From: Haliotis cracherodii
Lineage: Eukaryota
NCBI RefSeq assembly: GCF_022045235.1
Contig: NW_027266330.1
Span: forward strand, 1,736,001-1,800,000
Length of the DNA stretch: 64,000 nucleotides
Reading direction: 5' to 3'
Below are positions 1-64,000 of this stretch, in pieces. Below the pieces are notes generated by a model, which had not been told where the DNA came from, searched no databases, and worked only from the letters and a program-made list of their open reading frames with translations. The translations under genes and the position numbers were made by a program. Within the stretch, counting starts at the first letter, position 1; the number at the start of each line of letters is the position of its first letter.

Positions 1-573
1 AGTCAGAAAGGCAACAATGTCACTCTTTGTGTTTAATGTTTTCACTATTATCCGACAACGCAGATTCCATTGGCCGAAAATGGCAAGATAGTGTTGCAAA
101 AATACTATGAATGGATCACTGTAAATCAGTGATGATACCAGGTGTTCGCGAAGAGGGAAAACATATGCTGCCGGTAGCCGCACCACTCACTAGTATCTGG
201 TGAATCTACTTCATGTGCTTGCTGCTCTTTACATACATAATACTTATATTGGAGATCGTCCTCACTCTGAAAATCACGTACATGGCGCGAATCAGATTAC
301 TGGTTTCATTATATGCACACGTCTTCAACAATCGCTTTCTGTTTCCTGCACAATGCCAAGAATGACAAAAAATGAATATGAGGTTCAAGGCGTCTAAGTA
401 GAGTAGTTAATGGTGTCGGAAAATGTAAATATTCTTCAAAACAGAAGACCATTAATCCCCAGTATCCAGACACCAAAGTTGTCTATGACTGCCGACCTGG
501 GCGACAGAGGACGACAAACACGTCATGACCAACTCTCTTGGCTCACATCCAATATCACTGTTGATCTCTCAAG

Positions 574-706
574 GAGTGAGTGAGTGAGTGAGTTTGATTT
601 TACGCCGCTTTTAGCAATATTCCAGCAATATCACGGCGGGGGACACCAGAAATGGGCTTCACGCATTGTACCCATGTCGGGAATGGAACCCGGGTCTTCG
701 GCGTGA
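574..706 (-). mobile_element. tRNA-derived SINE (family 1), 5'-truncated
   Basis: B-box-like head, conserved body, (TCAC)n tail; flanking gatct[c/g]tcaagga near-duplicate resembles a TSD. Confidence 0.8.
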
Positions 707-2265
707 TCTGTCAAGGACCCGTGTTATGCCATGTTACATGTGGATTCCCAAGAGTTTTGCAAATTTATAGGAACAGACGTTAGTGTTTGTGAGGTTGGAC
801 AATATCATATTGAGTAAAACACACCCACGTACCTGTGAATGGAATGTCAGCGAAGAAAGAGAAGTCCACAAATATTCATATTCAGTGGGATGCTGTAAAT
901 ATACGCCTCTTATCATTTCTTTCCATAAATATCGGGATACGGGAAATATTTGTCATCCGGCCAATCTTGTTTCTATTTCTATTTCCATACCAAACTAATA
1001 AAGATCACGGAAGGTGGCAGAAACACCAACCTTATTGTCAACCTTAGGGCACAGAGCACGAGGGGAGACAACTCTATAAGTAGGATTTGACCGATCCTTT
1101 CCCTCAACATGTCAGCAGTGTTCTCATTGTATAATATCGTTCAATTTAGTTCCGTTTTTGACGCCCGATATTTTGACATGTTTCAAGAGGCGCCTATGAG
1201 AACTGTTGTCATTTACTGATAATACATATCAACAAACATTGTCTGAAGTTTCAGTTGATCTTTTCATGAACATTTTTCTCGGGTGTTTTTATCCCGAAAA
1301 ACTCATGAAACTATTGTGCACATATGGATAAGGCATGATGGGTGTCAATCAGAATGTCCGTATAGCTACGTATACAAACAGATAAGTATAACTGATATTA
1401 AGATTGAACTGAAACATCAAGGGGTACAATAATTGGACAAGACGATTTCAGACGCAATATTCTAGTTACATAAAGGCTCATAGCTTACTCTGTGTTTAAT
1501 CATGTGTATATGAAAGCTTCTTTCTATTTTGCTTCCCTTGTTTGTTTGACTTTCTTTTGGCGCAAAGGCAACATTTCACCTGTATGACGTCCGCCTGTAA
1601 TTAATCGAGTCTGGACCAGACAAACCAGTGATTGATATTATGAACAACGATCCACATGTCGGGGTACGATGGCACCCAAAAGAACCCCTCACCGAGTTTT
1701 GCATCAGATAATAAATGTCACACAAACGAGAAAACGCCAAGTTTTTTATTCTTTATTTGTCATGTACTCAGCCACAAACAAGCCTCCCTCACAAAGTCAC
1801 ACTATGACTGAAATGTACCGACTTAAATCTTAATTATTGATTCCCTGAATTGAGAAATATTAAATGGAATTTAGGAAGTTTTGCAGACATTAGCAGATAT
1901 AATACCGTCTTCTGAGACACAACCGCATTCAAATTTAAAATAAAACTTGATCCCGATTTATTAAGCAAAACACATGTCTGGGAAACATCAATAAATACAA
2001 TTGTTATGGGCGACTTGCGATAAAGATGAAAAGAAATATAAAAAAATCGATTTATTCGTTGTTATTATTAGATAGGGTGTCTAAACATTTCTTCAACATT
2101 GTATTTCCCGATTTTATAAATCCCCCAAATGTTCAATATTTGTAATTTGGGGTAATGAGTATTCGTAGAATAAAGTGAACCACAATTGGTTCTGGAAGAG
2201 AATCATTCAAATCGGCAGAAATCAGCTGTCCTTTTTCCCTGTGTCATGTGAGACCTGTCTGTGTT

Positions 2266-2984
2266 CTACTCAGATGCACACATGTATAACAATGACGTGT
2301 ATGTTGTTGTACATCGTTGTATTGCACTGTTGTATTGCACTGTTGTATACACCATGTCCAGAATGTCCGATACAGCATCATACTCAAGTCGCCCACGTGA
2401 CCGGCTCAGAAGACTGCACAGTGAATTATGGCCATGGTGTTTCGCTATCATGGCTGCTGTTTGCCCAGCATTGTTCTTTGTGCTGATGTTCACCTTGCCC
2501 TGCGAGAGGACATTCTTCACTATCTGTATATCCCCGCCCTTACAAGCATGGTGAAGGATGTTATTGCCGTCATTGTCCACGAGTGATACATCAGCTCCTT
2601 TTGCAACAAGTAAGTCAAACATTTCTTTATACCCGATGTAGGCTGCCGTCATGACGGGAGTCTTTCCCTTCTGGCCTCTGCTGTTGATGTCCGGAACGTC
2701 CTGTGACAGGAGATACCTCACCGTGCTCTCATGGCCTCCACCACACGCCAAGTGAAGGATGTTGTCGCCATTATCATCAACGAGGGACAGGTCGCCTCCA
2801 CTACTCACAAGTAACTTCACTATGTGTTTATGTCCTCGGTACACTGCCGCCATCACGGAAGTCCTCCCGCACTGGCCGCGCTTGTTGATGTCCTCGGGGC
2901 TCTCAGCTAAAATCTGTTTAACCAGACTTAGATCTCCCTTATGACAAGCATTACTCAGCCTGGTGTCAATACTGCATTGTTCTC
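2266..2984 (-). CDS. Gene B terminal exon: 6 ankyrin repeats
   Basis: tttcgtcaccAG acceptor (phase 1), in frame with ORF 2266..2856. Repeats LSNACHKG, GRTSVMAAVYRGH, NILHLACGGGH, GKTPVMTAAYIG, NILHHACKGG, GQTAAMIAKHHGH. Confidence 0.9.
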
Positions 2985-3940
2985 CTGGTGACGAAACATG
3001 GTTATTTTAATTGAATTTTTAATATGAAATAATATTTCGATCGTATGACGAGTACCTGAACTCTCCCACAGTTTACAAGTCTTTGCATTATTGTACAAGA
3101 TAACACACAGACATAGCTTAAGTTCAGCAGAAGATACCTGAATGTCAACTTATTTTAACTTATTTCAAACTTCAATCACAATAATAACTGGTGCATTTGT
3201 GATAAAAATCATTTCCGATACAAATCCCTCTTTTGACGTGTACAATATTTTCCCGTGTTTTTTTCAGGTGAACAATTAACTTGGTGATGCATGTGTTTGT
3301 GACGGGCACCGCGGTGGGGCAGGATGAGCGCACCTGTTCGCGGACACCAGGTCCTGGTATCATCACAATTTGATAGTGATTCATACAATATAACCGACAA
3401 TGTCCTTTCCATTATCATAAGAGATCTCTGCTGTAAGCAGAGTCGATTGTACACTTCCGTACATCATGAGCGAGAATGTATTAATCTCCATCAAATAGTG
3501 ATGACACCAGGTGTTCACGAAAAGGTGAGCATGATCGTGTCATTTGTCGTTTTATTTGTCAACAAAGACATTTACTGTCAGTATTCAAATATTATTTTAG
3601 TACTGGACTACGTTGAAAAATTTATCTTAATCTGATACAATGACTGTCATATTTGATAAAACATAATATAGTTGTAATACATTTAACTCTGAACCATATA
3701 CCTTCTTATGGGGTTTATTTGTTTTTAAGTTCGCAATTTGATGAAACACTTTTAATGGTGTTAAAGAATAGTATTGCACCTATCAATTTACACCTCTCTC
3801 CTTTTAATGACCAGAGGAGATCCTTTATATCAGAATGACAATGACAGCGAGTTAGTCATTTAATCCCATGTAGGAGTTCATTATAGAAAGTGCTTACTTC
3901 AGCAAAACGGTCTGGTTTATGTAGATGTTTCTGAACGTAC

Positions 3941-4000
3941 CTGGAAGTAAAGTCTCTCCGTCAGGGACGGGTCCATCTGCGAATGAGACGTTATGGGTAT
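3941..4000 (-). CDS. Gene B exon 6: cytoplasmic linker
   Basis: tcatgcAG acceptor, CCAG|GTACGT donor, 60 nt, phase 1-1. Encodes DTHNVSFADGPVPDGETLLP. Confidence 0.6.
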
Positions 4001-4574
4001 CTGCATGAATTTACATCATATATAAATTATTTTGTCTACAGTACTAAACTCTGATGACCTAAATACTGGCCAATTTGGCTAACAATAAAGGTGAGTCTTT
4101 GTCACAAGTGGGAGGGAAGCCTGATGTGATGCAGGCTGAGACGTTTCCCCACGAAACCCGCCAATTATGTCACGTCTCAGACATGCAACTAGATATATGA
4201 TGGAGTCCATGCTGCAAAGCTATTTCTAAATATCACCCATACAATACTGTGGTTGTCGCCATGCTTCCCTGACATGGTCAATAATTGTAAGCCCTGATAC
4301 ATTTGATTGATACGATTGATAGTTATTAACATATTTTGGATGATAGCCATAATAAGGTGATTTCCGCGACATTGCTGATGCAGTTAAATTCACTGTAGGT
4401 CGACACAGCTGAGCTTACCTTCTTTCTAATGTGACAAATGTCCTCGCATTGTAATGCTGTGTGCATACCACTGTAATTTCTTACCCGGTCACCAGTTGCT
4501 GAGGACCAATACCTACTGCTATAACTTTTCAATACGACGGCTGTAAATTTTCAAAGTGACGTTTGAGCACTCAC

Positions 4575-4582
4575 CAGGCGAA
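4575..4582 (-). CDS. Gene B exon 5: 8-nt microexon
   Basis: ttttctgtcattttgcAG|TTCGCCTG|GTGAGT. Converts phase 2 to phase 1, which the next exon needs. Confidence 0.5.
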
Positions 4583-4926
4583 CTGCAAAATGACAGAAAA
4601 CACACATAAGTAGTTGATGGCATTTAAACAAACAATCAAAAGATAATTGATCCTTTTCAAGCATAGTAAATGTACATATATTAATTAATTGCATTTGCAA
4701 TAGTTAACCATGATAAGAATAATAAAGAAGTTGTTATCAACATTAAATCTCCATGTGATGTTTACATACAACTTCTGAATGCCTATAAAGACTCTGAGCT
4801 CGATGACTGCTTCCTGATGCGTAATGCCATTCACTCAACCCTCTGTATGTATTTACCACTGAACACATCATTCATGTGCATGTACGTGTTGATGGTGATG
4901 AAACGTTCACCGTGTTCCGGTTTTAC

Positions 4927-4956
4927 CTTGTTTGTCCTCTTCTTGCTTTTCTGTGT
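4927..4956 (-). CDS. Gene B exon 4: basic juxtamembrane segment
   Basis: Long pyrimidine tract ttttctttcttcttacAG, AAG|GTAAAA donor, 30 nt, phase 2-2. Reads RHRKARRGQT, as expected directly after a TM. Confidence 0.65.
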
Positions 4957-5511
4957 CTGTAAGAAGAAAGAAAATAATCTTTGGAAGTCCATTTACTTCA
5001 AAAGATCTAGCTACATTTTGACATACATGAAGGACATATCCATGAAAGGAATGGTATTTGGAGCATAATTGATTTAAATCGACCTTAATGTTTTCTTGAT
5101 TATCCATCGAAACAGATTCCATTGGGAACAAACGGCAAACTAGCGGTAGCACGTACATTGTGTATGAATGGGGCACTAACAATCAGTGATGACACCCGGT
5201 GCCCACGACAAGGTTCCTGCCCTGCCGGTAGCATGCGCCACTCACACATTTTGTATAAAAATGTAAGAGTTTGTGTGTTGCCTGACGCCGCCCCCAAACA
5301 AACCAGACAACCACGTGATGGACCAGAAAATCCAGTATTCGCCTTTCATATTCGTTGACAAGCAAAGTCGGTAGATAAGGGAATTAAGCTGCTTGATATA
5401 CGTATGTCCCGCAACTTTCCGTGTCTCATCAAGTGTAGCATCAACGATACGCGGAAGTGTGTTATACCTCGCTTCCGGTCCCGTTGTCTTGCTTTCTGCT
5501 GTTGTTATCAT

Positions 5512-8500
5512 AGGTGTGTTGGCTGATATGTCACCTCTCTGCACTTGCACTATACCTACACTGTCCTGATGGTGTGTTGGCTGATATGTCACCTCTCTGC
5601 ACTTGCACTATACCTACACTGTCCTGATGGTGTGTTGGCTGATATGTCACCTCTCTGCACTTGCACTATACCTACACTGTCCTGATGGTGTGTTGGCTGA
5701 TATGTCACCTCTCTGCACTTGCACTATACCTACACTGTCCTGATGGTGTGTTGGCTGATATGTCACCTCTCTGCACTTGCACTATACCTACACTGTCCTG
5801 ATGGTGTGTTGGCTGATATGTCACCTCTCTGCACTTGCACTATACCTACACTGTCCTGATGGTGTGTTGGCTGATATGACACCTCTCTGCAGTTGCACTA
5901 TACCTACACTGTCCTGATGGTGTGTTGGCTGATATGTCACCTCTCTGCACTTGCACTATACCTACACTGTCCTGATGGTGTGTTGGCTGATATGACACCT
6001 CTCTGCACTTGCACTATACCTACACTGTCCTGATGGTGTGTTGGCTGATATGACACCTCTCTGCACTTGCACTATACCTACACTGTCCTGATGGTGCGTT
6101 GGCTGATATGACACCTCTCTGCACTTGCACTATACCTACACTGTCCTGATGGTGTGTTGGCTATGTCACCTCTCTGCACTTGCACTATACCTACACTGTC
6201 CTGATGGTGTGTTGGCTGATATGACACCTCTCTGCACTTGCACTATACCTACACTGTCCTGATGGTGTGTTGGCTGATATGACACCTCTCTGCACTTGCA
6301 CTATACCTACACTGTCCTGATGGTGCGTTGGCTGATATGACGCCTCTCTGCAGTTGCACTATACCTACACTGTCCTGATGGTGTGTTGGCTATGTCACCT
6401 CTCTGCACTTGCACTATACCTACACTGTCCTGATGGTGTGTTGGCTGATATGTCACCTCTCTGCACTTGCACTATACCTACACTGTCCTGATGGTGTGTT
6501 GGCTGATATGACACCTCTCTGCACTTGCACTATACCTACACTGTCCTGATGATGTGTTGGCTGATATGTCACCTCTCTGCACTTGCACTATACCTACACT
6601 GTCCTGATGGTGTGTTGGCTATGTCACCTCTCTGCACTTGCACTATACCTACACTGTCCTGATGGTGTGTTGGCTGATATGTCACCTCTCTGCACTTGCA
6701 CTATACCTACACTGTCCTGATGGTGTGTTGGCTGATATGACACCTCTCTGCACTTGCACTATACCTACACTGTCCTGATGATGTGTTGGCTGATATGTCA
6801 CCTCTCTGCACTTGCACTATACCTACACTGTCCTGATGGTGTGTTGGCTATGTCACCTCTCTGTACTTGCACTATACCTACACTGTCCTGATGGTGTGTT
6901 GGCTGATATGTCACCTCTCTGCACTTGCACTATACCTACACTGTCCTGATGGTGTGTTGGCAGATATGTCACCTCTCTGCACTTGCACTATACCTACACT
7001 GTCCTGATGGTGTGTTGGCTGATATGTCACCTCTCTGCACTTGCACTATACCTACACTGTCCTTGTGGTGTGTTGGCTGATATGACACCTCTCTGCACTT
7101 GCACTATACCTACACTGTCCTGATGGTGTGTTGGCTGATATGACACCTCTCTGCACTTGCACTATACCTACACTGTCCTGATGGTGTGTTGGCTGATATG
7201 TCACCTCTCTGCACTTGTACTATACCTACACTGTCCTTGTGGTGTGTTGGCTGATATGTCACCTCTCTGTACTTGCACTATACCTACACTGTCCTTGTGG
7301 TGTGTTGGCTGATATGTCACCTCTCTGCACTTGCACTATACCTACACTGTCCTGACGGTGTGTTGGCAGATATGTCACCTCTCTGCACTTGCACTATACC
7401 TACACTGTCCTGATGGTGCGTTGGCTGATATGTCACCTCTATGCACTTGCACTATACCTACACTGTCCTGATGGTGTGTTGGCTGATATGTCACCTCTCT
7501 GCACTTGCACTATACCTACACTGTCCTGATGGTGTGTTGGCTGATATGACACCTCTCTGCACTTGCACTATACCTACACTGTCCTTGTGGTGTGTTGGCT
7601 GATATGTCACCTCTCTGCACTTGCACTATACCTACACTGTCCTGATGGTGTGTTGGCTGATATGTCACCTCTCTGCACTTGTACTATACCTACACTGTCC
7701 TTGTGGTGTGTTGGCTATGTCACCTCTCTGCACTTGCACTATACCTACACTGTCCTGATGGTGTGTTGGCAGATATGTCACCTCTCTGCACTTGCACTAT
7801 ACCTACACTGTCCTGATGGTGTGTTGGCTGATATGACACCTCTCTGCACTTGCACTATACCTACACTGTCCTGATGGTGTGTTGGCTGATATGACACCTC
7901 TCTGCACTTGCACTATACCTACACTGTCCTGATGGTGTGTTGGCTGATATGACACCTCTCTGCACTTGCACTATACCTACACTGTCCTGATGGTGTGTTG
8001 GCTGATATGACACCTCTCTGCACTTGCACTATACCTACACTGTCCTGATGATGTGTTGGCTGATATGTCACCTCTCTGCACTTGCACTATACCTACACTG
8101 TCCTGATGGTGTGTTGGCTATGTCACCTCTCTGCACTTGCACTATACCTACACTGTCCTGATGGTGTGTTGGCTGATATGTCACCTCTCTGCACTTGCAC
8201 TATACCTACACTGTCCTGATGGTGTGTTGGCTGATATGACACCTCTCTGCACTTGCACTATACCGACACTGTCCTGATGATGTGTTGGCTGATATGTCAC
8301 CTCTCTGCACTTGCACTATACCTACACTGTCCTGATGGTGTGTTGGCTATGTCACCTCTCTGCACTTGCACTATACCTACACTGTCCTGATGGTGTGTTG
8401 GCTGATATGTCACCTCTCTGCACTTGCACTATACCTACACTGTCCTGATGGTGTGTTGGCTGATATGACACCTCTCTGCACTTGCACTATACCTACACTG

Positions 8501-8627
8501 TCCTTGTGGTGTGTTGGCTGATATGTCACCTCTCTGCACTTGCACTATACCTACACTGTCCTGATGGTGTGTTGGCTGATATGACACCTCACTGCACTTG
8601 CACTATACCTACACTGTCCTTGTGGTG
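5512..8627. repeat. 58-bp satellite array (~54 copies) in gene B intron
   Basis: Unit ggtgtgttggctgatatgtcacctctctgcacttgcactatacctacactgtcctgat; 55-bp variants lack 3 bp. Confidence 0.97.
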
Positions 8628-9023
8628 CCATGTCCAAATATTTTAGAAAAATGTTCTTGCAAATGTTGATGTGAATTAAAATCAAATATATATGATGTTT
8701 AAACTTCACAACCATAAACACGTTTCTGAATGACACGACTCCAACAAAATCACGAATTAGTAACATCGATTTGGAAACTGTTTTTGTTTTAATATTTTAG
8801 TAAATATGCCTCTTCCCGTTACTTTTCCATTAATGGAAATATAAACACACATTCTCCTGCCTGGCACGGGGTACAAGTTAAAGACATACATCCCTTGGTG
8901 TATCGCCAGTTTTGTAGTGAAACTGTGGGTGTATTGCTTGATAATCTCGATATGTTTGTAGTTTAAGTGTGTGTATTATTGCCCCAAAACATTCATATTT
9001 GGATAGTTGAGCCGAAATCGTAC

Positions 9024-9189
9024 CTTCTGTAGACAATCACTGCGACGATGACGCCGATGATAAGAAAGATTGTGACGAACACAGGGACAAGTATCGCAAC
9101 CATTGGTGTTGGTGCAGTCTGTTCTGATCTTCTCCCCTCAGCCGCCTTATTTACAGACCTCCCGTTGTCCTTATCTTTCTGATCATTTT
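9024..9189 (-). CDS. Gene B exon 3: stalk plus transmembrane helix
   Basis: ttattacAG acceptor, AG|GTACG donor, 166 nt, phase 1-2. Encodes ENDQKDKDNGRSVNKAAEGRRSEQTAPTP-MVAILVPVFVTIFLIIGVIVAVIV-YR. Confidence 0.8.
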
Positions 9190-9774
9190 CTGTAATAAAA
9201 GACTCTCTTATGTCCAGGCACCAAACACAACTACATACACATCCTAATGTTTGTCCGACTACTGCTCTGGGAATTTCGATTGAAGGACGGACATAATTTT
9301 AATGCAGTCGGTAACATTCCAACCATTTCGTAGTCGACAATGGACCAACCAGTGATTGAAAGTATGATGAAATATGATCCACACTATCGGGGCAATGGCA
9401 AACAATCAGTCAAGTAACCACGCCAGACAACCCACTGTATATATTCCACCTTGAGCAATGTACGGCATATTACTTTGTTGGATAGTGACCACTGGTCTTG
9501 GAAAACATCAGTGCAAGCGGCAATTATACAGTGGCATACGACCAGTGTGGCCCTTGAACAGAGGTCAGGACATGTTCTCTCACGATGGCGCATGGAGAGG
9601 GAACGTTTTGATCGACACTGAAGGTAATGGCTGGCTCTTTCTCTCTGTGCACTGATTCAATCCTGTGTTGTATCAAGTGTTTTTGACTGACGGTCAATCT
9701 TATTAAATCTAAAGTGCACATATGTTCTTATTAAAGTAGCTAGACAAATACGACTTTAAACGTCAAGAGACATC

Positions 9775-10870
9775 CACCCCAACCCACACCCCCCCCCCCC
9801 CCCCCCACCCCACACCCCACACACCCAAACGCCGCCTTACCCTAGCCCACGTCCCCCACAACCTCACCCCACCGACCCCACACACCCACACACCCACCCT
9901 ACACAGCCTGAACCCAACACACCCAAACCCAAACAAACCCACCCCACCCAGACCCTTCCACACACCAGTACAACCCCACCCCACACAACCCCCAGACACC
10001 ATCACAGACACCCAGCACTCCACACACCACACCCCTAGCACTCCACACACCACACCCCAGCACTCCACACAACTCACCCCTAGCACTCCACACACCACAC
10101 CCCCAGCACTCCACACACCCCACCCCTAGCACTCCACACACCCCACCCCAGAACTCCACACACCCCACCCCTAGCACTCCACACACCCCACCCCTAGCAC
10201 TCCACACACCCCACCCCTAGCACTCCACACACCCCACCCCTAGCACTCCACACACCCCACCCCTAGCACTCCACACACCCCACCCCTAGCACTCCACACA
10301 CCCCACCCCTAGCACTCCACACACCCCACCCCTAGCACTCCACACTCCCCACCCCTAGCACTCCACACACCCCACCCCAGAACTCCACACACCACACCCC
10401 AGCACTCCACACAACTCACCCCTAGCACTCCACACACCCTACCCCAGTACTCCACACATCCCACACCCCACACACCCCACACCCCACACCCCACACCCAG
10501 CACTCCACACACCCAAACACCGCCTTACCCTAGCCCACGTCCCCAACTTCCCCACCCCACCGACCCCACACACCCACCCTACACAGCCTGAACCCAACAC
10601 ACCCAAATCCAACCAAACCCACCCCACCCAGACCCTTCCACACACCAGTACAACTCCACCCGACACAACCCCCAGACAACCACACAGACACCCAGCACTC
10701 CACACACCCCACACCCAGCACTCCACACCCCCCACCCCAGCACTCCACACAACTCACCCCTAGCACTCCACACACCCCACCCCCAGCACTCCACACACCC
10801 CACCCTTAGCACTCCACACACCCCACCCCCAGCACTCCACACACCCCACCCCCAGCACTCCACACCACCT
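9775..10870. repeat. C/A-rich ~23-bp minisatellite with a duplicated ~200-bp block
   Basis: Units like cccctagcactccacacacccca; block ~9820-10030 recurs at ~10510-10720. Confidence 0.9.
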
Positions 10871-10910
10871 CCTCCGAATCCTTTAGACGTATGTATTACA
10901 TAATACATAC

Positions 10911-11198
10911 CTTGGTGTATTTCACAGAAATCCCCGGTATTGTGTCCTGTACAGCCCTGGGTGCACTGGCCGGTCTGGTGATTGCAGATGTGTTCCCGGC
11001 AGTTGCTGCTGCAGGGGAGTTGGCACTGAGCACCAAACCTTCCAGCCACGCACCCCTCAGAGCATCTACCACTGTGTCTGTCACAGTGCACATCCTGGTC
11101 GGAATGGGGGAAACAGGAACGGCTGCAGTTCAGTTGACAGTGTTCTCCATATTTGCCCACGGGACACTCCTGGCCCAATACGCCCAATACGCCCACTC
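10911..11198 (-). CDS. Gene B exon 2: two MEGF10/SCARF-type EGF-like repeats
   Basis: ctttttcAG acceptor, CAAG|GTATGT donor, 288 nt, phase 1-1. Encodes CPVGKYGEHCQLNCSRSC...CDRHSGRCSEGCVAGRFGAQCQLPCSSNC...CNHQTGQCTQGC. Confidence 0.85.
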
Positions 11199-11498
11199 CT
11201 GAAAAAGGAGCAAGAAGTTAATTTCCCCACAATACTTGGCGGCCTACTTGTAAAAACATACCTTGTTATATCCTCTTATAGGCGCTATTTCTAGATCCAG
11301 AAACCTTACGTCGAAAGTTAAACGCTTATAAAACCTAAAATGTTTTAAGAAAGCACGATGCGTGTGCATTGTTGTGGCGGATTAATGCTAAGTGACTTTT
11401 GGGACACTCCACAAACATCCCAACAACAATTATTTTACCAGCACAGCAGAGTAATCATTTCATGTTGGTCAATGAAGCTTAAACAGATCAGCACTCAC

Positions 11499-11532
11499 CA
11501 AATAAAGAGGTCAGCAGACCGTGTCCCAACAT
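11499..11532 (-). CDS. Gene B exon 1 (signal peptide) of EGF-TM-ankyrin receptor
   Basis: ATG at 11532 reads MLGHGLLTSLF+G, then a G|GTGAGT donor (phase 1). A polypyrimidine acceptor just upstream (~11555) implies a 5' UTR exon. Splicing to the next exon gives MLGHGLLTSLFGVGVLGVLG-QEC. Confidence 0.75.
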
Positions 11533-14500
11533 GTCTTGTTCTGTGCTTTGCCCCTGGGAGAGAAAGAAGAAACACAAGGAATATTTCACGTGTTGACTAA
11601 TTAATAAGTTTTCATAAAGGGAAATTATTGTCTTAACATGTGACCTCTATGTGAATTAAGGACACGTGTTTACTATTTTCATTCATTGTGTGTTGTACAT
11701 GTACACGTGGCGGTCACAGCAACCAGCGGCCTGGGGGTCGGGACTTGACTTGACCGGGGGATGACTTTGGCGGGTGGAGTGGGGTGTCGGGAAGAGATGT
11801 GTTCATCTACAAATCAACATTGCGAGTGTTTAATTGATTACATTGGGTTAACAGTCTTTGGGCAAGGCGTCTGCGATATCTAAAGGATGGGCAGTGAAGA
11901 AGCCTCGTAGTTCATTTGAAGGCCCAGGTTCGATTGGTACAACTTGTGAAGCCGTTTTGCGCTGTACTCCCGCCGTGATATCGCTAAAAGCAGTGTTAAA
12001 CCACACTCACTCATTCTTACGTAGATGCAATACATGTTTAATACATTAACTTGAGTGCTCTCATTCATTGTAGCTTCCACGTTAACTACATGTATACTTG
12101 ACTTGAGTCATCTCAATCATTGTAGCTTCCACGTTAACTATACTTGACTTGAGCGAGTAAAAAGCACATAGGACATGACTAGGCAATACATGTTCTTGTA
12201 CTTATCTGCAATAACATGATGTGACACATTGAGTACAGAAAGCTGATTGGAAATGATGAAACTGACCTTTTTCAAACGATTCAGTGTTAAATCTTACTCT
12301 CAAGCACGCGCACAAAAAATCTCTTGTTGTTTTACTGCGTTTTTTTAAAGAAACTTGATACGCATCAGCCTGAAATAGATATTGTTTTAAAAAAAGCGCA
12401 ATTTATGTGAGGGCGCACACTATTTATCATAAGAAACATCGATCACATACAGCTGTGATAGGAGTAAGGCTAGGTAACTTGGAATTGGTCGGTCAGTGTA
12501 ATACTACAGGACTGGTTCCCATCTCTCTGCAGAATATATTGTCATGGAATTACTTAGTATGTCTATGTTCTGTACATGTTTTCAGTAAGTAAAGTTCTAC
12601 GGTCACACATGTTGCGTTAAGGTTCCACGTGTTCTACCAACCCTCACATATGTATCCTTTGTCGTAACGTTACTAAAACAAAGACACTGGGATTGTGTGG
12701 ATGGCATGCAAAATTACAACAATTGCCCTGATATTGTGTGGAGGATGACATGATTCCCATGTTAGGTCTACGGCAATTGGTGGTCCAGAATGGTCAGTTA
12801 TACAACTACTGCAGCAATCCTAGCACACACGTCCCTTGGATACGACCAGAACGGACAGTTGCCAGATGGTCCACGTCAAGCAACAACGGAGGGTCGATGT
12901 AACTGTTCCGATATCCCGGTTGATGAACATCTTTTTTATTATCGCTGTGCCCCTCGAACATTACATTTTTCTAATCCTGTTATTGTCATTTCAAAGGGGG
13001 AACCTGCCCAGTATGAATACTCCCTGCGTACAGTTCGGGACATCACTTCGGGCGTTCCTCACACATCCAGCTGACAGGAGTGATACAACGTAACTGAAAG
13101 ACTGTCAAAGTCTGTAAAACACAGTGACTCACCCACTCACTCAAATGTTGAGTGACGTGCGATCCGAACTGAAACCGACTGTTGCGCAACGTAACAAACG
13201 ATATCTCAAATCCACCGACACTACGGCCAAATGACCTACATAAAGGATTGTCAACAAATACACTGTCTGTTCGCAATCCGACGTTCATTTCCTCATGCCT
13301 TGTCACATGCCTACATTCAGAGACAGCGAGTTTCATGACGACTATTCCGTTGTTCGGCCCCAGCACGTAACATGTACATCATGTAACGGGTATCGCTATC
13401 TGCTGATCATATCAACACACACACACGCCCTAATTCTATTCAGTGATCCTAGAAATAGACCTGACATTAGCTTCAAGCTGATGTTTAATGACCTGAACGA
13501 TGACACTATCAGTATGTAGAATGTGAAAGATCGAACTGCATGTTAGAACCTACCAATGAGCTTGTTGTCTTTGCCCGCGAATGTCTCGGCAATGTTGATG
13601 GTAAATACACATCACATCCCACTTTCGTTATCGTGACACAAGGGAGACAACTTAGATGTGTCTGTCGTCCTGGGAGGTGCAATACAGGAATACTTGAAGC
13701 GTGAGTTCAGGTGGAGCGTGCGTTTGTTTATTCACCATATGCCTTGTGTTTACACATCAATGAATATCATGCACAGTATTGACGGATGGTTATTCTCAAA
13801 CATTTCAAAAGGAAACATGTGTTATCTGTAAGGACAGAAGACACTTCTCCCGAAGCACCTGTTAACAACTGAAAATGTAATGATTGATTCATTAAGCACG
13901 CCAGATGAGTAACAAGCAGTAATTAATATCGCTGCAGAAGTATTGTGACAACGTGATTTTACATGACAGCACCACCCGATTTACAAAGATGACTTCAAGA
14001 TGTGACCCTGCAGACTTGTCTCTAAGAGTTCCCTGTTACGTATAATTATATACATGTGCTCTGATTTACGTGTGCTTACCTTCCTGGGTATTCCGTGTCA
14101 GATATTCCAAGTAACCTCTGCTTGTTATAAAGGCGACTGAGGAGATTGGGGTGTCAGTCTCAGTGACCTGGCTGATCGTGTGTCATCGCCCCCTGACGAC
14201 GTCTATAGCTACTCATTATATAACATTGGTTTTGAAGGTCTGGACGTGATCATTTACAGGCGGCTTTCAGATATACACTATTAATCTGACATGTTTAACC
14301 TAATGATAAGTGTGAGTGCAGTAGGTGTCATCTTGATTTGGTTAAAATCCGTCTCTAATCATTTCCTCACTTTCTATAATTCGGAACGTACATGCTGTTC
14401 ATTGCATCATTCAATCTCATATCTGGTAATGAGTGCAGCTTACAATGAAGCTATCATTTGCAATACAAAGACAATGGTTAATATTTCTGACTAACACGGG

Positions 14501-14619
14501 AGAAATGACACAATCATGAACACATGCTCATAATGTAGTCGGAACCGTACAATGGACGCAGCTGTTAGAAGAGAATTCTTATCATTGTGGACATATGTTC
14601 TTCTTCCATTTTTATGACA

Positions 14620-15572
14620 CGTGACACAACTACACGACACAACTACACGACACAACTACACGACACAGCTACACGACACAACTACACGACACAGCTACAC
14701 GACACAACTACACGACACAGCTACACGACACAACTACACGACAGAGCTACACGACACAACTACACGACACAACTACACGACACAACTACACGACACAACT
14801 GCACGACACAACTACACGACACAGCTACACGACACAGCTACACGACACAGCTACACGACACAGCTACACGACACAGCTACACGACACAGCTACACGACAC
14901 AACTGCACGACACAACTGCACGACACAACCACACGACACAACCACACGACACAACCACACGACACAACCACACGACACAACCACACGACACAGCTACACG
15001 ACACAACTGCACGACACAACTACACGACACAGCTACACGACACAGCTACACGACACAGCTACACGACACAGCTACACGACACAACTACACGACACAACTA
15101 CACGACACAGCTACACGACACAGCTACACGACACAGCTACACGACACAACTACACGGCACAGCTACACGACACAACTACACGACACAGCTACACGACACA
15201 GCTACACGACACAGCTACACGACACAGCTACACGACACAACTACACGACACAACTACACGATACAGCTACACGACACAACTACACGACACAGCTACACGA
15301 CACAGCTACACGACACAGCTACACGACACAGCTACACGACACAACTACATGACACAACTACACGACACAGCTACACGACACAGCTACACGACACAACTAC
15401 ACGACACAACTACACGACACAGCTACACGACACAACTACATGACACAACTACACGACACAGCTACACGACACAACTACACGACACAACTACACGACACAG
15501 CTACACGACACAACTACATGACACAACTACACGACACAGCTACACGACACAGCTACATGACACAACAACACA
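14620..15572. repeat. 13-bp minisatellite (acacgacaca[ag]ct)n
   Basis: Direct reading; explains the spurious TTRHSYTTQLHD ORFs. Confidence 0.97.
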
Positions 15573-15833
15573 ACTAGTGTATGGTTGCTATAATAGTTGT
15601 ATTGGCCACTTTTCAACAGGAAATGTAAACCATATTAGATAGATAATCTAATTTTGATAGCTTTACTATAACTGTCAGGCCAAGTTCGAATTTACTTTCC
15701 TCATGGTACAAAGAAGTCATTTCTCCCATGAAAATATCAAGGCCAGAATCACATGATAAAATCGGACTATTTCACCGGGTTCACCAGGTACAGTTTCAAA
15801 CTGTTGTATTATCTGTAAGTTTAAGTGTTGTGT

Positions 15834-16175
15834 GGCGTTGGGGTAGCCTAGTGATTTAAACCGTCCTCTCATCACACAAAAGGACGGTGTGAAAGGCCAA
15901 ACATGCCCCTGGCGAGGTCTTCCCCGAGGGAGTAATAGCCTTGGCCAGTTTTCCCTACCCCTGGCCAGACTTTCATCCCTCGAATTGAGTGTAGAGATCT
16001 GGCCAAGAATATTCCTTCGCCAGGGAAGTTTTAGTCCAGGCAATGTCGTCCCCGGAGGAGAACTCTTCTAGGAGAAGAGCTGGCCTGGGAAGGTTAAGCC
16101 TGGGACACCGGTTTCGAGTCCTCAAATGGGTTTAATATGTGAAGCCTAACTGGTGTCACTGGCCTTGATATTGAT
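15834..16175 (+). mobile_element. Family 1 SINE interrupted by a ~225-bp MITE-like insertion (15886-16110)
   Basis: SINE head ends at aaaggac and resumes at ggtttcgagtcc; the insert has imperfect terminal inverted repeats cggtgtgaaaggc / gcctgggacaccg. Confidence 0.6.
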
Positions 16176-16318
16176 GAAGCATGTCACTTCATGATACCAA
16201 ATCAGTTTTTTCCACAAAATGAAACAAGCCATTCTAATAAATGCTACTCGTGATCATTTTGTGTCGACACAAAATGAAGAATATTTTTATTGTTTTCTGA
16301 ATAGTCTCACATGCTGAA

Positions 16319-16466
16319 TTAAAGATATACAATGACTGGTCCCGTGTCGTCTTCATCGGTGTCATCATAAATGTGTTCGGACTGGTCACCCTGTATGTCC
16401 CGTTGACTGTGGTGGCAGGTGCGTGATTCAGGTTGTTCTGTCCCGGTCTGTGAACCCGTATCCTCT
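16319..16466 (-). CDS. Gene A putative terminal exon: acidic cytoplasmic tail with Tyr motif
   Basis: caattttAG acceptor; EDTGSQ...QSEHIYDDTDEDDTGPVIVYL*; AATAAA ~30 nt downstream. The splice junction from exon 3 is uncertain. Confidence 0.45.
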
Positions 16467-16627
16467 CTAAAATTGGATGAACAACAAGTTATAGTTTCCT
16501 GAATTAATTTCATCGCTTAAAAGTGGTTTACTTAATGGAGGTGATTGCGACCGATCTTTTCTAAAACCATAATAAGATACGACGAGTGTCTGATTCAATT
16601 TGATCAATTTGTTTAATGGTGGTTTAA

Positions 16628-16770
16628 TTAGTCGTGATGATCGCGATATAACGTGCATTTTGGCTGAGAGACCTCAGGGTAGCAGCAGTAGCCGACTGTA
16701 CTTGCTGCCAGGATACAGATGACAAACACCACCAGGTACTTCACAGTCTCTGTGTCGATTGGTGAAGAGT
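16628..16770 (-). CDS. Gene A exon 3: transmembrane helix (reads to TAA at 16628 if unspliced)
   Basis: ttactctcAG acceptor (phase 1). Encodes DSSPIDTETVKYLVVFVICILAASTVGYCCY, aligning with gene C LVVLNIIIILVASVTCYLCY. No canonical GT at the homologous donor position. Confidence 0.7.
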
Positions 16771-16989
16771 CTGAGAGTAATAAACAGCTAACGTCGGTAC
16801 AATACTATTTCTGAAAATGTCAATTCTTTACATTTTTTAAATATTGATCAGATATGTTCAGGGCCTTTTTCAGTTTTTTCTTCCTACAATGGGCATGCTG
16901 ACGGGAAAAGGTAACTGTGCTTCATGAAAAGTAGTGTAAATGTTCTTATTTAAAATAACAGCATAATATTTGGTCGTTCGTCTGAATCA

Positions 16990-17900
16990 TAACACTTTCA
17001 TTGACAAAATCCATACCAAAGAGAGGCACGTCCGAAAAGAAAACAGCTCACTTAATAATGTCAAAATCGTGCAACACCACCGTGTGCGTTGATACATGCG
17101 AGGCAGCGGGGGCGAACTGAAGACACCACATGATTGAAAACATGATTGGGGATGTTGTTCCACATGTAAATCAAATACTGGTTTTACTGAGCTAGCATTA
17201 CAGGCTCGTTCTTGTCCTGTCGTAGGCGTCCCCTATCTCATCCCAGGCCTGTGTTACAATGTTATGCTGCCTCAAAAATCCTGTGCAACGTGTGGGCGAG
17301 CATTTTCCTTTTGCAACGTGACGTCACGTCACTGTGTTTGGACAAAGGGTGATGCATGACCTTGAACGATGTTTTTCCGGCAGCGTACCCCATTCAAGTT
17401 GCCATTAACAATGATGAGATACGTTCTCCTATGAGTTGTGATGCCACCCCACACCCTTACACCTCCACCCCCAAACTGACGACGTTGCATAACATAAACG
17501 TCGCTACGACGTCCTCCTGGACGCCTAGCAGACCCTTGCACGACCGCCAGAGCTGTCGAGATGACACCTGGACTCATCTGCGAACAGTATACTGCCCCTG
17601 TTTTGTCTTCTGAACCTCAGATACTGGCTACACCGAGCTCGGTAGCACAATTGTGTGTATTGACGGTTCCATAGGGCTCAGACATTAATTTGTGTCCACC
17701 TAGGAATTGTCCGTGCTGCTAATGTGGCAGGTTGGTATCGATTCCGTGAATGCATCAAACACATATAGCTGTCTTGTTGACATGGCGTCACTTGTTGGCG
17801 ACTAATACGTGAGTAATAAGCGTTGCCCTGCTGTAGATAACGTCTGATATTGTGTTATTGTGTAATTCCTTTTGTGCCATTCCTGTTTGCAGCATCTCGA
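16990..17900 (-). mobile_element. Decayed Tc1/mariner transposase in gene A intron
   Basis: FGGGGVRVWGGI...LIIVNGNLNG...PF, then LQKENARPHVA (cf. Tc1 GGGSVMVWG and QQDNARPH), with stops. Boundaries approximate. Confidence 0.8.
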
Positions 17901-18428
17901 CGGTGCGACTATTTTCAAGTGGCAATGCGTATAAGCACCTGACAGCTGAATGATCATTATGCGCTGTTCACATTCAAAGACCGCATGAGTGACTATTATG
18001 CTCCCTACAACCAGGCAAACATCTAAATTTTGTGCCGTGCATGAAATTGATGTGAAGTCTTTATGAATGTTTTAGGGTCCATTATCTATTTTCAGAAAAG
18101 ATAAATTACTTAACTTTATTTCAAACATGGTTACTCTTTTCCGATAACATATGTGGCTCATGAATAAAGTGAACGGGTTTTTTTCAAAGTACACAGTACA
18201 CATTACCAAGGCAACACAATCACTGCTTTCATGTTTCACAATACCCCATAGACAGTTTCCAATATGACATTTCACGATACCTTTATACTGACTTAGAATT
18301 TTATGATAATATTTCTCAACCTTTCATTTCAGAAACAACTACTGCTGTTATGATAAACCCAAAAGAAGAACCCAAAAATCCAGATCAGTATTAAAAAGCG
18401 ATATGTCAGACCAATCAGCATGTCTTAC

Positions 18429-19427
18429 CTGTAACACAAGATCCGGCAGAACAACTAGGCGATGAGCCGTTGTTTGTACAGTTGTACCCACGCATGTATT
18501 GAGTGATATTCTTCACATGTATACACACACTTGTGTTCATACCAACAATACCATCCAGACATACGTTGCATGATAGGTTGCAGCTTTCTACTAATAAACC
18601 ACTGCTGCAACCACTGCAACAAGATCCCTTGTTTAAGGCACAGGTGAGGTTGAGGCATTGCTGTAGGCACAGTTCACAATCAGACCTGACATGTCCAGGT
18701 GCACATCCTTCAATACACGCACCTGCGCGGTTACACCTTTGATGTTTGCAGTTAGAGATACATCTCCTTGAACACTTCGGGCCGTACCAGCCATCTACAC
18801 AACCGTGAACACACTCGCCAGTCTGGCTGTGGCACTCAGGGGTACATGAGTCTCCCTCAGGACATTGTTCATCAGTAGACAGGGAGGGATCAGCTCGGCA
18901 GGTGTCACTGCATGCTTCAGTACAGTTGTCTCCATAGAATCCTTGTCTGCATCCCTGTTGGCAGCCACTCTCACATCCACCGACACAGTGCTCACACGAG
19001 GATCTACAGTCCAGTCCAGAATATGGAGGCTGACACTCCTCACATGTTCCTGTGATCCTGTTGCAGGACTTGCATCTGCTGGAACACGTCCTACATCCTG
19101 CTCCGTAGTATGAGTCGCTGCACCCAGAGAAACAAGCTCCACCCATCTGGCAATACTCCCCATCACATCCACCTTGGCATCTGGTACAGTTGCCATGGTT
19201 AATGTAACATGGCCTCTGGCAGTTTGGGCCTTGAAATCCTGTTACGCAGCCATCAGTACATCTCCCAATCCCCCTGTCGAGGTGCAGCTCACATGTGCGG
19301 TTCCTGCACCTTCTGCTGCACACATCCAAGCATTTCGGGCCGAAATATCCTCTATAGCAGTGTGTGCTACATCGACCTCTCTGCTCCTCACACTCGGTGC
19401 ATTGCTGGTTATCGGAACATTTACCAC
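18429..19427 (-). CDS. Gene A exon 2: multiple EGF-like repeats (MEGF10/11, scavenger receptor class F-like)
   Basis: 999-nt phase 1-1 exon (ttctcAG ... ACAG|GTAAG) inside ORF 18415..19470, with repeated CxxGxYGxxC...C-C motifs. Confidence 0.9.
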
Positions 19428-20074
19428 CTGAGAATGAATAAAAAGCTACCAAAACCATTTCCTTAATCATAAAGTATCTCTTCTATTAAAAGTCAGAGTC
19501 CATTGTACGACTCAGACCATATCATCATACTTTAACATAGACTTATGGCTGTCGTTGCGCTTTGGTCGCTTAGTGGAACGTGGCCTTGCACCACAAAGTT
19601 GACTTATACGTCAAAATATCCTTTGACGTAATCTGTGCAATTTTTTAGCAACAGCCACCGCAAAACAATGCCATGTGATGCCAGCCCAAGGAGAGGTTGT
19701 GCATAAGTCCCTCTCAGCGATCTATTATATCTCCACACAATCTCATTGAATAAGCCCATCGATGTTGGGAGATTTCAGTATTTGTCATTGAAACTTGTCC
19801 CTGCACTACAGACGCTCGCGCCTTGCTATTTAGTAATACCAATTATTGATATCAAACATTTGTATCTTAAACGGGTCAATTATATATACACTAGACATCA
19901 AAGGCATCAAATGCATTGTCTATTCTGGCTGGAGTGACACCGTCAGAGAACATAGTTTTTTATCAACTAAGTTAATAATAATGTCAACATTCTGGAAGCG
20001 CTGCCAACAAGCGACCCCATTTACGATGCCCTACCTCATGTAGCACAATGTATATAGATAACTAATCTGCTTAC

Positions 20075-20126
20075 CTTGTGTGGGGATAAGCATCCATGCA
20101 ATCACTGTAATCCCAAAAGGCCACAT
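20075..20126 (-). CDS. Gene A exon 1 (signal peptide) of multiple-EGF-like type I receptor
   Basis: MWPFGITVIAWMLIPTQ+G|GTAAGC, 52 nt; homologous to exon 1 of gene C. Confidence 0.8.
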
Positions 20127-21796
20127 TGTCTCCCTGAGCATGAAATGAAGCACATTAAAACAGCTGATTAATGTCCGATTAGAGGATACAATCTCACCAA
20201 TCCAGGACGTTTACACTCCTTAAGTCATACATAGGAGGTGATAATTACCAGATGAATATAAACGTGGTTCATCACTGTTTCATCCTAGGTCTGTACTACA
20301 AACACGAGGAGCATGCGTGTACATGTTCCTCAGGTAACACAATGTGCCTACACAAGACACTGACATGCGTTAACCTGCTGCGACCCTGAAATGCACCGGT
20401 CATATCACAGGTTTTGCTTTCTTGTTCCTTTGTGAAAATAGTACGATGAGTAAATGTAATTATTAGATTCTACATTGAATTGATGGTAAAATAGAATATG
20501 GAATATTTCATCAGGTTACTTTGGTTTGTCTTTAGATGGCGAGTGTCAGAACTCCATCATATCTACTTTATCAAAAACATATGTTGCTAACCCATCTTCA
20601 ACACAGAGCACCGCAGCCTTGGCGGGCTGATTGTGATAACCTCCCCTTGATCGCATGTCCGGAGAGGGATCTGTGTGCTGGACATTGCAGCAATGATGAA
20701 GTGTACAGGTTCTGGGACCATAAATATCCCCGGGGCGGATAGGGTGATGGGAGGGGGGGTCATTGTGAGGAGAATCAGAAGCCGAACCCCACACCAACAA
20801 GTAAAAGTAACACTGGTATTTAGCACACGTTCCTTGTAACTGTCCTCCAGGTTGGGTACGCCACACAAGGGACATAACTCGTGTCAGATTGTCCCAATGT
20901 TACATACCCACACCAGGTTTCAATACTTGGGCTAGGGCTGCAGTAAAGTTTCAAAACTGTTCGTACTCTCACATGATCTGACTGTTCCATGTTGGCTGGT
21001 ATTGTTTCTACTGTGTTATTGTTTACAGTATAGGACATCCGTGTCAAGAGATGTCATATAATAACATTTAGCTTTGTACTTTGAAAACGTGGTAAGCATG
21101 GTGCAATGTATTTGAACGCGGCTTGAAACTTTCCATATATTCTTGTGTGTTGATGACTTCTAATTTGCCTGTTCCGTGTAATGTACGATTGTTGCATGGG
21201 GTAGGGCATCCCGACGACATCCATGAACTGCATAAATCTACCACACACATGAATTCAAATGTTGTATATGAACTATCAATCTCGGGACAGAGGGACACGT
21301 TTCTCTCAGGTTTGACGAAATGACCGCGCTGTCAGACTTGAATGATTTCAATTGAAACGCAGAGCAACAAAGTACAGTGACAGTATACTTGAAATGTCCT
21401 TTACTTTAGCAAACCGTTTCTTTTGCTATATTATAGGATTCTAAGCTGCTCTAAATTTGCATTTTTGCTTTTACACTATAAAGGTAGGCCTACTCGCATT
21501 CATTTCATTAGGCTATGGGGTCGACACTCGCTTTCATTTGGTAACGCATTAATTTGATGAATTACAGTACAACTGTGACCGGAATGGGCTCAACACTGTC
21601 AGTCATACTGTCAGTCATACACCGCACGACATTCTCTACCCAACAACAATCCCTGCCTACTCAGCATACAGAAGTATTACACTGGATACCCTGTAATAGT
21701 TGTCTAACAGCTGGCTGTACCCCATACATGTATCTAGGAGTTTGTAACAATATCCTTGGTATGCTCAACAAACACAATGAGAACCTTTACTTTCAG

Positions 21797-23471
21797 GTCT
21801 TCCATGCTGAGACATGCAGTAGACGCTCTTCTCACACAAGGGGCAGCCTGTCAATGCTGTCCTGTGTGGCTTTATGGTTAGTCCGTCCACGTCTGAGGAC
21901 TTTGTGTCAGGATTGTGTTGGGCGTGTTACAGGTATGTGTTCATGTGGTATACCTTCCATAATTATACCCGTAGTGCCACGTGTTGTAGTGATAAAGTCA
22001 ACAGTCAATGTTCCATGTCCTGCAGTTCTTTGTCTTAAACATGGCAAGAAGAAACTTATCAACATTAACAAATCCAATAGCTGAATGTTTATTTAGTGAA
22101 AAACAGGCTGGGTAAATATATTCATGTCTCAGGGTGGAAACTCATTCAGCAGGTGCCCTGTGTGGTTTCATGGTCAGAATGTGTTCCTGTAGCTATGCGT
22201 GGTGTGGCAACTGACGTCACTGTATGGCCTGCTTCATTGTGTTTGTGTATGCCAATAGCATGGACTGTCACTTTACTGCACATTTAGTGAGTATATGCTG
22301 CTTAGATCCGGTGGTCAAACTTGGTTGACAGCGGTCAGTGTATCCCGATGACGTGGATCATTATTCATGATATTGTCACTGGATTGTCTGGTCCACACCC
22401 GATTGTTTACAGGCATGCTTCGTATGGCAGAAGTATTGCTGGCTGTCGTGTTACGCAACAGAAAAACAAACACTTACTTTTTTTCAAATTGTGTAGAGCA
22501 CGACATGTATACCTATTTCGTGAACACCTGGTGGCATCACTGATCTTCAGTGATCCAACACGTGCACACCTTCACCACTAACACACCTCCAACACTTACA
22601 CACCTCAACCACTTACAAACATCCAACACTTACGCCCCTCAAACACTTACACACCTCAAACACTTACACCCCTCCTACACTTACACCCCTCCTACACTTA
22701 CACCCCTCAAACACTTACACACATCCAACACTCACACACCTCAAACACTTACACACATCAAACACTTACGCCCCTCAAACACTTACACTCCTCCAACACT
22801 TACGCCCCTCCTACACTTACACCCCCCAAACACTTACACACATCCAACACTCACACACCTCAAACACTTACACACATCAAACACTTACGCCCCTCAAACA
22901 CTTACACTCCTCCAACACTTACGCCCCTCAAACACTTACACACATCCAACACTTACACACATCCAACACTTACGCACCTACACCACTTACACACCTCCAA
23001 CACTTACACACATCCACCACTTAGACACATCCAACACTTACACACATCCACCACTTAGACACATCCAACACTTACACACATCCACCACTTAGACACATCC
23101 AACACTTACGCACCTCCACCACTTAGACACATCCAACACTTACACACATCCACCACTTAGACACATCCAACACTTACGCACCTCCACCACTTAGACACAT
23201 CCAACACTTACACACATCCACCACTTAGACACATCCAACACTTACGCACCTCGGCCACTTACACACCTCCACCACTTGCACACATCCAAAACTTACACAC
23301 CTGCAACACTTACACATCTCCACCACTTACACACCTCCAACATTTACGCACTTCCATCACTTACGCACCTCCAAATACAACTATATTCCCAGTGAAACGC
23401 TACTGACATAGATTATCTATTCTGTTGATGTATTATGTTGTTGTTTTATTCGGTGTTATATGCATAACTAG
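21797..23471 (+). pseudogene. Possible decayed EGF-like and TM exons upstream of ANK1
   Basis: Fragments CQCCPVWLYG* (~21849), LCQDCVGRVTGMCSCG, RCPVWFHGQN (22151). A phase 1-2 TM-like exon at 23393-23471 (LSILLMYYVVVLFGVICIT, AG|GTAAGA) contains an in-frame TGA. Confidence 0.3.
22570..23372. repeat. 17-bp minisatellite (catccaacacttacaca-like)
   Basis: Direct reading, period 17. Confidence 0.93.
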
Positions 23472-23540
23472 GTAAGAGCTTTCGTCTGGCTGGTAGCAGA
23501 CATCACGCAAGGGCTCATGTGATGCAGATGCGGCCTCGTG

Positions 23541-23565
23541 ATGGATCACCCCGACAGATTTGAAG
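23541..23565 (+). CDS. Candidate short upstream coding exon of ankyrin gene ANK1
   Basis: ATG GAT CAC CCC GAC AGA TTT GAA G|GTATG (MDHPDRFE, phase 1) fits the phase-1 acceptor at 24259. Confidence 0.35.
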
Positions 23566-23672
23566 GTATGGCTATTACCTATCTCCAGGTTTGTTTCTTA
23601 AGATAGAAGTCAGCTTCCATGACAACTGTCTTTTTCTTAAAGAGCATGGTGGTATTTGTATTGAGATAACCA

Positions 23673-23710
<38 letters not shown>

Positions 23711-23844
23711 GGAATGTGTACGTTTGATGCGTTAGATGAGTTGAAGAGTGTGTCTCTTGTCCATTTACATCATCCTGTATCAGTGCTGAGGCTATTCCAC
23801 CATCCCTCGGCTGTGTGTGATTTTAAAATGCATTGTTTATGTAA

Positions 23845-24072
23845 TTGTTTGTTGTTTAACGCCGCACTCAACCATATTCCAGCTATATGGCGACGGTCCG
23901 TAAATAATCGAGTCTAAACCAGACGGTCCTGTGATTGACATCATGAGCATCGACTCGGACACGATGACATGCATCAATCAAGTCAGCGAGTCTGTCCACC
24001 CGATCCCGTTAGTCGGCTCTTAGGACAAGCATGTGTTGCTGAAGACCTGTTCTAACCCGGGTCTTCACGGGT
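23845..24072 (-). mobile_element. SINE-like dispersed repeat (family 2)
   Basis: Shared core (aataatcgagtct...gtgattgacatcatgagcatcga...cgatcccgttagtcg) with copies at ~48190, ~59440 and partial ones at ~1590, 14100, 22310, 46470. Confidence 0.75.
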
Positions 24073-24258
24073 TGTTTGTGTACTTGAATGAACAATATAT
24101 TAATGATTTGGAAAGGTTATAATGCCACTTTATCCCAAATATTAACATAACTATATCAAAACGAAACTTGGAAGTGGTTGTATTGAACAATCTGGTGAAC
24201 AACAGTGTTGATTTAAAGCCAAACAATACGGCTTCTTTAGCTGTATTTATTGTTCCAG

Positions 24259-27200
24259 AAACAAAGGACAGCGTCCCCTCTCCTACCCCATACTCGGAAG
24301 GTTCTGACAGTGACCTCCACGGCGCCTGTGTCCCTCTAGGTCCTCCTCAACGTACATCCAGATCTGACAGTGACCTCCACGGCGCCTGTGTACCCCCAGT
24401 TCCTCCTCAACGTACATCCAGATCTGACAGTGACCTCCACGGCGCCTGTGTACCCCCAGTTCCTCCTCAACGTACATCCAGTTCTGACAGTGACCTCCAC
24501 GGCGCCTGTGACCTTCCAGTTCCTCCTCAACGTGCATCCAGTTCTGACAGTGACCTCCACGGCGCCTGTGACCTTCCAGTTCCTCCTCAACGTGCATCCA
24601 GTTCTGACAGTGACCTCCACGGCGCCTGTGACCTTCCAGTTCCTCCTCAACGTGCATCCAGTTCTGACAGTGACCTCCACGGCGCCTGTGTCCCCCCAGT
24701 TCCTCCTCAACGTACATCCAGTTCTGACAGTGACCACCACGGCGCATTTGTCCCACAAGTTTCTCCTCAACGTACAGCCATTTCTGACAGTGACCACCAC
24801 GTCGCCTGTGTTCCACCAGTTCATCCTCAACGTACATCCAGTTCTGACAGTGACCTACACATCGCATGTGTCCCCCCAGTTCCTCCACAACGCACAGCCA
24901 GTTCTGACAGTGTTCTCCACGTCGCCTGTAGAACGGGCAAGTTGCAACAAGTGCAGCACTTGCTGTCTGGTGGCCAAGCGGATGTCAACGCTGAAGGCAA
25001 GGACGGCAGGACGCCGGTGATGCTAGCAGCATGGTATGGCCACAAGAAGGTGTTTGACTTCCTTGTTAGTAACGGCAGCGATGTAACTCAAGTGAGCGAT
25101 GATGATGACAACATTCTGCATTTTGCATGTTTGGGAGGTAATATAGAGATAGTGAAATATATCCTGGAACAAAATTTTATTGACATAAACAGTCGAGGAA
25201 AGTTCGGGAGAACCCCAGTTATGAAAGCAGCATGGGGAGGTCATGTGACCGTGTTTGACCTTCTGGAAAGGATAGGAGCTGACCTGTCCCTAGTGAGCGA
25301 GCACGGAGACACCATTTTACACTTAGCATGTAACAGAGATAATGTGGCTATGGTGAAGCACATCCTGTCCAAGCACATCGTCGGCGTTAACTGCCGGGGT
25401 AAGAACGGGAGGACACCTGTGATGATTGCAGCGATGTTTGGACACAGGGGCGTGTTAAATGTACTTGTTGATAATGGTGGTGATGTGTCACTCGTGGATT
25501 CTAATGGTGAAAACTTGCTCCATGTGGCGTGTCGGGGAGGAAGTAGCAGCATGGTGCTGCATTGTCTCTCTAAACGTGTCGCTCGCATCAACAGTAAGAC
25601 AAGACACGGACAGACGCCAGTGATGTTAGCAGCCGAGGGGGGACATGGAGGAGTGTTTGATTTGCTTGTCGGTAAAGGAGCTGACCTGGCACTAAAGGAT
25701 GGTCACAACAACAACATACTACACCTGGCATGTAGTGGGGGTAGTGTGAAGATTGTACAGCGTGTCATGTCAGAAAACATTGCTGGAGTCACAAGTATAG
25801 GAAGCAATGATCGAACTCCTCTGATGTTTGCAGCAGAAAGGGGTCATACAAAAGTAATTGATCTACTTAGGGCGCAGGGATGTGATTTATCCGTAACGGA
25901 TGTGGACAATAACAACCTCCTCCATATAGCCTGTCTTGGTGGACAAATAGAGATGGTTCTATATGTCCTAAGATTGGACCTGTTTGACATTAACAGTAGA
26001 GGGAAGACTAGACAGACGCCACTGATGTTTGCAGCTTTAAGGGGAAATAGAAACGTGTTTGATGTCCTCGTAAGTAAAGGCGGTGACCCATCCCTGGTGG
26101 ATGATGACGGTAACAACATTCTCCACGTCGCCTCCTTAGGGGAAGATGTAGAGATGGTGAAGTATGTCCTCTCGCTAAACATCGTTGACATCAACAGTCG
26201 AGGGAAGTACGGGAGGACGGCGGTGATGCTTGCAGCGGAGTCTGGACATCGGGATGTGTTTTACTTCCTTGTGTGTAAAGGCAGTGACGTGTTGTGTGTT
26301 GATGACAATGGTGACAGCATCCTCCACGTGGCCTGTATTGGAGGACATGTGCAGATGGTGGAATGTATCGTCTCACTGAACATTGTGGACATCAACAGCG
26401 GGGGGCAGTACGGAGGAACGCCGGTCATGTCAGCAGCTGAGGGGGGACACCGAGACGTGATGGACTTGCTCATCAGTAGAGGTGGAGACGTGTCTCTGGT
26501 GGATGACTACAACAACAACATCCTCCACGTTGTCTGTATTGGGGGCAACTCAGACATAGTCAAGTATGTCCTCTCAAAGCATGTTGTGGACATTAACAGC
26601 AGAGGCGAGTACGGGAGAACACCTGTCATGATCGCAGCACGCTGGGGACATAAAGGCGTGTTTGATCTCCTGGTCAGCAGAGGTGCAGATGTGTCACTTG
26701 TAAATAACCACGGGGACAACATCCTCCACGTGGCTTGCTATGGGGGTCACTTGGACATGGTGAAGCACATTCTTTATAAATATCATGTAAATCTCAACAT
26801 CACAAATCAGTACGGAAGGACAGCAGTGATGATTGCATCACGAATGGGCTATGTAGGTGTGGTAGACCTGCTTGTAAGAAGAGGAGCAGATGTGTCTCTG
26901 GTGAATCACAATGGTGATAACCTGTTACACGTTGCCTGCAGCGGGGGGCACCTGGAGATGGTGGAGTATGTGGTTCTGCGCGACATGGTCGACATAAACG
27001 GCGTGGAACATGTTGGGATGACACCGCTGATGTTAGCAGCAAAGAGTGGACACATTCAGGTGTTTGACTTCCTTGTGAGCGAAGAATGTGACGTGTCTGT
27101 TTTGAATGTGAATGGGGACAACATCCTCCACGTGGCGTGCAGTGGGGGAGATGAGAACATGGTGAAACACATACTCCAGCTGGGCCTTGTGGACGTGACT

Positions 27201-27284
27201 GCCAGGAACCATTTCGGGTCAACAGCAGCAATGGTAGCCAGGGAACAGGGCCACCAGGGGCTCTCGGACAACATGCCAAGTTGA
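24259..27284 (+). CDS. ANK1: long ankyrin-repeat protein (24 repeats) with N-terminal 20-aa Pro-rich repeats; main/terminal exon
   Basis: Open frame 24168..27284 with a phase-1 acceptor tttattgttccAG at 24258. Alternating GRTPVMxAAxxGH and DNILHVACxGG ankyrin units. Resembles ANKRD28/44/52-like annotations but no orthology is claimed. Confidence 0.9.
24301..24929 (+). repeat. Coding 60-bp tandem repeat (10 full copies plus a partial) in ANK1
   Basis: Units start at 24301, 24361 ... 24901 and encode SDSDLHGACVPPVPPQRTSS. Confidence 0.97.
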
Positions 27285-28152
27285 TGATGGCCAGTACTGC
27301 TGACCACTTTGTCAGGATTGTGGTCAAACATCCAACTGAATGGAGAAACTAGTAGGGTCCTTTGACGAGAAAAACAACATATTTTGTGTCCATATATTTA
27401 TGATATTATTTACAATTTTCATCCTTTTTTTGTCTGATTCTATGCTTGTACGCTTGTATTGTAAACACTTTCATGTAATCAGTAAACCATAGCCACATAA
27501 TCACATCGGTGTGTTTGTGTGAATCGCCCACCTTGCTGAAGGTATTAAAGAAAGTAACAATAAAGCTGTTGTTGAGAGTGTGAGTATAACACATGTATTT
27601 GTATCATAGGCATAGACAGACCAAGAGTCATAAACGGGGGATCATCTGTTATGTAAATACAAAAGCAGAGAGTCAGAGGTCAAGCGATTTTATTCTGTAC
27701 AGTGCATTGCCGCGCCATAGACTGCATGCATGCCTTGAGATGCCAAGACGTGCATGTGCATGTATGTTAACTGTCGGGTTTGCAAGCTTGGATGGCGATG
27801 TGCCATCAAATGTGAAATGAAAAGAAGTGGATGCATTCACCAGCTCTCATGTACATGTCCACGGTTTGCTACCACGGACAAATCATTTAACACATTTTTC
27901 AAACAGTCCAATGTGCGTGATAGGGACTTGGAGGTACTACATAAACGAAATGATCAATGCCATAACCAACAGTATCATCGAGTGAATTCTGTCAGATAAT
28001 GGATCCATTCATAAATACGCTCACAGCTGTGAATCGCCCACGCATATCTTCACGCGGGCACAATATCACCATATTTCTCCTTTGCATAACACCTTCAGCG
28101 GGCGAGCCAACCATTAATGGTTATTTAATACATTCCGATTTAATCATAGACC

Positions 28153-28721
28153 CTAACGTCAGACAAGACCTAACGTCAGACAAGGCGTAACGTCTGACAA
28201 GGCATTACGTCAGACAAGACATAACGTCAGACAAGGTGTAACGTCAGACAAGACATAACGTCAGACAAGGCATAATGTCAGACAAGGCGTAACTTCAGAC
28301 AAGACGTAAGGTCAGTCAAGGCGTAACGTCAGACAAGACGTAATTTCAGACAAGGCGTAACGTCAGACAAGACATAACGTCAGACAAGGCATAATGTCAG
28401 ACAAGAAGTAACGTCAGACAAGGCATAATGTCAGACAAGAAGTAACATCAGACAAGGCGTAACGTCAGACAAGACGTAACGTCAGACAAGGCATAACGTA
28501 AGACAAGACCTAACGTCAGACAAGACGTAAGGTCAGTCAAGGCGTAACGTCAGACAAGACTAATTTCAGACAAGGCGTAACGTCAGACAAGACAAGACGT
28601 AACGTCAGACAAGGCATAACGTCAGACAAGACCTAACGTCAGACAAGGCATAACGTCAGACAAGAACCTAACGTCAGACAAGGCGTAACGTCAGACAAGA
28701 CAAGACGTAACGTCAGACAAG
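28153..28721. repeat. 17-bp minisatellite (taacgtcagacaaggcg-like)
   Basis: Direct reading, period 17. Confidence 0.95.
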
Positions 28722-30390
28722 TCGTGAATTGGACAGAACACACTTGCTGTATGGCCATGCTACGTGACAGGTTTCACGCGAGACGGACCGATTGTAACAT
28801 TGTGTGTGCATTTGTAAGAGATTTGTTATCTGTAATATTTATATTTGCTTTGGCACCCTTGCGCTCAATGACGCACATACCTGGAGCCGACCAACATTCT
28901 GTTCTTATGAGAACCGTCGTGACATCTATGCAACTATTTTTCCGTTACAGTTGGGCAATCCTTGCAATATTTAATACACCTATACATAAACTACCTATGA
29001 TATAATCACGTGGTAAACACATGATCTTGTTCGACACTTGTATGTAAACTAGTATACTTCCCTATAAAATGTCACCAATGTCTTTAATAAAACAGAAATG
29101 TAAAGTGCGATGGTTATCTCACGTATCACGACGTGAAAGAGAGCAGTACAGCTCTCAGATCTCAAGTTCTTGAACAAAGCACGCATGCCTCCAAGAAGGT
29201 GAACATACCGCACATAGCACCAATGCTTCTATCATTCCATTCAGTATAATTTTCATGTAGGAAATAACATACCTGAATTCATAAACTTCGAGAAACGTGA
29301 TGAGATAATATGTAAATATACCATTAGCAGCATATGTATACTAATTTGGCCATGGCTAAAAAACGCGAGACACATGATTTGGTGACGATGTCACTTTGAT
29401 TTATTTGTGATTTTATTCTACATTTAATTTTTTGTGACGGAATTAATTCATCCAGAACTGGCTCCTACGAGAGATATCCTTGGGTGAGATTCTACATTGT
29501 AGATATCGCTGCAATGAAATTGCATCACAATGTTTTGCAGACATTGTGACGTCATTGTTACGTGACGTCATAATCAAATGACATCACTAATGTCTCCGCT
29601 ACTGAAGCTGTTATCAGTACTTTTTTACACTTAAGACACTGCTTATTACTGTCTACAAACTGAACAAGTTGGAAGAATGATGTTGGATGATGAATAAAAT
29701 CTCACTCTCGTGTCTTTCGACATAAAAAATATCAACACTCATTGATATATTTGATATCAATAGACACTCGGGTGAGATTCTCTATATGCTACATGTGTCA
29801 GTCATAGGAATGAGTAATTAAGAGTCAGGCCACTGGTGGACAATCATTGACCAGGTACAAAATGCCCAGGTTGAGTTGACCCGCCATACATCATACTTTC
29901 AGTCACTCCACTAATGCATCACATTCAAGTCGTGCATTCTATTGAATGTATTTGAGTGTTTGGCATCAGATCTACAACAATTGCAACTTTTCTTGACAAA
30001 ACCTGAAGGATCAGTACATGCACGTTAATTAATGCGTATCAACATCGTGGATCCACGCACATACCGGTACGACTGTATATGATTGCACACTACAACACAA
30101 TACAGGCACTTAAAGAATGTAGGACTGTCTGCAATAATACGGCACAGTGTATAGCGACTTGCTGACGGCACAAAACGATTCATTGCCGGTCGACCACGTG
30201 CATTTATGGCCGGCCTAACAATCGCAAGTTATAAGTATAAGTATATTACAAACATATTCTCTGTGTTTGTACGATCACACGCTCCGCGGTCGCTACTGAA
30301 CATGCCGTCAACGCTGCCTGATTATGAATAGCAGGTGAAACAGACAGGTAAGTATTCTCTGTGATTAATTAAGGTAAATGTCTTCATAGA

Positions 30391-30552
30391 GAGTGAGTAT
30401 GATTGAGTATTGTTTTACCCAGCTTTTAACAATATTCCGGCAATATCACTGCGGGGGACACCAGAAATGAGCTTCACACATTGTACACATGTGAGAAATC
30501 GAACCCGGGTTTTCGGCGTGACGAGCGAACGCTCTAACCACTAGACTACCCC
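30391..30552 (-). mobile_element. tRNA-derived SINE (family 1), full length
   Basis: A-box ggggtagtctagtgg and B-box gggttcgatt on the minus strand, same body as the other copies. Confidence 0.85.
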
Positions 30553-30909
30553 ACTTTATAGAGAAAGACAGATACTTATACAAGACAATGCACGATAATA
30601 AGTGCAGGATCTTTGGGGGTCATCATGACACATCATCATGGTTGTTCCCCAACAAAATAATGTATACATACATAACAATTGTGACATAACAATTACATAA
30701 CTAAATGTACAACTATTTTGATTTTGAGGGCGTTTTTCTGCTGCTAATGTTAGCAATATTTCATCTATACCAAAGCATGGAAACCAATTCAAGGATTTCA
30801 AATGTACAGGAATGGAACCTGTCTTTAATCACTTAGCTATGCCCCAGAGTGTTATACTGTATTGAATGTGTGGTGTTGTAGACTAATCACTAACTATGTA
30901 TCTGGCAGG

Positions 30910-33321
30910 ATGTCGTCCACCAACATCAACACGGATCTATACCATGCCTGCTGCTCGGGGAGGTTGGATGCAGTTATTCGCATCCTACAGGAAGATCGAG
31001 TGGACATCAACACCAGGGGGGCACACGGCTGGACACCGGTGATGGCAGCTGCACATGGGGAGCATGTTAGGGTGTTTAAACTACTCCACATGAAGCAAGC
31101 TGACATGTCACTCTTGGATGAAGATGGTGACACCATTCTGCATGTTGCCTGCTCCGGAAATAGTCTGAAAATAGTGAAGTTGATTCTCTCAGATGGAAAG
31201 ATTGACATCAACATGAGAGGCAAACACGGATGGACGCCGGTGATGGTGGCCGCTCGACATGGGTGTCGACATGTGTATCTTGAACTTATAAACAACATCA
31301 ACTGCGATGTGAGGCATGTTGGGGATGATGGTGATAACCTTCTACACTTGGCTTGTCTTAAAGGCCATTTGTTCATTGTTGAAGATCTGCTTTCACGTAA
31401 AATATTTAACATCAACTGTAGAGGGAAGTTAGGCAGAACCCCAATAATGAAGGCCGCATGGGCTGGTTCTCGACGAATTTTCGATTTGATCATAGAGAAA
31501 GGAGGCAACACGTCGCTGTTAGATGACAAAGGATTGAACATCCTTCACGTGGCTTGTGCTGGAGGGAAGGTGCACATTGTGAAGTACATCCTCTCAAAGC
31601 GCCTGGTGGGAATCAACAGTAGGAGGCAAGATGGGAGAACACCATTGATGGTAGCAGCGGAGTGTGGACACAAAGACGTGTACAACCTACTCTTAAAAGA
31701 AGGAGGAGACAGGTCGATGAGAGACACCGAGGGCAACAACATCCTCCATGTGGCGTGCAGGGGAGGCTACAGGAGCATGGTGCAGCACATCTGTGACAGG
31801 AACTTACCAGGGCGACAGCAGCAACAGATCCACGCCACAGACACAAAGGGGAGGACACCCCTGATGGCGGCAGCAGAAACAGGGCACAAGGAAGCCTTTG
31901 AGATAGTGAGGCGTAAAGGAGGCGACATCACCATCAGAGACAGCTTAGGGAACAAGCTCATTTATGTTGCTTGTCTTGGAGGGGATTTACCAATGATAAT
32001 GCATATCGCCTCACTGGATTTCACGGATGGCCTGAATGATGGCAGGATGTTGATCCTTGCGGCAGAGAGTGGCTGTAAGGATGTTTTCGATTTTCTTTTG
32101 GGTGAAGGATGTGATTTGTCACTGGATAATAAGGAAGAAGATACGGTGTTCCATGCTGCCTGTCGTGGAGGTCATGTGGATATGGTAGAATATGTTCTCT
32201 CCCGGTTCACCTTTGACATCAACAAAAGGGGAAAATACAGAGGGCGAACTGCATTGATGATGGCAGTAGAGAAAGGCAATATGAAAGTGTTTGATCTCCT
32301 TTTGACAAAACAATGTGATGTGTTTGTCGTGGATGAGGATAATGATAATATCCTCCACGTGGCATGCATGGGAGGACACGCAGAGATGGTGAAATATATT
32401 GTCTCTAAAGGGTATTTTGATATCAACTGTAAGGGTAAACATGGACGGACGCCCATGATGTTTGCAGCAGAGTTTGGCAACATTGATGTCTTCTACTTCA
32501 CAGTTTGCAAAGGGGGTGATGTTTCAGAAGTAGACGCTGATGGAATGAACATCCTTCACTTGGCCTGCTTAGGAAACAATGTGAACATGGTGAATGAACT
32601 CCTGACACTAGAACTTGTTGACATTGACACGAAAGACTGCCGGGGGCAGACGCCAGCGATGTTGGCGGCACGTCAGGGCAACAGAAACGTTCTGGAACTT
32701 CTCATTAGGGAACATGCAAATCTCCTACAAGTAGACAACCATGGTGACAATATGCTCCAACTGGCCTGCATTCGAGATAATATGAGCATTGTAAACTATC
32801 TACTCTTAAAACACTTTTTCGACATCAACAGTGCCGGGCGAGACGGAAGGACGCCGGTGATGGTGGCAGCAAACCGGGGATGTAAACCTTTATTTGACTT
32901 ACTTGTGAAAGAAGGGGCCATTTTGACACTTGTGGATGCTTACAATAACAACATCCTGCATCTGGCATCTAGTGGAGGAAATGAGGATATTGTGGAGAGG
33001 GTCCTGATGGATACACTTATTGACATCAACAGCAGAGGCAGGTACGGGAAGACCGCGGCGATGATAGCATCAGAGGGTGGACATATAGACGTATTAGATT
33101 TCCTTCTACAAAAGGGTTGTGATTCGTCTGTGGTTGATGATGACAACAACAACATCCTTCACGTCGCCTGTGCTGGAGGAGATGAAGAATGCAATGTGCA
33201 GATGGTGCAGTACATCCTCCCACTGCCAGGAGTAGACATCAAGGATGTCAACAAGAGTGGTGCTACAGCAGCAGACATCGCACAAACAAAGAAACATGAA
33301 CATATACTGTCGTTGTTTTAA
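30910..33321 (+). CDS. ANK2: cytoplasmic 24-ankyrin-repeat protein (803 aa, single coding exon)
   Basis: ATG immediately after a tctggcAG|G acceptor; probable non-coding upstream exon ending CAG|GTAAGT at 30347. Same alternating ankyrin units as ANK1. Confidence 0.9.
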   Translation: MSSTNINTDLYHACCSGRLDAVIRILQEDRVDINTRGAHGWTPVMAAAHGEHVRVFKLLHMKQADMSLLDEDGDTILHVACSGNSLKIVKLILSDGKIDINMRGKHGWTPVMVAARHGCRHVYLELINNINCDVRHVGDDGDNLLHLACLKGHLFIVEDLLSRKIFNINCRGKLGRTPIMKAAWAGSRRIFDLIIEKGGNTSLLDDKGLNILHVACAGGKVHIVKYILSKRLVGINSRRQDGRTPLMVAAECGHKDVYNLLLKEGGDRSMRDTEGNNILHVACRGGYRSMVQHICDRNLPGRQQQQIHATDTKGRTPLMAAAETGHKEAFEIVRRKGGDITIRDSLGNKLIYVACLGGDLPMIMHIASLDFTDGLNDGRMLILAAESGCKDVFDFLLGEGCDLSLDNKEEDTVFHAACRGGHVDMVEYVLSRFTFDINKRGKYRGRTALMMAVEKGNMKVFDLLLTKQCDVFVVDEDNDNILHVACMGGHAEMVKYIVSKGYFDINCKGKHGRTPMMFAAEFGNIDVFYFTVCKGGDVSEVDADGMNILHLACLGNNVNMVNELLTLELVDIDTKDCRGQTPAMLAARQGNRNVLELLIREHANLLQVDNHGDNMLQLACIRDNMSIVNYLLLKHFFDINSAGRDGRTPVMVAANRGCKPLFDLLVKEGAILTLVDAYNNNILHLASSGGNEDIVERVLMDTLIDINSRGRYGKTAAMIASEGGHIDVLDFLLQKGCDSSVVDDDNNNILHVACAGGDEECNVQMVQYILPLPGVDIKDVNKSGATAADIAQTKKHEHILSLF

Positions 33322-35379
33322 GGGACGGACACGCTGTGCTTGCACAATTATTCCACCTGCTTAACAGTTAATATGGCAGTGGTCGCACAGTCGCATGAGG
33401 TGCTGCTATTTCCCTGTGCCGCGTGGTGTCCCTCAGACTTGTCAGGTTTCGGATTTCAGATTTGCCCTTGGTTTTATAGCAACCTCACCCTGTCGTTTCA
33501 TCGAGGTGGTCAATGTCTCTCGTGTGTTATTTCGGCTTCCACTTACACTGACGCACGCTGATATGACAGAAACTCTGTTCAAAGCGACACTCACTCACTC
33601 ACTCACTTTGGTACATGTATCAGCACTAAGGTGTCCTGTAACACAGATGTAACACAGAAATACTTATAACTAAACTCAACAACTCTCATTTAATTAAAAC
33701 TAGATGTAAAGATGTATCTGTGTTGCTTACATATTCCTTCATGGGGGGGGGGGGGGGGGGGGGGAGAGGGGGAGGCATTATGCTACCTTATGATACACAC
33801 CACACCTTAATATGTCTAAATGTCAATTATATCATATGTCTAAATGTGCTAATTGTAATTTAGTTTATAAATGTGTTTTGTGAAACATGTTAGGTTTATG
33901 TTTGTAGCAATGCCTGATCCGAGAGGTATTGGACATGTGTGACAACGACATCACATCAGCTGGTTATCTCCTGCAAGAAGTGTGCGTTCTGTTCTCTTTA
34001 AGTAAGGCCTATCATCCCCTGTTGATGATGTATTGTCCCGTATAGTGATGATAGTTGATATGTGTGTTACAGTTTGGATCTAAGGTGTCTATACCAAACC
34101 GCGAACCTTCTCGTTGTCGTTTGTCAAATGCACGTATTACTGTTTAGTTGAAATACTGCAATGTCACATTAACGTTGTAAATCACTTGTAAATTCACTTT
34201 CCTGCTTATAAAACTGATATATTTTACTTAGACTTCCTGACATTTGCTGTCTTGTAAATAGTATATATTTCTGGTAAAGCACCTGGTATCATCACTATTT
34301 GATTTTGATTCATACACACGTACAAACAACTGAGCTTGTAGCAGATATGTCTCATGAATATGGACATGAGTTTGTGGCTTTTATTTATTTGTATTGCTAC
34401 TGCATGTAAAGTGAACAATAAATAGGCAAGTACCCAGCCACTCACCAGCATGTTCACTCGTCATTTATCTGTAGCCAACTATACAATCTTACTGCTGACT
34501 ATTGAACATGCAATCTTCAATACAAGGTATTGCCTTTGGCTTGCATGACAAATTACATGTAAAGCGAACAATAACCAGGTATGTACCCGGCCACTCGCCA
34601 ACATGTCCATTCAAAGTGTTGTCGTGTGGAACTGATAAGCATTCATTCCACACAGCAAACACATGCTGCAAAGACGAATGCACACACTACTGATTATCCT
34701 GACATAGTGATTCATATTCAATATTTGATATGTACACAGACTGTTACAAAGGCCCACGTGCAATTCAGGATATTATGACCTAAGCCTTAGCAGACACAAT
34801 AAACCGGGCTCTCTTGTTTCTTTTCATAACAAAGTACAATTCCTGCCCAATCAACAACTACCTATTCACGGATGGGGCATGCAACGGAAAATATAACTCA
34901 TCTGTAAAATCAGTTCCCTCAAAAAAAAAATATGTCAATGAAATTGCTGACTGTGACTCACTGCCTGATTCACTCACTAAGTGTTACTCAAGCATTTCCG
35001 TTTGTAATTTGTATGGTGACTATTCAGCCAGTGCTCGATTAAATTATTCGGTGCGTATTTGAATACTCTTTCAAAATATGAAAGGATACCGTCTGCCTAG
35101 TCCTGACAGAGTTCTAGTCCCTTTGAGTCTCGCTGTTCTGCAAATATGTCACCGTGGAGCCTCGCAGTTGTATATATATGTCACTATACAAATATTTCTT
35201 TCTACTATATTTTGGAAAATATTTTGTATAATTTTAAATAACCGTTTACGGCGGTATACTTTGAGAAGATCCGAGAAGCACAGGCGGGATTCCGTAAAGA
35301 AAGCTGTACGTCTGATGACATATTTACTTTACAATGTCTGGTGCAGAAATATAAGAGATTTTATTGTTAATTTGTATAT

Positions 35380-35600
35380 TTAAAAAAACAACTTTCGATT
35401 CTATTAATTGAAGTATAATTTGGCATTCAATATTGAAGAATGGAATAAATGGAGACTTATTCATAATATTAAGGAATATGTATTCAAATATAAAAGCTGC
35501 AGTGTGAATTTGTAACACATCAATTGGGGAATATTTTGAATCAATATAGTGGTGTCAGACAGGGCCGTGTCTTCATTCTTTTTCTCTTTGCTATACACAT
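35380..35600 (+). mobile_element. LINE reverse-transcriptase relic
   Basis: NGINGDLFIILRNMYSNIKAAV* followed by SGVRQG, typical non-LTR RT motifs. Confidence 0.65.
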
Positions 35601-38600
35601 TACGAAATTTCCTACATTAGTTGTGTATATCTTGGCGTTTATAAGTAAATATGGATCAAACGAAGGCATCTCGCTCGTGGACAAATATATCACAGTTGAG
35701 TCTTGCTGTAATTAATAAATATATCGCTGTGACACTTCGATGTCATTCACATGTTCGTAATGTGTTGATTTATCGTGGGGCGGTAGCACTGTATCGTCTC
35801 GCGGTTATAAGCGACTTCTACAATGACATGTTCTATACGTTGCATTATAACCTTGTGTTCAAGGGCTGAAAGGCGTTAACTGCATTTCCGTTATGTGAGA
35901 TGTTTGCCCTCGAAGATCACAAACGTATCACTCGGGTGTACAAAAGGCTGTGTAGATTTAAGCACTGAGGAAACATATCTGTGTAGCTGACGGGCATATG
36001 AACATGTCCATTACACTCTCGTGTTAACACGTTAGGACAAAAAGGCTTCTCACAGAGCATTCCGAATAACATTGCTTTAAAACATCTTTCGTAACAGGAT
36101 AACGTCTAATTCTTAAAACGAACATTTCGAACATGTTAGACAAGTTGTGGGTGTCCTCGTAGGTGGAAACTGTGCCCTTCTCTCTGGTTTGTTTTGCCTA
36201 CTTCCGTGAAATCAAAGAAAGGAAACGTAAATATCAACTCAGCTCTGATGAGTCCATTTCGTTCAACACTACTATCGTAAACGAGTATAGTTCACAAAGC
36301 ATTTGGTTGAACCGACTGTTGACTTTATATGAAATGCCCAAATCTATGTTGTTAATATGTGTAACATATGTATTACCAGGTGATTTCAAAACTGAAACGC
36401 AGAGACTAGCCTGTAAATCTGTTTGCGCATAACCATAGTGTGGAAATGCCAGTAGTTAGGTGTTACCACATTGGTAACAATGTCTTACTTGGCAAGTACA
36501 AGTTGATATTGTTCTATTCTATGATAGTATATTACCACCTTATATTCAATCATAGTATGGAGAATTTTGATTAAAAGAACCAGAATGTTGAGCTTAATTA
36601 AAACAACAGCTCCACGACCCGTCACCCAACTCCAAACCCAACCACCAACGCACACCCCAACAGACCAATACACGTCCAACCCCTGAGTCTCCAATGGTCG
36701 CCGCCTATTTTTTAGAGCGCACCTGTTGCAATCTTTAGATATCAATGTCCACACTTGTGTATACATCAGTAAAAATAAAATGTGACCAATTTCTTTTAGG
36801 TATACATTTCCTTACATTTTAAGGAATGAAATGGCTATTTAATTAACCTTTTTATAATCGATTGCCATAATTAATATTTCTCGATTCTCCAAAGGAAATA
36901 TGTATATGCTGTAGTATGTCACATCCATAAAGCATCTTATAGGGCGAATAAGACCATAATTGTCAATTACTATGTTCAAACAAATAGCTGATTATTAAGA
37001 GTTTCATAAATTCTATGCCATTTTAGATGATATTAGTAACAGTACTACATACCTGTACCCATTTTGCAGAAGTGCATTATTTTACTGGGTGAAACGATAT
37101 TGAAGAGATACGCAAATTATAAGTCAAGATTGAAACAGTAAACTACTGTATGAACTGAATGCGTTGTGTTCCAATTCACCCGCACCTCAAAGGAAATAAC
37201 AAATATGTACAACGATGTTGATGTTGACATAACTAATATGACATCACTACCGGTAATCTCCCGTCATAACGTAGCGAGTTCACTGATAGCAGTACGCGCA
37301 ATGTTTGGAGTAGGTTTTACCGTGATGCTGGGATCTATACATAAATGAGTCATGTAAGTTAAGTAATCAGAATTCAGCTGAAATCAACAAGTTCTGTTTG
37401 TTTTTACGTGGAAGGGCAGACCAACGCCTTCGCAAGTGTGCGTCAATCATGGCGTCACGTTGAACGATTTCTGTTGACTTTTCCAAATAAGTATCTAATT
37501 ATTAATTCGCCAATTCTTGCAACGATTATCGGCCTATGTATATTCGCAATAATATTAGCTAATGGATCCAACAAATTGACGACTGACTGAATCTCTCGGA
37601 ATAGTAGATTTTGCTCTGTTTACATTTTCAAACAAGACGGCACACTGGTAGGTTTCAGAGCACAGGGTTTGGTTTCACACTTAAAAATGTCGTTGATTTC
37701 AATAGGACCGTTTGTATAAGTGGTTTAGACAATTATCAGTTGATTGTTTATGATATGATGAATTCAGGGATGTGTTGTTGAAATATACCTGATGTGGCAG
37801 GCATCTCGACTTATCCGACACAAATCGTGATTTTGCAAAACTATCATAGTTATTACGTCTCGAAAACGAATATAGGTTACTGGGGTCTTTTCGGAATTAG
37901 CATTGCCGTTTGAACAAAGAGCTGACACCCGATAGTTGTGTAATTGACCTTTTCATGTTATACGTTATTTGAATAAAATGCAAAATGGCAATATTTTCGT
38001 TGTACACTATCTCCCGATGTCTTTTTTGTACAATATGCTTTGCCTAAAATAGTTGTGAATGACATCACATAAAAGATACTTTCGCAATATCCAAACATGT
38101 GACGTGTATTTGTGTGTATGATGAATTTTAAGTTTTAGAAACGTATTATGGACTTAATATCATATTGGTCTGCACCACAGTGTACAGTCACATGAACGGT
38201 CGTTTAAAAACACTATGAACAGTTTAACCTTGAGATTTACACAGATGCAAATGTCAAAATATATAATTCGATACAGGGTTATTTTACATACCTACTTTTC
38301 ATAGATCCTTTATTGAGTGGTGACAGTTGGGATATCAAAAAACAGAAGTTAGGGACGTGAATCGGAATCGCCATATTTACAACTTGTCACATGACAATAG
38401 AGCTTTTCGTACAACGGTGCACAGTCAAATGTTGGACCGACTTGCCTGTCAACACGATGCAATCTGTTGCATGTAACACATTGTATACAACTGGCTATAG
38501 CGTGTGAATGTCCCTCAGTGTGGGGACGGTGTTTCACGGCAGTTGGCAGACTCCAGGACAGGCTTGGGGGACAACAGAAATGTTGTAACAATATGGATAT

Positions 38601-40991
38601 TCAGACCCAACCTTCATCCCTACAAGTACATGACGCAGAAGCATACACACCATACGGACATTACACAATGTTTCCAAAGAATCTCGTCAGAATGATGACA
38701 TTGAATATTGCTGAAAGAAAATGGATTATTTGTTCTTTTAAAAATGTAAATCCTTATATAGTACAGAACTAAGTGCGAGAGTTCTGCTGTATAACAGCAT
38801 AATGTATTGTTAAACAATGTTTTAATTGTATTACGGTGTTACTGTTAAGGTTCAGTAGAAGTTCAGAACATTGTGTTTTAACAATAATTAATGGTCAGGA
38901 ATGTAGTATTATCTAATGTAAGCGCTGGTGTCGAGATTACTATATGTTGATTCTTTTGGAGTCAAGTGTAATCTGGAATATTCTACATCAGCTAGAGATT
39001 ATTCCAGCAAGGCGTGGACGATATCTAGGCGACATCAGTGGGCAAACAGACACGCATCTCATCTCGGAGTACGTCAAGAGCAGCACTTGTTTGAAGATCT
39101 TTTTGTCACCTTGGATATCCAGCTTACGCCTTTTTTGGAAGCTTGACAACTTTTGCTGCTAGGTGGAAATGTGTTATCACTGACTTGCTATTACCACTGC
39201 ATTATTATTATACTCTCTTCTGTGGTTTCGATTTCCTATTGAAAAGTCAACAAGACAACCTATCGAGGTGCAGTGTGTCACCAACAAGGAAGCAGGGATT
39301 AGTTTCAGTTAACGCGTCCATTTGGGAAAACAGCAGAGGAGAGGTGTGGCGCAAATGAGCACGGTGAGACCCAGGCAAAATGATTATTACAAACTTGACA
39401 CATGTTTCTTGTTAAACACCAAACGAATTTCAGCTCTTTCAATAATCAAGTCTTGTCCAAACAATTAAGTACTTTACAGCATGAACATGTGCTGAGTTTC
39501 CTGGACCTTTATGTGATTTATGTGTAATGACATATTATCATATAATTTAGATTCTGCCTGCCTTTACGTGAACCACAAGTTAGGATGGCATCTAATGGTA
39601 GCTTATGCATCAATGTTTTGGAAGCTTTACTACGGCCTTGAATGATTAAATCCTGATGAAACAACTTTTGAGTAAGCGTCGAATGATACTGTAGGAATAT
39701 TGCTTTGGATAGAAGTAAAGCTGACAGTCCAGGTGGTTCCGGAACACCAAATGTATGCTGTAGACAGTAACATTATCTGTGAGAAGATACTGGTACCCTA
39801 GACCCCTCCCTTTTAAAATTGCTGGGCCCGCCCTTGATAAGATTGGGGGTTGGGGAGGTGGAATCGGGTTCAACTGAGATACCATAACTCAGCGTAACAT
39901 GAATACTCCGCTCAAACATGGTACAGTGACTCTGAGCCGACCAGTTCGTGTATTGTCCCCTCAATGCCGAGTGCCAGGCAAGGAAACAACACGTACCATC
40001 CATTAACGTCATCCATTAACGAAATCATGCGACCAGGGGTCAAACCACCGACGGTCGGCTCTCCGGGCACACGCTCTATCAATGCAGACCAAGTGGATGT
40101 GCGAATAAGATGAAGAACACTACATGAATATATGTATATCTGTCATCAGATGAGAGATGGGTCTTTTCTCATCAATATTCTACATGACAATTAAATGGGT
40201 GTTGCCAAGCAATAGGTCTTAAATTATTTATTGTTTCAAACTGTGATCAGGGACATAATCATTTCTTTTCCTTACTTAGTGCTCCAACTTCTATCAAAGA
40301 AGACATAATCATAGTAAACTTAATTATCAGCATTTACAGTGTCCACTTGAGTAAAACACTATTGCCTACTTCTCTCAACAACTTTACATCATGGTTTCTT
40401 GATAGATGGGAGTTTATGAAAAAGACATGGCTGTCAATAGGTTCACATAATGCAATTGATTTTCCTAATCTGTGATATTAATGATAATGAAACATACTTG
40501 TCTGTTAACCTCTAGCTCGGTTATCCTGTGAAGAACATGTCAATTTATGAGACAACAGTGTGTGTTTTACTCTGACCTCATTATATAAACGAAGAATTGG
40601 ACAAAACATCATGACATACAACTACTCTAATATGTTTGACATATTTTGCAGGAAATATTCATATTATAAATTGCTTTTTGAAAACAAAGTAGAAAGGATG
40701 GTGACCTGACACTTGACAGGGAAACTGAAATTATCTGATAAACTATTCCATGTTCTATTTTTACCATCAATTCAATGTAATGTCTAATTACATGATTTTG
40801 AGAGCACGACCATTCAGTTTCACTCGTCATATTTTCACAATGGGAACACGAAAGTACAACCTTTGATGTGACAAACCTACCCATTGTATGTGAAGTAATA
40901 ATTTTACAAGCACGATCATATTTGCATATTTGAGGTGACCTGTGATTCCCAGTGCAGCCGATTGTTGATGCCTGTCAGTAGCTGTGCTAGA

Positions 40992-41130
40992 ATGAGTGAG
41001 TGAATATGGTTTAACGCTGCTTTTAGCAATATTCCAGCAATATCACGGCAGGGGACACCAGAAAGGGGCTTCACACATTGTACCCATGTCGGGAATCGAA
41101 CCCGGGAACCACAAGGCTACCCGGCCGCCC
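40992..41130 (-). mobile_element. tRNA-derived SINE (family 1) with 14-bp TSD
   Basis: Direct repeats gtagctgtgctaga at 40978-40991 and 41131-41144. Confidence 0.85.
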
Positions 41131-41358
41131 GTAGCTGTGCTAGAGCACTATAATGGTTTAATTGGATAACGTTTAGACATATGTGACTTTTATTTGTATT
41201 AAAAACCTAAGATGAAATACATGAACAGTCAGCTAGTAATTATCACATCATATGTATGACTTAAGGAGCGTAAACCTGAAGGTTTGTCGAGATTGTATCC
41301 ACAACACTTGACATTCATAAGCTGTTTTAATTTGATTCATTTCAGTTTCAGGAATACA

Positions 41359-41410
41359 ATGTGGCATCTTGGGATGATCGTGACAGCGTGTATGCTAGTC
41401 ACCACACAAG
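41359..41410 (+). CDS. Gene C exon 1 (signal peptide) of multiple-EGF-like type I receptor
   Basis: MWHLGMIVTACMLVTTQ+G|GTAAAC, 52 nt, paralogous to gene A exon 1. Confidence 0.8.
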
Positions 41411-41468
41411 GTAAACAGATGAGTTGTCTATATACATTGTGCTGGATAAGGTAGGGCATCCTCTTTGG

Positions 41469-41609
41469 NNNNNNNNNNNNNNNNNNNNNNNNNNNNNNNN
41501 NNNNNNNNNNNNNNNNNNNNNNNNNNNNNNNNNNNNNNNNNNNNNNNNNNNNNNNNNNNNNNNNNNNNNNNNNNNNNNNNNNNNNNNNNNNNNNNNNNNN
41601 NNNNNNNNN
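41469..41609. other. Assembly gap (N run) in gene C intron 1
   Basis: Run of n. Confidence 0.99.
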
Positions 41610-41998
41610 AAATTTGTTGTTAAATAACGATGCCATCTGACATTGCACAGGTAATGAATGCACCTTTGTTGTATGTGGGAATCATATTCATGCTTTTGGT
41701 TATAATGTTCTTCGTTATTATAGATATTTGATGGTACAAAATGTCACTCATGAGCTGTCCTCACACTGCTTGGTAGATTTTCTACACCTCCCCCGCAAGA
41801 TTGTAGACTTTTCTGAAACCCAACCAAGTACACGTGAATGTTGCTGAGACATATCTGACCGCAATAAGAAGATAAACTGCTTCCACTGCACTGGGACTAT
41901 CAGCATCACTAATTTCTAATGTACAGCAGCTCAATGTGTGGTTTTGCTGTAACTGTAGGAAAACTATATATATTCATAAAAGGTATATTCTTTTCTAG

Positions 41999-42949
41999 GT
42001 GCTAGTTGTACGGGTAATCAGCAATGTTCCGACTGTGATGCGCAGACACAAGGATGCCTCACAGACTGCCATAGAGGATATTTCGGCGCCACATGCATGG
42101 ATGTTTGCAGCACAAGGTGCAGGAACAACACATGTCACCTGCTTCCCGACAGGGGGATTGCGAGATGTACTGATGGCTGCATCCCGGGATTCCAAGGCCC
42201 AAACTGCCAGAGGCCATGTTACACTCACCAGGAAGACTGTACCAGATGCCCAGGTGGATGTGATGGGGAGTTTTGCCAGATGGGTGGAACTTGTTTCTCT
42301 GGTTGCAGCGACTCATACTACGGAGCAAGATGTAGGACGTGTTCCAGCAGATGTAAGTCCTGCAACAGGATCACAGGAACATGTGAGGAGTGTCAGCCTC
42401 CATATTCTGGACTGGCCTGTAGATCCTCGTGTGAGCACTGTGTCGGTGGATGTGAGAGTGGCTGCCAACAGGGATGCAGACAAGGATTCTATGGAGACAA
42501 CTGTACTGAAGCATGCAGTGACACCTGCCGAGCTGATCCCTCCCTGTCTACTGATGAACAATGTCCTGAGGGAGACTCATGTACCCCTGAGTGCCACAGC
42601 CAGACTGGCGAGTGTGTTCACGGTTGTGTAGATGGCTGGTACGGCCCGAAGTGTTCAAGGCGATGCAACTCTAACTGCAAACATCAAAGGTGTAACCGCG
42701 CAGGTGCGTGTATTGAAGGATGTGCACAGGGATATATTAAGTATGGATGTGAACGATGCCTGGAGAAGTGCCTTACCTGTGCCTTAAACAACGGACCTTG
42801 TTGCAATGGTTGCAACAGTGGTTTAGCTGGGGATGGTTGCAACCTATCATGCAATTTATGTCAGGATGATATTACTGACACGAGGAGTACAGGAGTACAG
42901 GAGTATAGTTTGTTTGTTTGTTTGTTTGCTGGATGTATACAGGAATGTG
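41999..42949 (+). CDS. Gene C exon 2: multiple EGF-like repeats (MEGF10/SCARF-like)
   Basis: ttttctAG acceptor (phase 1), in frame with ORF 42097..43023; Cys pattern paralogous to gene A. The 3' donor (TGTG|GTATCA) is a best guess. Confidence 0.85.
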
Positions 42950-43208
42950 GTATCACTAGCAATCTCCTTCTGGATCCTTTAAAACGGGTTAACCTGGAAC
43001 TTGTAAAAGTTTTTAAATCGTAGAACGCAAATATGGGAAACCAGGTCACGCTTTGATACATGACCGATTAATATTGTATCTCACTTCCTTCGATCGATGC
43101 AGTTTGGACACTTTGTGATTTACAATCCTGAGCATGTTAAAATACATACACCCACTCACTTCTTGACAGACACTATGTTCTATAATTGTGATTTGTTACC
43201 TATTTCAG

Positions 43209-43332
43209 ATGTGCAGAACCCAGGGGCCTCCAACACTGTGACCTTGACACTAGTTGTGTTGAATATTATTATCATCCTGGTGGCTAGTGTCACATGTTAC
43301 CTCTGCTACCGTAAAGGATTGAGTACGAAAAG
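43209..43332 (+). CDS. Gene C exon 3: transmembrane helix
   Basis: tatttcAG acceptor, AG|GTTTGT donor, phase 1-2. Encodes DVQNPGASNTVTLTLVVLNIIIILVASVTCYLCYRKGLSTK. Confidence 0.8.
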
Positions 43333-44359
43333 GTTTGTTCTTGTCGAGGAAGCTCCAGTCAATGGTGTCCGCATTTCACTTGTGAGCTACAACCGAGCAC
43401 GCTCTTTCTTACACACCTGTGGATGAGAAACCCATTTGAGATAACTGGTATCAAACATATGTGTGAGATCAAATTCCAGGCCCGTGATTGGCTACTCCAT
43501 GGTGATGACCTGGAGTCAGATGATGACGGACTACTTTCCTGAGTGTAAGTCATTCATAAGTAGCTCGTGCTTCAGTCGAATGTTCACCTACGTCTGTATT
43601 GAACAGCAAGACCGTGTAATTAATAATAAAAATAAACAAACTCGTCTTCGTTTGCGAGTTTGTTTGTTATTATTATCAGTTACATTATCTGTTGTTATGG
43701 CAACGTTTTTCAGAGTGTAAACCCCCTGGATGCCACAGCGACACATATGTCCCTTCTCTTCAACCCTCACTTCGAAATCGAATAAAATTCAAAATACATC
43801 ACGCAGAATCTTCACAGTTTTGAATTCCCCCTTCTGTTTATCATTTACTGTCATTTTAGGCAATTCAAAATTACTGAAAGTGACTGAAAGTTAGGTACAT
43901 TGTAAATCTCGCCAAATCACAATTCACGGCGTTTTATACATATTTACTGTGTGTTTAGAATCTAAATATCGGATATTTACTCGAATAATTAAAGTAGAAA
44001 AATAGCATATTAGTGATCACGGGTATCACATCACCAATGATAATTCTAAAACGTCGCTGATAAGCCTAGAATCGTTTAGAATGTTTTGGAAAATACGCAT
44101 ACACGAACGCCGAAGTGTACGATCAGTCATATTGGATTGTGTTTACAAAATGCCGGTCATGAGACGCCTATTCGATCAGGTATATTTCAAACTCAGCTGC
44201 TATACATGCATCCCTTAATTCCTCATAAATTTTCGAAACAATGGATAAATGGTCTTTGTCACCAATGCAAATTATCTAGATGAAATCATGCGAAATAAAT
44301 TAGGTATGGAAACGAAAACTGTGCTCGGAAAACTGTACTTGCTGAAATGTAAACAAAGC

Positions 44360-45260
44360 AAAATTCAGATTTTACACTGTGTAGCATTTTTAGAGATACT
44401 TTAAACCAATTGTTGCATACGCTGGCTCCATCACGCGTTTGAGAATATTCATGGGAAGAGTATCGTTGCACTAATTATGGATTTACACATATATACATTA
44501 CAATGATGTGGTAAATTCAACAGAAGCCGTAAAAGTTTCCGTCCTGTGTGACGCCATGACTGACGCCAAATCACGCACAACGATGACGGTAGTTGTCTGC
44601 ATTTCTGACTAATTCTCTTTGTTACAATGGAAAACATGGTAAACAAATAACATTAAGCAGATTGTCAGAATGTTTCTGATTACTTACGTGAAACATTTAT
44701 GTGTATACGATCCCTCAATCAACGAAAATCCTCCTCTGGAAATCCCGCGTACTGTTGTCAGTGAACACGCCATTTTGTAAAAGTCGGTCACCGGTAGTGA
44801 TGTCATACGGAAGTAAACATTGTTGTACATATTTGGTAATTTCTTTGAGGTGTAAACTTTCAACTTGGCACATAGTGTGTTCTTGGTTTTTGTCTAGTTT
44901 GCATTTTCATCATCGCCTTGATAATCCACATATATGACGGAAACATTTTTGTGTAGGGTCACATTATTTATGAGTAGCAAGCAGCACATAGGATGACGTC
45001 ACTTATGACAGAGGTGTGATGTATTAATGCGCTACTGCAATCATGAGAATAGACAAAATTCATCGGTTCGATGCTAAAAAGGTGCGATTTTAGGGTGTGT
45101 AAGAAACAGATTACTGTACTCGTGCCTGTCAGATACCATTGATCTTACAACTCGTTGTTACAAAGCGTATCTTACTCGCTTTCGCTCGTTAGATACGTTT
45201 TGAAACAACTCGTTGTAAGATCAATGGTATCTGATAGACACTTGTGTAGTAATCTCTATT
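44360..45260 (+). mobile_element. Non-autonomous DNA element with terminal ~150-bp palindrome
   Basis: Inverted second copy at 49765-50509 and a degenerate one at ~37180-37480; hairpin arms 45108-45255 around ctcgctttcgctcg. Confidence 0.65.
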
Positions 45261-45648
45261 TCTACGAGCGTATACATTCTTGTTCAAAAGTTGTTAGATC
45301 AAACTGACAACATTCAATGCCTTTGTAAAGCGTAGTTGGAAGCGTACAACAGACTTTGCTTTTAGCGGATATTTCTAATGATTACGAACAAAACATTTTT
45401 GTTGGTATTGACTATATATAGTGTCAAATGGCATGTTTTTCTCATCGAGTAAGCGGACAACGTTGTGATGTAAACGATTGGTAGATGAATAGACGTAAAG
45501 TAAAATATCAAATCTATTTTCTTTTCTAATACAACACATGACCGCTAAATACACAATTGATAATTTAAAACATCAGTGCATAATTGTGCGTGTGCATTAA
45601 TAAATATGTTGTTCTTGTGTTTGACAAAGTGAAACATTCTGTTTACAG

Positions 45649-45841
45649 GAAACACGGTACTAATGATGAGGCCGTGAACGCGGCTAGGACAGATGCCCCC
45701 AGCAGGGAATACATGTTGCTACATCACTATGAGGATATAACTGAGGGAGAAAGAGTTGGTCAGCTACCAGACCAGAACCCAGAAGGCGCCAGTACAGAGC
45801 AGTGTCGACTTGTTCCTGTCACCGAATTTTCCCTTGATTGA
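45649..45841 (+). CDS. Gene C terminal exon: cytoplasmic tail with YMLL and YEDI motifs
   Basis: tgtttacAG acceptor (phase 2); RKHGTNDEAV...REYMLLHHYEDITEG...FSLD*; AATAAA at ~45934. The four exons total 1320 nt (439 aa). Confidence 0.65.
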
Positions 45842-46957
45842 TATCATAGATGACGTCAGTCCAGATAGCTCTGCCAGGAGCTCACTGTCATAAAGACAGC
45901 TGATCTGTGAGCACTATGTTTGGTCTTTGCATGAATAAAAAATACTATTCTGAACATGCTATGAAAATGTGCTTCGCACCTAGGAACCTGCAGACGAAAG
46001 CTCTAACTTCTTTAACGTAAAACAGATCACACGAAACTATACGTTTGTTTAACTTTCATAAAGCCAAATGTTATTTAAACAAATAACCTCCAAAAATGGC
46101 GTTGAATGTACGTACGATACTTTACAGTGGCTGCTGCATCAGGCTTATACGGCGGGCGTTTTCAATGTCATAATTTACACAATAGAATACATTGCTTGAC
46201 GTCATGTCAGTCAATGCTCAAGTGTCAAAACAACGATGTCGTAAAATGTTGTAAAAGAGATGCACTGTGAGCGTTAAAGACTATTTATAGTGGAATTATG
46301 AATCAGTGTTAAGTCATCTTAGTGATATGCTTTCTTCGAACATGTAAAATACTGTACATATATTTCACATGGTCTTCTTTGTTTCCGCATTTCAATACGT
46401 TTGTATTTTGCCTTATCTCTACATTACGTTTTTGTCATGTAAATTTAATTACTCAATATCATTTGCTTTTTGTTTATTGTTTCACACCGCACTCTAACTG
46501 TGCGACAGCCAGAAACTCCAGTGATTGACATCATCAGCTTCGATCCAAGCAATTGGCATACGAGGTCACCGAGCCTGATCACCCGATCCATGTATTCACC
46601 TCTTACACGTACAAGTATTGAGGGGGCACGGGTAGCCGGTCGTCTAAGGCGCCGCGACTCGCTGTGCATAGTTGCTGCGTCCCTTGGGCACGCCAGAAAT
46701 CTATGATTGTGGGTTAGAATCACGGTTCGCCCCAATTATGTTTTTACGTTTGTCAGCACCATACCTGTGCTCGTGGATTTCACCGAAGTGGTAAACATCT
46801 GAGACCTGCATCACGTCGGGCTTTCCTCCCACATTAAGCTGACACACCGCGATATTACTGGAATAGTGTTAAAGGCGGCGTTAAACCCAACTCAATTACT
46901 TACAAGTATTGGTTTTGAACGATGTACTATGACACGCGAGCCACACGATAAAACTCA

Positions 46958-47650
46958 TCACAAGCATAGCTTAGTGGATATGTCGTTAGGTACACCCCAC
47001 GACAAGCATAGCTTAGTGGATATATCGTTAGGTACACCCCACGACAAGCATAGCTTAGTGGATATTTCGTTTGGTACACCCCACGACAAGCATAGCTTAG
47101 TGGATATATCGTTACGTACACCCCACGACAAGCATAGCTTAGTGGATATATCGTTACGTACACCCCACGACAAGCATAGCTTAGTGGATATATCGTTATG
47201 TAAAGCGCACGACAATCATATCTTAGTGGATATATCGTTATGTAAAGCGCACTCTGTGACAATCATAGCTTAGTGGATATATCGTTATGTAAAGCGCACG
47301 ACAATCATATCTTAGTGGATATATCGTTATGTAAAGCGCACTCTGTGACAATCATAGCTTAGTGGATATATCGTTATGTAAAGCGCAGGACAATCATAGC
47401 TTAGTGGATATATCATTATGTAAAGCGCACTCTGTGACAATTATAGCTTAGTGGATATATCGTTATGTAAAGCGTACAACAATCATAGCTTAGTGGATAT
47501 ATCGTTATGCACAACCCACGACAATCATAGCTTAGTGGATATATCGTTATGTAAAGCGCACGACAAGCATATCTTAGTGGATATATCGTTAGGTATACCC
47601 CTTGACAACAATATCTTAGTGGATATATCGTTACGTAAACCGCACGACAA
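46958..47650. repeat. 42-bp minisatellite (~16 copies)
   Basis: Unit cacgacaagcatagcttagtggatatatcgttaggtacaccc, drifting to a tgtaaagcg variant. Confidence 0.93.
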
Positions 47651-48189
47651 GAAAAGGTTTCTGGACAAGGGCATACACATATGTAAATATTTTGGAGTAG
47701 CATATGCCTTTAAGTAACAAAAACATCACCCGATATGTTTGACGCTGTCATTGTACACTCACACTATAACATAGGGTCACAGCGACATCGTAATGACTGC
47801 TTCTTTAACTTTCTTCTCTGCTATATGTTAGAAACCTAACCTTCTGACGAAATCATATTTCAGTTCTTTAGAGCGGTAAGTTCAAGATAAAAAATACCAA
47901 GAGTAAAGAATAAACAAATGAAACTTCTTCAAATTGCCTTTAACTTGTATCCGACTGCACCACACAGTACACGACAGATAAGTATGAGTTGTCTCCCCTG
48001 TTTGCCAATAACGAAAGTAAGAACTTATGTATATTGATCGTCGACGTTGCCGACACGAACAGAGAAAACAAACATATACAAACGGAAAAAAGTAACATGT
48101 CAAGTTCAATAACAATATTGTTTTCGGCAATTATTTTATGTATCTTTCAACACATGTTCATGAAGACACCACCTCGCACAATTTCGATG

Positions 48190-48356
48190 TTTGCATGTTT
48201 AACGCCGCACTCAGCAATATTCCAGCTATATGACGGCGGTCTGTAAATAATCGAGTCTGGACCGGATAATCCTGTGATTGACATCGTGAGGATCGATCCA
48301 CTCAATTTCGATGGTTGACATGCATCGCGATCCCGTTAGTCGCCTCTTACGACAAG
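48190..48356 (-). mobile_element. SINE-like dispersed repeat (family 2)
   Basis: Matches 23845-24072 and 59440-59665. Confidence 0.7.
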
Positions 48357-48359
48357 TAA

Positions 48360-48760
48360 AGGGAGGAAGAATAATGGTATGGAGTGGCATCACGCCTTAT
48401 TGGAGAACTTAACATATCATTGTTGATGACAATGTGAATGGCGTACGCTAACGGGACGACATTGGTCGAGATCATGTTCTACCCTTTATGCACATACAGG
48501 TGCGGAACGTCACCTTGCAGCTGGCTAATGCCCGCCCACGTGCTGCACGTGTTGTAACAGACGTCTCGAGGCAGCGTAACGTAGCTGTACTGCCGTGGCC
48601 GGCTGTTACTCCACACCACTCACCCAAAGAACATGTCTGGGATGAGATCTAGCGATGCCAACGACAGGACCAGAACCAGCCGGTTACGCAAGCCCATTTG
48701 ATTCAAATTTTTTGTCATTTGCAACAAGATCCTCCAGGCTGTTTTCAATCATCTTCTTGT
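48360..48760 (+). mobile_element. Decayed Tc1/mariner transposase fragment
   Basis: GGRIMVWSGI...VLPF...LQLANARP...VLPWPAVTPHHSPKEHVWDE (cf. WPAxSPDLNPIEHVWD), with stops. Confidence 0.85.
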
Positions 48761-49361
48761 TACCTTTTTCCAGGGTGTTGTCTATGACAAAACAGTGACC
48801 AGACGAATGACCATTTAATGAAGATATTGTAAATAACATCACACTTAGAAAACTATATATCAAGCACCCTTACAGTTTTCCGTTAGTATATATTAAAGTA
48901 CCTTCCGATGAATAATTTGCTCACTGACATATTACATCCCCGTACTGCTGTGTTTAGGTCATCTGGCATGAATGTGACTGAACAAACTCAGACGTATACC
49001 GTGTGTACTTGATATTCCGATTAAATTATGTACATGGTACTAGACATGAACAATGACATAGTCTTTACGATATTTACTGTCCCTGGAGGACAAAGCATGA
49101 GGAAGTTAAAGTCGAATTGCAGGAAAACACTTGTCGACAATCAATTGGGTTGGTAAGTTGCTGTATTGTCTGTGGAGTTGAAATAGATTCGGTTTCAGTT
49201 CGGGTCGTACTTCACTCTGGGTTGGGTGAGTGGGTGAGTCAGGTTCGTTTACCGTCGATTTGAACAGTACTTCAGTTATATCACATGGAGGAAACCTGAA
49301 GTGTTGTATGGATTTGAACCGCGAGTGATACATCGAGGGGAATCAGTAGATAGAGGAGTAA

Positions 49362-49555
49362 NNNNNNNNNNNNNNNNNNNNNNNNNNNNNNNNNNNNNNN
49401 NNNNNNNNNNNNNNNNNNNNNNNNNNNNNNNNNNNNNNNNNNNNNNNNNNNNNNNNNNNNNNNNNNNNNNNNNNNNNNNNNNNNNNNNNNNNNNNNNNNN
49501 NNNNNNNNNNNNNNNNNNNNNNNNNNNNNNNNNNNNNNNNNNNNNNNNNNNNNNN
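49362..49555. other. Assembly gap (N run)
   Basis: Run of n. Confidence 0.99.
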
Positions 49556-49764
49556 AAATACGAAGTAAAGTGTTGGTATCACTGCTCCATAAAGTCTTCC
49601 GTTTGAGTTGTGGATGTAAGAAATGTCCCAACAAATTTGATCTCAGCAATCTCTCCTATTAATACAGCCCCACTTTAACAGTTCCTTTCTCCCGAATTTC
49701 ATACTTCAAGTGGTTAATACTATCGTCTCGTATATTAAAGAGGTAAATAGTGATTACTACTCGA

Positions 49765-50509
49765 ATATCAGTCAGATACCATTTATCTTACAACGAGTTA
49801 TTTCATTAATACGCTTTGAAAGTTGTAATATAACTAGTACCTGACAGGCACGAGAGCAGTAATCTGTTTCTTACACACCCTAAAATCGCACCTTTTTAGC
49901 ATAATACAACGGTCAAAAGTGACGTCATCCGATGTGCTTACTACTCATAAACAATGTGACCCAACCCAAAATGGTTTCATCCATATCTGTAGATTATCAA
50001 GGCGATGACGATAATGCAAACTAGTGAATACTTTTCCTTCAAAGAAATTACCAAATATGTACAATAACGTTGACTTAAGTATGACATCATTACCGGTGAC
50101 CGACGTTTATGTGGCGCGTTCACTGACATGGTGCGGGAGGATTTCCGTTGACTGAGGGATCGTACGTAAGTGTGTCGTGTTAGTAATCAGAAACAATACG
50201 ACAATCTTGTACTGTTATTTGTGATTTGTTATATGCAACCAAGAGAATTTGTCAGAAGTGCAGATAACTGGGCCTACCGTCGTCGTTGTGCGTGATTTTG
50301 CGTCAGCTATGGCGTCACACAGGACGGAAACTTTTACGATTTCTGTTGAATTTACCTGATCACTGTAATGTATCTATTTGTAATTCCATAATTAGTGTCA
50401 CGATACTCTTCCCATGAATATCTTTAAACGCGTGAGACAATGTATGCAACAATTAGACGAATGGATAGCTCTAACAGGAGAAAATGCTACACAGTGTAAA
50501 ATCTGAATT
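49765..50509 (-). mobile_element. Inverted copy of the 44360-45260 element
   Basis: Reverse-complement matches, e.g. gaatattcatgggaagagtatcg vs cgatactcttcccatgaata, and ggtgcgattttagggtgtgtaagaaacagattac vs its complement at ~49860. Confidence 0.7.
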
Positions 50510-50579
50510 ACGACATATCTAATTTTCAGAGGTCACGTCAAGTAACAACAAACTGGGGCCCTCGCTACTAGTTGATAAG

Positions 50580-51330
50580 ACCCCTGTGACCTCTACCCCT
50601 CATCCTCACCCCATATAACCTCTCCGGGCAGTGACTTCGTCTTCCCCTGTGACCTCTTCCCCTCATCCCCACCCCGTCTCACCTCTCCGGGCAGTGACTT
50701 TGCCTTCCCCCGTGACCTCTACCCCTCATCCTCACTTCATTTCACCTCTCCGGGCAGTGACTCCGTCTTCCACTGTGAACTCTACCCCTCAACCTATCAG
50801 TTATCTCAAACGGGTTTCTCACCCACAGGTTTATAAGAACAAAACATATCATCTCCCTCTGGATGATAAGGAAAACAATCACGACATTTGCCATTAAAAA
50901 CCTGACGTGAACAACCAACTGGGGCTCTCTCTGCTGGTTGATCTTCCCCTGTGACCTCTACCCATCACCCTCAGTCCGTCTCGCGTCTCCTGGCAGTGAT
51001 TTCGTCTTCCCCTGTGACCTCTACCCCTCACCCTCAGCACGTCTCACCCATCCGGGCAGTGACTTCGTCTTCCCCTGTGACCTCTACCCCTCATCCTCAC
51101 TCCGTCTCACCTCTCCGGGCTATGACTTCGTCTTCCCTTGTGACCTCTACCCCTCATCCTCACTCCATCTAACCTCTCCGGACAGTGACTTCGTCTTCCC
51201 CTGTGACCTCTAGCCCTAAACTTCACACCGTTTCACCTCTCCGGGCAGTGACTCCGTCTTCCCCTGTGACCTCTACCCCTCACCCTCACCCTCACCCCGT
51301 ATCGCTTCTCCAGGCAATGATTTCGTCTCT
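50580..51330. repeat. 63-bp minisatellite (two sub-arrays)
   Basis: Unit gggcagtgacttcgtcttcccctgtgacctctacccctcatcctcactccgtctcacctctcc. Confidence 0.9.
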
Positions 51331-53115
51331 CTGCGTTTACTTGCATTTGAAGAAGGTTGAGCACACAGTGTAAAGTTACCTGAATTAGCGTGTCGACATT
51401 TGATATGCCAACGGATATGATATTCCAATGTAAACTGTGAGGGGCCCATAGTTTCCAGTTAGGAAGCTGCCTCATGCCTAGCTTACATTTTAGATTATAT
51501 CTGTGAAACCGAGAGATATATGTTGCCGTAAATTATCTTTCCTTCAAAAGACTTTACATGTTCAGGAAGTAAAACACACTCTTTTAATTTATGACGAAAT
51601 AATACTCTTATTGTCGTTTCTTAAACACAGGCGTAAACCGGACAGGTAGTTTGATTGGACAAGACTTCATGATTGGTCTGTTTAATCCACGAACACTTTC
51701 AGGCTTGACATTCACACCCACCACCAGGCGTGGAAAGCATATGTAGCTGGTATGCGCACTTTCTGTACAATCATGTTTCACATTTCATTACAGTGTTTAT
51801 ATCCACAGGAACGTATGGAACGTATGCCTTAAAATGCAATATATGAATGAGATGCAACATATGAATGTGTTCAAACCACATCATCGTAAAATACAGCTTT
51901 CGCACCAATCTTTTTTCCTCGTAAATCATTTAGAGATATCAATTGCAAATGCCTCGAAATCGTTCGCAAAGGTTTCCCAACGCTGACGAAGTATGTTATT
52001 AATTTCATTTTTTTTAAATCGGACAGGCATGTCATGATATAGTCAAATGCCATTTGACCACCGTTTCAAATAAAAATCTTGAAGTGTTAAGTTTAACGTC
52101 ATTTGAACTGGGTGATGTCAGATTTTACTCATCATTTAAGACTGATCTCACTTTACTTTTACCTTAACATTTGGGTCTACCTTACAAGATGGACTTGCCA
52201 ATGAAGAAAACATATCTATATCAGTTTAGCTCGTATTTTGTTAACTATACAAAAAACAAATATGGAACAGAAAACACAAGTTTAGAACAACAATAAGTTT
52301 ATTACAAACTGAAAGACATGCATACAAAAGGTACAATAACAAGATTAAGCAACTCTTTAAAGCAAATAAGGCGCCTTATTCGACTTTGGTATTTTTATGA
52401 AGCCTTTTCCTAGTACATGAGCATGACCACGTCTTAGATGCTCACTTGAAGTTAAAACAATCTGCCTTTTTCTCACATTGAAGCCATATCGATATATGTA
52501 TCCACGTCAGAATTATCAAATTCTCACGTGTCAGAAACAGAAAGGCTAATTGCCAGTTTGAACATGCCTGATAGTTTTCCGCACCTTTATAATTTGACAT
52601 ATAAAAGAGTACAGTGCTCCAGTAACTTTAACAAACTGCTGTTAGTTACTTGTGAGCAGCTTTCTTACACTAATTAAGGTCTCGCTGTCTTTGTTCATCA
52701 CTAAGACGACTTGAGTTTGACATCCCTAAACATCATATTAAAAAAAACATTTCGTGGTGTTTCCCGTCTTGATAAAACTGGAATACTGCAAAAAGCAGCA
52801 TAAATTTCACCCAAACAAATAGGTAACTTATCAGTGTCTCCTTTTGACAGCGGCATCAGTGGCTGATCTTATTTTGACCTCACTTGTCAAACCTTTGCTA
52901 CAAATATATCAATTTGTTGAACATCCAACAACATGTCTAAGGTGTTAATGACAGACAGTGTACCATCTTTTGGTATGACACAGCAAGGGGGTAGAACGAT
53001 CGATGTTCCGTTCTCCTGGCAGAGGCTGTCAACCAGAACATGGAAGTGTCCTACACTGATTTATGTATACATAGAAGAATACGCATGAATAACAGGGAGT
53101 GTAAGTCATCCTTTT

Positions 53116-54587
53116 TCAAAGATTTGCAAACCACTTTATCTCTGCTTTATCCGACCTTTGACCGTGATTTATCACACCTTTCAGGGTCCATTCAGTGCTA
53201 ACAACATACCCTTTGGTAGATATTAGTTTGAAATACCAACATGGATTATCATCAAGTCGGAAGTTCTCATTCCCTACTTCGTATTCTTTCAGAGCACGTA
53301 CAACCTGTGCTGTAACGTGATGCTCGGGTCCAAGGTGAATGTTGTGTGCTTTATAGATGCGAAATCCGGAGTCGTTAGAAAATCGGAAAGCTATTCTGAT
53401 TTCTGCACCATGAGCTATGGCATATCTCACTGCCAGGATGGAACCGCTCACAACTGAAGTATTCCTTAGAGTGTGCAACACAAGGTCCCACTTCTTTGTA
53501 TCCACAAACCAGGTTACTGGCTTCCTCTCTATTGTAGCTCTCTTATGAGTGACGTTCGATGCCCCCACAAAAGGACGATATGTCCTCATAGTTCCTGTAG
53601 TACTCACGACCCTGAACTCCCAGTTTAGATCCTCTCTAAAGTACTCTGCATTTCTTTTGGACAAGGATGATACCAAAAACACTGACAGGTGATCACCTGA
53701 GATTCGGATACCTTCTGCCTCCATTATTGTGTTATCAAATTTAACTTTGACGGAATGTCCACAGTCAGCAAAAAATGTTAAATGCATTAATGTGTTACTA
53801 AGAGATCCATTTCTCTCAGAGACATGCAGCGTGGTCCAACAGTCATCAACAAACCATTTCATTTTATAATGGCTACGGTTGTGGGACATCAACTTGTTAT
53901 TCCCAATATACCATCTACTTTGGTAAAATGAATCTGAAGACGTTAGAATTAGAAAATACCAGTATGCATTGTTCTTAAATATGTAATGATTTCTGTATTG
54001 ATGGTCACTAACGACCCAAATAGCCTCGCAACTGATTTCTCTTGGTTTAGGATGTTTTCTCGGTAGCACCTCGCAGTTGGCAGTATAAAATATGTTACTA
54101 ATGCAGGAAATAGCAACAGAAGACCCTTGAAGAATATTTGTAGCAAGAGCGTCTATGTTCTTGACAGAAACATTTCCTTTGTACCCACTTGCATAAACTG
54201 GTGATGGATAGCGTATTTTATCCTTTTGCAATGCAAACCACATTATTGCGGTTTTTATGGTTTTATCAGATTTAGCCTTGCCACCAACGAAATATGTTTT
54301 CATCTGTATATGCCCTGTGGAACACACCATTATGAACGACCAGGACCCGGATGGATCGAAGTCATCTTCGTTATGGACAGAGACATGTGGCATAGACTGG
54401 CAGCAAGCATCTGCATCAACCTTTCTGCACATATCGAACTCAGCTGTGTTGTGGTAAGTATTATTCAAAACAAATCTGATTCTTCGCCCATGGAGAACGC
54501 TCTGTTGTAGGTCTCTTTTCTTTCCTGAAATCACACCACCGTTTTGGTCAGTGTGTAATACTTGCACCCATTTCAGTTTACACGGAT
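53116..54587 (-). CDS. Gene D main exon: uncharacterised protein with four ~120-aa internal repeats, probably secreted
   Basis: Open frame 53116..54594 with a phase-1 acceptor at 54588. Four units share W-x-F...(S/T)TG...WF(V/A). Candidate 5' exons: 55309-55316 (MFR) and one from 55059 (MTANYRQLFWLLIITG, signal-like; donor unclear). Confidence 0.85.
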
Positions 54588-56403
54588 CTGTCAAATTAAA
54601 ACAAGAACATGAATATATACAGTTTCATCCTTACAAATACACCAAAGTGCTATAGAAGTACAAATTTCTAATTTAACTTTCTTTGGTGTCCAATCAGACA
54701 GTGGACAATACGACATCACAACTGGTGTCAACATCAGTCGATGACGATTATTGGAAATGACAGAATATGCTGACGAGATATACCAATGGGGTGGTCCAAG
54801 CATCAGGATATCAAAATGCATCAAAATGATATGCGGGGCGGTGCTCTTCAGTAAAGATACGCCTTTCAGCAAGATAGCACCCATTCCCTGTACAGCTACA
54901 TTCATGCAGAGCATCCATAGGCGTCGTAATATAGAGAATGATATATGTTTGGCATTTGAGTCAGACTGAACACGTATGGGGTGAGCCCCAAAGATGCCTA
55001 ACAAACAACGTCCTGTAATGATAAGTAACCAGAACAATTGCCGATAGTTTGCCGTCATTCTACAGATCTTGCATCTCCAGAACATACACGTCACAGCACA
55101 AGACTCCAGTTGTGAGTGGTTACCAATAGTTTGTAGGCAGGCTACTTGATTGTTACCGAAAACGTACTTGTATATGCCTCACCGAATCTGTTCTCACTGA
55201 ATATAAGATAAAAACAATAAATTTTTGTCTATTCTCCAAAATGAAACCATCGGTATTCATGTAACACAACTGATAAACTATTGTAAATAGCGTTAAAACT
55301 CGACTCACCTAAACATGGTTGATGCAGTGCAGAGTTGCCTCACTTTGACGTGGCCTCAGGTTCTAATTCCTCATTATTAACCTTACATTTATTTTTCATA
55401 ATCTACTGGCTTTCATGGTGACCACTCTGACATATATCAGAGCAACGTCAGTTTGGACTGTCATCTCACATTAATCTGATACTAAAAATCTGCTGAAAGC
55501 TGTGTTAACGCAACTCACGAACTCACCATCGATGTTATTCAGACACTCAAGTCCTAACATGGTACGCGTTATGCAGATGCTAAAGTACTAACAAGGTACG
55601 CTCTTACCCCGATTTATCTTCTTCAAATATGGTGTATGCATGTTGAAATGAGAAATTCCGTATTTAATCCTGACATGTCCGCAGCCCGTCGGTTCCAATT
55701 CTTTAAGCATACAGCTTTGACTCAGATGAGTGGAGAGTAATATGAAAGTATGCAGGTCCATCCTTGCTGTGCCACATGAACGTGTTCATATATGTCCGAC
55801 GTGGAAATGATGCCTCTGATAACGATGATTCAGAAAGAATACCACCTCAACCAGTTACAGGTGTACACGTATAAGCATAACTGAATATCCAATCACATAG
55901 AGAACGTGATACATTCAAACTGACGTGAAGGTGTAGCTCTCAGCATCAGATTTCCGACGGCGGCACATGACTTGACAGCAGAAGAAAACAATCAATCAGC
56001 CTCAAGCAGATGGAGTTGGCGTATAAACAGGGAGAGTAGTCTAGGGCCAGTCTAGTCTGGCATTCCAAACAATTGCATTCGAATCCTACAAACCCTTTGT
56101 CTGTCAACTCACATTTTTAGGTATACTAATCTAGCAATTCGAGACAATTTTAATTACACAAACACCCAAACGCTTACACAAACACATAAAAGCATACACA
56201 CACTAGAGAAATAGTACCACATGGCGGAGCTCCCATGTCAGATACGACGAAACTGTATAGTTGTTTTACACTGAGTAAAATGCTAAAATTCTTTGGAATA
56301 GATCCGTATACAGCCTTTATGGACAACTATCAAATATGATTAAATTATGAATCACACTCAATCATATGTAACATTCTCTTTTCATGTTATTCGGTCTTAC
56401 CAA

Positions 56404-56577
56404 GAGGGGCAGTAGGGTAACCTAGAAGTTAAAGTTTTTGCTTGTCACGCCGAAGACCCAGGTTCGATTTCCAACATGGGTACAATGTGTAAACCGCATT
56501 TCTGGTGTACCCCCGCCGTACATATTGCTAGAATAATAATAAAAGCGGTATTAAACCGTACTCACTCATTCACTCAC
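56404..56577 (+). mobile_element. tRNA-derived SINE (family 1) with 9-bp TSD
   Basis: A/B boxes (ggttcgatt), (ctca)n tail, TSD tcttaccaa on both sides. Confidence 0.85.
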
Positions 56578-57429
56578 TCTTACCAAAAGGATTTTGTGAT
56601 TTAGCGATTCACGTTTAGTAATTTCATGTGATTGTGTTGAAAACATATCACAAAATGTAATGAGAACCACAAAGTATCACAAGGCACATATGGCATCTGC
56701 GCCATACAGAGGAGACAGTGCCGTAACCAGTGCCATGTGTAAAATTAAGACACTATTGAGTGCAATTAGGAAAACATAATACCTAAGTGTTGGATTGTTC
56801 TGAACGAAAATAGACAGAGGACACATACAGAGGACTACCCAAGCCAAATCTCCCAGTACAGCAAACGACGGTAATAACTAACTCAAAAGGACCACTCATT
56901 TTAGTTCCTTATAACCGTAGTTCGTTAAAAGCATTAAAATCTCTCATACAGCAAATGTTCGGGACAACAAAGATAAATTTGGTATATCGGTCAGTTCGTT
57001 ATAAGCGTGTTCTTTCTTAACGTTGTTAATCGTAATTGTTTCTCCTGAAATAGAGCTATAAACAATAAAGAAGTAGTCGATAAAAAGTTGACATTCTGAA
57101 GGCTATTCCTAGAATTTCATCAATTGCCCTTTATCTTTATGTGAGACGGAATGCCATCTCCAGCAAGTGCATCCAGTCGCCTGGCGACTTTTGGCATCTT
57201 TTCAATTATTTACATCCAAGTTGAAAACAATCCTCATCCTTAATTGTCTGGTTTCTTAACAGGTTATCGTTGCATGGCAGTACAATATATACATGAATAA
57301 GATTTAATGCAAAGTTATGTTTTTTACCAAATCTGAAACAATTTTGGTTTGCAACAGATAAAAGACTCCTGTAAGTGTTAAAATTGTTTAATTTGCCATA
57401 CTGACTTTCGAAAATGCGTGATTTTTGCG

Positions 57430-57725
57430 TACGGTTTGTGAAGATATTCGTCGAAAGCCAGGGACGCTACTTGCAGTCACTGTTGCTGGCTGGAATCGAT
57501 TTCGTAGGTGTGTTGTTCGAATCCAGTTGTCTTGTCAATTATTGGTTACGCGTGGCCTGCCACTCCGAGGATGGTCTCTGACTGCATTCGTCTGTTGCCA
57601 ACGTTGCCAACGTTGCCATAAACACCAGATGGTGTTTCTGTGTCTTGCAACATCACGTTGACTGATCCTGCTTCAAGCATACCAAAGGCTCGCAGACGCT
57701 CATTTTCTAACGAGCGTGGCATTTC
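57430..57725 (-). mobile_element. Tc1-like transposase N-terminal (HTH) relic
   Basis: MPR..ENERLRAFGMLEAG / SQRDVAR pattern with a frameshift. Confidence 0.6.
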
Positions 57726-59439
57726 GTAATGTTAAATAATTGCGTAATTTTGTTGTTTTTCTGAGTGGTTGTTGTCAGCACGATGCTAAACAATCCATAT
57801 GGAATCCTGTTAACACACATGTTTTTATACCCATTCTTGGGTAGTGAAATGCATGGGGCTTGCATAAAAGTCAACTTTTGCATGGAATGCATGCTTTTCT
57901 GTAGCAGTTGCGTTTATGTGACTTGATTCCATACATGTACTACAATATTGAAACCCAAACTTTACTTGTTTGAAAAATACACTAAAATATTGGTGTCACA
58001 GGAATTTTTGTTGTTGTGTATATTACAAAGTCATATTCTCACAAATCCAACCCTGCAAGTTGTGTGTTTCATCCTTTTTAACGAGTTCGCACCTAATATT
58101 GAACTTTATGGTGTCTTTAGTTGCCCTATACGGTGACATTATAAGGTTAGGAGAAAAATCTTGCCTTGCCGAATATTTTTCTAGAATTAGTCATTGTATA
58201 GATTTTTTATAACAGCTGCTATGAAATCTCTAAAGTGTGTCAAAGCATTAGAGTTGAAGGTTTTCAGGAAGCGTTTGTTTTATAGGTTTTAATAGAAATA
58301 TGTTTTTACTTAAGCTGTTTTTGCTGCTTCTTGTCTGAAAACAGCACACAATAAGAGCACATGCTGAAAGTCTTGAACTTTCTGATATTGGAATTTCCAC
58401 CGTTCATGATTGCTCCAGCTGGATGCATCTGTACATGGTCATATGTCACCCTCAATTTGGTTATTCAATCATCTTCAGAACACTAATAAATGGAAATAGA
58501 GCAAGTAGAAACAAAGCAAATGGATACAATACTTTTACATCTTCCATAGAATAGTAATTCCTGCAAATGAAACATTTTGACAGAATATTTTGTAAATGTT
58601 ACTAAATCGTTTTGAATATTGGCAGGCGCACCTTCTGAAAAATCATGTCTTATAGATCATTCTGTTTTTTATGTTCCAGGGAATGCATGCTTCAATAGCG
58701 CAACATATGATCGAGATGCTAGAATTTGTTATATGCAAATATTTATTTCACCATAAAGTGGGCAATCATGCAGACTAACATTCCAAAATATACCACCACA
58801 TTATCGTAAGGAATACAGCTTTTGTGCCGAATGTTTCTGCTCATAAATCAATGAGTGATTTCAAATGTCTCGACAATGTTCACAGAGAATGAACACAAAA
58901 GAAAACCAGTGTCTTGAATTTATATCTCGAAATATCAAAGTTCATGTTTTTTCCATGTTGGCACTTTACACGCTTCAAACCATCCTGTCTTTAATTTATT
59001 TATATCAGACTACTCCGATCATCGCTATAAGGTAATTTGCGAAGCCATGTTATAGCTCACCTAACAGATAGTCAAGTGAGCTTCTGCCATGACCTGCTTG
59101 CCCGGCACTCGTCGTCAACGCTGAACTGAGGGAGCGAGAAATTGCCAGGAATGTTCCCCAAACGGTCGCACCTAGATTCAAGAGGCTCTGATCCCAGTCT
59201 AACGAAGAGGACATTGCATTTGTGGCTCGCCAGAGAATGTCGACTGAAGTTGCCTGTACTTTGATGGCATACCAGAAAGTTTGCCTCCTGGTAACATTAT
59301 CAGGAACCTGAAGGCATCACTTCCAGCCTAATTACTGGTATACGTTTTTCTAATTAATGAAGCACATGCCAAAGGCAGTACAGCTCTAAGAGAGAGAGAG
59401 AGTTCAATGCGTCTGAGTACATTATTGAGGAATTGCTAT

Positions 59440-59665
59440 TGTTTGTTGTTAAAAGCCGCACTCAGCAATATTCCAGTTATATGGCGGCGGTCTGTTAATA
59501 ATTGGGTCTGTACGAGATAATCGAGTGATTTACATCATGAACATCGATCAACGCAATTGGGATACGATGACATATACCAACCAAGTCAGCGAGCCTGACC
59601 ACAGGATCTCGTTAGTTGCCTCTTACGACAAGCACAGTCGTCAGCATGGGTTGCTGAAGATCTAT
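59440..59665 (-). mobile_element. SINE-like dispersed repeat (family 2)
   Basis: Matches 23845-24072. Confidence 0.75.
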
Positions 59666-60371
59666 TATTGAGGAAGATATTTGCACTTCCGGTTCAATGA
59701 CATTGACGTTCAGCCAATTTCAAGCTTGGGTATTTGTACGTCTACCATGACATTGAAAAATGCTTGATTCTGATTGGTTAAAAAGAGGTCTCCGTTTTGC
59801 AACAGAAACCTCTTTCAAACATATTAAGCCTTTTTTATACAAAAAAAACGTGCATATGAATACCTCGACACCCTACATATAGACCCATAAACAAAGGCTG
59901 TCGATCAACAATAAGAATTGTATATCCTATCAATATATTATACGATGGGTCTCAAATGCAAGAAAGGTTTGTAATACAAGCTGGATCAACAGCTTTCGTG
60001 AAATTAATAGACAACCACGTGTATGAATAGAGAAAATACGGTACGTTTGATGTTGGTTTTTTGGCTACGACTTTAAATAAAAACCGATTTCTATTTGTTT
60101 GATCACTTTACTTGAGAGAATCAGCGTGAAATAACAATAACTAATTAAGTATTGAACAGGTTGAAACACTGGCGTGTTTATAATTATATCCGGTTCCGGT
60201 TCCGGTTCCGGTTCCGATTGCTCATGTGCACTGGTACAAGGGACTATCTATTTTACAAGAGCGCCGTAGAGTACAATGTTCCCTTACTCAACCACCACCT
60301 GCACGATTTGTCAAGAGAGGATCTGAAAGGCCATCGGTAGACACTCCCCCCTTTGAAAGGCCACTCACAAA

Positions 60372-60590
60372 TGCAGTTACTTCGACTTCCCCTGTGACCT
60401 CTACCCCTCAACCTTACCCTGTCTTACCCCAAATCAGTGACTTTGACTTCCCCTGTGACCTCTACCCCTCATCCTCACTCCGTCTCACCTCTCCGGGCAG
60501 TGACTTCGTCTTCCCCTGTCACCTCTACCCCTCACCCTCACCCTCACCCTCACTCCGTCTCTCCTCTCCGGGCAGTGACTTCGTCTCTCT
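60372..60590. repeat. 63-bp minisatellite, second locus
   Basis: Same unit as 50580-51330, ~3.5 copies. Confidence 0.88.
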
Positions 60591-62370
60591 GCGTTTACTT
60601 GCATTTGAAGAAGGTTGAGCACACAGTGTAAAGTTACCTGAATCAGCGGGTCGACATTTGATATGCCAACGTACATGATATTCCAATGTAAACTGTGAGG
60701 GGCCCATAGTTTGCACTAAGGAAGCTGCCTCATGCATGGCTTACATTTTATATTATCTCTGTGAAACAGAGAAATATATGTTGCCTTAAATTATCTTTCC
60801 AACAAAAGATTTTACATGTTGAGGAATTTCAAAACACACTCTTTTGTGAGCGAAATAATAATCTTATTGTCGTTTCTTAAACACAGGCGTAAACTGGACA
60901 GGTAGTTTGATTGGACATGACTTCATGATTGGTCTGTTTAATCCACGAACGCTAACAGGCTTGACATGCATATCCACCACCAGGCATGGAAAGCATACGT
61001 AGCTGGTATGCGCACTTTCTGTACAATCATGTTTCACATTTCATTACAGTGTTTATATCCACAGGAACGTATGGAACGTATGCCTTAAAATGCAATATAT
61101 GAATGAGATGCAACATATGAATGTGTTCAAACCACATCATCGTAAAATACAGCTTTCGCACCAATCTTTATTCCTCGTAAATCATTTAGAGATATCAGTT
61201 GCAAATGCCTCGAAATCGTCCGCAAAGGTTTCCCAACGCTGATGAAGTATGTTATTAATTTCATTTTTAAAAATGGGACAGGCATGTCATGATATAGTCA
61301 AATGACATTTGACCACCGTTTCAAATAAAAATCTTGAAGTGTTAAGTTTAACGTCATTTGAACTGGGTGATGTCAGATTTTACTCGTCATTTAAGACTGA
61401 TCTCACTTTACTTTTACCTTTACATTTGGGTGTTCCTTACAAGATGGACTTGCCAATGAAGAAAACATTTCTATATCAGTTTAGCTCGTATTCTGTTAAC
61501 TATACAAAAAACAAATATGGAACAGCAAACAAATGTTTAGAACAACAATAAGTTTATTACAAACTGAAAGACATGCATACAAACGGTACAATAACAAGAT
61601 TAAGCAACTCTTTAAAGCAAATAAGGCGCCTTATTCGACTTTGGTTTTTTTATGAAGCCTTTTCTCTAGTATATGACCATGACCACGTCTAGATGCTCAC
61701 CTGAAGTTAAAACAATCTGCCATTTTCTCACATTGAAGCCATATCGATATATTTATCCACGTCAGAATTATCAAATTCTCACGTGTCAGAAACAGAAAGG
61801 CTAATTGCCAGTCATTTGCCTGATAGTTTTCTGCACCTTTATAATTTGACATATAAAAGAGTACAGCGTTCCAGTATCGTTAACAAACTGCTGTTTTAGT
61901 TACTTGTGAGCAATTTTCTTACACTAATTAAGGTCTCGCTGTCTTTGTTCATCACACAGGCGACTTGAGTTTGACATCCCTAAACATCATATTATAAAGA
62001 ACCCTTTCGTGCTGTTTCCCGTCTTGATAATACTGGAATACTGCAAAAAGCAGCATTAATCTCACCCAAACAAATAGGTAACTTATCAGTGTCTCCTTTT
62101 GACGGTGGCATCAGTGGCTGATCTTATTTTGACCGCACTTGTCAAACCTTTGCTACAAATATATCAATTTGTTGATACATCCATAACATGTCTAAGGTGT
62201 TAATGACAGATAGTGTACCATCTTTTGGTATGACACAGCAAGGGGATAGAACGATCGATGTTCCGTTCTCCTGGCAGAGGCTGTCAACCAGAACATGGAA
62301 GTGTCCTACACTGATTTATGTATACATAGAAGAATACGCATGAATAACAGGGAGTGTAAGTCATCCTTTT

Positions 62371-63839
62371 TTAAAGGTTTGCAAACCACTTTATCTCTGC
62401 TTTATCCGACCTTTGACCGTGATTTATCACACCTTTCAGGGTCCATTCAGTGCTAACAACATACCCTTTGGTAGATATTAGTTTGAAGTACCAACATGGA
62501 TTATCATCAAGTCGGAAGTTCTCATTCCCTACTTCGTATTCTTTCAGAGCACGTACAACCTGTGCTGTAACGTGATGCTCGGGTCCAAGGTGAATGTTGT
62601 GTGCTTTATAGATGCGAAATCCGGAGTCGTTAGAAAATCGGAAAGCTATTCTGATTTCTGCACCATGAGCTATGGCATATCTCACTGCCAGGATGGAACC
62701 GCTCACAACTGAAGTATTCCTTAGAGTGTGCAACACAAGGTCCCACTTCTTTGTATCCACAAACCAGGTTACTGGCTTCCTCTCTATTGTAGCTCTCTTA
62801 TGAGTGACGTTCGATGCCCCCACAAAAGGACGATATGTCCTCATAGTGCCTGTAGTACTCACGACCCTGAACTCCCAGTTTAGATCCTCTCTAAAGTACT
62901 CTGCATTTCTTTTGGACAAGGATGATATCAAAAACACTGACAGGTGATCACCTGAGATTCGGATACCTTCTGCCTCCATTATTGTGTTTTCAAATTTAAC
63001 TTTGACGGAATGTCCACAGTCAGCAAAAAAATTTAAATGCATTAATGTGTTACTAAGAGATCCATTTCTCTCGGAAACATGCAGCCTGGTCCAACAGTCA
63101 TCAACAAACCATTTCATTTTATAATGGCTACGGTTGTGGGACATCAACTTGTTATTCCCAATATACCATCTACTTTGGTAAAATGAATCTAAAGACGTTA
63201 GAATTAGAAAATACCAGTATGCATTGTTCATAAATATGTAATGATTACCGTATAGATGTTGACCAACGACCCAAATAGCCTCACAACTGATTTCTCTTGG
63301 TTTAGGATGTTTTCTCGGTAGCACCTCGCAGTTGGCAGTATAAAATATGTTACTAATGCAGGAAATAGCAACAGAAGACCCTTGAAGAATATTTGTAGCA
63401 AGCGCCTCTGTACCTCTGTACCTCTGTCCTCTGTACCCACTTGCATAAACTGGTGATGGATATTGTATTTTATCTTTTTGCAATGCAAACCACATTATTG
63501 CGGTTTTTATGGTTTTATCAGATTTAGCCTTGCCACCAACGAAATAGGTTTTCATCTGTATATGCCCTGTGGAACACACCATTATGAACGACCAGGACCC
63601 GGATGGATCGAAGTCATCTTCGTTATGGACAGAGACATGTGGCATAGACTGACAGCAAGCATCTGCATCGACCTTTCTGCACGTATCGAACTCAGCTGTA
63701 TTGTGGTAAGTATTATTCAAAACAAATCTAATTCTTCGCCCATGGAGAACGCTCTGTTGTAGGTCTCTTTTCCTTCCTGAAATCACACCACCGTTTTGGT
63801 CAGTGTGTAATACTTGCACCCATTTCAGTTTACACGAAT
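62371..63839 (-). CDS. Gene E main exon: tandem paralogue of gene D (5' exons beyond the window)
   Basis: Open frame 62371..63882, homologous acceptor at 63840, protein nearly identical to gene D. Confidence 0.85.
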
Positions 63840-64000
63840 CTGTCAAATTAAACAATAACATGAATATATACAGTTTCATCAAATAAAACCTTATAAATAC
63901 ATCAAAGTGCTATAGAAGTACAAATTTCTAATTTAACTTTCTGTGGTGTCCAATCAGACAGTGGACAATGCGACATCACAACTGGTGTCAACATCAGTCG

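Follow-up and report, generated by a model that had tools for sequence, protein, structure and literature searches.

Notch / LIN-12 / GLP-1 receptors place an EGF-like ectodomain, a single transmembrane (TM) helix, basic residues and a cytoplasmic ankyrin (ANK) array in the same order as the abalone gene described here. The abalone gene, however, lacks LNR, NOD/NODP, RAM and PEST elements and differs in EGF type, and while Notch has a long array of hEGF and calcium-binding EGF modules (PF00008 / PF07645), the abalone gene has two modules only. Domain shuffling has been discussed as the origin of a 'Notch-like' protein of Monosiga brevicollis with two LNR domains (Gazave et al. 2009, PMC2770060); the abalone family differs from that protein in lacking LNR, in lineage and in EGF type. 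SCARF1, MEGF10, Draper and CED-1 share type-I topology and a similar EGF-like cysteine pattern with the abalone gene, but they have 6-17 modules as against two, and in the abalone gene an ANK array forms the cytoplasmic domain. Finally, the transmembrane-domain-containing NLRs of sea anemones, with 3-5 N-terminal TM helices, NACHT and LRRs (van der Burg et al. 2016, PMC5094078), set a precedent in that invertebrate STAND/NLR expansions can include membrane-bound proteins, although, unlike the abalone proteins, they carry neither an EGF head nor ANK repeats.

The seven-exon gene model

The window analysed here is a stretch of 64,000 nucleotides from Haliotis cracherodii (contig NW_027266330.1, positions 1,736,001 to 1,800,000). 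On its minus strand, a sequence-only reading had joined seven exons, bounded by AG acceptors and GT donors in compatible phases, into a chain of 1305 nt encoding 434 aa and ending in a TAG stop at 2266-2268; the open-reading-frame listing of the locus holds only two unconnected pieces (2266..2856 and 10579..11196). Coordinates, splice sites and translation confirmed the chain. The gene is not hidden, as had been supposed, for RefSeq models exist in two species, and the black-abalone one (XP_071085549.1, here P0236; 426 aa) is named "putative ankyrin repeat protein RF_0381". It equals the exon chain letter for letter once the start of exon 6 is moved from 4000 to 3976: six exons are exact, the 8-nt micro-exon at 4575-4582 included, and exon 6 as first read carries 24 nt (8 aa, in frame) at the 5' end that the database models leave out. 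Both candidate acceptors of exon 6 are AG, and the protein collection searched contained no 434-aa isoform. Computed RefSeq models are the basis for expression, for inclusion of the micro-exon and for the acceptor chosen at exon 6. The locus holds a genuine black-abalone gene of seven exons that encodes a small membrane protein, with these features:

11499..11532, minus strand: exon 1; ATG and first 11 codons of the signal peptide, GT donor; matches the XP_071085549.1 N-terminus exactly
10911..11198, minus strand: exon 2; 288 nt, phase 1 to 1; rest of the signal peptide and two EGF-like modules with 14 Cys
10014..10865, no strand: C-rich tandem repeat of 23 bp in intron 2, origin of spurious GVLGV-type ORFs
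9024..9189, minus strand: exon 3; low-complexity linker of ~30 aa and single TM helix (residues ~135-164; hydropathy windows 132-164)
5513..8627, no strand: minisatellite of 58 bp, 54 copies with 95% matches, occupying most of intron 3
4927..4956, minus strand: exon 4; 30 nt, basic juxtamembrane stretch HRKARRGQT, present in P0236 and P0006
4575..4582, minus strand: exon 5; 8-nt micro-exon, phase 2 to 1, included in XP_071085549.1
3941..3976, minus strand: exon 6; 36 nt per RefSeq; 3941-4000 as first read, using an upstream in-frame AG
2266..2984, minus strand: exon 7; six ankyrin repeats (residues ~191-381), 45-aa non-repeat tail, stop at 2266-2268

The layout of signal peptide, two EGF modules, one TM helix and six ankyrin repeats held up, with a hydrophobic N-terminus, one TM preceded by 14 Cys, and a basic cluster behind it as topology cues. 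Exon 7 matches Pfam Ank_2 at 6e-49; in XP_071085549.1 the Pfam ANK match spans residues 197-381, and the repeats start ~25 residues past the TM. Skipping of exon 5 was computed to produce a stop at codon 178, ahead of the ankyrins.

Kinship of the EGF head and the ankyrin array

Direct Pfam and PDB sequence searches with the EGF modules returned no match (Pfam EGF families, none at E<=1), and the modules have C-x3-C spacing where classical EGF has C-x-C. Over 150 exons across the genome are paralogous to exon 2, paralogs with 63-81% identity among them. Exon 2 also shows homology to multi-EGF ORFs, and one of these (L043) scores above the Pfam EGF_laminin cut-off. For residues 1-185 the nearest Atlas clusters are two from molluscs, 'scavenger receptor class F member 1-like' and 'MEGF10' (0.89; 173-177 shared features), and the best Foldseek match of the EGF head is human SCARF1 (8hna; E 4.3e-3, prob 0.95), obtained with an AlphaFold query model of pLDDT 67. 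Indirectly, through cluster neighbours and predicted structure, these matches point to modules of the SCARF/MEGF-like (laminin-like) type rather than the Notch type, as the sequence-only reading had proposed.

Annotated relatives were found in four Haliotis species only, H. rubra and H. asinina included; seven or more are collinear over their full length. The black-abalone genome has at least 11 EGF-then-ankyrin loci, the window gene among them. At 11 loci an EGF exon precedes an ANK exon on one strand, against 1 locus with the order reversed and 0 with the two on opposite strands, and at L005, L025 and L027 TM exons sit between the two; paralogous TM exons (weak matches) follow paralogous EGF exons at a distance of 1-1.5 kb. 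The paralogs XP_071085979.1 (P0085), XP_071085234.1 (P0084) and XP_071085980.1 (P0086), which together with P0082, P0083 and P0087 of H. rufescens are collinear with the window gene along its whole length, occupy the same 0.65-Mb cluster of the contig and share its signal peptide, its two EGF modules (55-58% identity), the TM, in which a P-V is conserved, the basic cluster, a micro-exon and the ANK array. They have ~10 repeats in ~500 aa as against the 6 of the window gene, which differs further in its extra 30-nt exon for the basic stretch and its 45-aa tail. In family alignment A1, 14 Cys are invariant, and both the TM and the framework residues of the ANK repeats are conserved. The exons follow one another in one shared order, and the micro-exon between TM and ANK exons runs from phase 2 to 1 throughout, with 8 nt here, 11 nt at L031 (P0085; 4454-4464) and 20 nt at L038 (P0084). 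We read the family best as Haliotis-only EGF-TM-ANK proteins, with the window gene as a putative NTPase-less, short-array member.

The stretch RRHRKARR, for which a special role had been considered, is by this comparison an ordinary positive-inside stop-transfer cluster, because every relative, the NTPase-bearing ones of 1500-1650 aa included, has a variable cluster of 3-7 K/R directly after the TM. A K-K/R-x-K/R core was not found in it. Part of the cluster lies on a 30-nt exon seen only in this ortholog pair; P0085 has its basic residues encoded by the last part of the TM exon, not by a separate one.

Exon 7 gave over 258 paralogous matches across the genome. Against the array, Haliotis paralogs reach 160-200 bits, all named top relatives are from Haliotis, and the ANK tree is a basal polytomy. 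Three of these relatives, XP_071098478.1 (P0101), XP_048249071.1 (P0126) and XP_067653650.1 (P0189), combine 14-15 Cys, a TM, an nSTAND3 domain (68-84 bits; cut-off 27.2) and ANK repeats, and other top ANK relatives likewise carry nSTAND3. Their heads are homologous to residues 1-186 of XP_071085549.1 (31-36% over 147-180 aa, E 3e-19 to 3e-27) and their arrays, of the same ANK type, are 42-47% identical to that of the window gene; they differ in an nSTAND3 NTPase of ~450 aa between TM and ANK and in having 20-30 repeats. No nSTAND3 (PF20720) profile match was obtained in XP_071085549.1, and tblastn with residues ~190-640 of the three proteins detected no NTPase remnant in the window, introns included. 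Since the head of signal peptide, EGF modules and TM is also found on nSTAND3-bearing paralogs, the window gene is best read as a probable NTPase-less member of a membrane-anchored STAND-ankyrin (NLR-like) superfamily, not as a Notch. The gene had been proposed as a lone new receptor class, a claim that fails because it belongs to a multigene family of Haliotis in which the head and the ANK array also occur with an nSTAND3 NTPase between them.

Resemblance of the head to SCARF1 and MEGF10, both among the nearest Atlas clusters and, for human SCARF1, in the best structural match, leaves room for a scavenger or engulfment receptor of the SCARF/MEGF10/Draper type, whose EGF pair would bind modified self or microbial ligands, whose ankyrins would stand in for an NPxY/ITAM tail as the cytoskeletal or endocytic link, and whose function would be unrelated to the STAND paralogs. 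We consider this rather unlikely: there are only two EGF modules, no profile match to an EMI domain was obtained in the abalone protein, a regex search of residues 165-426 found neither NPxY nor ITAM (YxxL-x6-12-YxxL), and the sharing of the head with NTPase-bearing paralogs (E ~1e-19 to 1e-27) ties the family to STAND-type signalling and not to engulfment.

Conservation between two Haliotis species

The H. rufescens ortholog (XP_048246865.1, P0006) has the same layout as XP_071085549.1 and is identical to it at 360/381 residues without gaps. The micro-exon region reads S-S-A-D in H. rufescens and S-S-P-D in the window. The 45-aa C-terminal tail, whose similarity to ANK is not significant, is part of the RefSeq H. 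cracherodii model and is missing from the ortholog, a difference between the two C-termini that hints at relaxed constraint at that end. A neighbouring copy of the EGF exon contains an in-frame TGA.

A decaying or functionless truncated copy, left by rapid duplication and exon shuffling with its frame open by chance, would be consistent with the short array (6 repeats vs 10 or more in relatives), with the differing C-termini and a tail that has no recognisable fold, and with the TGA in the neighbouring copy. Yet all seven exons and their splice sites, including the frame-critical one of 8 nt, are intact in both species, and at 94% identity this is the best conserved of three family ortholog pairs (the others, 91% and 89%). 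Substitutions cluster in the stalk, the ~30-aa linker from EGF to TM and least conserved part of the protein, which diverges by 13% as against 3-6% in the EGF, TM and ANK parts; dN/dS of the EGF exon relative to paralogs is 0.15-0.28. Keeping these values in mind, we find decay improbable.

Comparison with Notch and a proposed role

The LNR and RAM elements that had been reported missing were not recovered in profile and motif searches either: LNR (PF00066), of which Notch has three modules, gave no match at E<=1 in P0236, P0085 and P0238, and the cytoplasmic part contains no RAM W.P motif. NOD/NODP, with no Pfam match, is lacking too, only ~30 low-complexity residues separating EGF2 from the TM, and the protein has nothing like the negative regulatory region of Notch. 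The true Notch of the genome lies on another contig (C5:18.36 Mb), and the genome's LNR exons are found on other contigs, at C5:18358588-18358824 and on C7. The ankyrins of the window gene are of the consensus type, with NOMPC, DARPins and ankyrin-1/2 as best PDB matches and no Notch chain among the best 60; the ankyrin-coding exons of this genome's Notch (L039) match them weakly, at 33% over 57 aa and 39 bits. On these comparisons the ankyrins are not Notch-derived and are unrelated to those of Notch beyond the generic repeat; therefore the EGF/TM/ANK layout arose independently of Notch. This part of the earlier claim of an independent Notch-like class stands, although the lone class itself does not.

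A convergent mini-Notch, in which ligand binding leads to shedding and intramembrane cleavage and the freed ankyrins with their basic motif enter the nucleus and regulate transcription, has in its favour that EGF, single TM, basic cluster and ANK follow one another exactly as they do in Notch. Gamma-secretase substrates include many type-I proteins with short ectodomains, and the protein-language-model features of P0085 lie nearest to Notch clusters (0.90). That Atlas match, however, shares 122-127/256 features, in the range of chance or distant matches, and the lack of LNR, NOD/NODP, RAM WxP and a Pfam EGF match, the consensus-type array and its distance from the genome's own Notch, the variable basic cluster found also in NTPase-bearing relatives, and a stalk that is the least conserved segment all speak against it. 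Notch-like cleavage of the abalone protein thus seems unlikely from its sequence, and the complete nuclear scheme very improbable. We give scarcely any credence to a broader version in which abalone EGF-TM-ANK proteins form a convergent regulated-intramembrane-proteolysis system, with the ectodomain shed, released ankyrins signalling in the nucleus or engaging STAND paralogs, and micro-exon inclusion picking the signalling form over a tail-less decoy.

The joint explanation that we favour, to which we assign a probability of roughly 0.55, takes the locus as a functional seven-exon gene, places it among the NTPase-less STAND-ankyrin proteins and gives it a role that we infer from architecture and kinship alone. 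The product would be a type-I protein that begins with a cleavable signal peptide and exposes two SCARF/MEGF-like EGF modules on the outside; a short, variable stalk would lead to the one membrane helix, and the six cytoplasmic ankyrin repeats would be tethered ~25 residues from the membrane behind an ordinary basic stop-transfer cluster. The phase 1-1 EGF exon, the TM exon and the frame-setting micro-exon may constitute one cassette shared across the Haliotis family, joined by splicing to arrays from the greatly expanded ankyrin repertoire of abalone, with or without an nSTAND3 NTPase in between. The protein probably stays in the membrane, where the EGF pair could bind a ligand outside the cell or on a cell surface, or molecules of its own kind, and the ankyrin array could act as a membrane-tethered binding platform that recruits, or competes for, partners of the NTPase-bearing NLR-like paralogs. 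On this view the gene, already annotated in RefSeq, may serve as an adaptor or decoy in an innate-recognition system rather than as a cleaved regulator of transcription.

Exon structure and annotation of the window gene

The seven minus-strand exons that the sequence-only reading had joined into one coding chain are present as claimed, and every internal boundary carries an AG acceptor and a GT donor. As assembled in that reading, the chain has exon phases 0, 1, 1, 2, 2, 1 and 1 and comprises 1305 nt, or 434 codons, ending in a TAG stop at 2266-2268. The ORF list indeed gives two unconnected pieces, an ankyrin frame at 2266..2856 and an EGF frame at 10579..11196, the latter extending into intron repeats. 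The gene itself turned out not to be hidden, as it is already modelled in RefSeq as P0236 (XP_071085549.1, 426 aa), named 'putative ankyrin repeat protein RF_0381 [Haliotis cracherodii]'. This protein is the letter-for-letter product of the proposed exons once exon 6 begins at 3976 rather than 4000; the RefSeq chain, including the 8-nt micro-exon, thus agrees with the proposed model except that the proposed exon 6 begins 24 nt further upstream, in frame. Both exon 6 acceptors are AG, and the databases, whose RefSeq XP models are computed predictions, have only the 3976 form. The features of the window needed here are the following.

2266-11532, minus strand: seven-exon gene; exon 2 encodes the EGF module, exon 3 the transmembrane (TM) segment and exon 7 the ankyrin (ANK) array
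4575-4582, minus strand: micro-exon of 8 nt
5513-8627: 58-bp tandem array, 54 copies, 95% matches, within intron 3, which it inflates
10014-10865: 23-bp tandem array, 37.5 copies, within intron 2, which it inflates
14623-15571: 13-bp tandem array, 73 copies, underlying a 351-aa ORF at 14587-15642 whose Pfam match is likely spurious
41469-41609 and 49362-49555: runs of N

P0236 was found in the 90% cluster of P0006 (XP_048246865.1), the 381-aa H. rufescens ortholog, which bears the RefSeq name 'palmitoyltransferase AKR1-like', is 95% identical to the exon 7 frame and shows, in order, a signal peptide, a Cys-rich module, a TM segment, the motif RRHRKARRGQT and ankyrins. The two products are identical at 360 of 381 residues without gaps. 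P0006 ends directly after the sixth repeat (...LCSLL), and the H. cracherodii frame continues for 45 residues (2266-2400, minus strand), a species difference that may stem from stop loss or an indel; reading this tail as a decayed seventh repeat was rejected, because 228 of 300 shuffles scored as high or higher in a tail-only alignment. Among proteins, the top matches of the exon 7 frame were exclusively from Haliotis, and no stretch of the window matched the neighbouring RefSeq protein P0109 at >=90% identity.

Pfam recognized exon 7 as ankyrin repeats (Ank_2, 6e-49) and gave no significant match on exons 2 and 3. The hydropathy profile shows a hydrophobic N-terminus and a single TM segment at about residues 135-164, which 14 cysteines precede, and the Pfam ankyrin match spans residues 197-381. 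Hydropathy, cysteine distribution and Pfam together support a predicted topology with the EGF module outside and the ankyrins inside the cell.

The 8-nt micro-exon sets the reading frame, and its skipping leads to a stop at codon 178 and a predicted tail-less EGF/TM protein. Two paralogs without an NTPase carry equivalents between their TM and ANK exons: the gene of P0085 (XP_071085979.1; locus L031) has an 11-nt micro-exon at L031:4454-4464 with strong splice signals, and the gene of P0084 (XP_071085234.1; locus L038) has one of 20 nt at L038:8264-8283. The lengths 8, 11 and 20 nt are each 2 mod 3, and skipping any of the three would shift the frame to give a tail-less EGF/TM protein. These micro-exons could be a splicing switch.

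The EGF head and the comparison with Notch

The claim of two EGF repeats in the head is supported indirectly, by homology to multi-repeat ORFs, by Atlas and by Foldseek, whereas the Pfam EGF models and PDB sequence searches remained blank. Multi-repeat ORFs at other places in the genome contain units to which the EGF exon is homologous (39-43% identity, E 2e-17); one such ORF, at locus L043, exceeds the Pfam EGF_laminin cut-off. By Atlas features, residues 1-185 of P0236 adjoin the mollusc 'scavenger receptor class F member 1-like' and 'MEGF10' clusters (0.89, with 173-177 shared features). Moreover, Foldseek matched the AlphaFold model of the EGF module, built from an 11-row alignment (pLDDT 67), best to human SCARF1 (8hna; E 4.3e-3, probability 0.95), and the remaining matches were all tandem EGF or laminin-EGF arrays. 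A model from seven close EGF paralogs reached a pLDDT of 41 and was set aside, and the PDB sequence matches of the EGF exon, searched alone and as a profile, were dismissed as noise (a designed Kelch protein, hydrophobin). Residues 1-185 also resemble, by Atlas and predicted structure, the N-termini of mollusc receptor-type tyrosine phosphatase mu/kappa-like clusters and of F5/8-type-C MEGF-like clusters. These predicted likenesses hint that the EGF/TM head is a cassette that has undergone wide shuffling in molluscs. With phase 1 at both ends, exon 2 is symmetric, which is the classic format for exon shuffling.

Independent assembly with respect to Notch, as proposed from the sequence, is supported by comparison with the genome's own Notch gene. 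In three family members, the Pfam models for LNR, NOD, NODP and EGF gave no match at E<=1, and the WxP motif is absent from the window-gene product. The LNR exons of the genome lie at C5:18358588-18358824 and on contig C7 (third LNR match, C7:27048478), and the bona fide Notch is locus L039 (G000:C5:18348500-18358499, minus strand), with canonical Notch ankyrin exons about 1-13 kb downstream of the LNR exons. These ankyrin exons match the window ankyrins only weakly (33% over 57 aa, 39 bits), whereas the Haliotis paralogs score 160-200 bits. The best PDB matches of the window ankyrins are NOMPC, DARPins, ankyrin-1/2 and Kidins220, with no Notch chain among the best 60; the ankyrins, when checked, do not group inside Notch. 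Atlas placed Notch clusters first for the whole paralog P0085 (0.90), with 122-127 shared features, which is in the chance or distant range, and this placement reflects common domain composition. The likeness of the family to Notch is one of formal convergence of layout only.

The basic motif after the TM segment, singled out in the sequence-only reading, proved not to be special: a basic cluster occurs there in every relative, NTPase-bearing ones included, with 3 to 7 K/R, and the K-K/R-x-K/R core is absent in the window gene. On sequence grounds, the cluster is the usual positive-inside anchor.

A Haliotis family with NTPase-less and nSTAND3-bearing members

Same-genome searches returned more than 258 matches for the ANK exon and more than 151 for the EGF exon, both lower bounds. 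Of the matches listed, the nine EGF exons of highest identity (63-81%) fall between 1.75 and 2.39 Mb on the window's own contig, and three of the nine have a weak TM-exon match 1-1.5 kb downstream. Again among the matches listed, 11 loci have an EGF exon followed within 15 kb by an ANK exon on the same strand; one locus has the reverse order, and at none are the two exons on opposite strands. L031 has EGF, TM and ANK exons in that order, and loci L005, L025 and L027 have a TM-like exon between the EGF exon and an ANK ORF of 620-669 aa. The idea that some close EGF paralogs bear different tails (no ANK within 8 kb) was discarded, as L038 proved to be the P0084 gene, with its ANK exon farther off.

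When used as queries, the heads of P0006 and of the H. rufescens paralog P0087 found 14 other proteins, all with ankyrins and in collinear alignment, from H. rufescens, H. cracherodii, H. rubra or H. asinina. Word-based, length-limited protein searches found no family member outside Haliotis. A HMMER search with the ANK exon was swamped by giant ankyrin proteins and was useful for finding P0006 and for spotting TM/STAND relatives.

Among these relatives, P0101 (XP_071098478.1, H. cracherodii, 1623 aa), P0126 (XP_048249071.1, H. rufescens, 1655 aa) and P0189 (XP_067653650.1, H. asinina, 1488 aa) each have 14-15 cysteines, a TM segment near residue 131, an nSTAND3 domain (Pfam bits 84, 68 and 68, respectively; cut-off 27.2) and then long ankyrin arrays. 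Their heads are 31-36% identical to that of the window gene over 147-180 aa (E 3e-19 to 3e-27), the alignment covering signal peptide, EGF and TM. Further, nSTAND3 is present in P0088 and P0092, two other top ankyrin relatives. The window gene has no NTPase detectable by Pfam, and tblastn found no remnant in its introns. Since head and repeat type are shared and the NTPase is absent, the window gene is, judged from its protein sequence, an NTPase-less member of a superfamily with one head and one repeat type. In the ankyrin tree the EGF/TM-bearing rows cluster (3 label changes vs. 10.4 in shuffles); with a polytomy at its base and partial proteins in two rows labelled 'none', that tree separates neither one fusion from several nor NTPase loss from gain.

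An intact EGF exon in the cluster is followed, 2.4 kb downstream, by a second copy (L036:3907-4185; G000:C67:1942809-1943084, plus strand), which, because of its in-frame TGA, is taken as a pseudo-exon or broken tandem duplicate. Within the window, on the strand opposite to the gene, open frames of 1038 and 819 aa (24168-27281 and 30862-33318, plus) consist nearly entirely of ankyrin repeats (Ank_2, 1e-140 and 1e-138) of the same abalone expansion. ORFs of 351 and 308 aa (18415-19470, minus, and 41999-43023, plus) contain Cys-rich units like the EGF heads of nSTAND3 proteins (tblastn 31-37% identity, E to 8e-10; no Pfam match at 0.001) and may be multi-EGF exons of neighbouring genes.

Possible role and significance

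The window-gene protein most likely remains in the membrane. There, the EGF pair would be a small module for recognition or self-association, and the six ankyrin repeats, about 25 residues below the bilayer, a binding platform. Because head and repeats are common to the nSTAND3-bearing paralogs, the simplest role would be that of an adaptor or decoy in their recognition system. A SCARF-like uptake receptor, to which the Foldseek match of the head could point, is a lesser alternative. So is a decaying copy: the EGF exon has a dN/dS of 0.15-0.28 against six paralogs (dS 0.57-1.2), and H. cracherodii and H. rufescens differ, in small counts, at 13% of the stalk, 3.6% of EGF, 3.3% of TM, 3.8% of juxtamembrane and 5.8% of ANK positions, the window ortholog pair being the best conserved of three family pairs (94% vs. 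91% and 89%). This conservation argues for a gene that works as a gene, as far as sequence comparison can tell. Notch-like proteolytic signalling, suggested by the layout, would be a remote possibility with no specific support.

A full-text literature search found no description of an EGF-TM-ankyrin receptor in abalone or other molluscs. A 'Notch-like' protein of Monosiga combines a signal peptide, one EGF, two LNR, a TM segment and three ANK repeats, and the study describing it discusses domain shuffling as the origin of Notch (Gazave et al. 2009, PMC2770060); transmembrane NLRs are described in sea anemones (van der Burg et al. 2016, PMC5094078).

Being already public, the gene model has no value as gene discovery, and its RefSeq names, 'palmitoyltransferase AKR1-like' and 'ankyrin repeat protein RF_0381', mask the receptor-like layout, which is a warning for annotation. 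Neither those names nor the papers searched give the architecture, an abalone single-pass family with an ankyrin array directly below a SCARF/MEGF-like EGF head, which NTPase-bearing NLR-like proteins carry too. Built from an EGF exon of phase 1-1, a TM exon and a micro-exon that sets the frame, the family offers a clear natural case of exon shuffling yielding receptor variants within a lineage-specific immune-type expansion. Black abalone is critically endangered and affected by withering syndrome. A regulatory action of the NTPase-less forms on their STAND paralogs, if real, would make them a tractable entry to the workings of membrane-anchored NLR-like receptors in molluscs.
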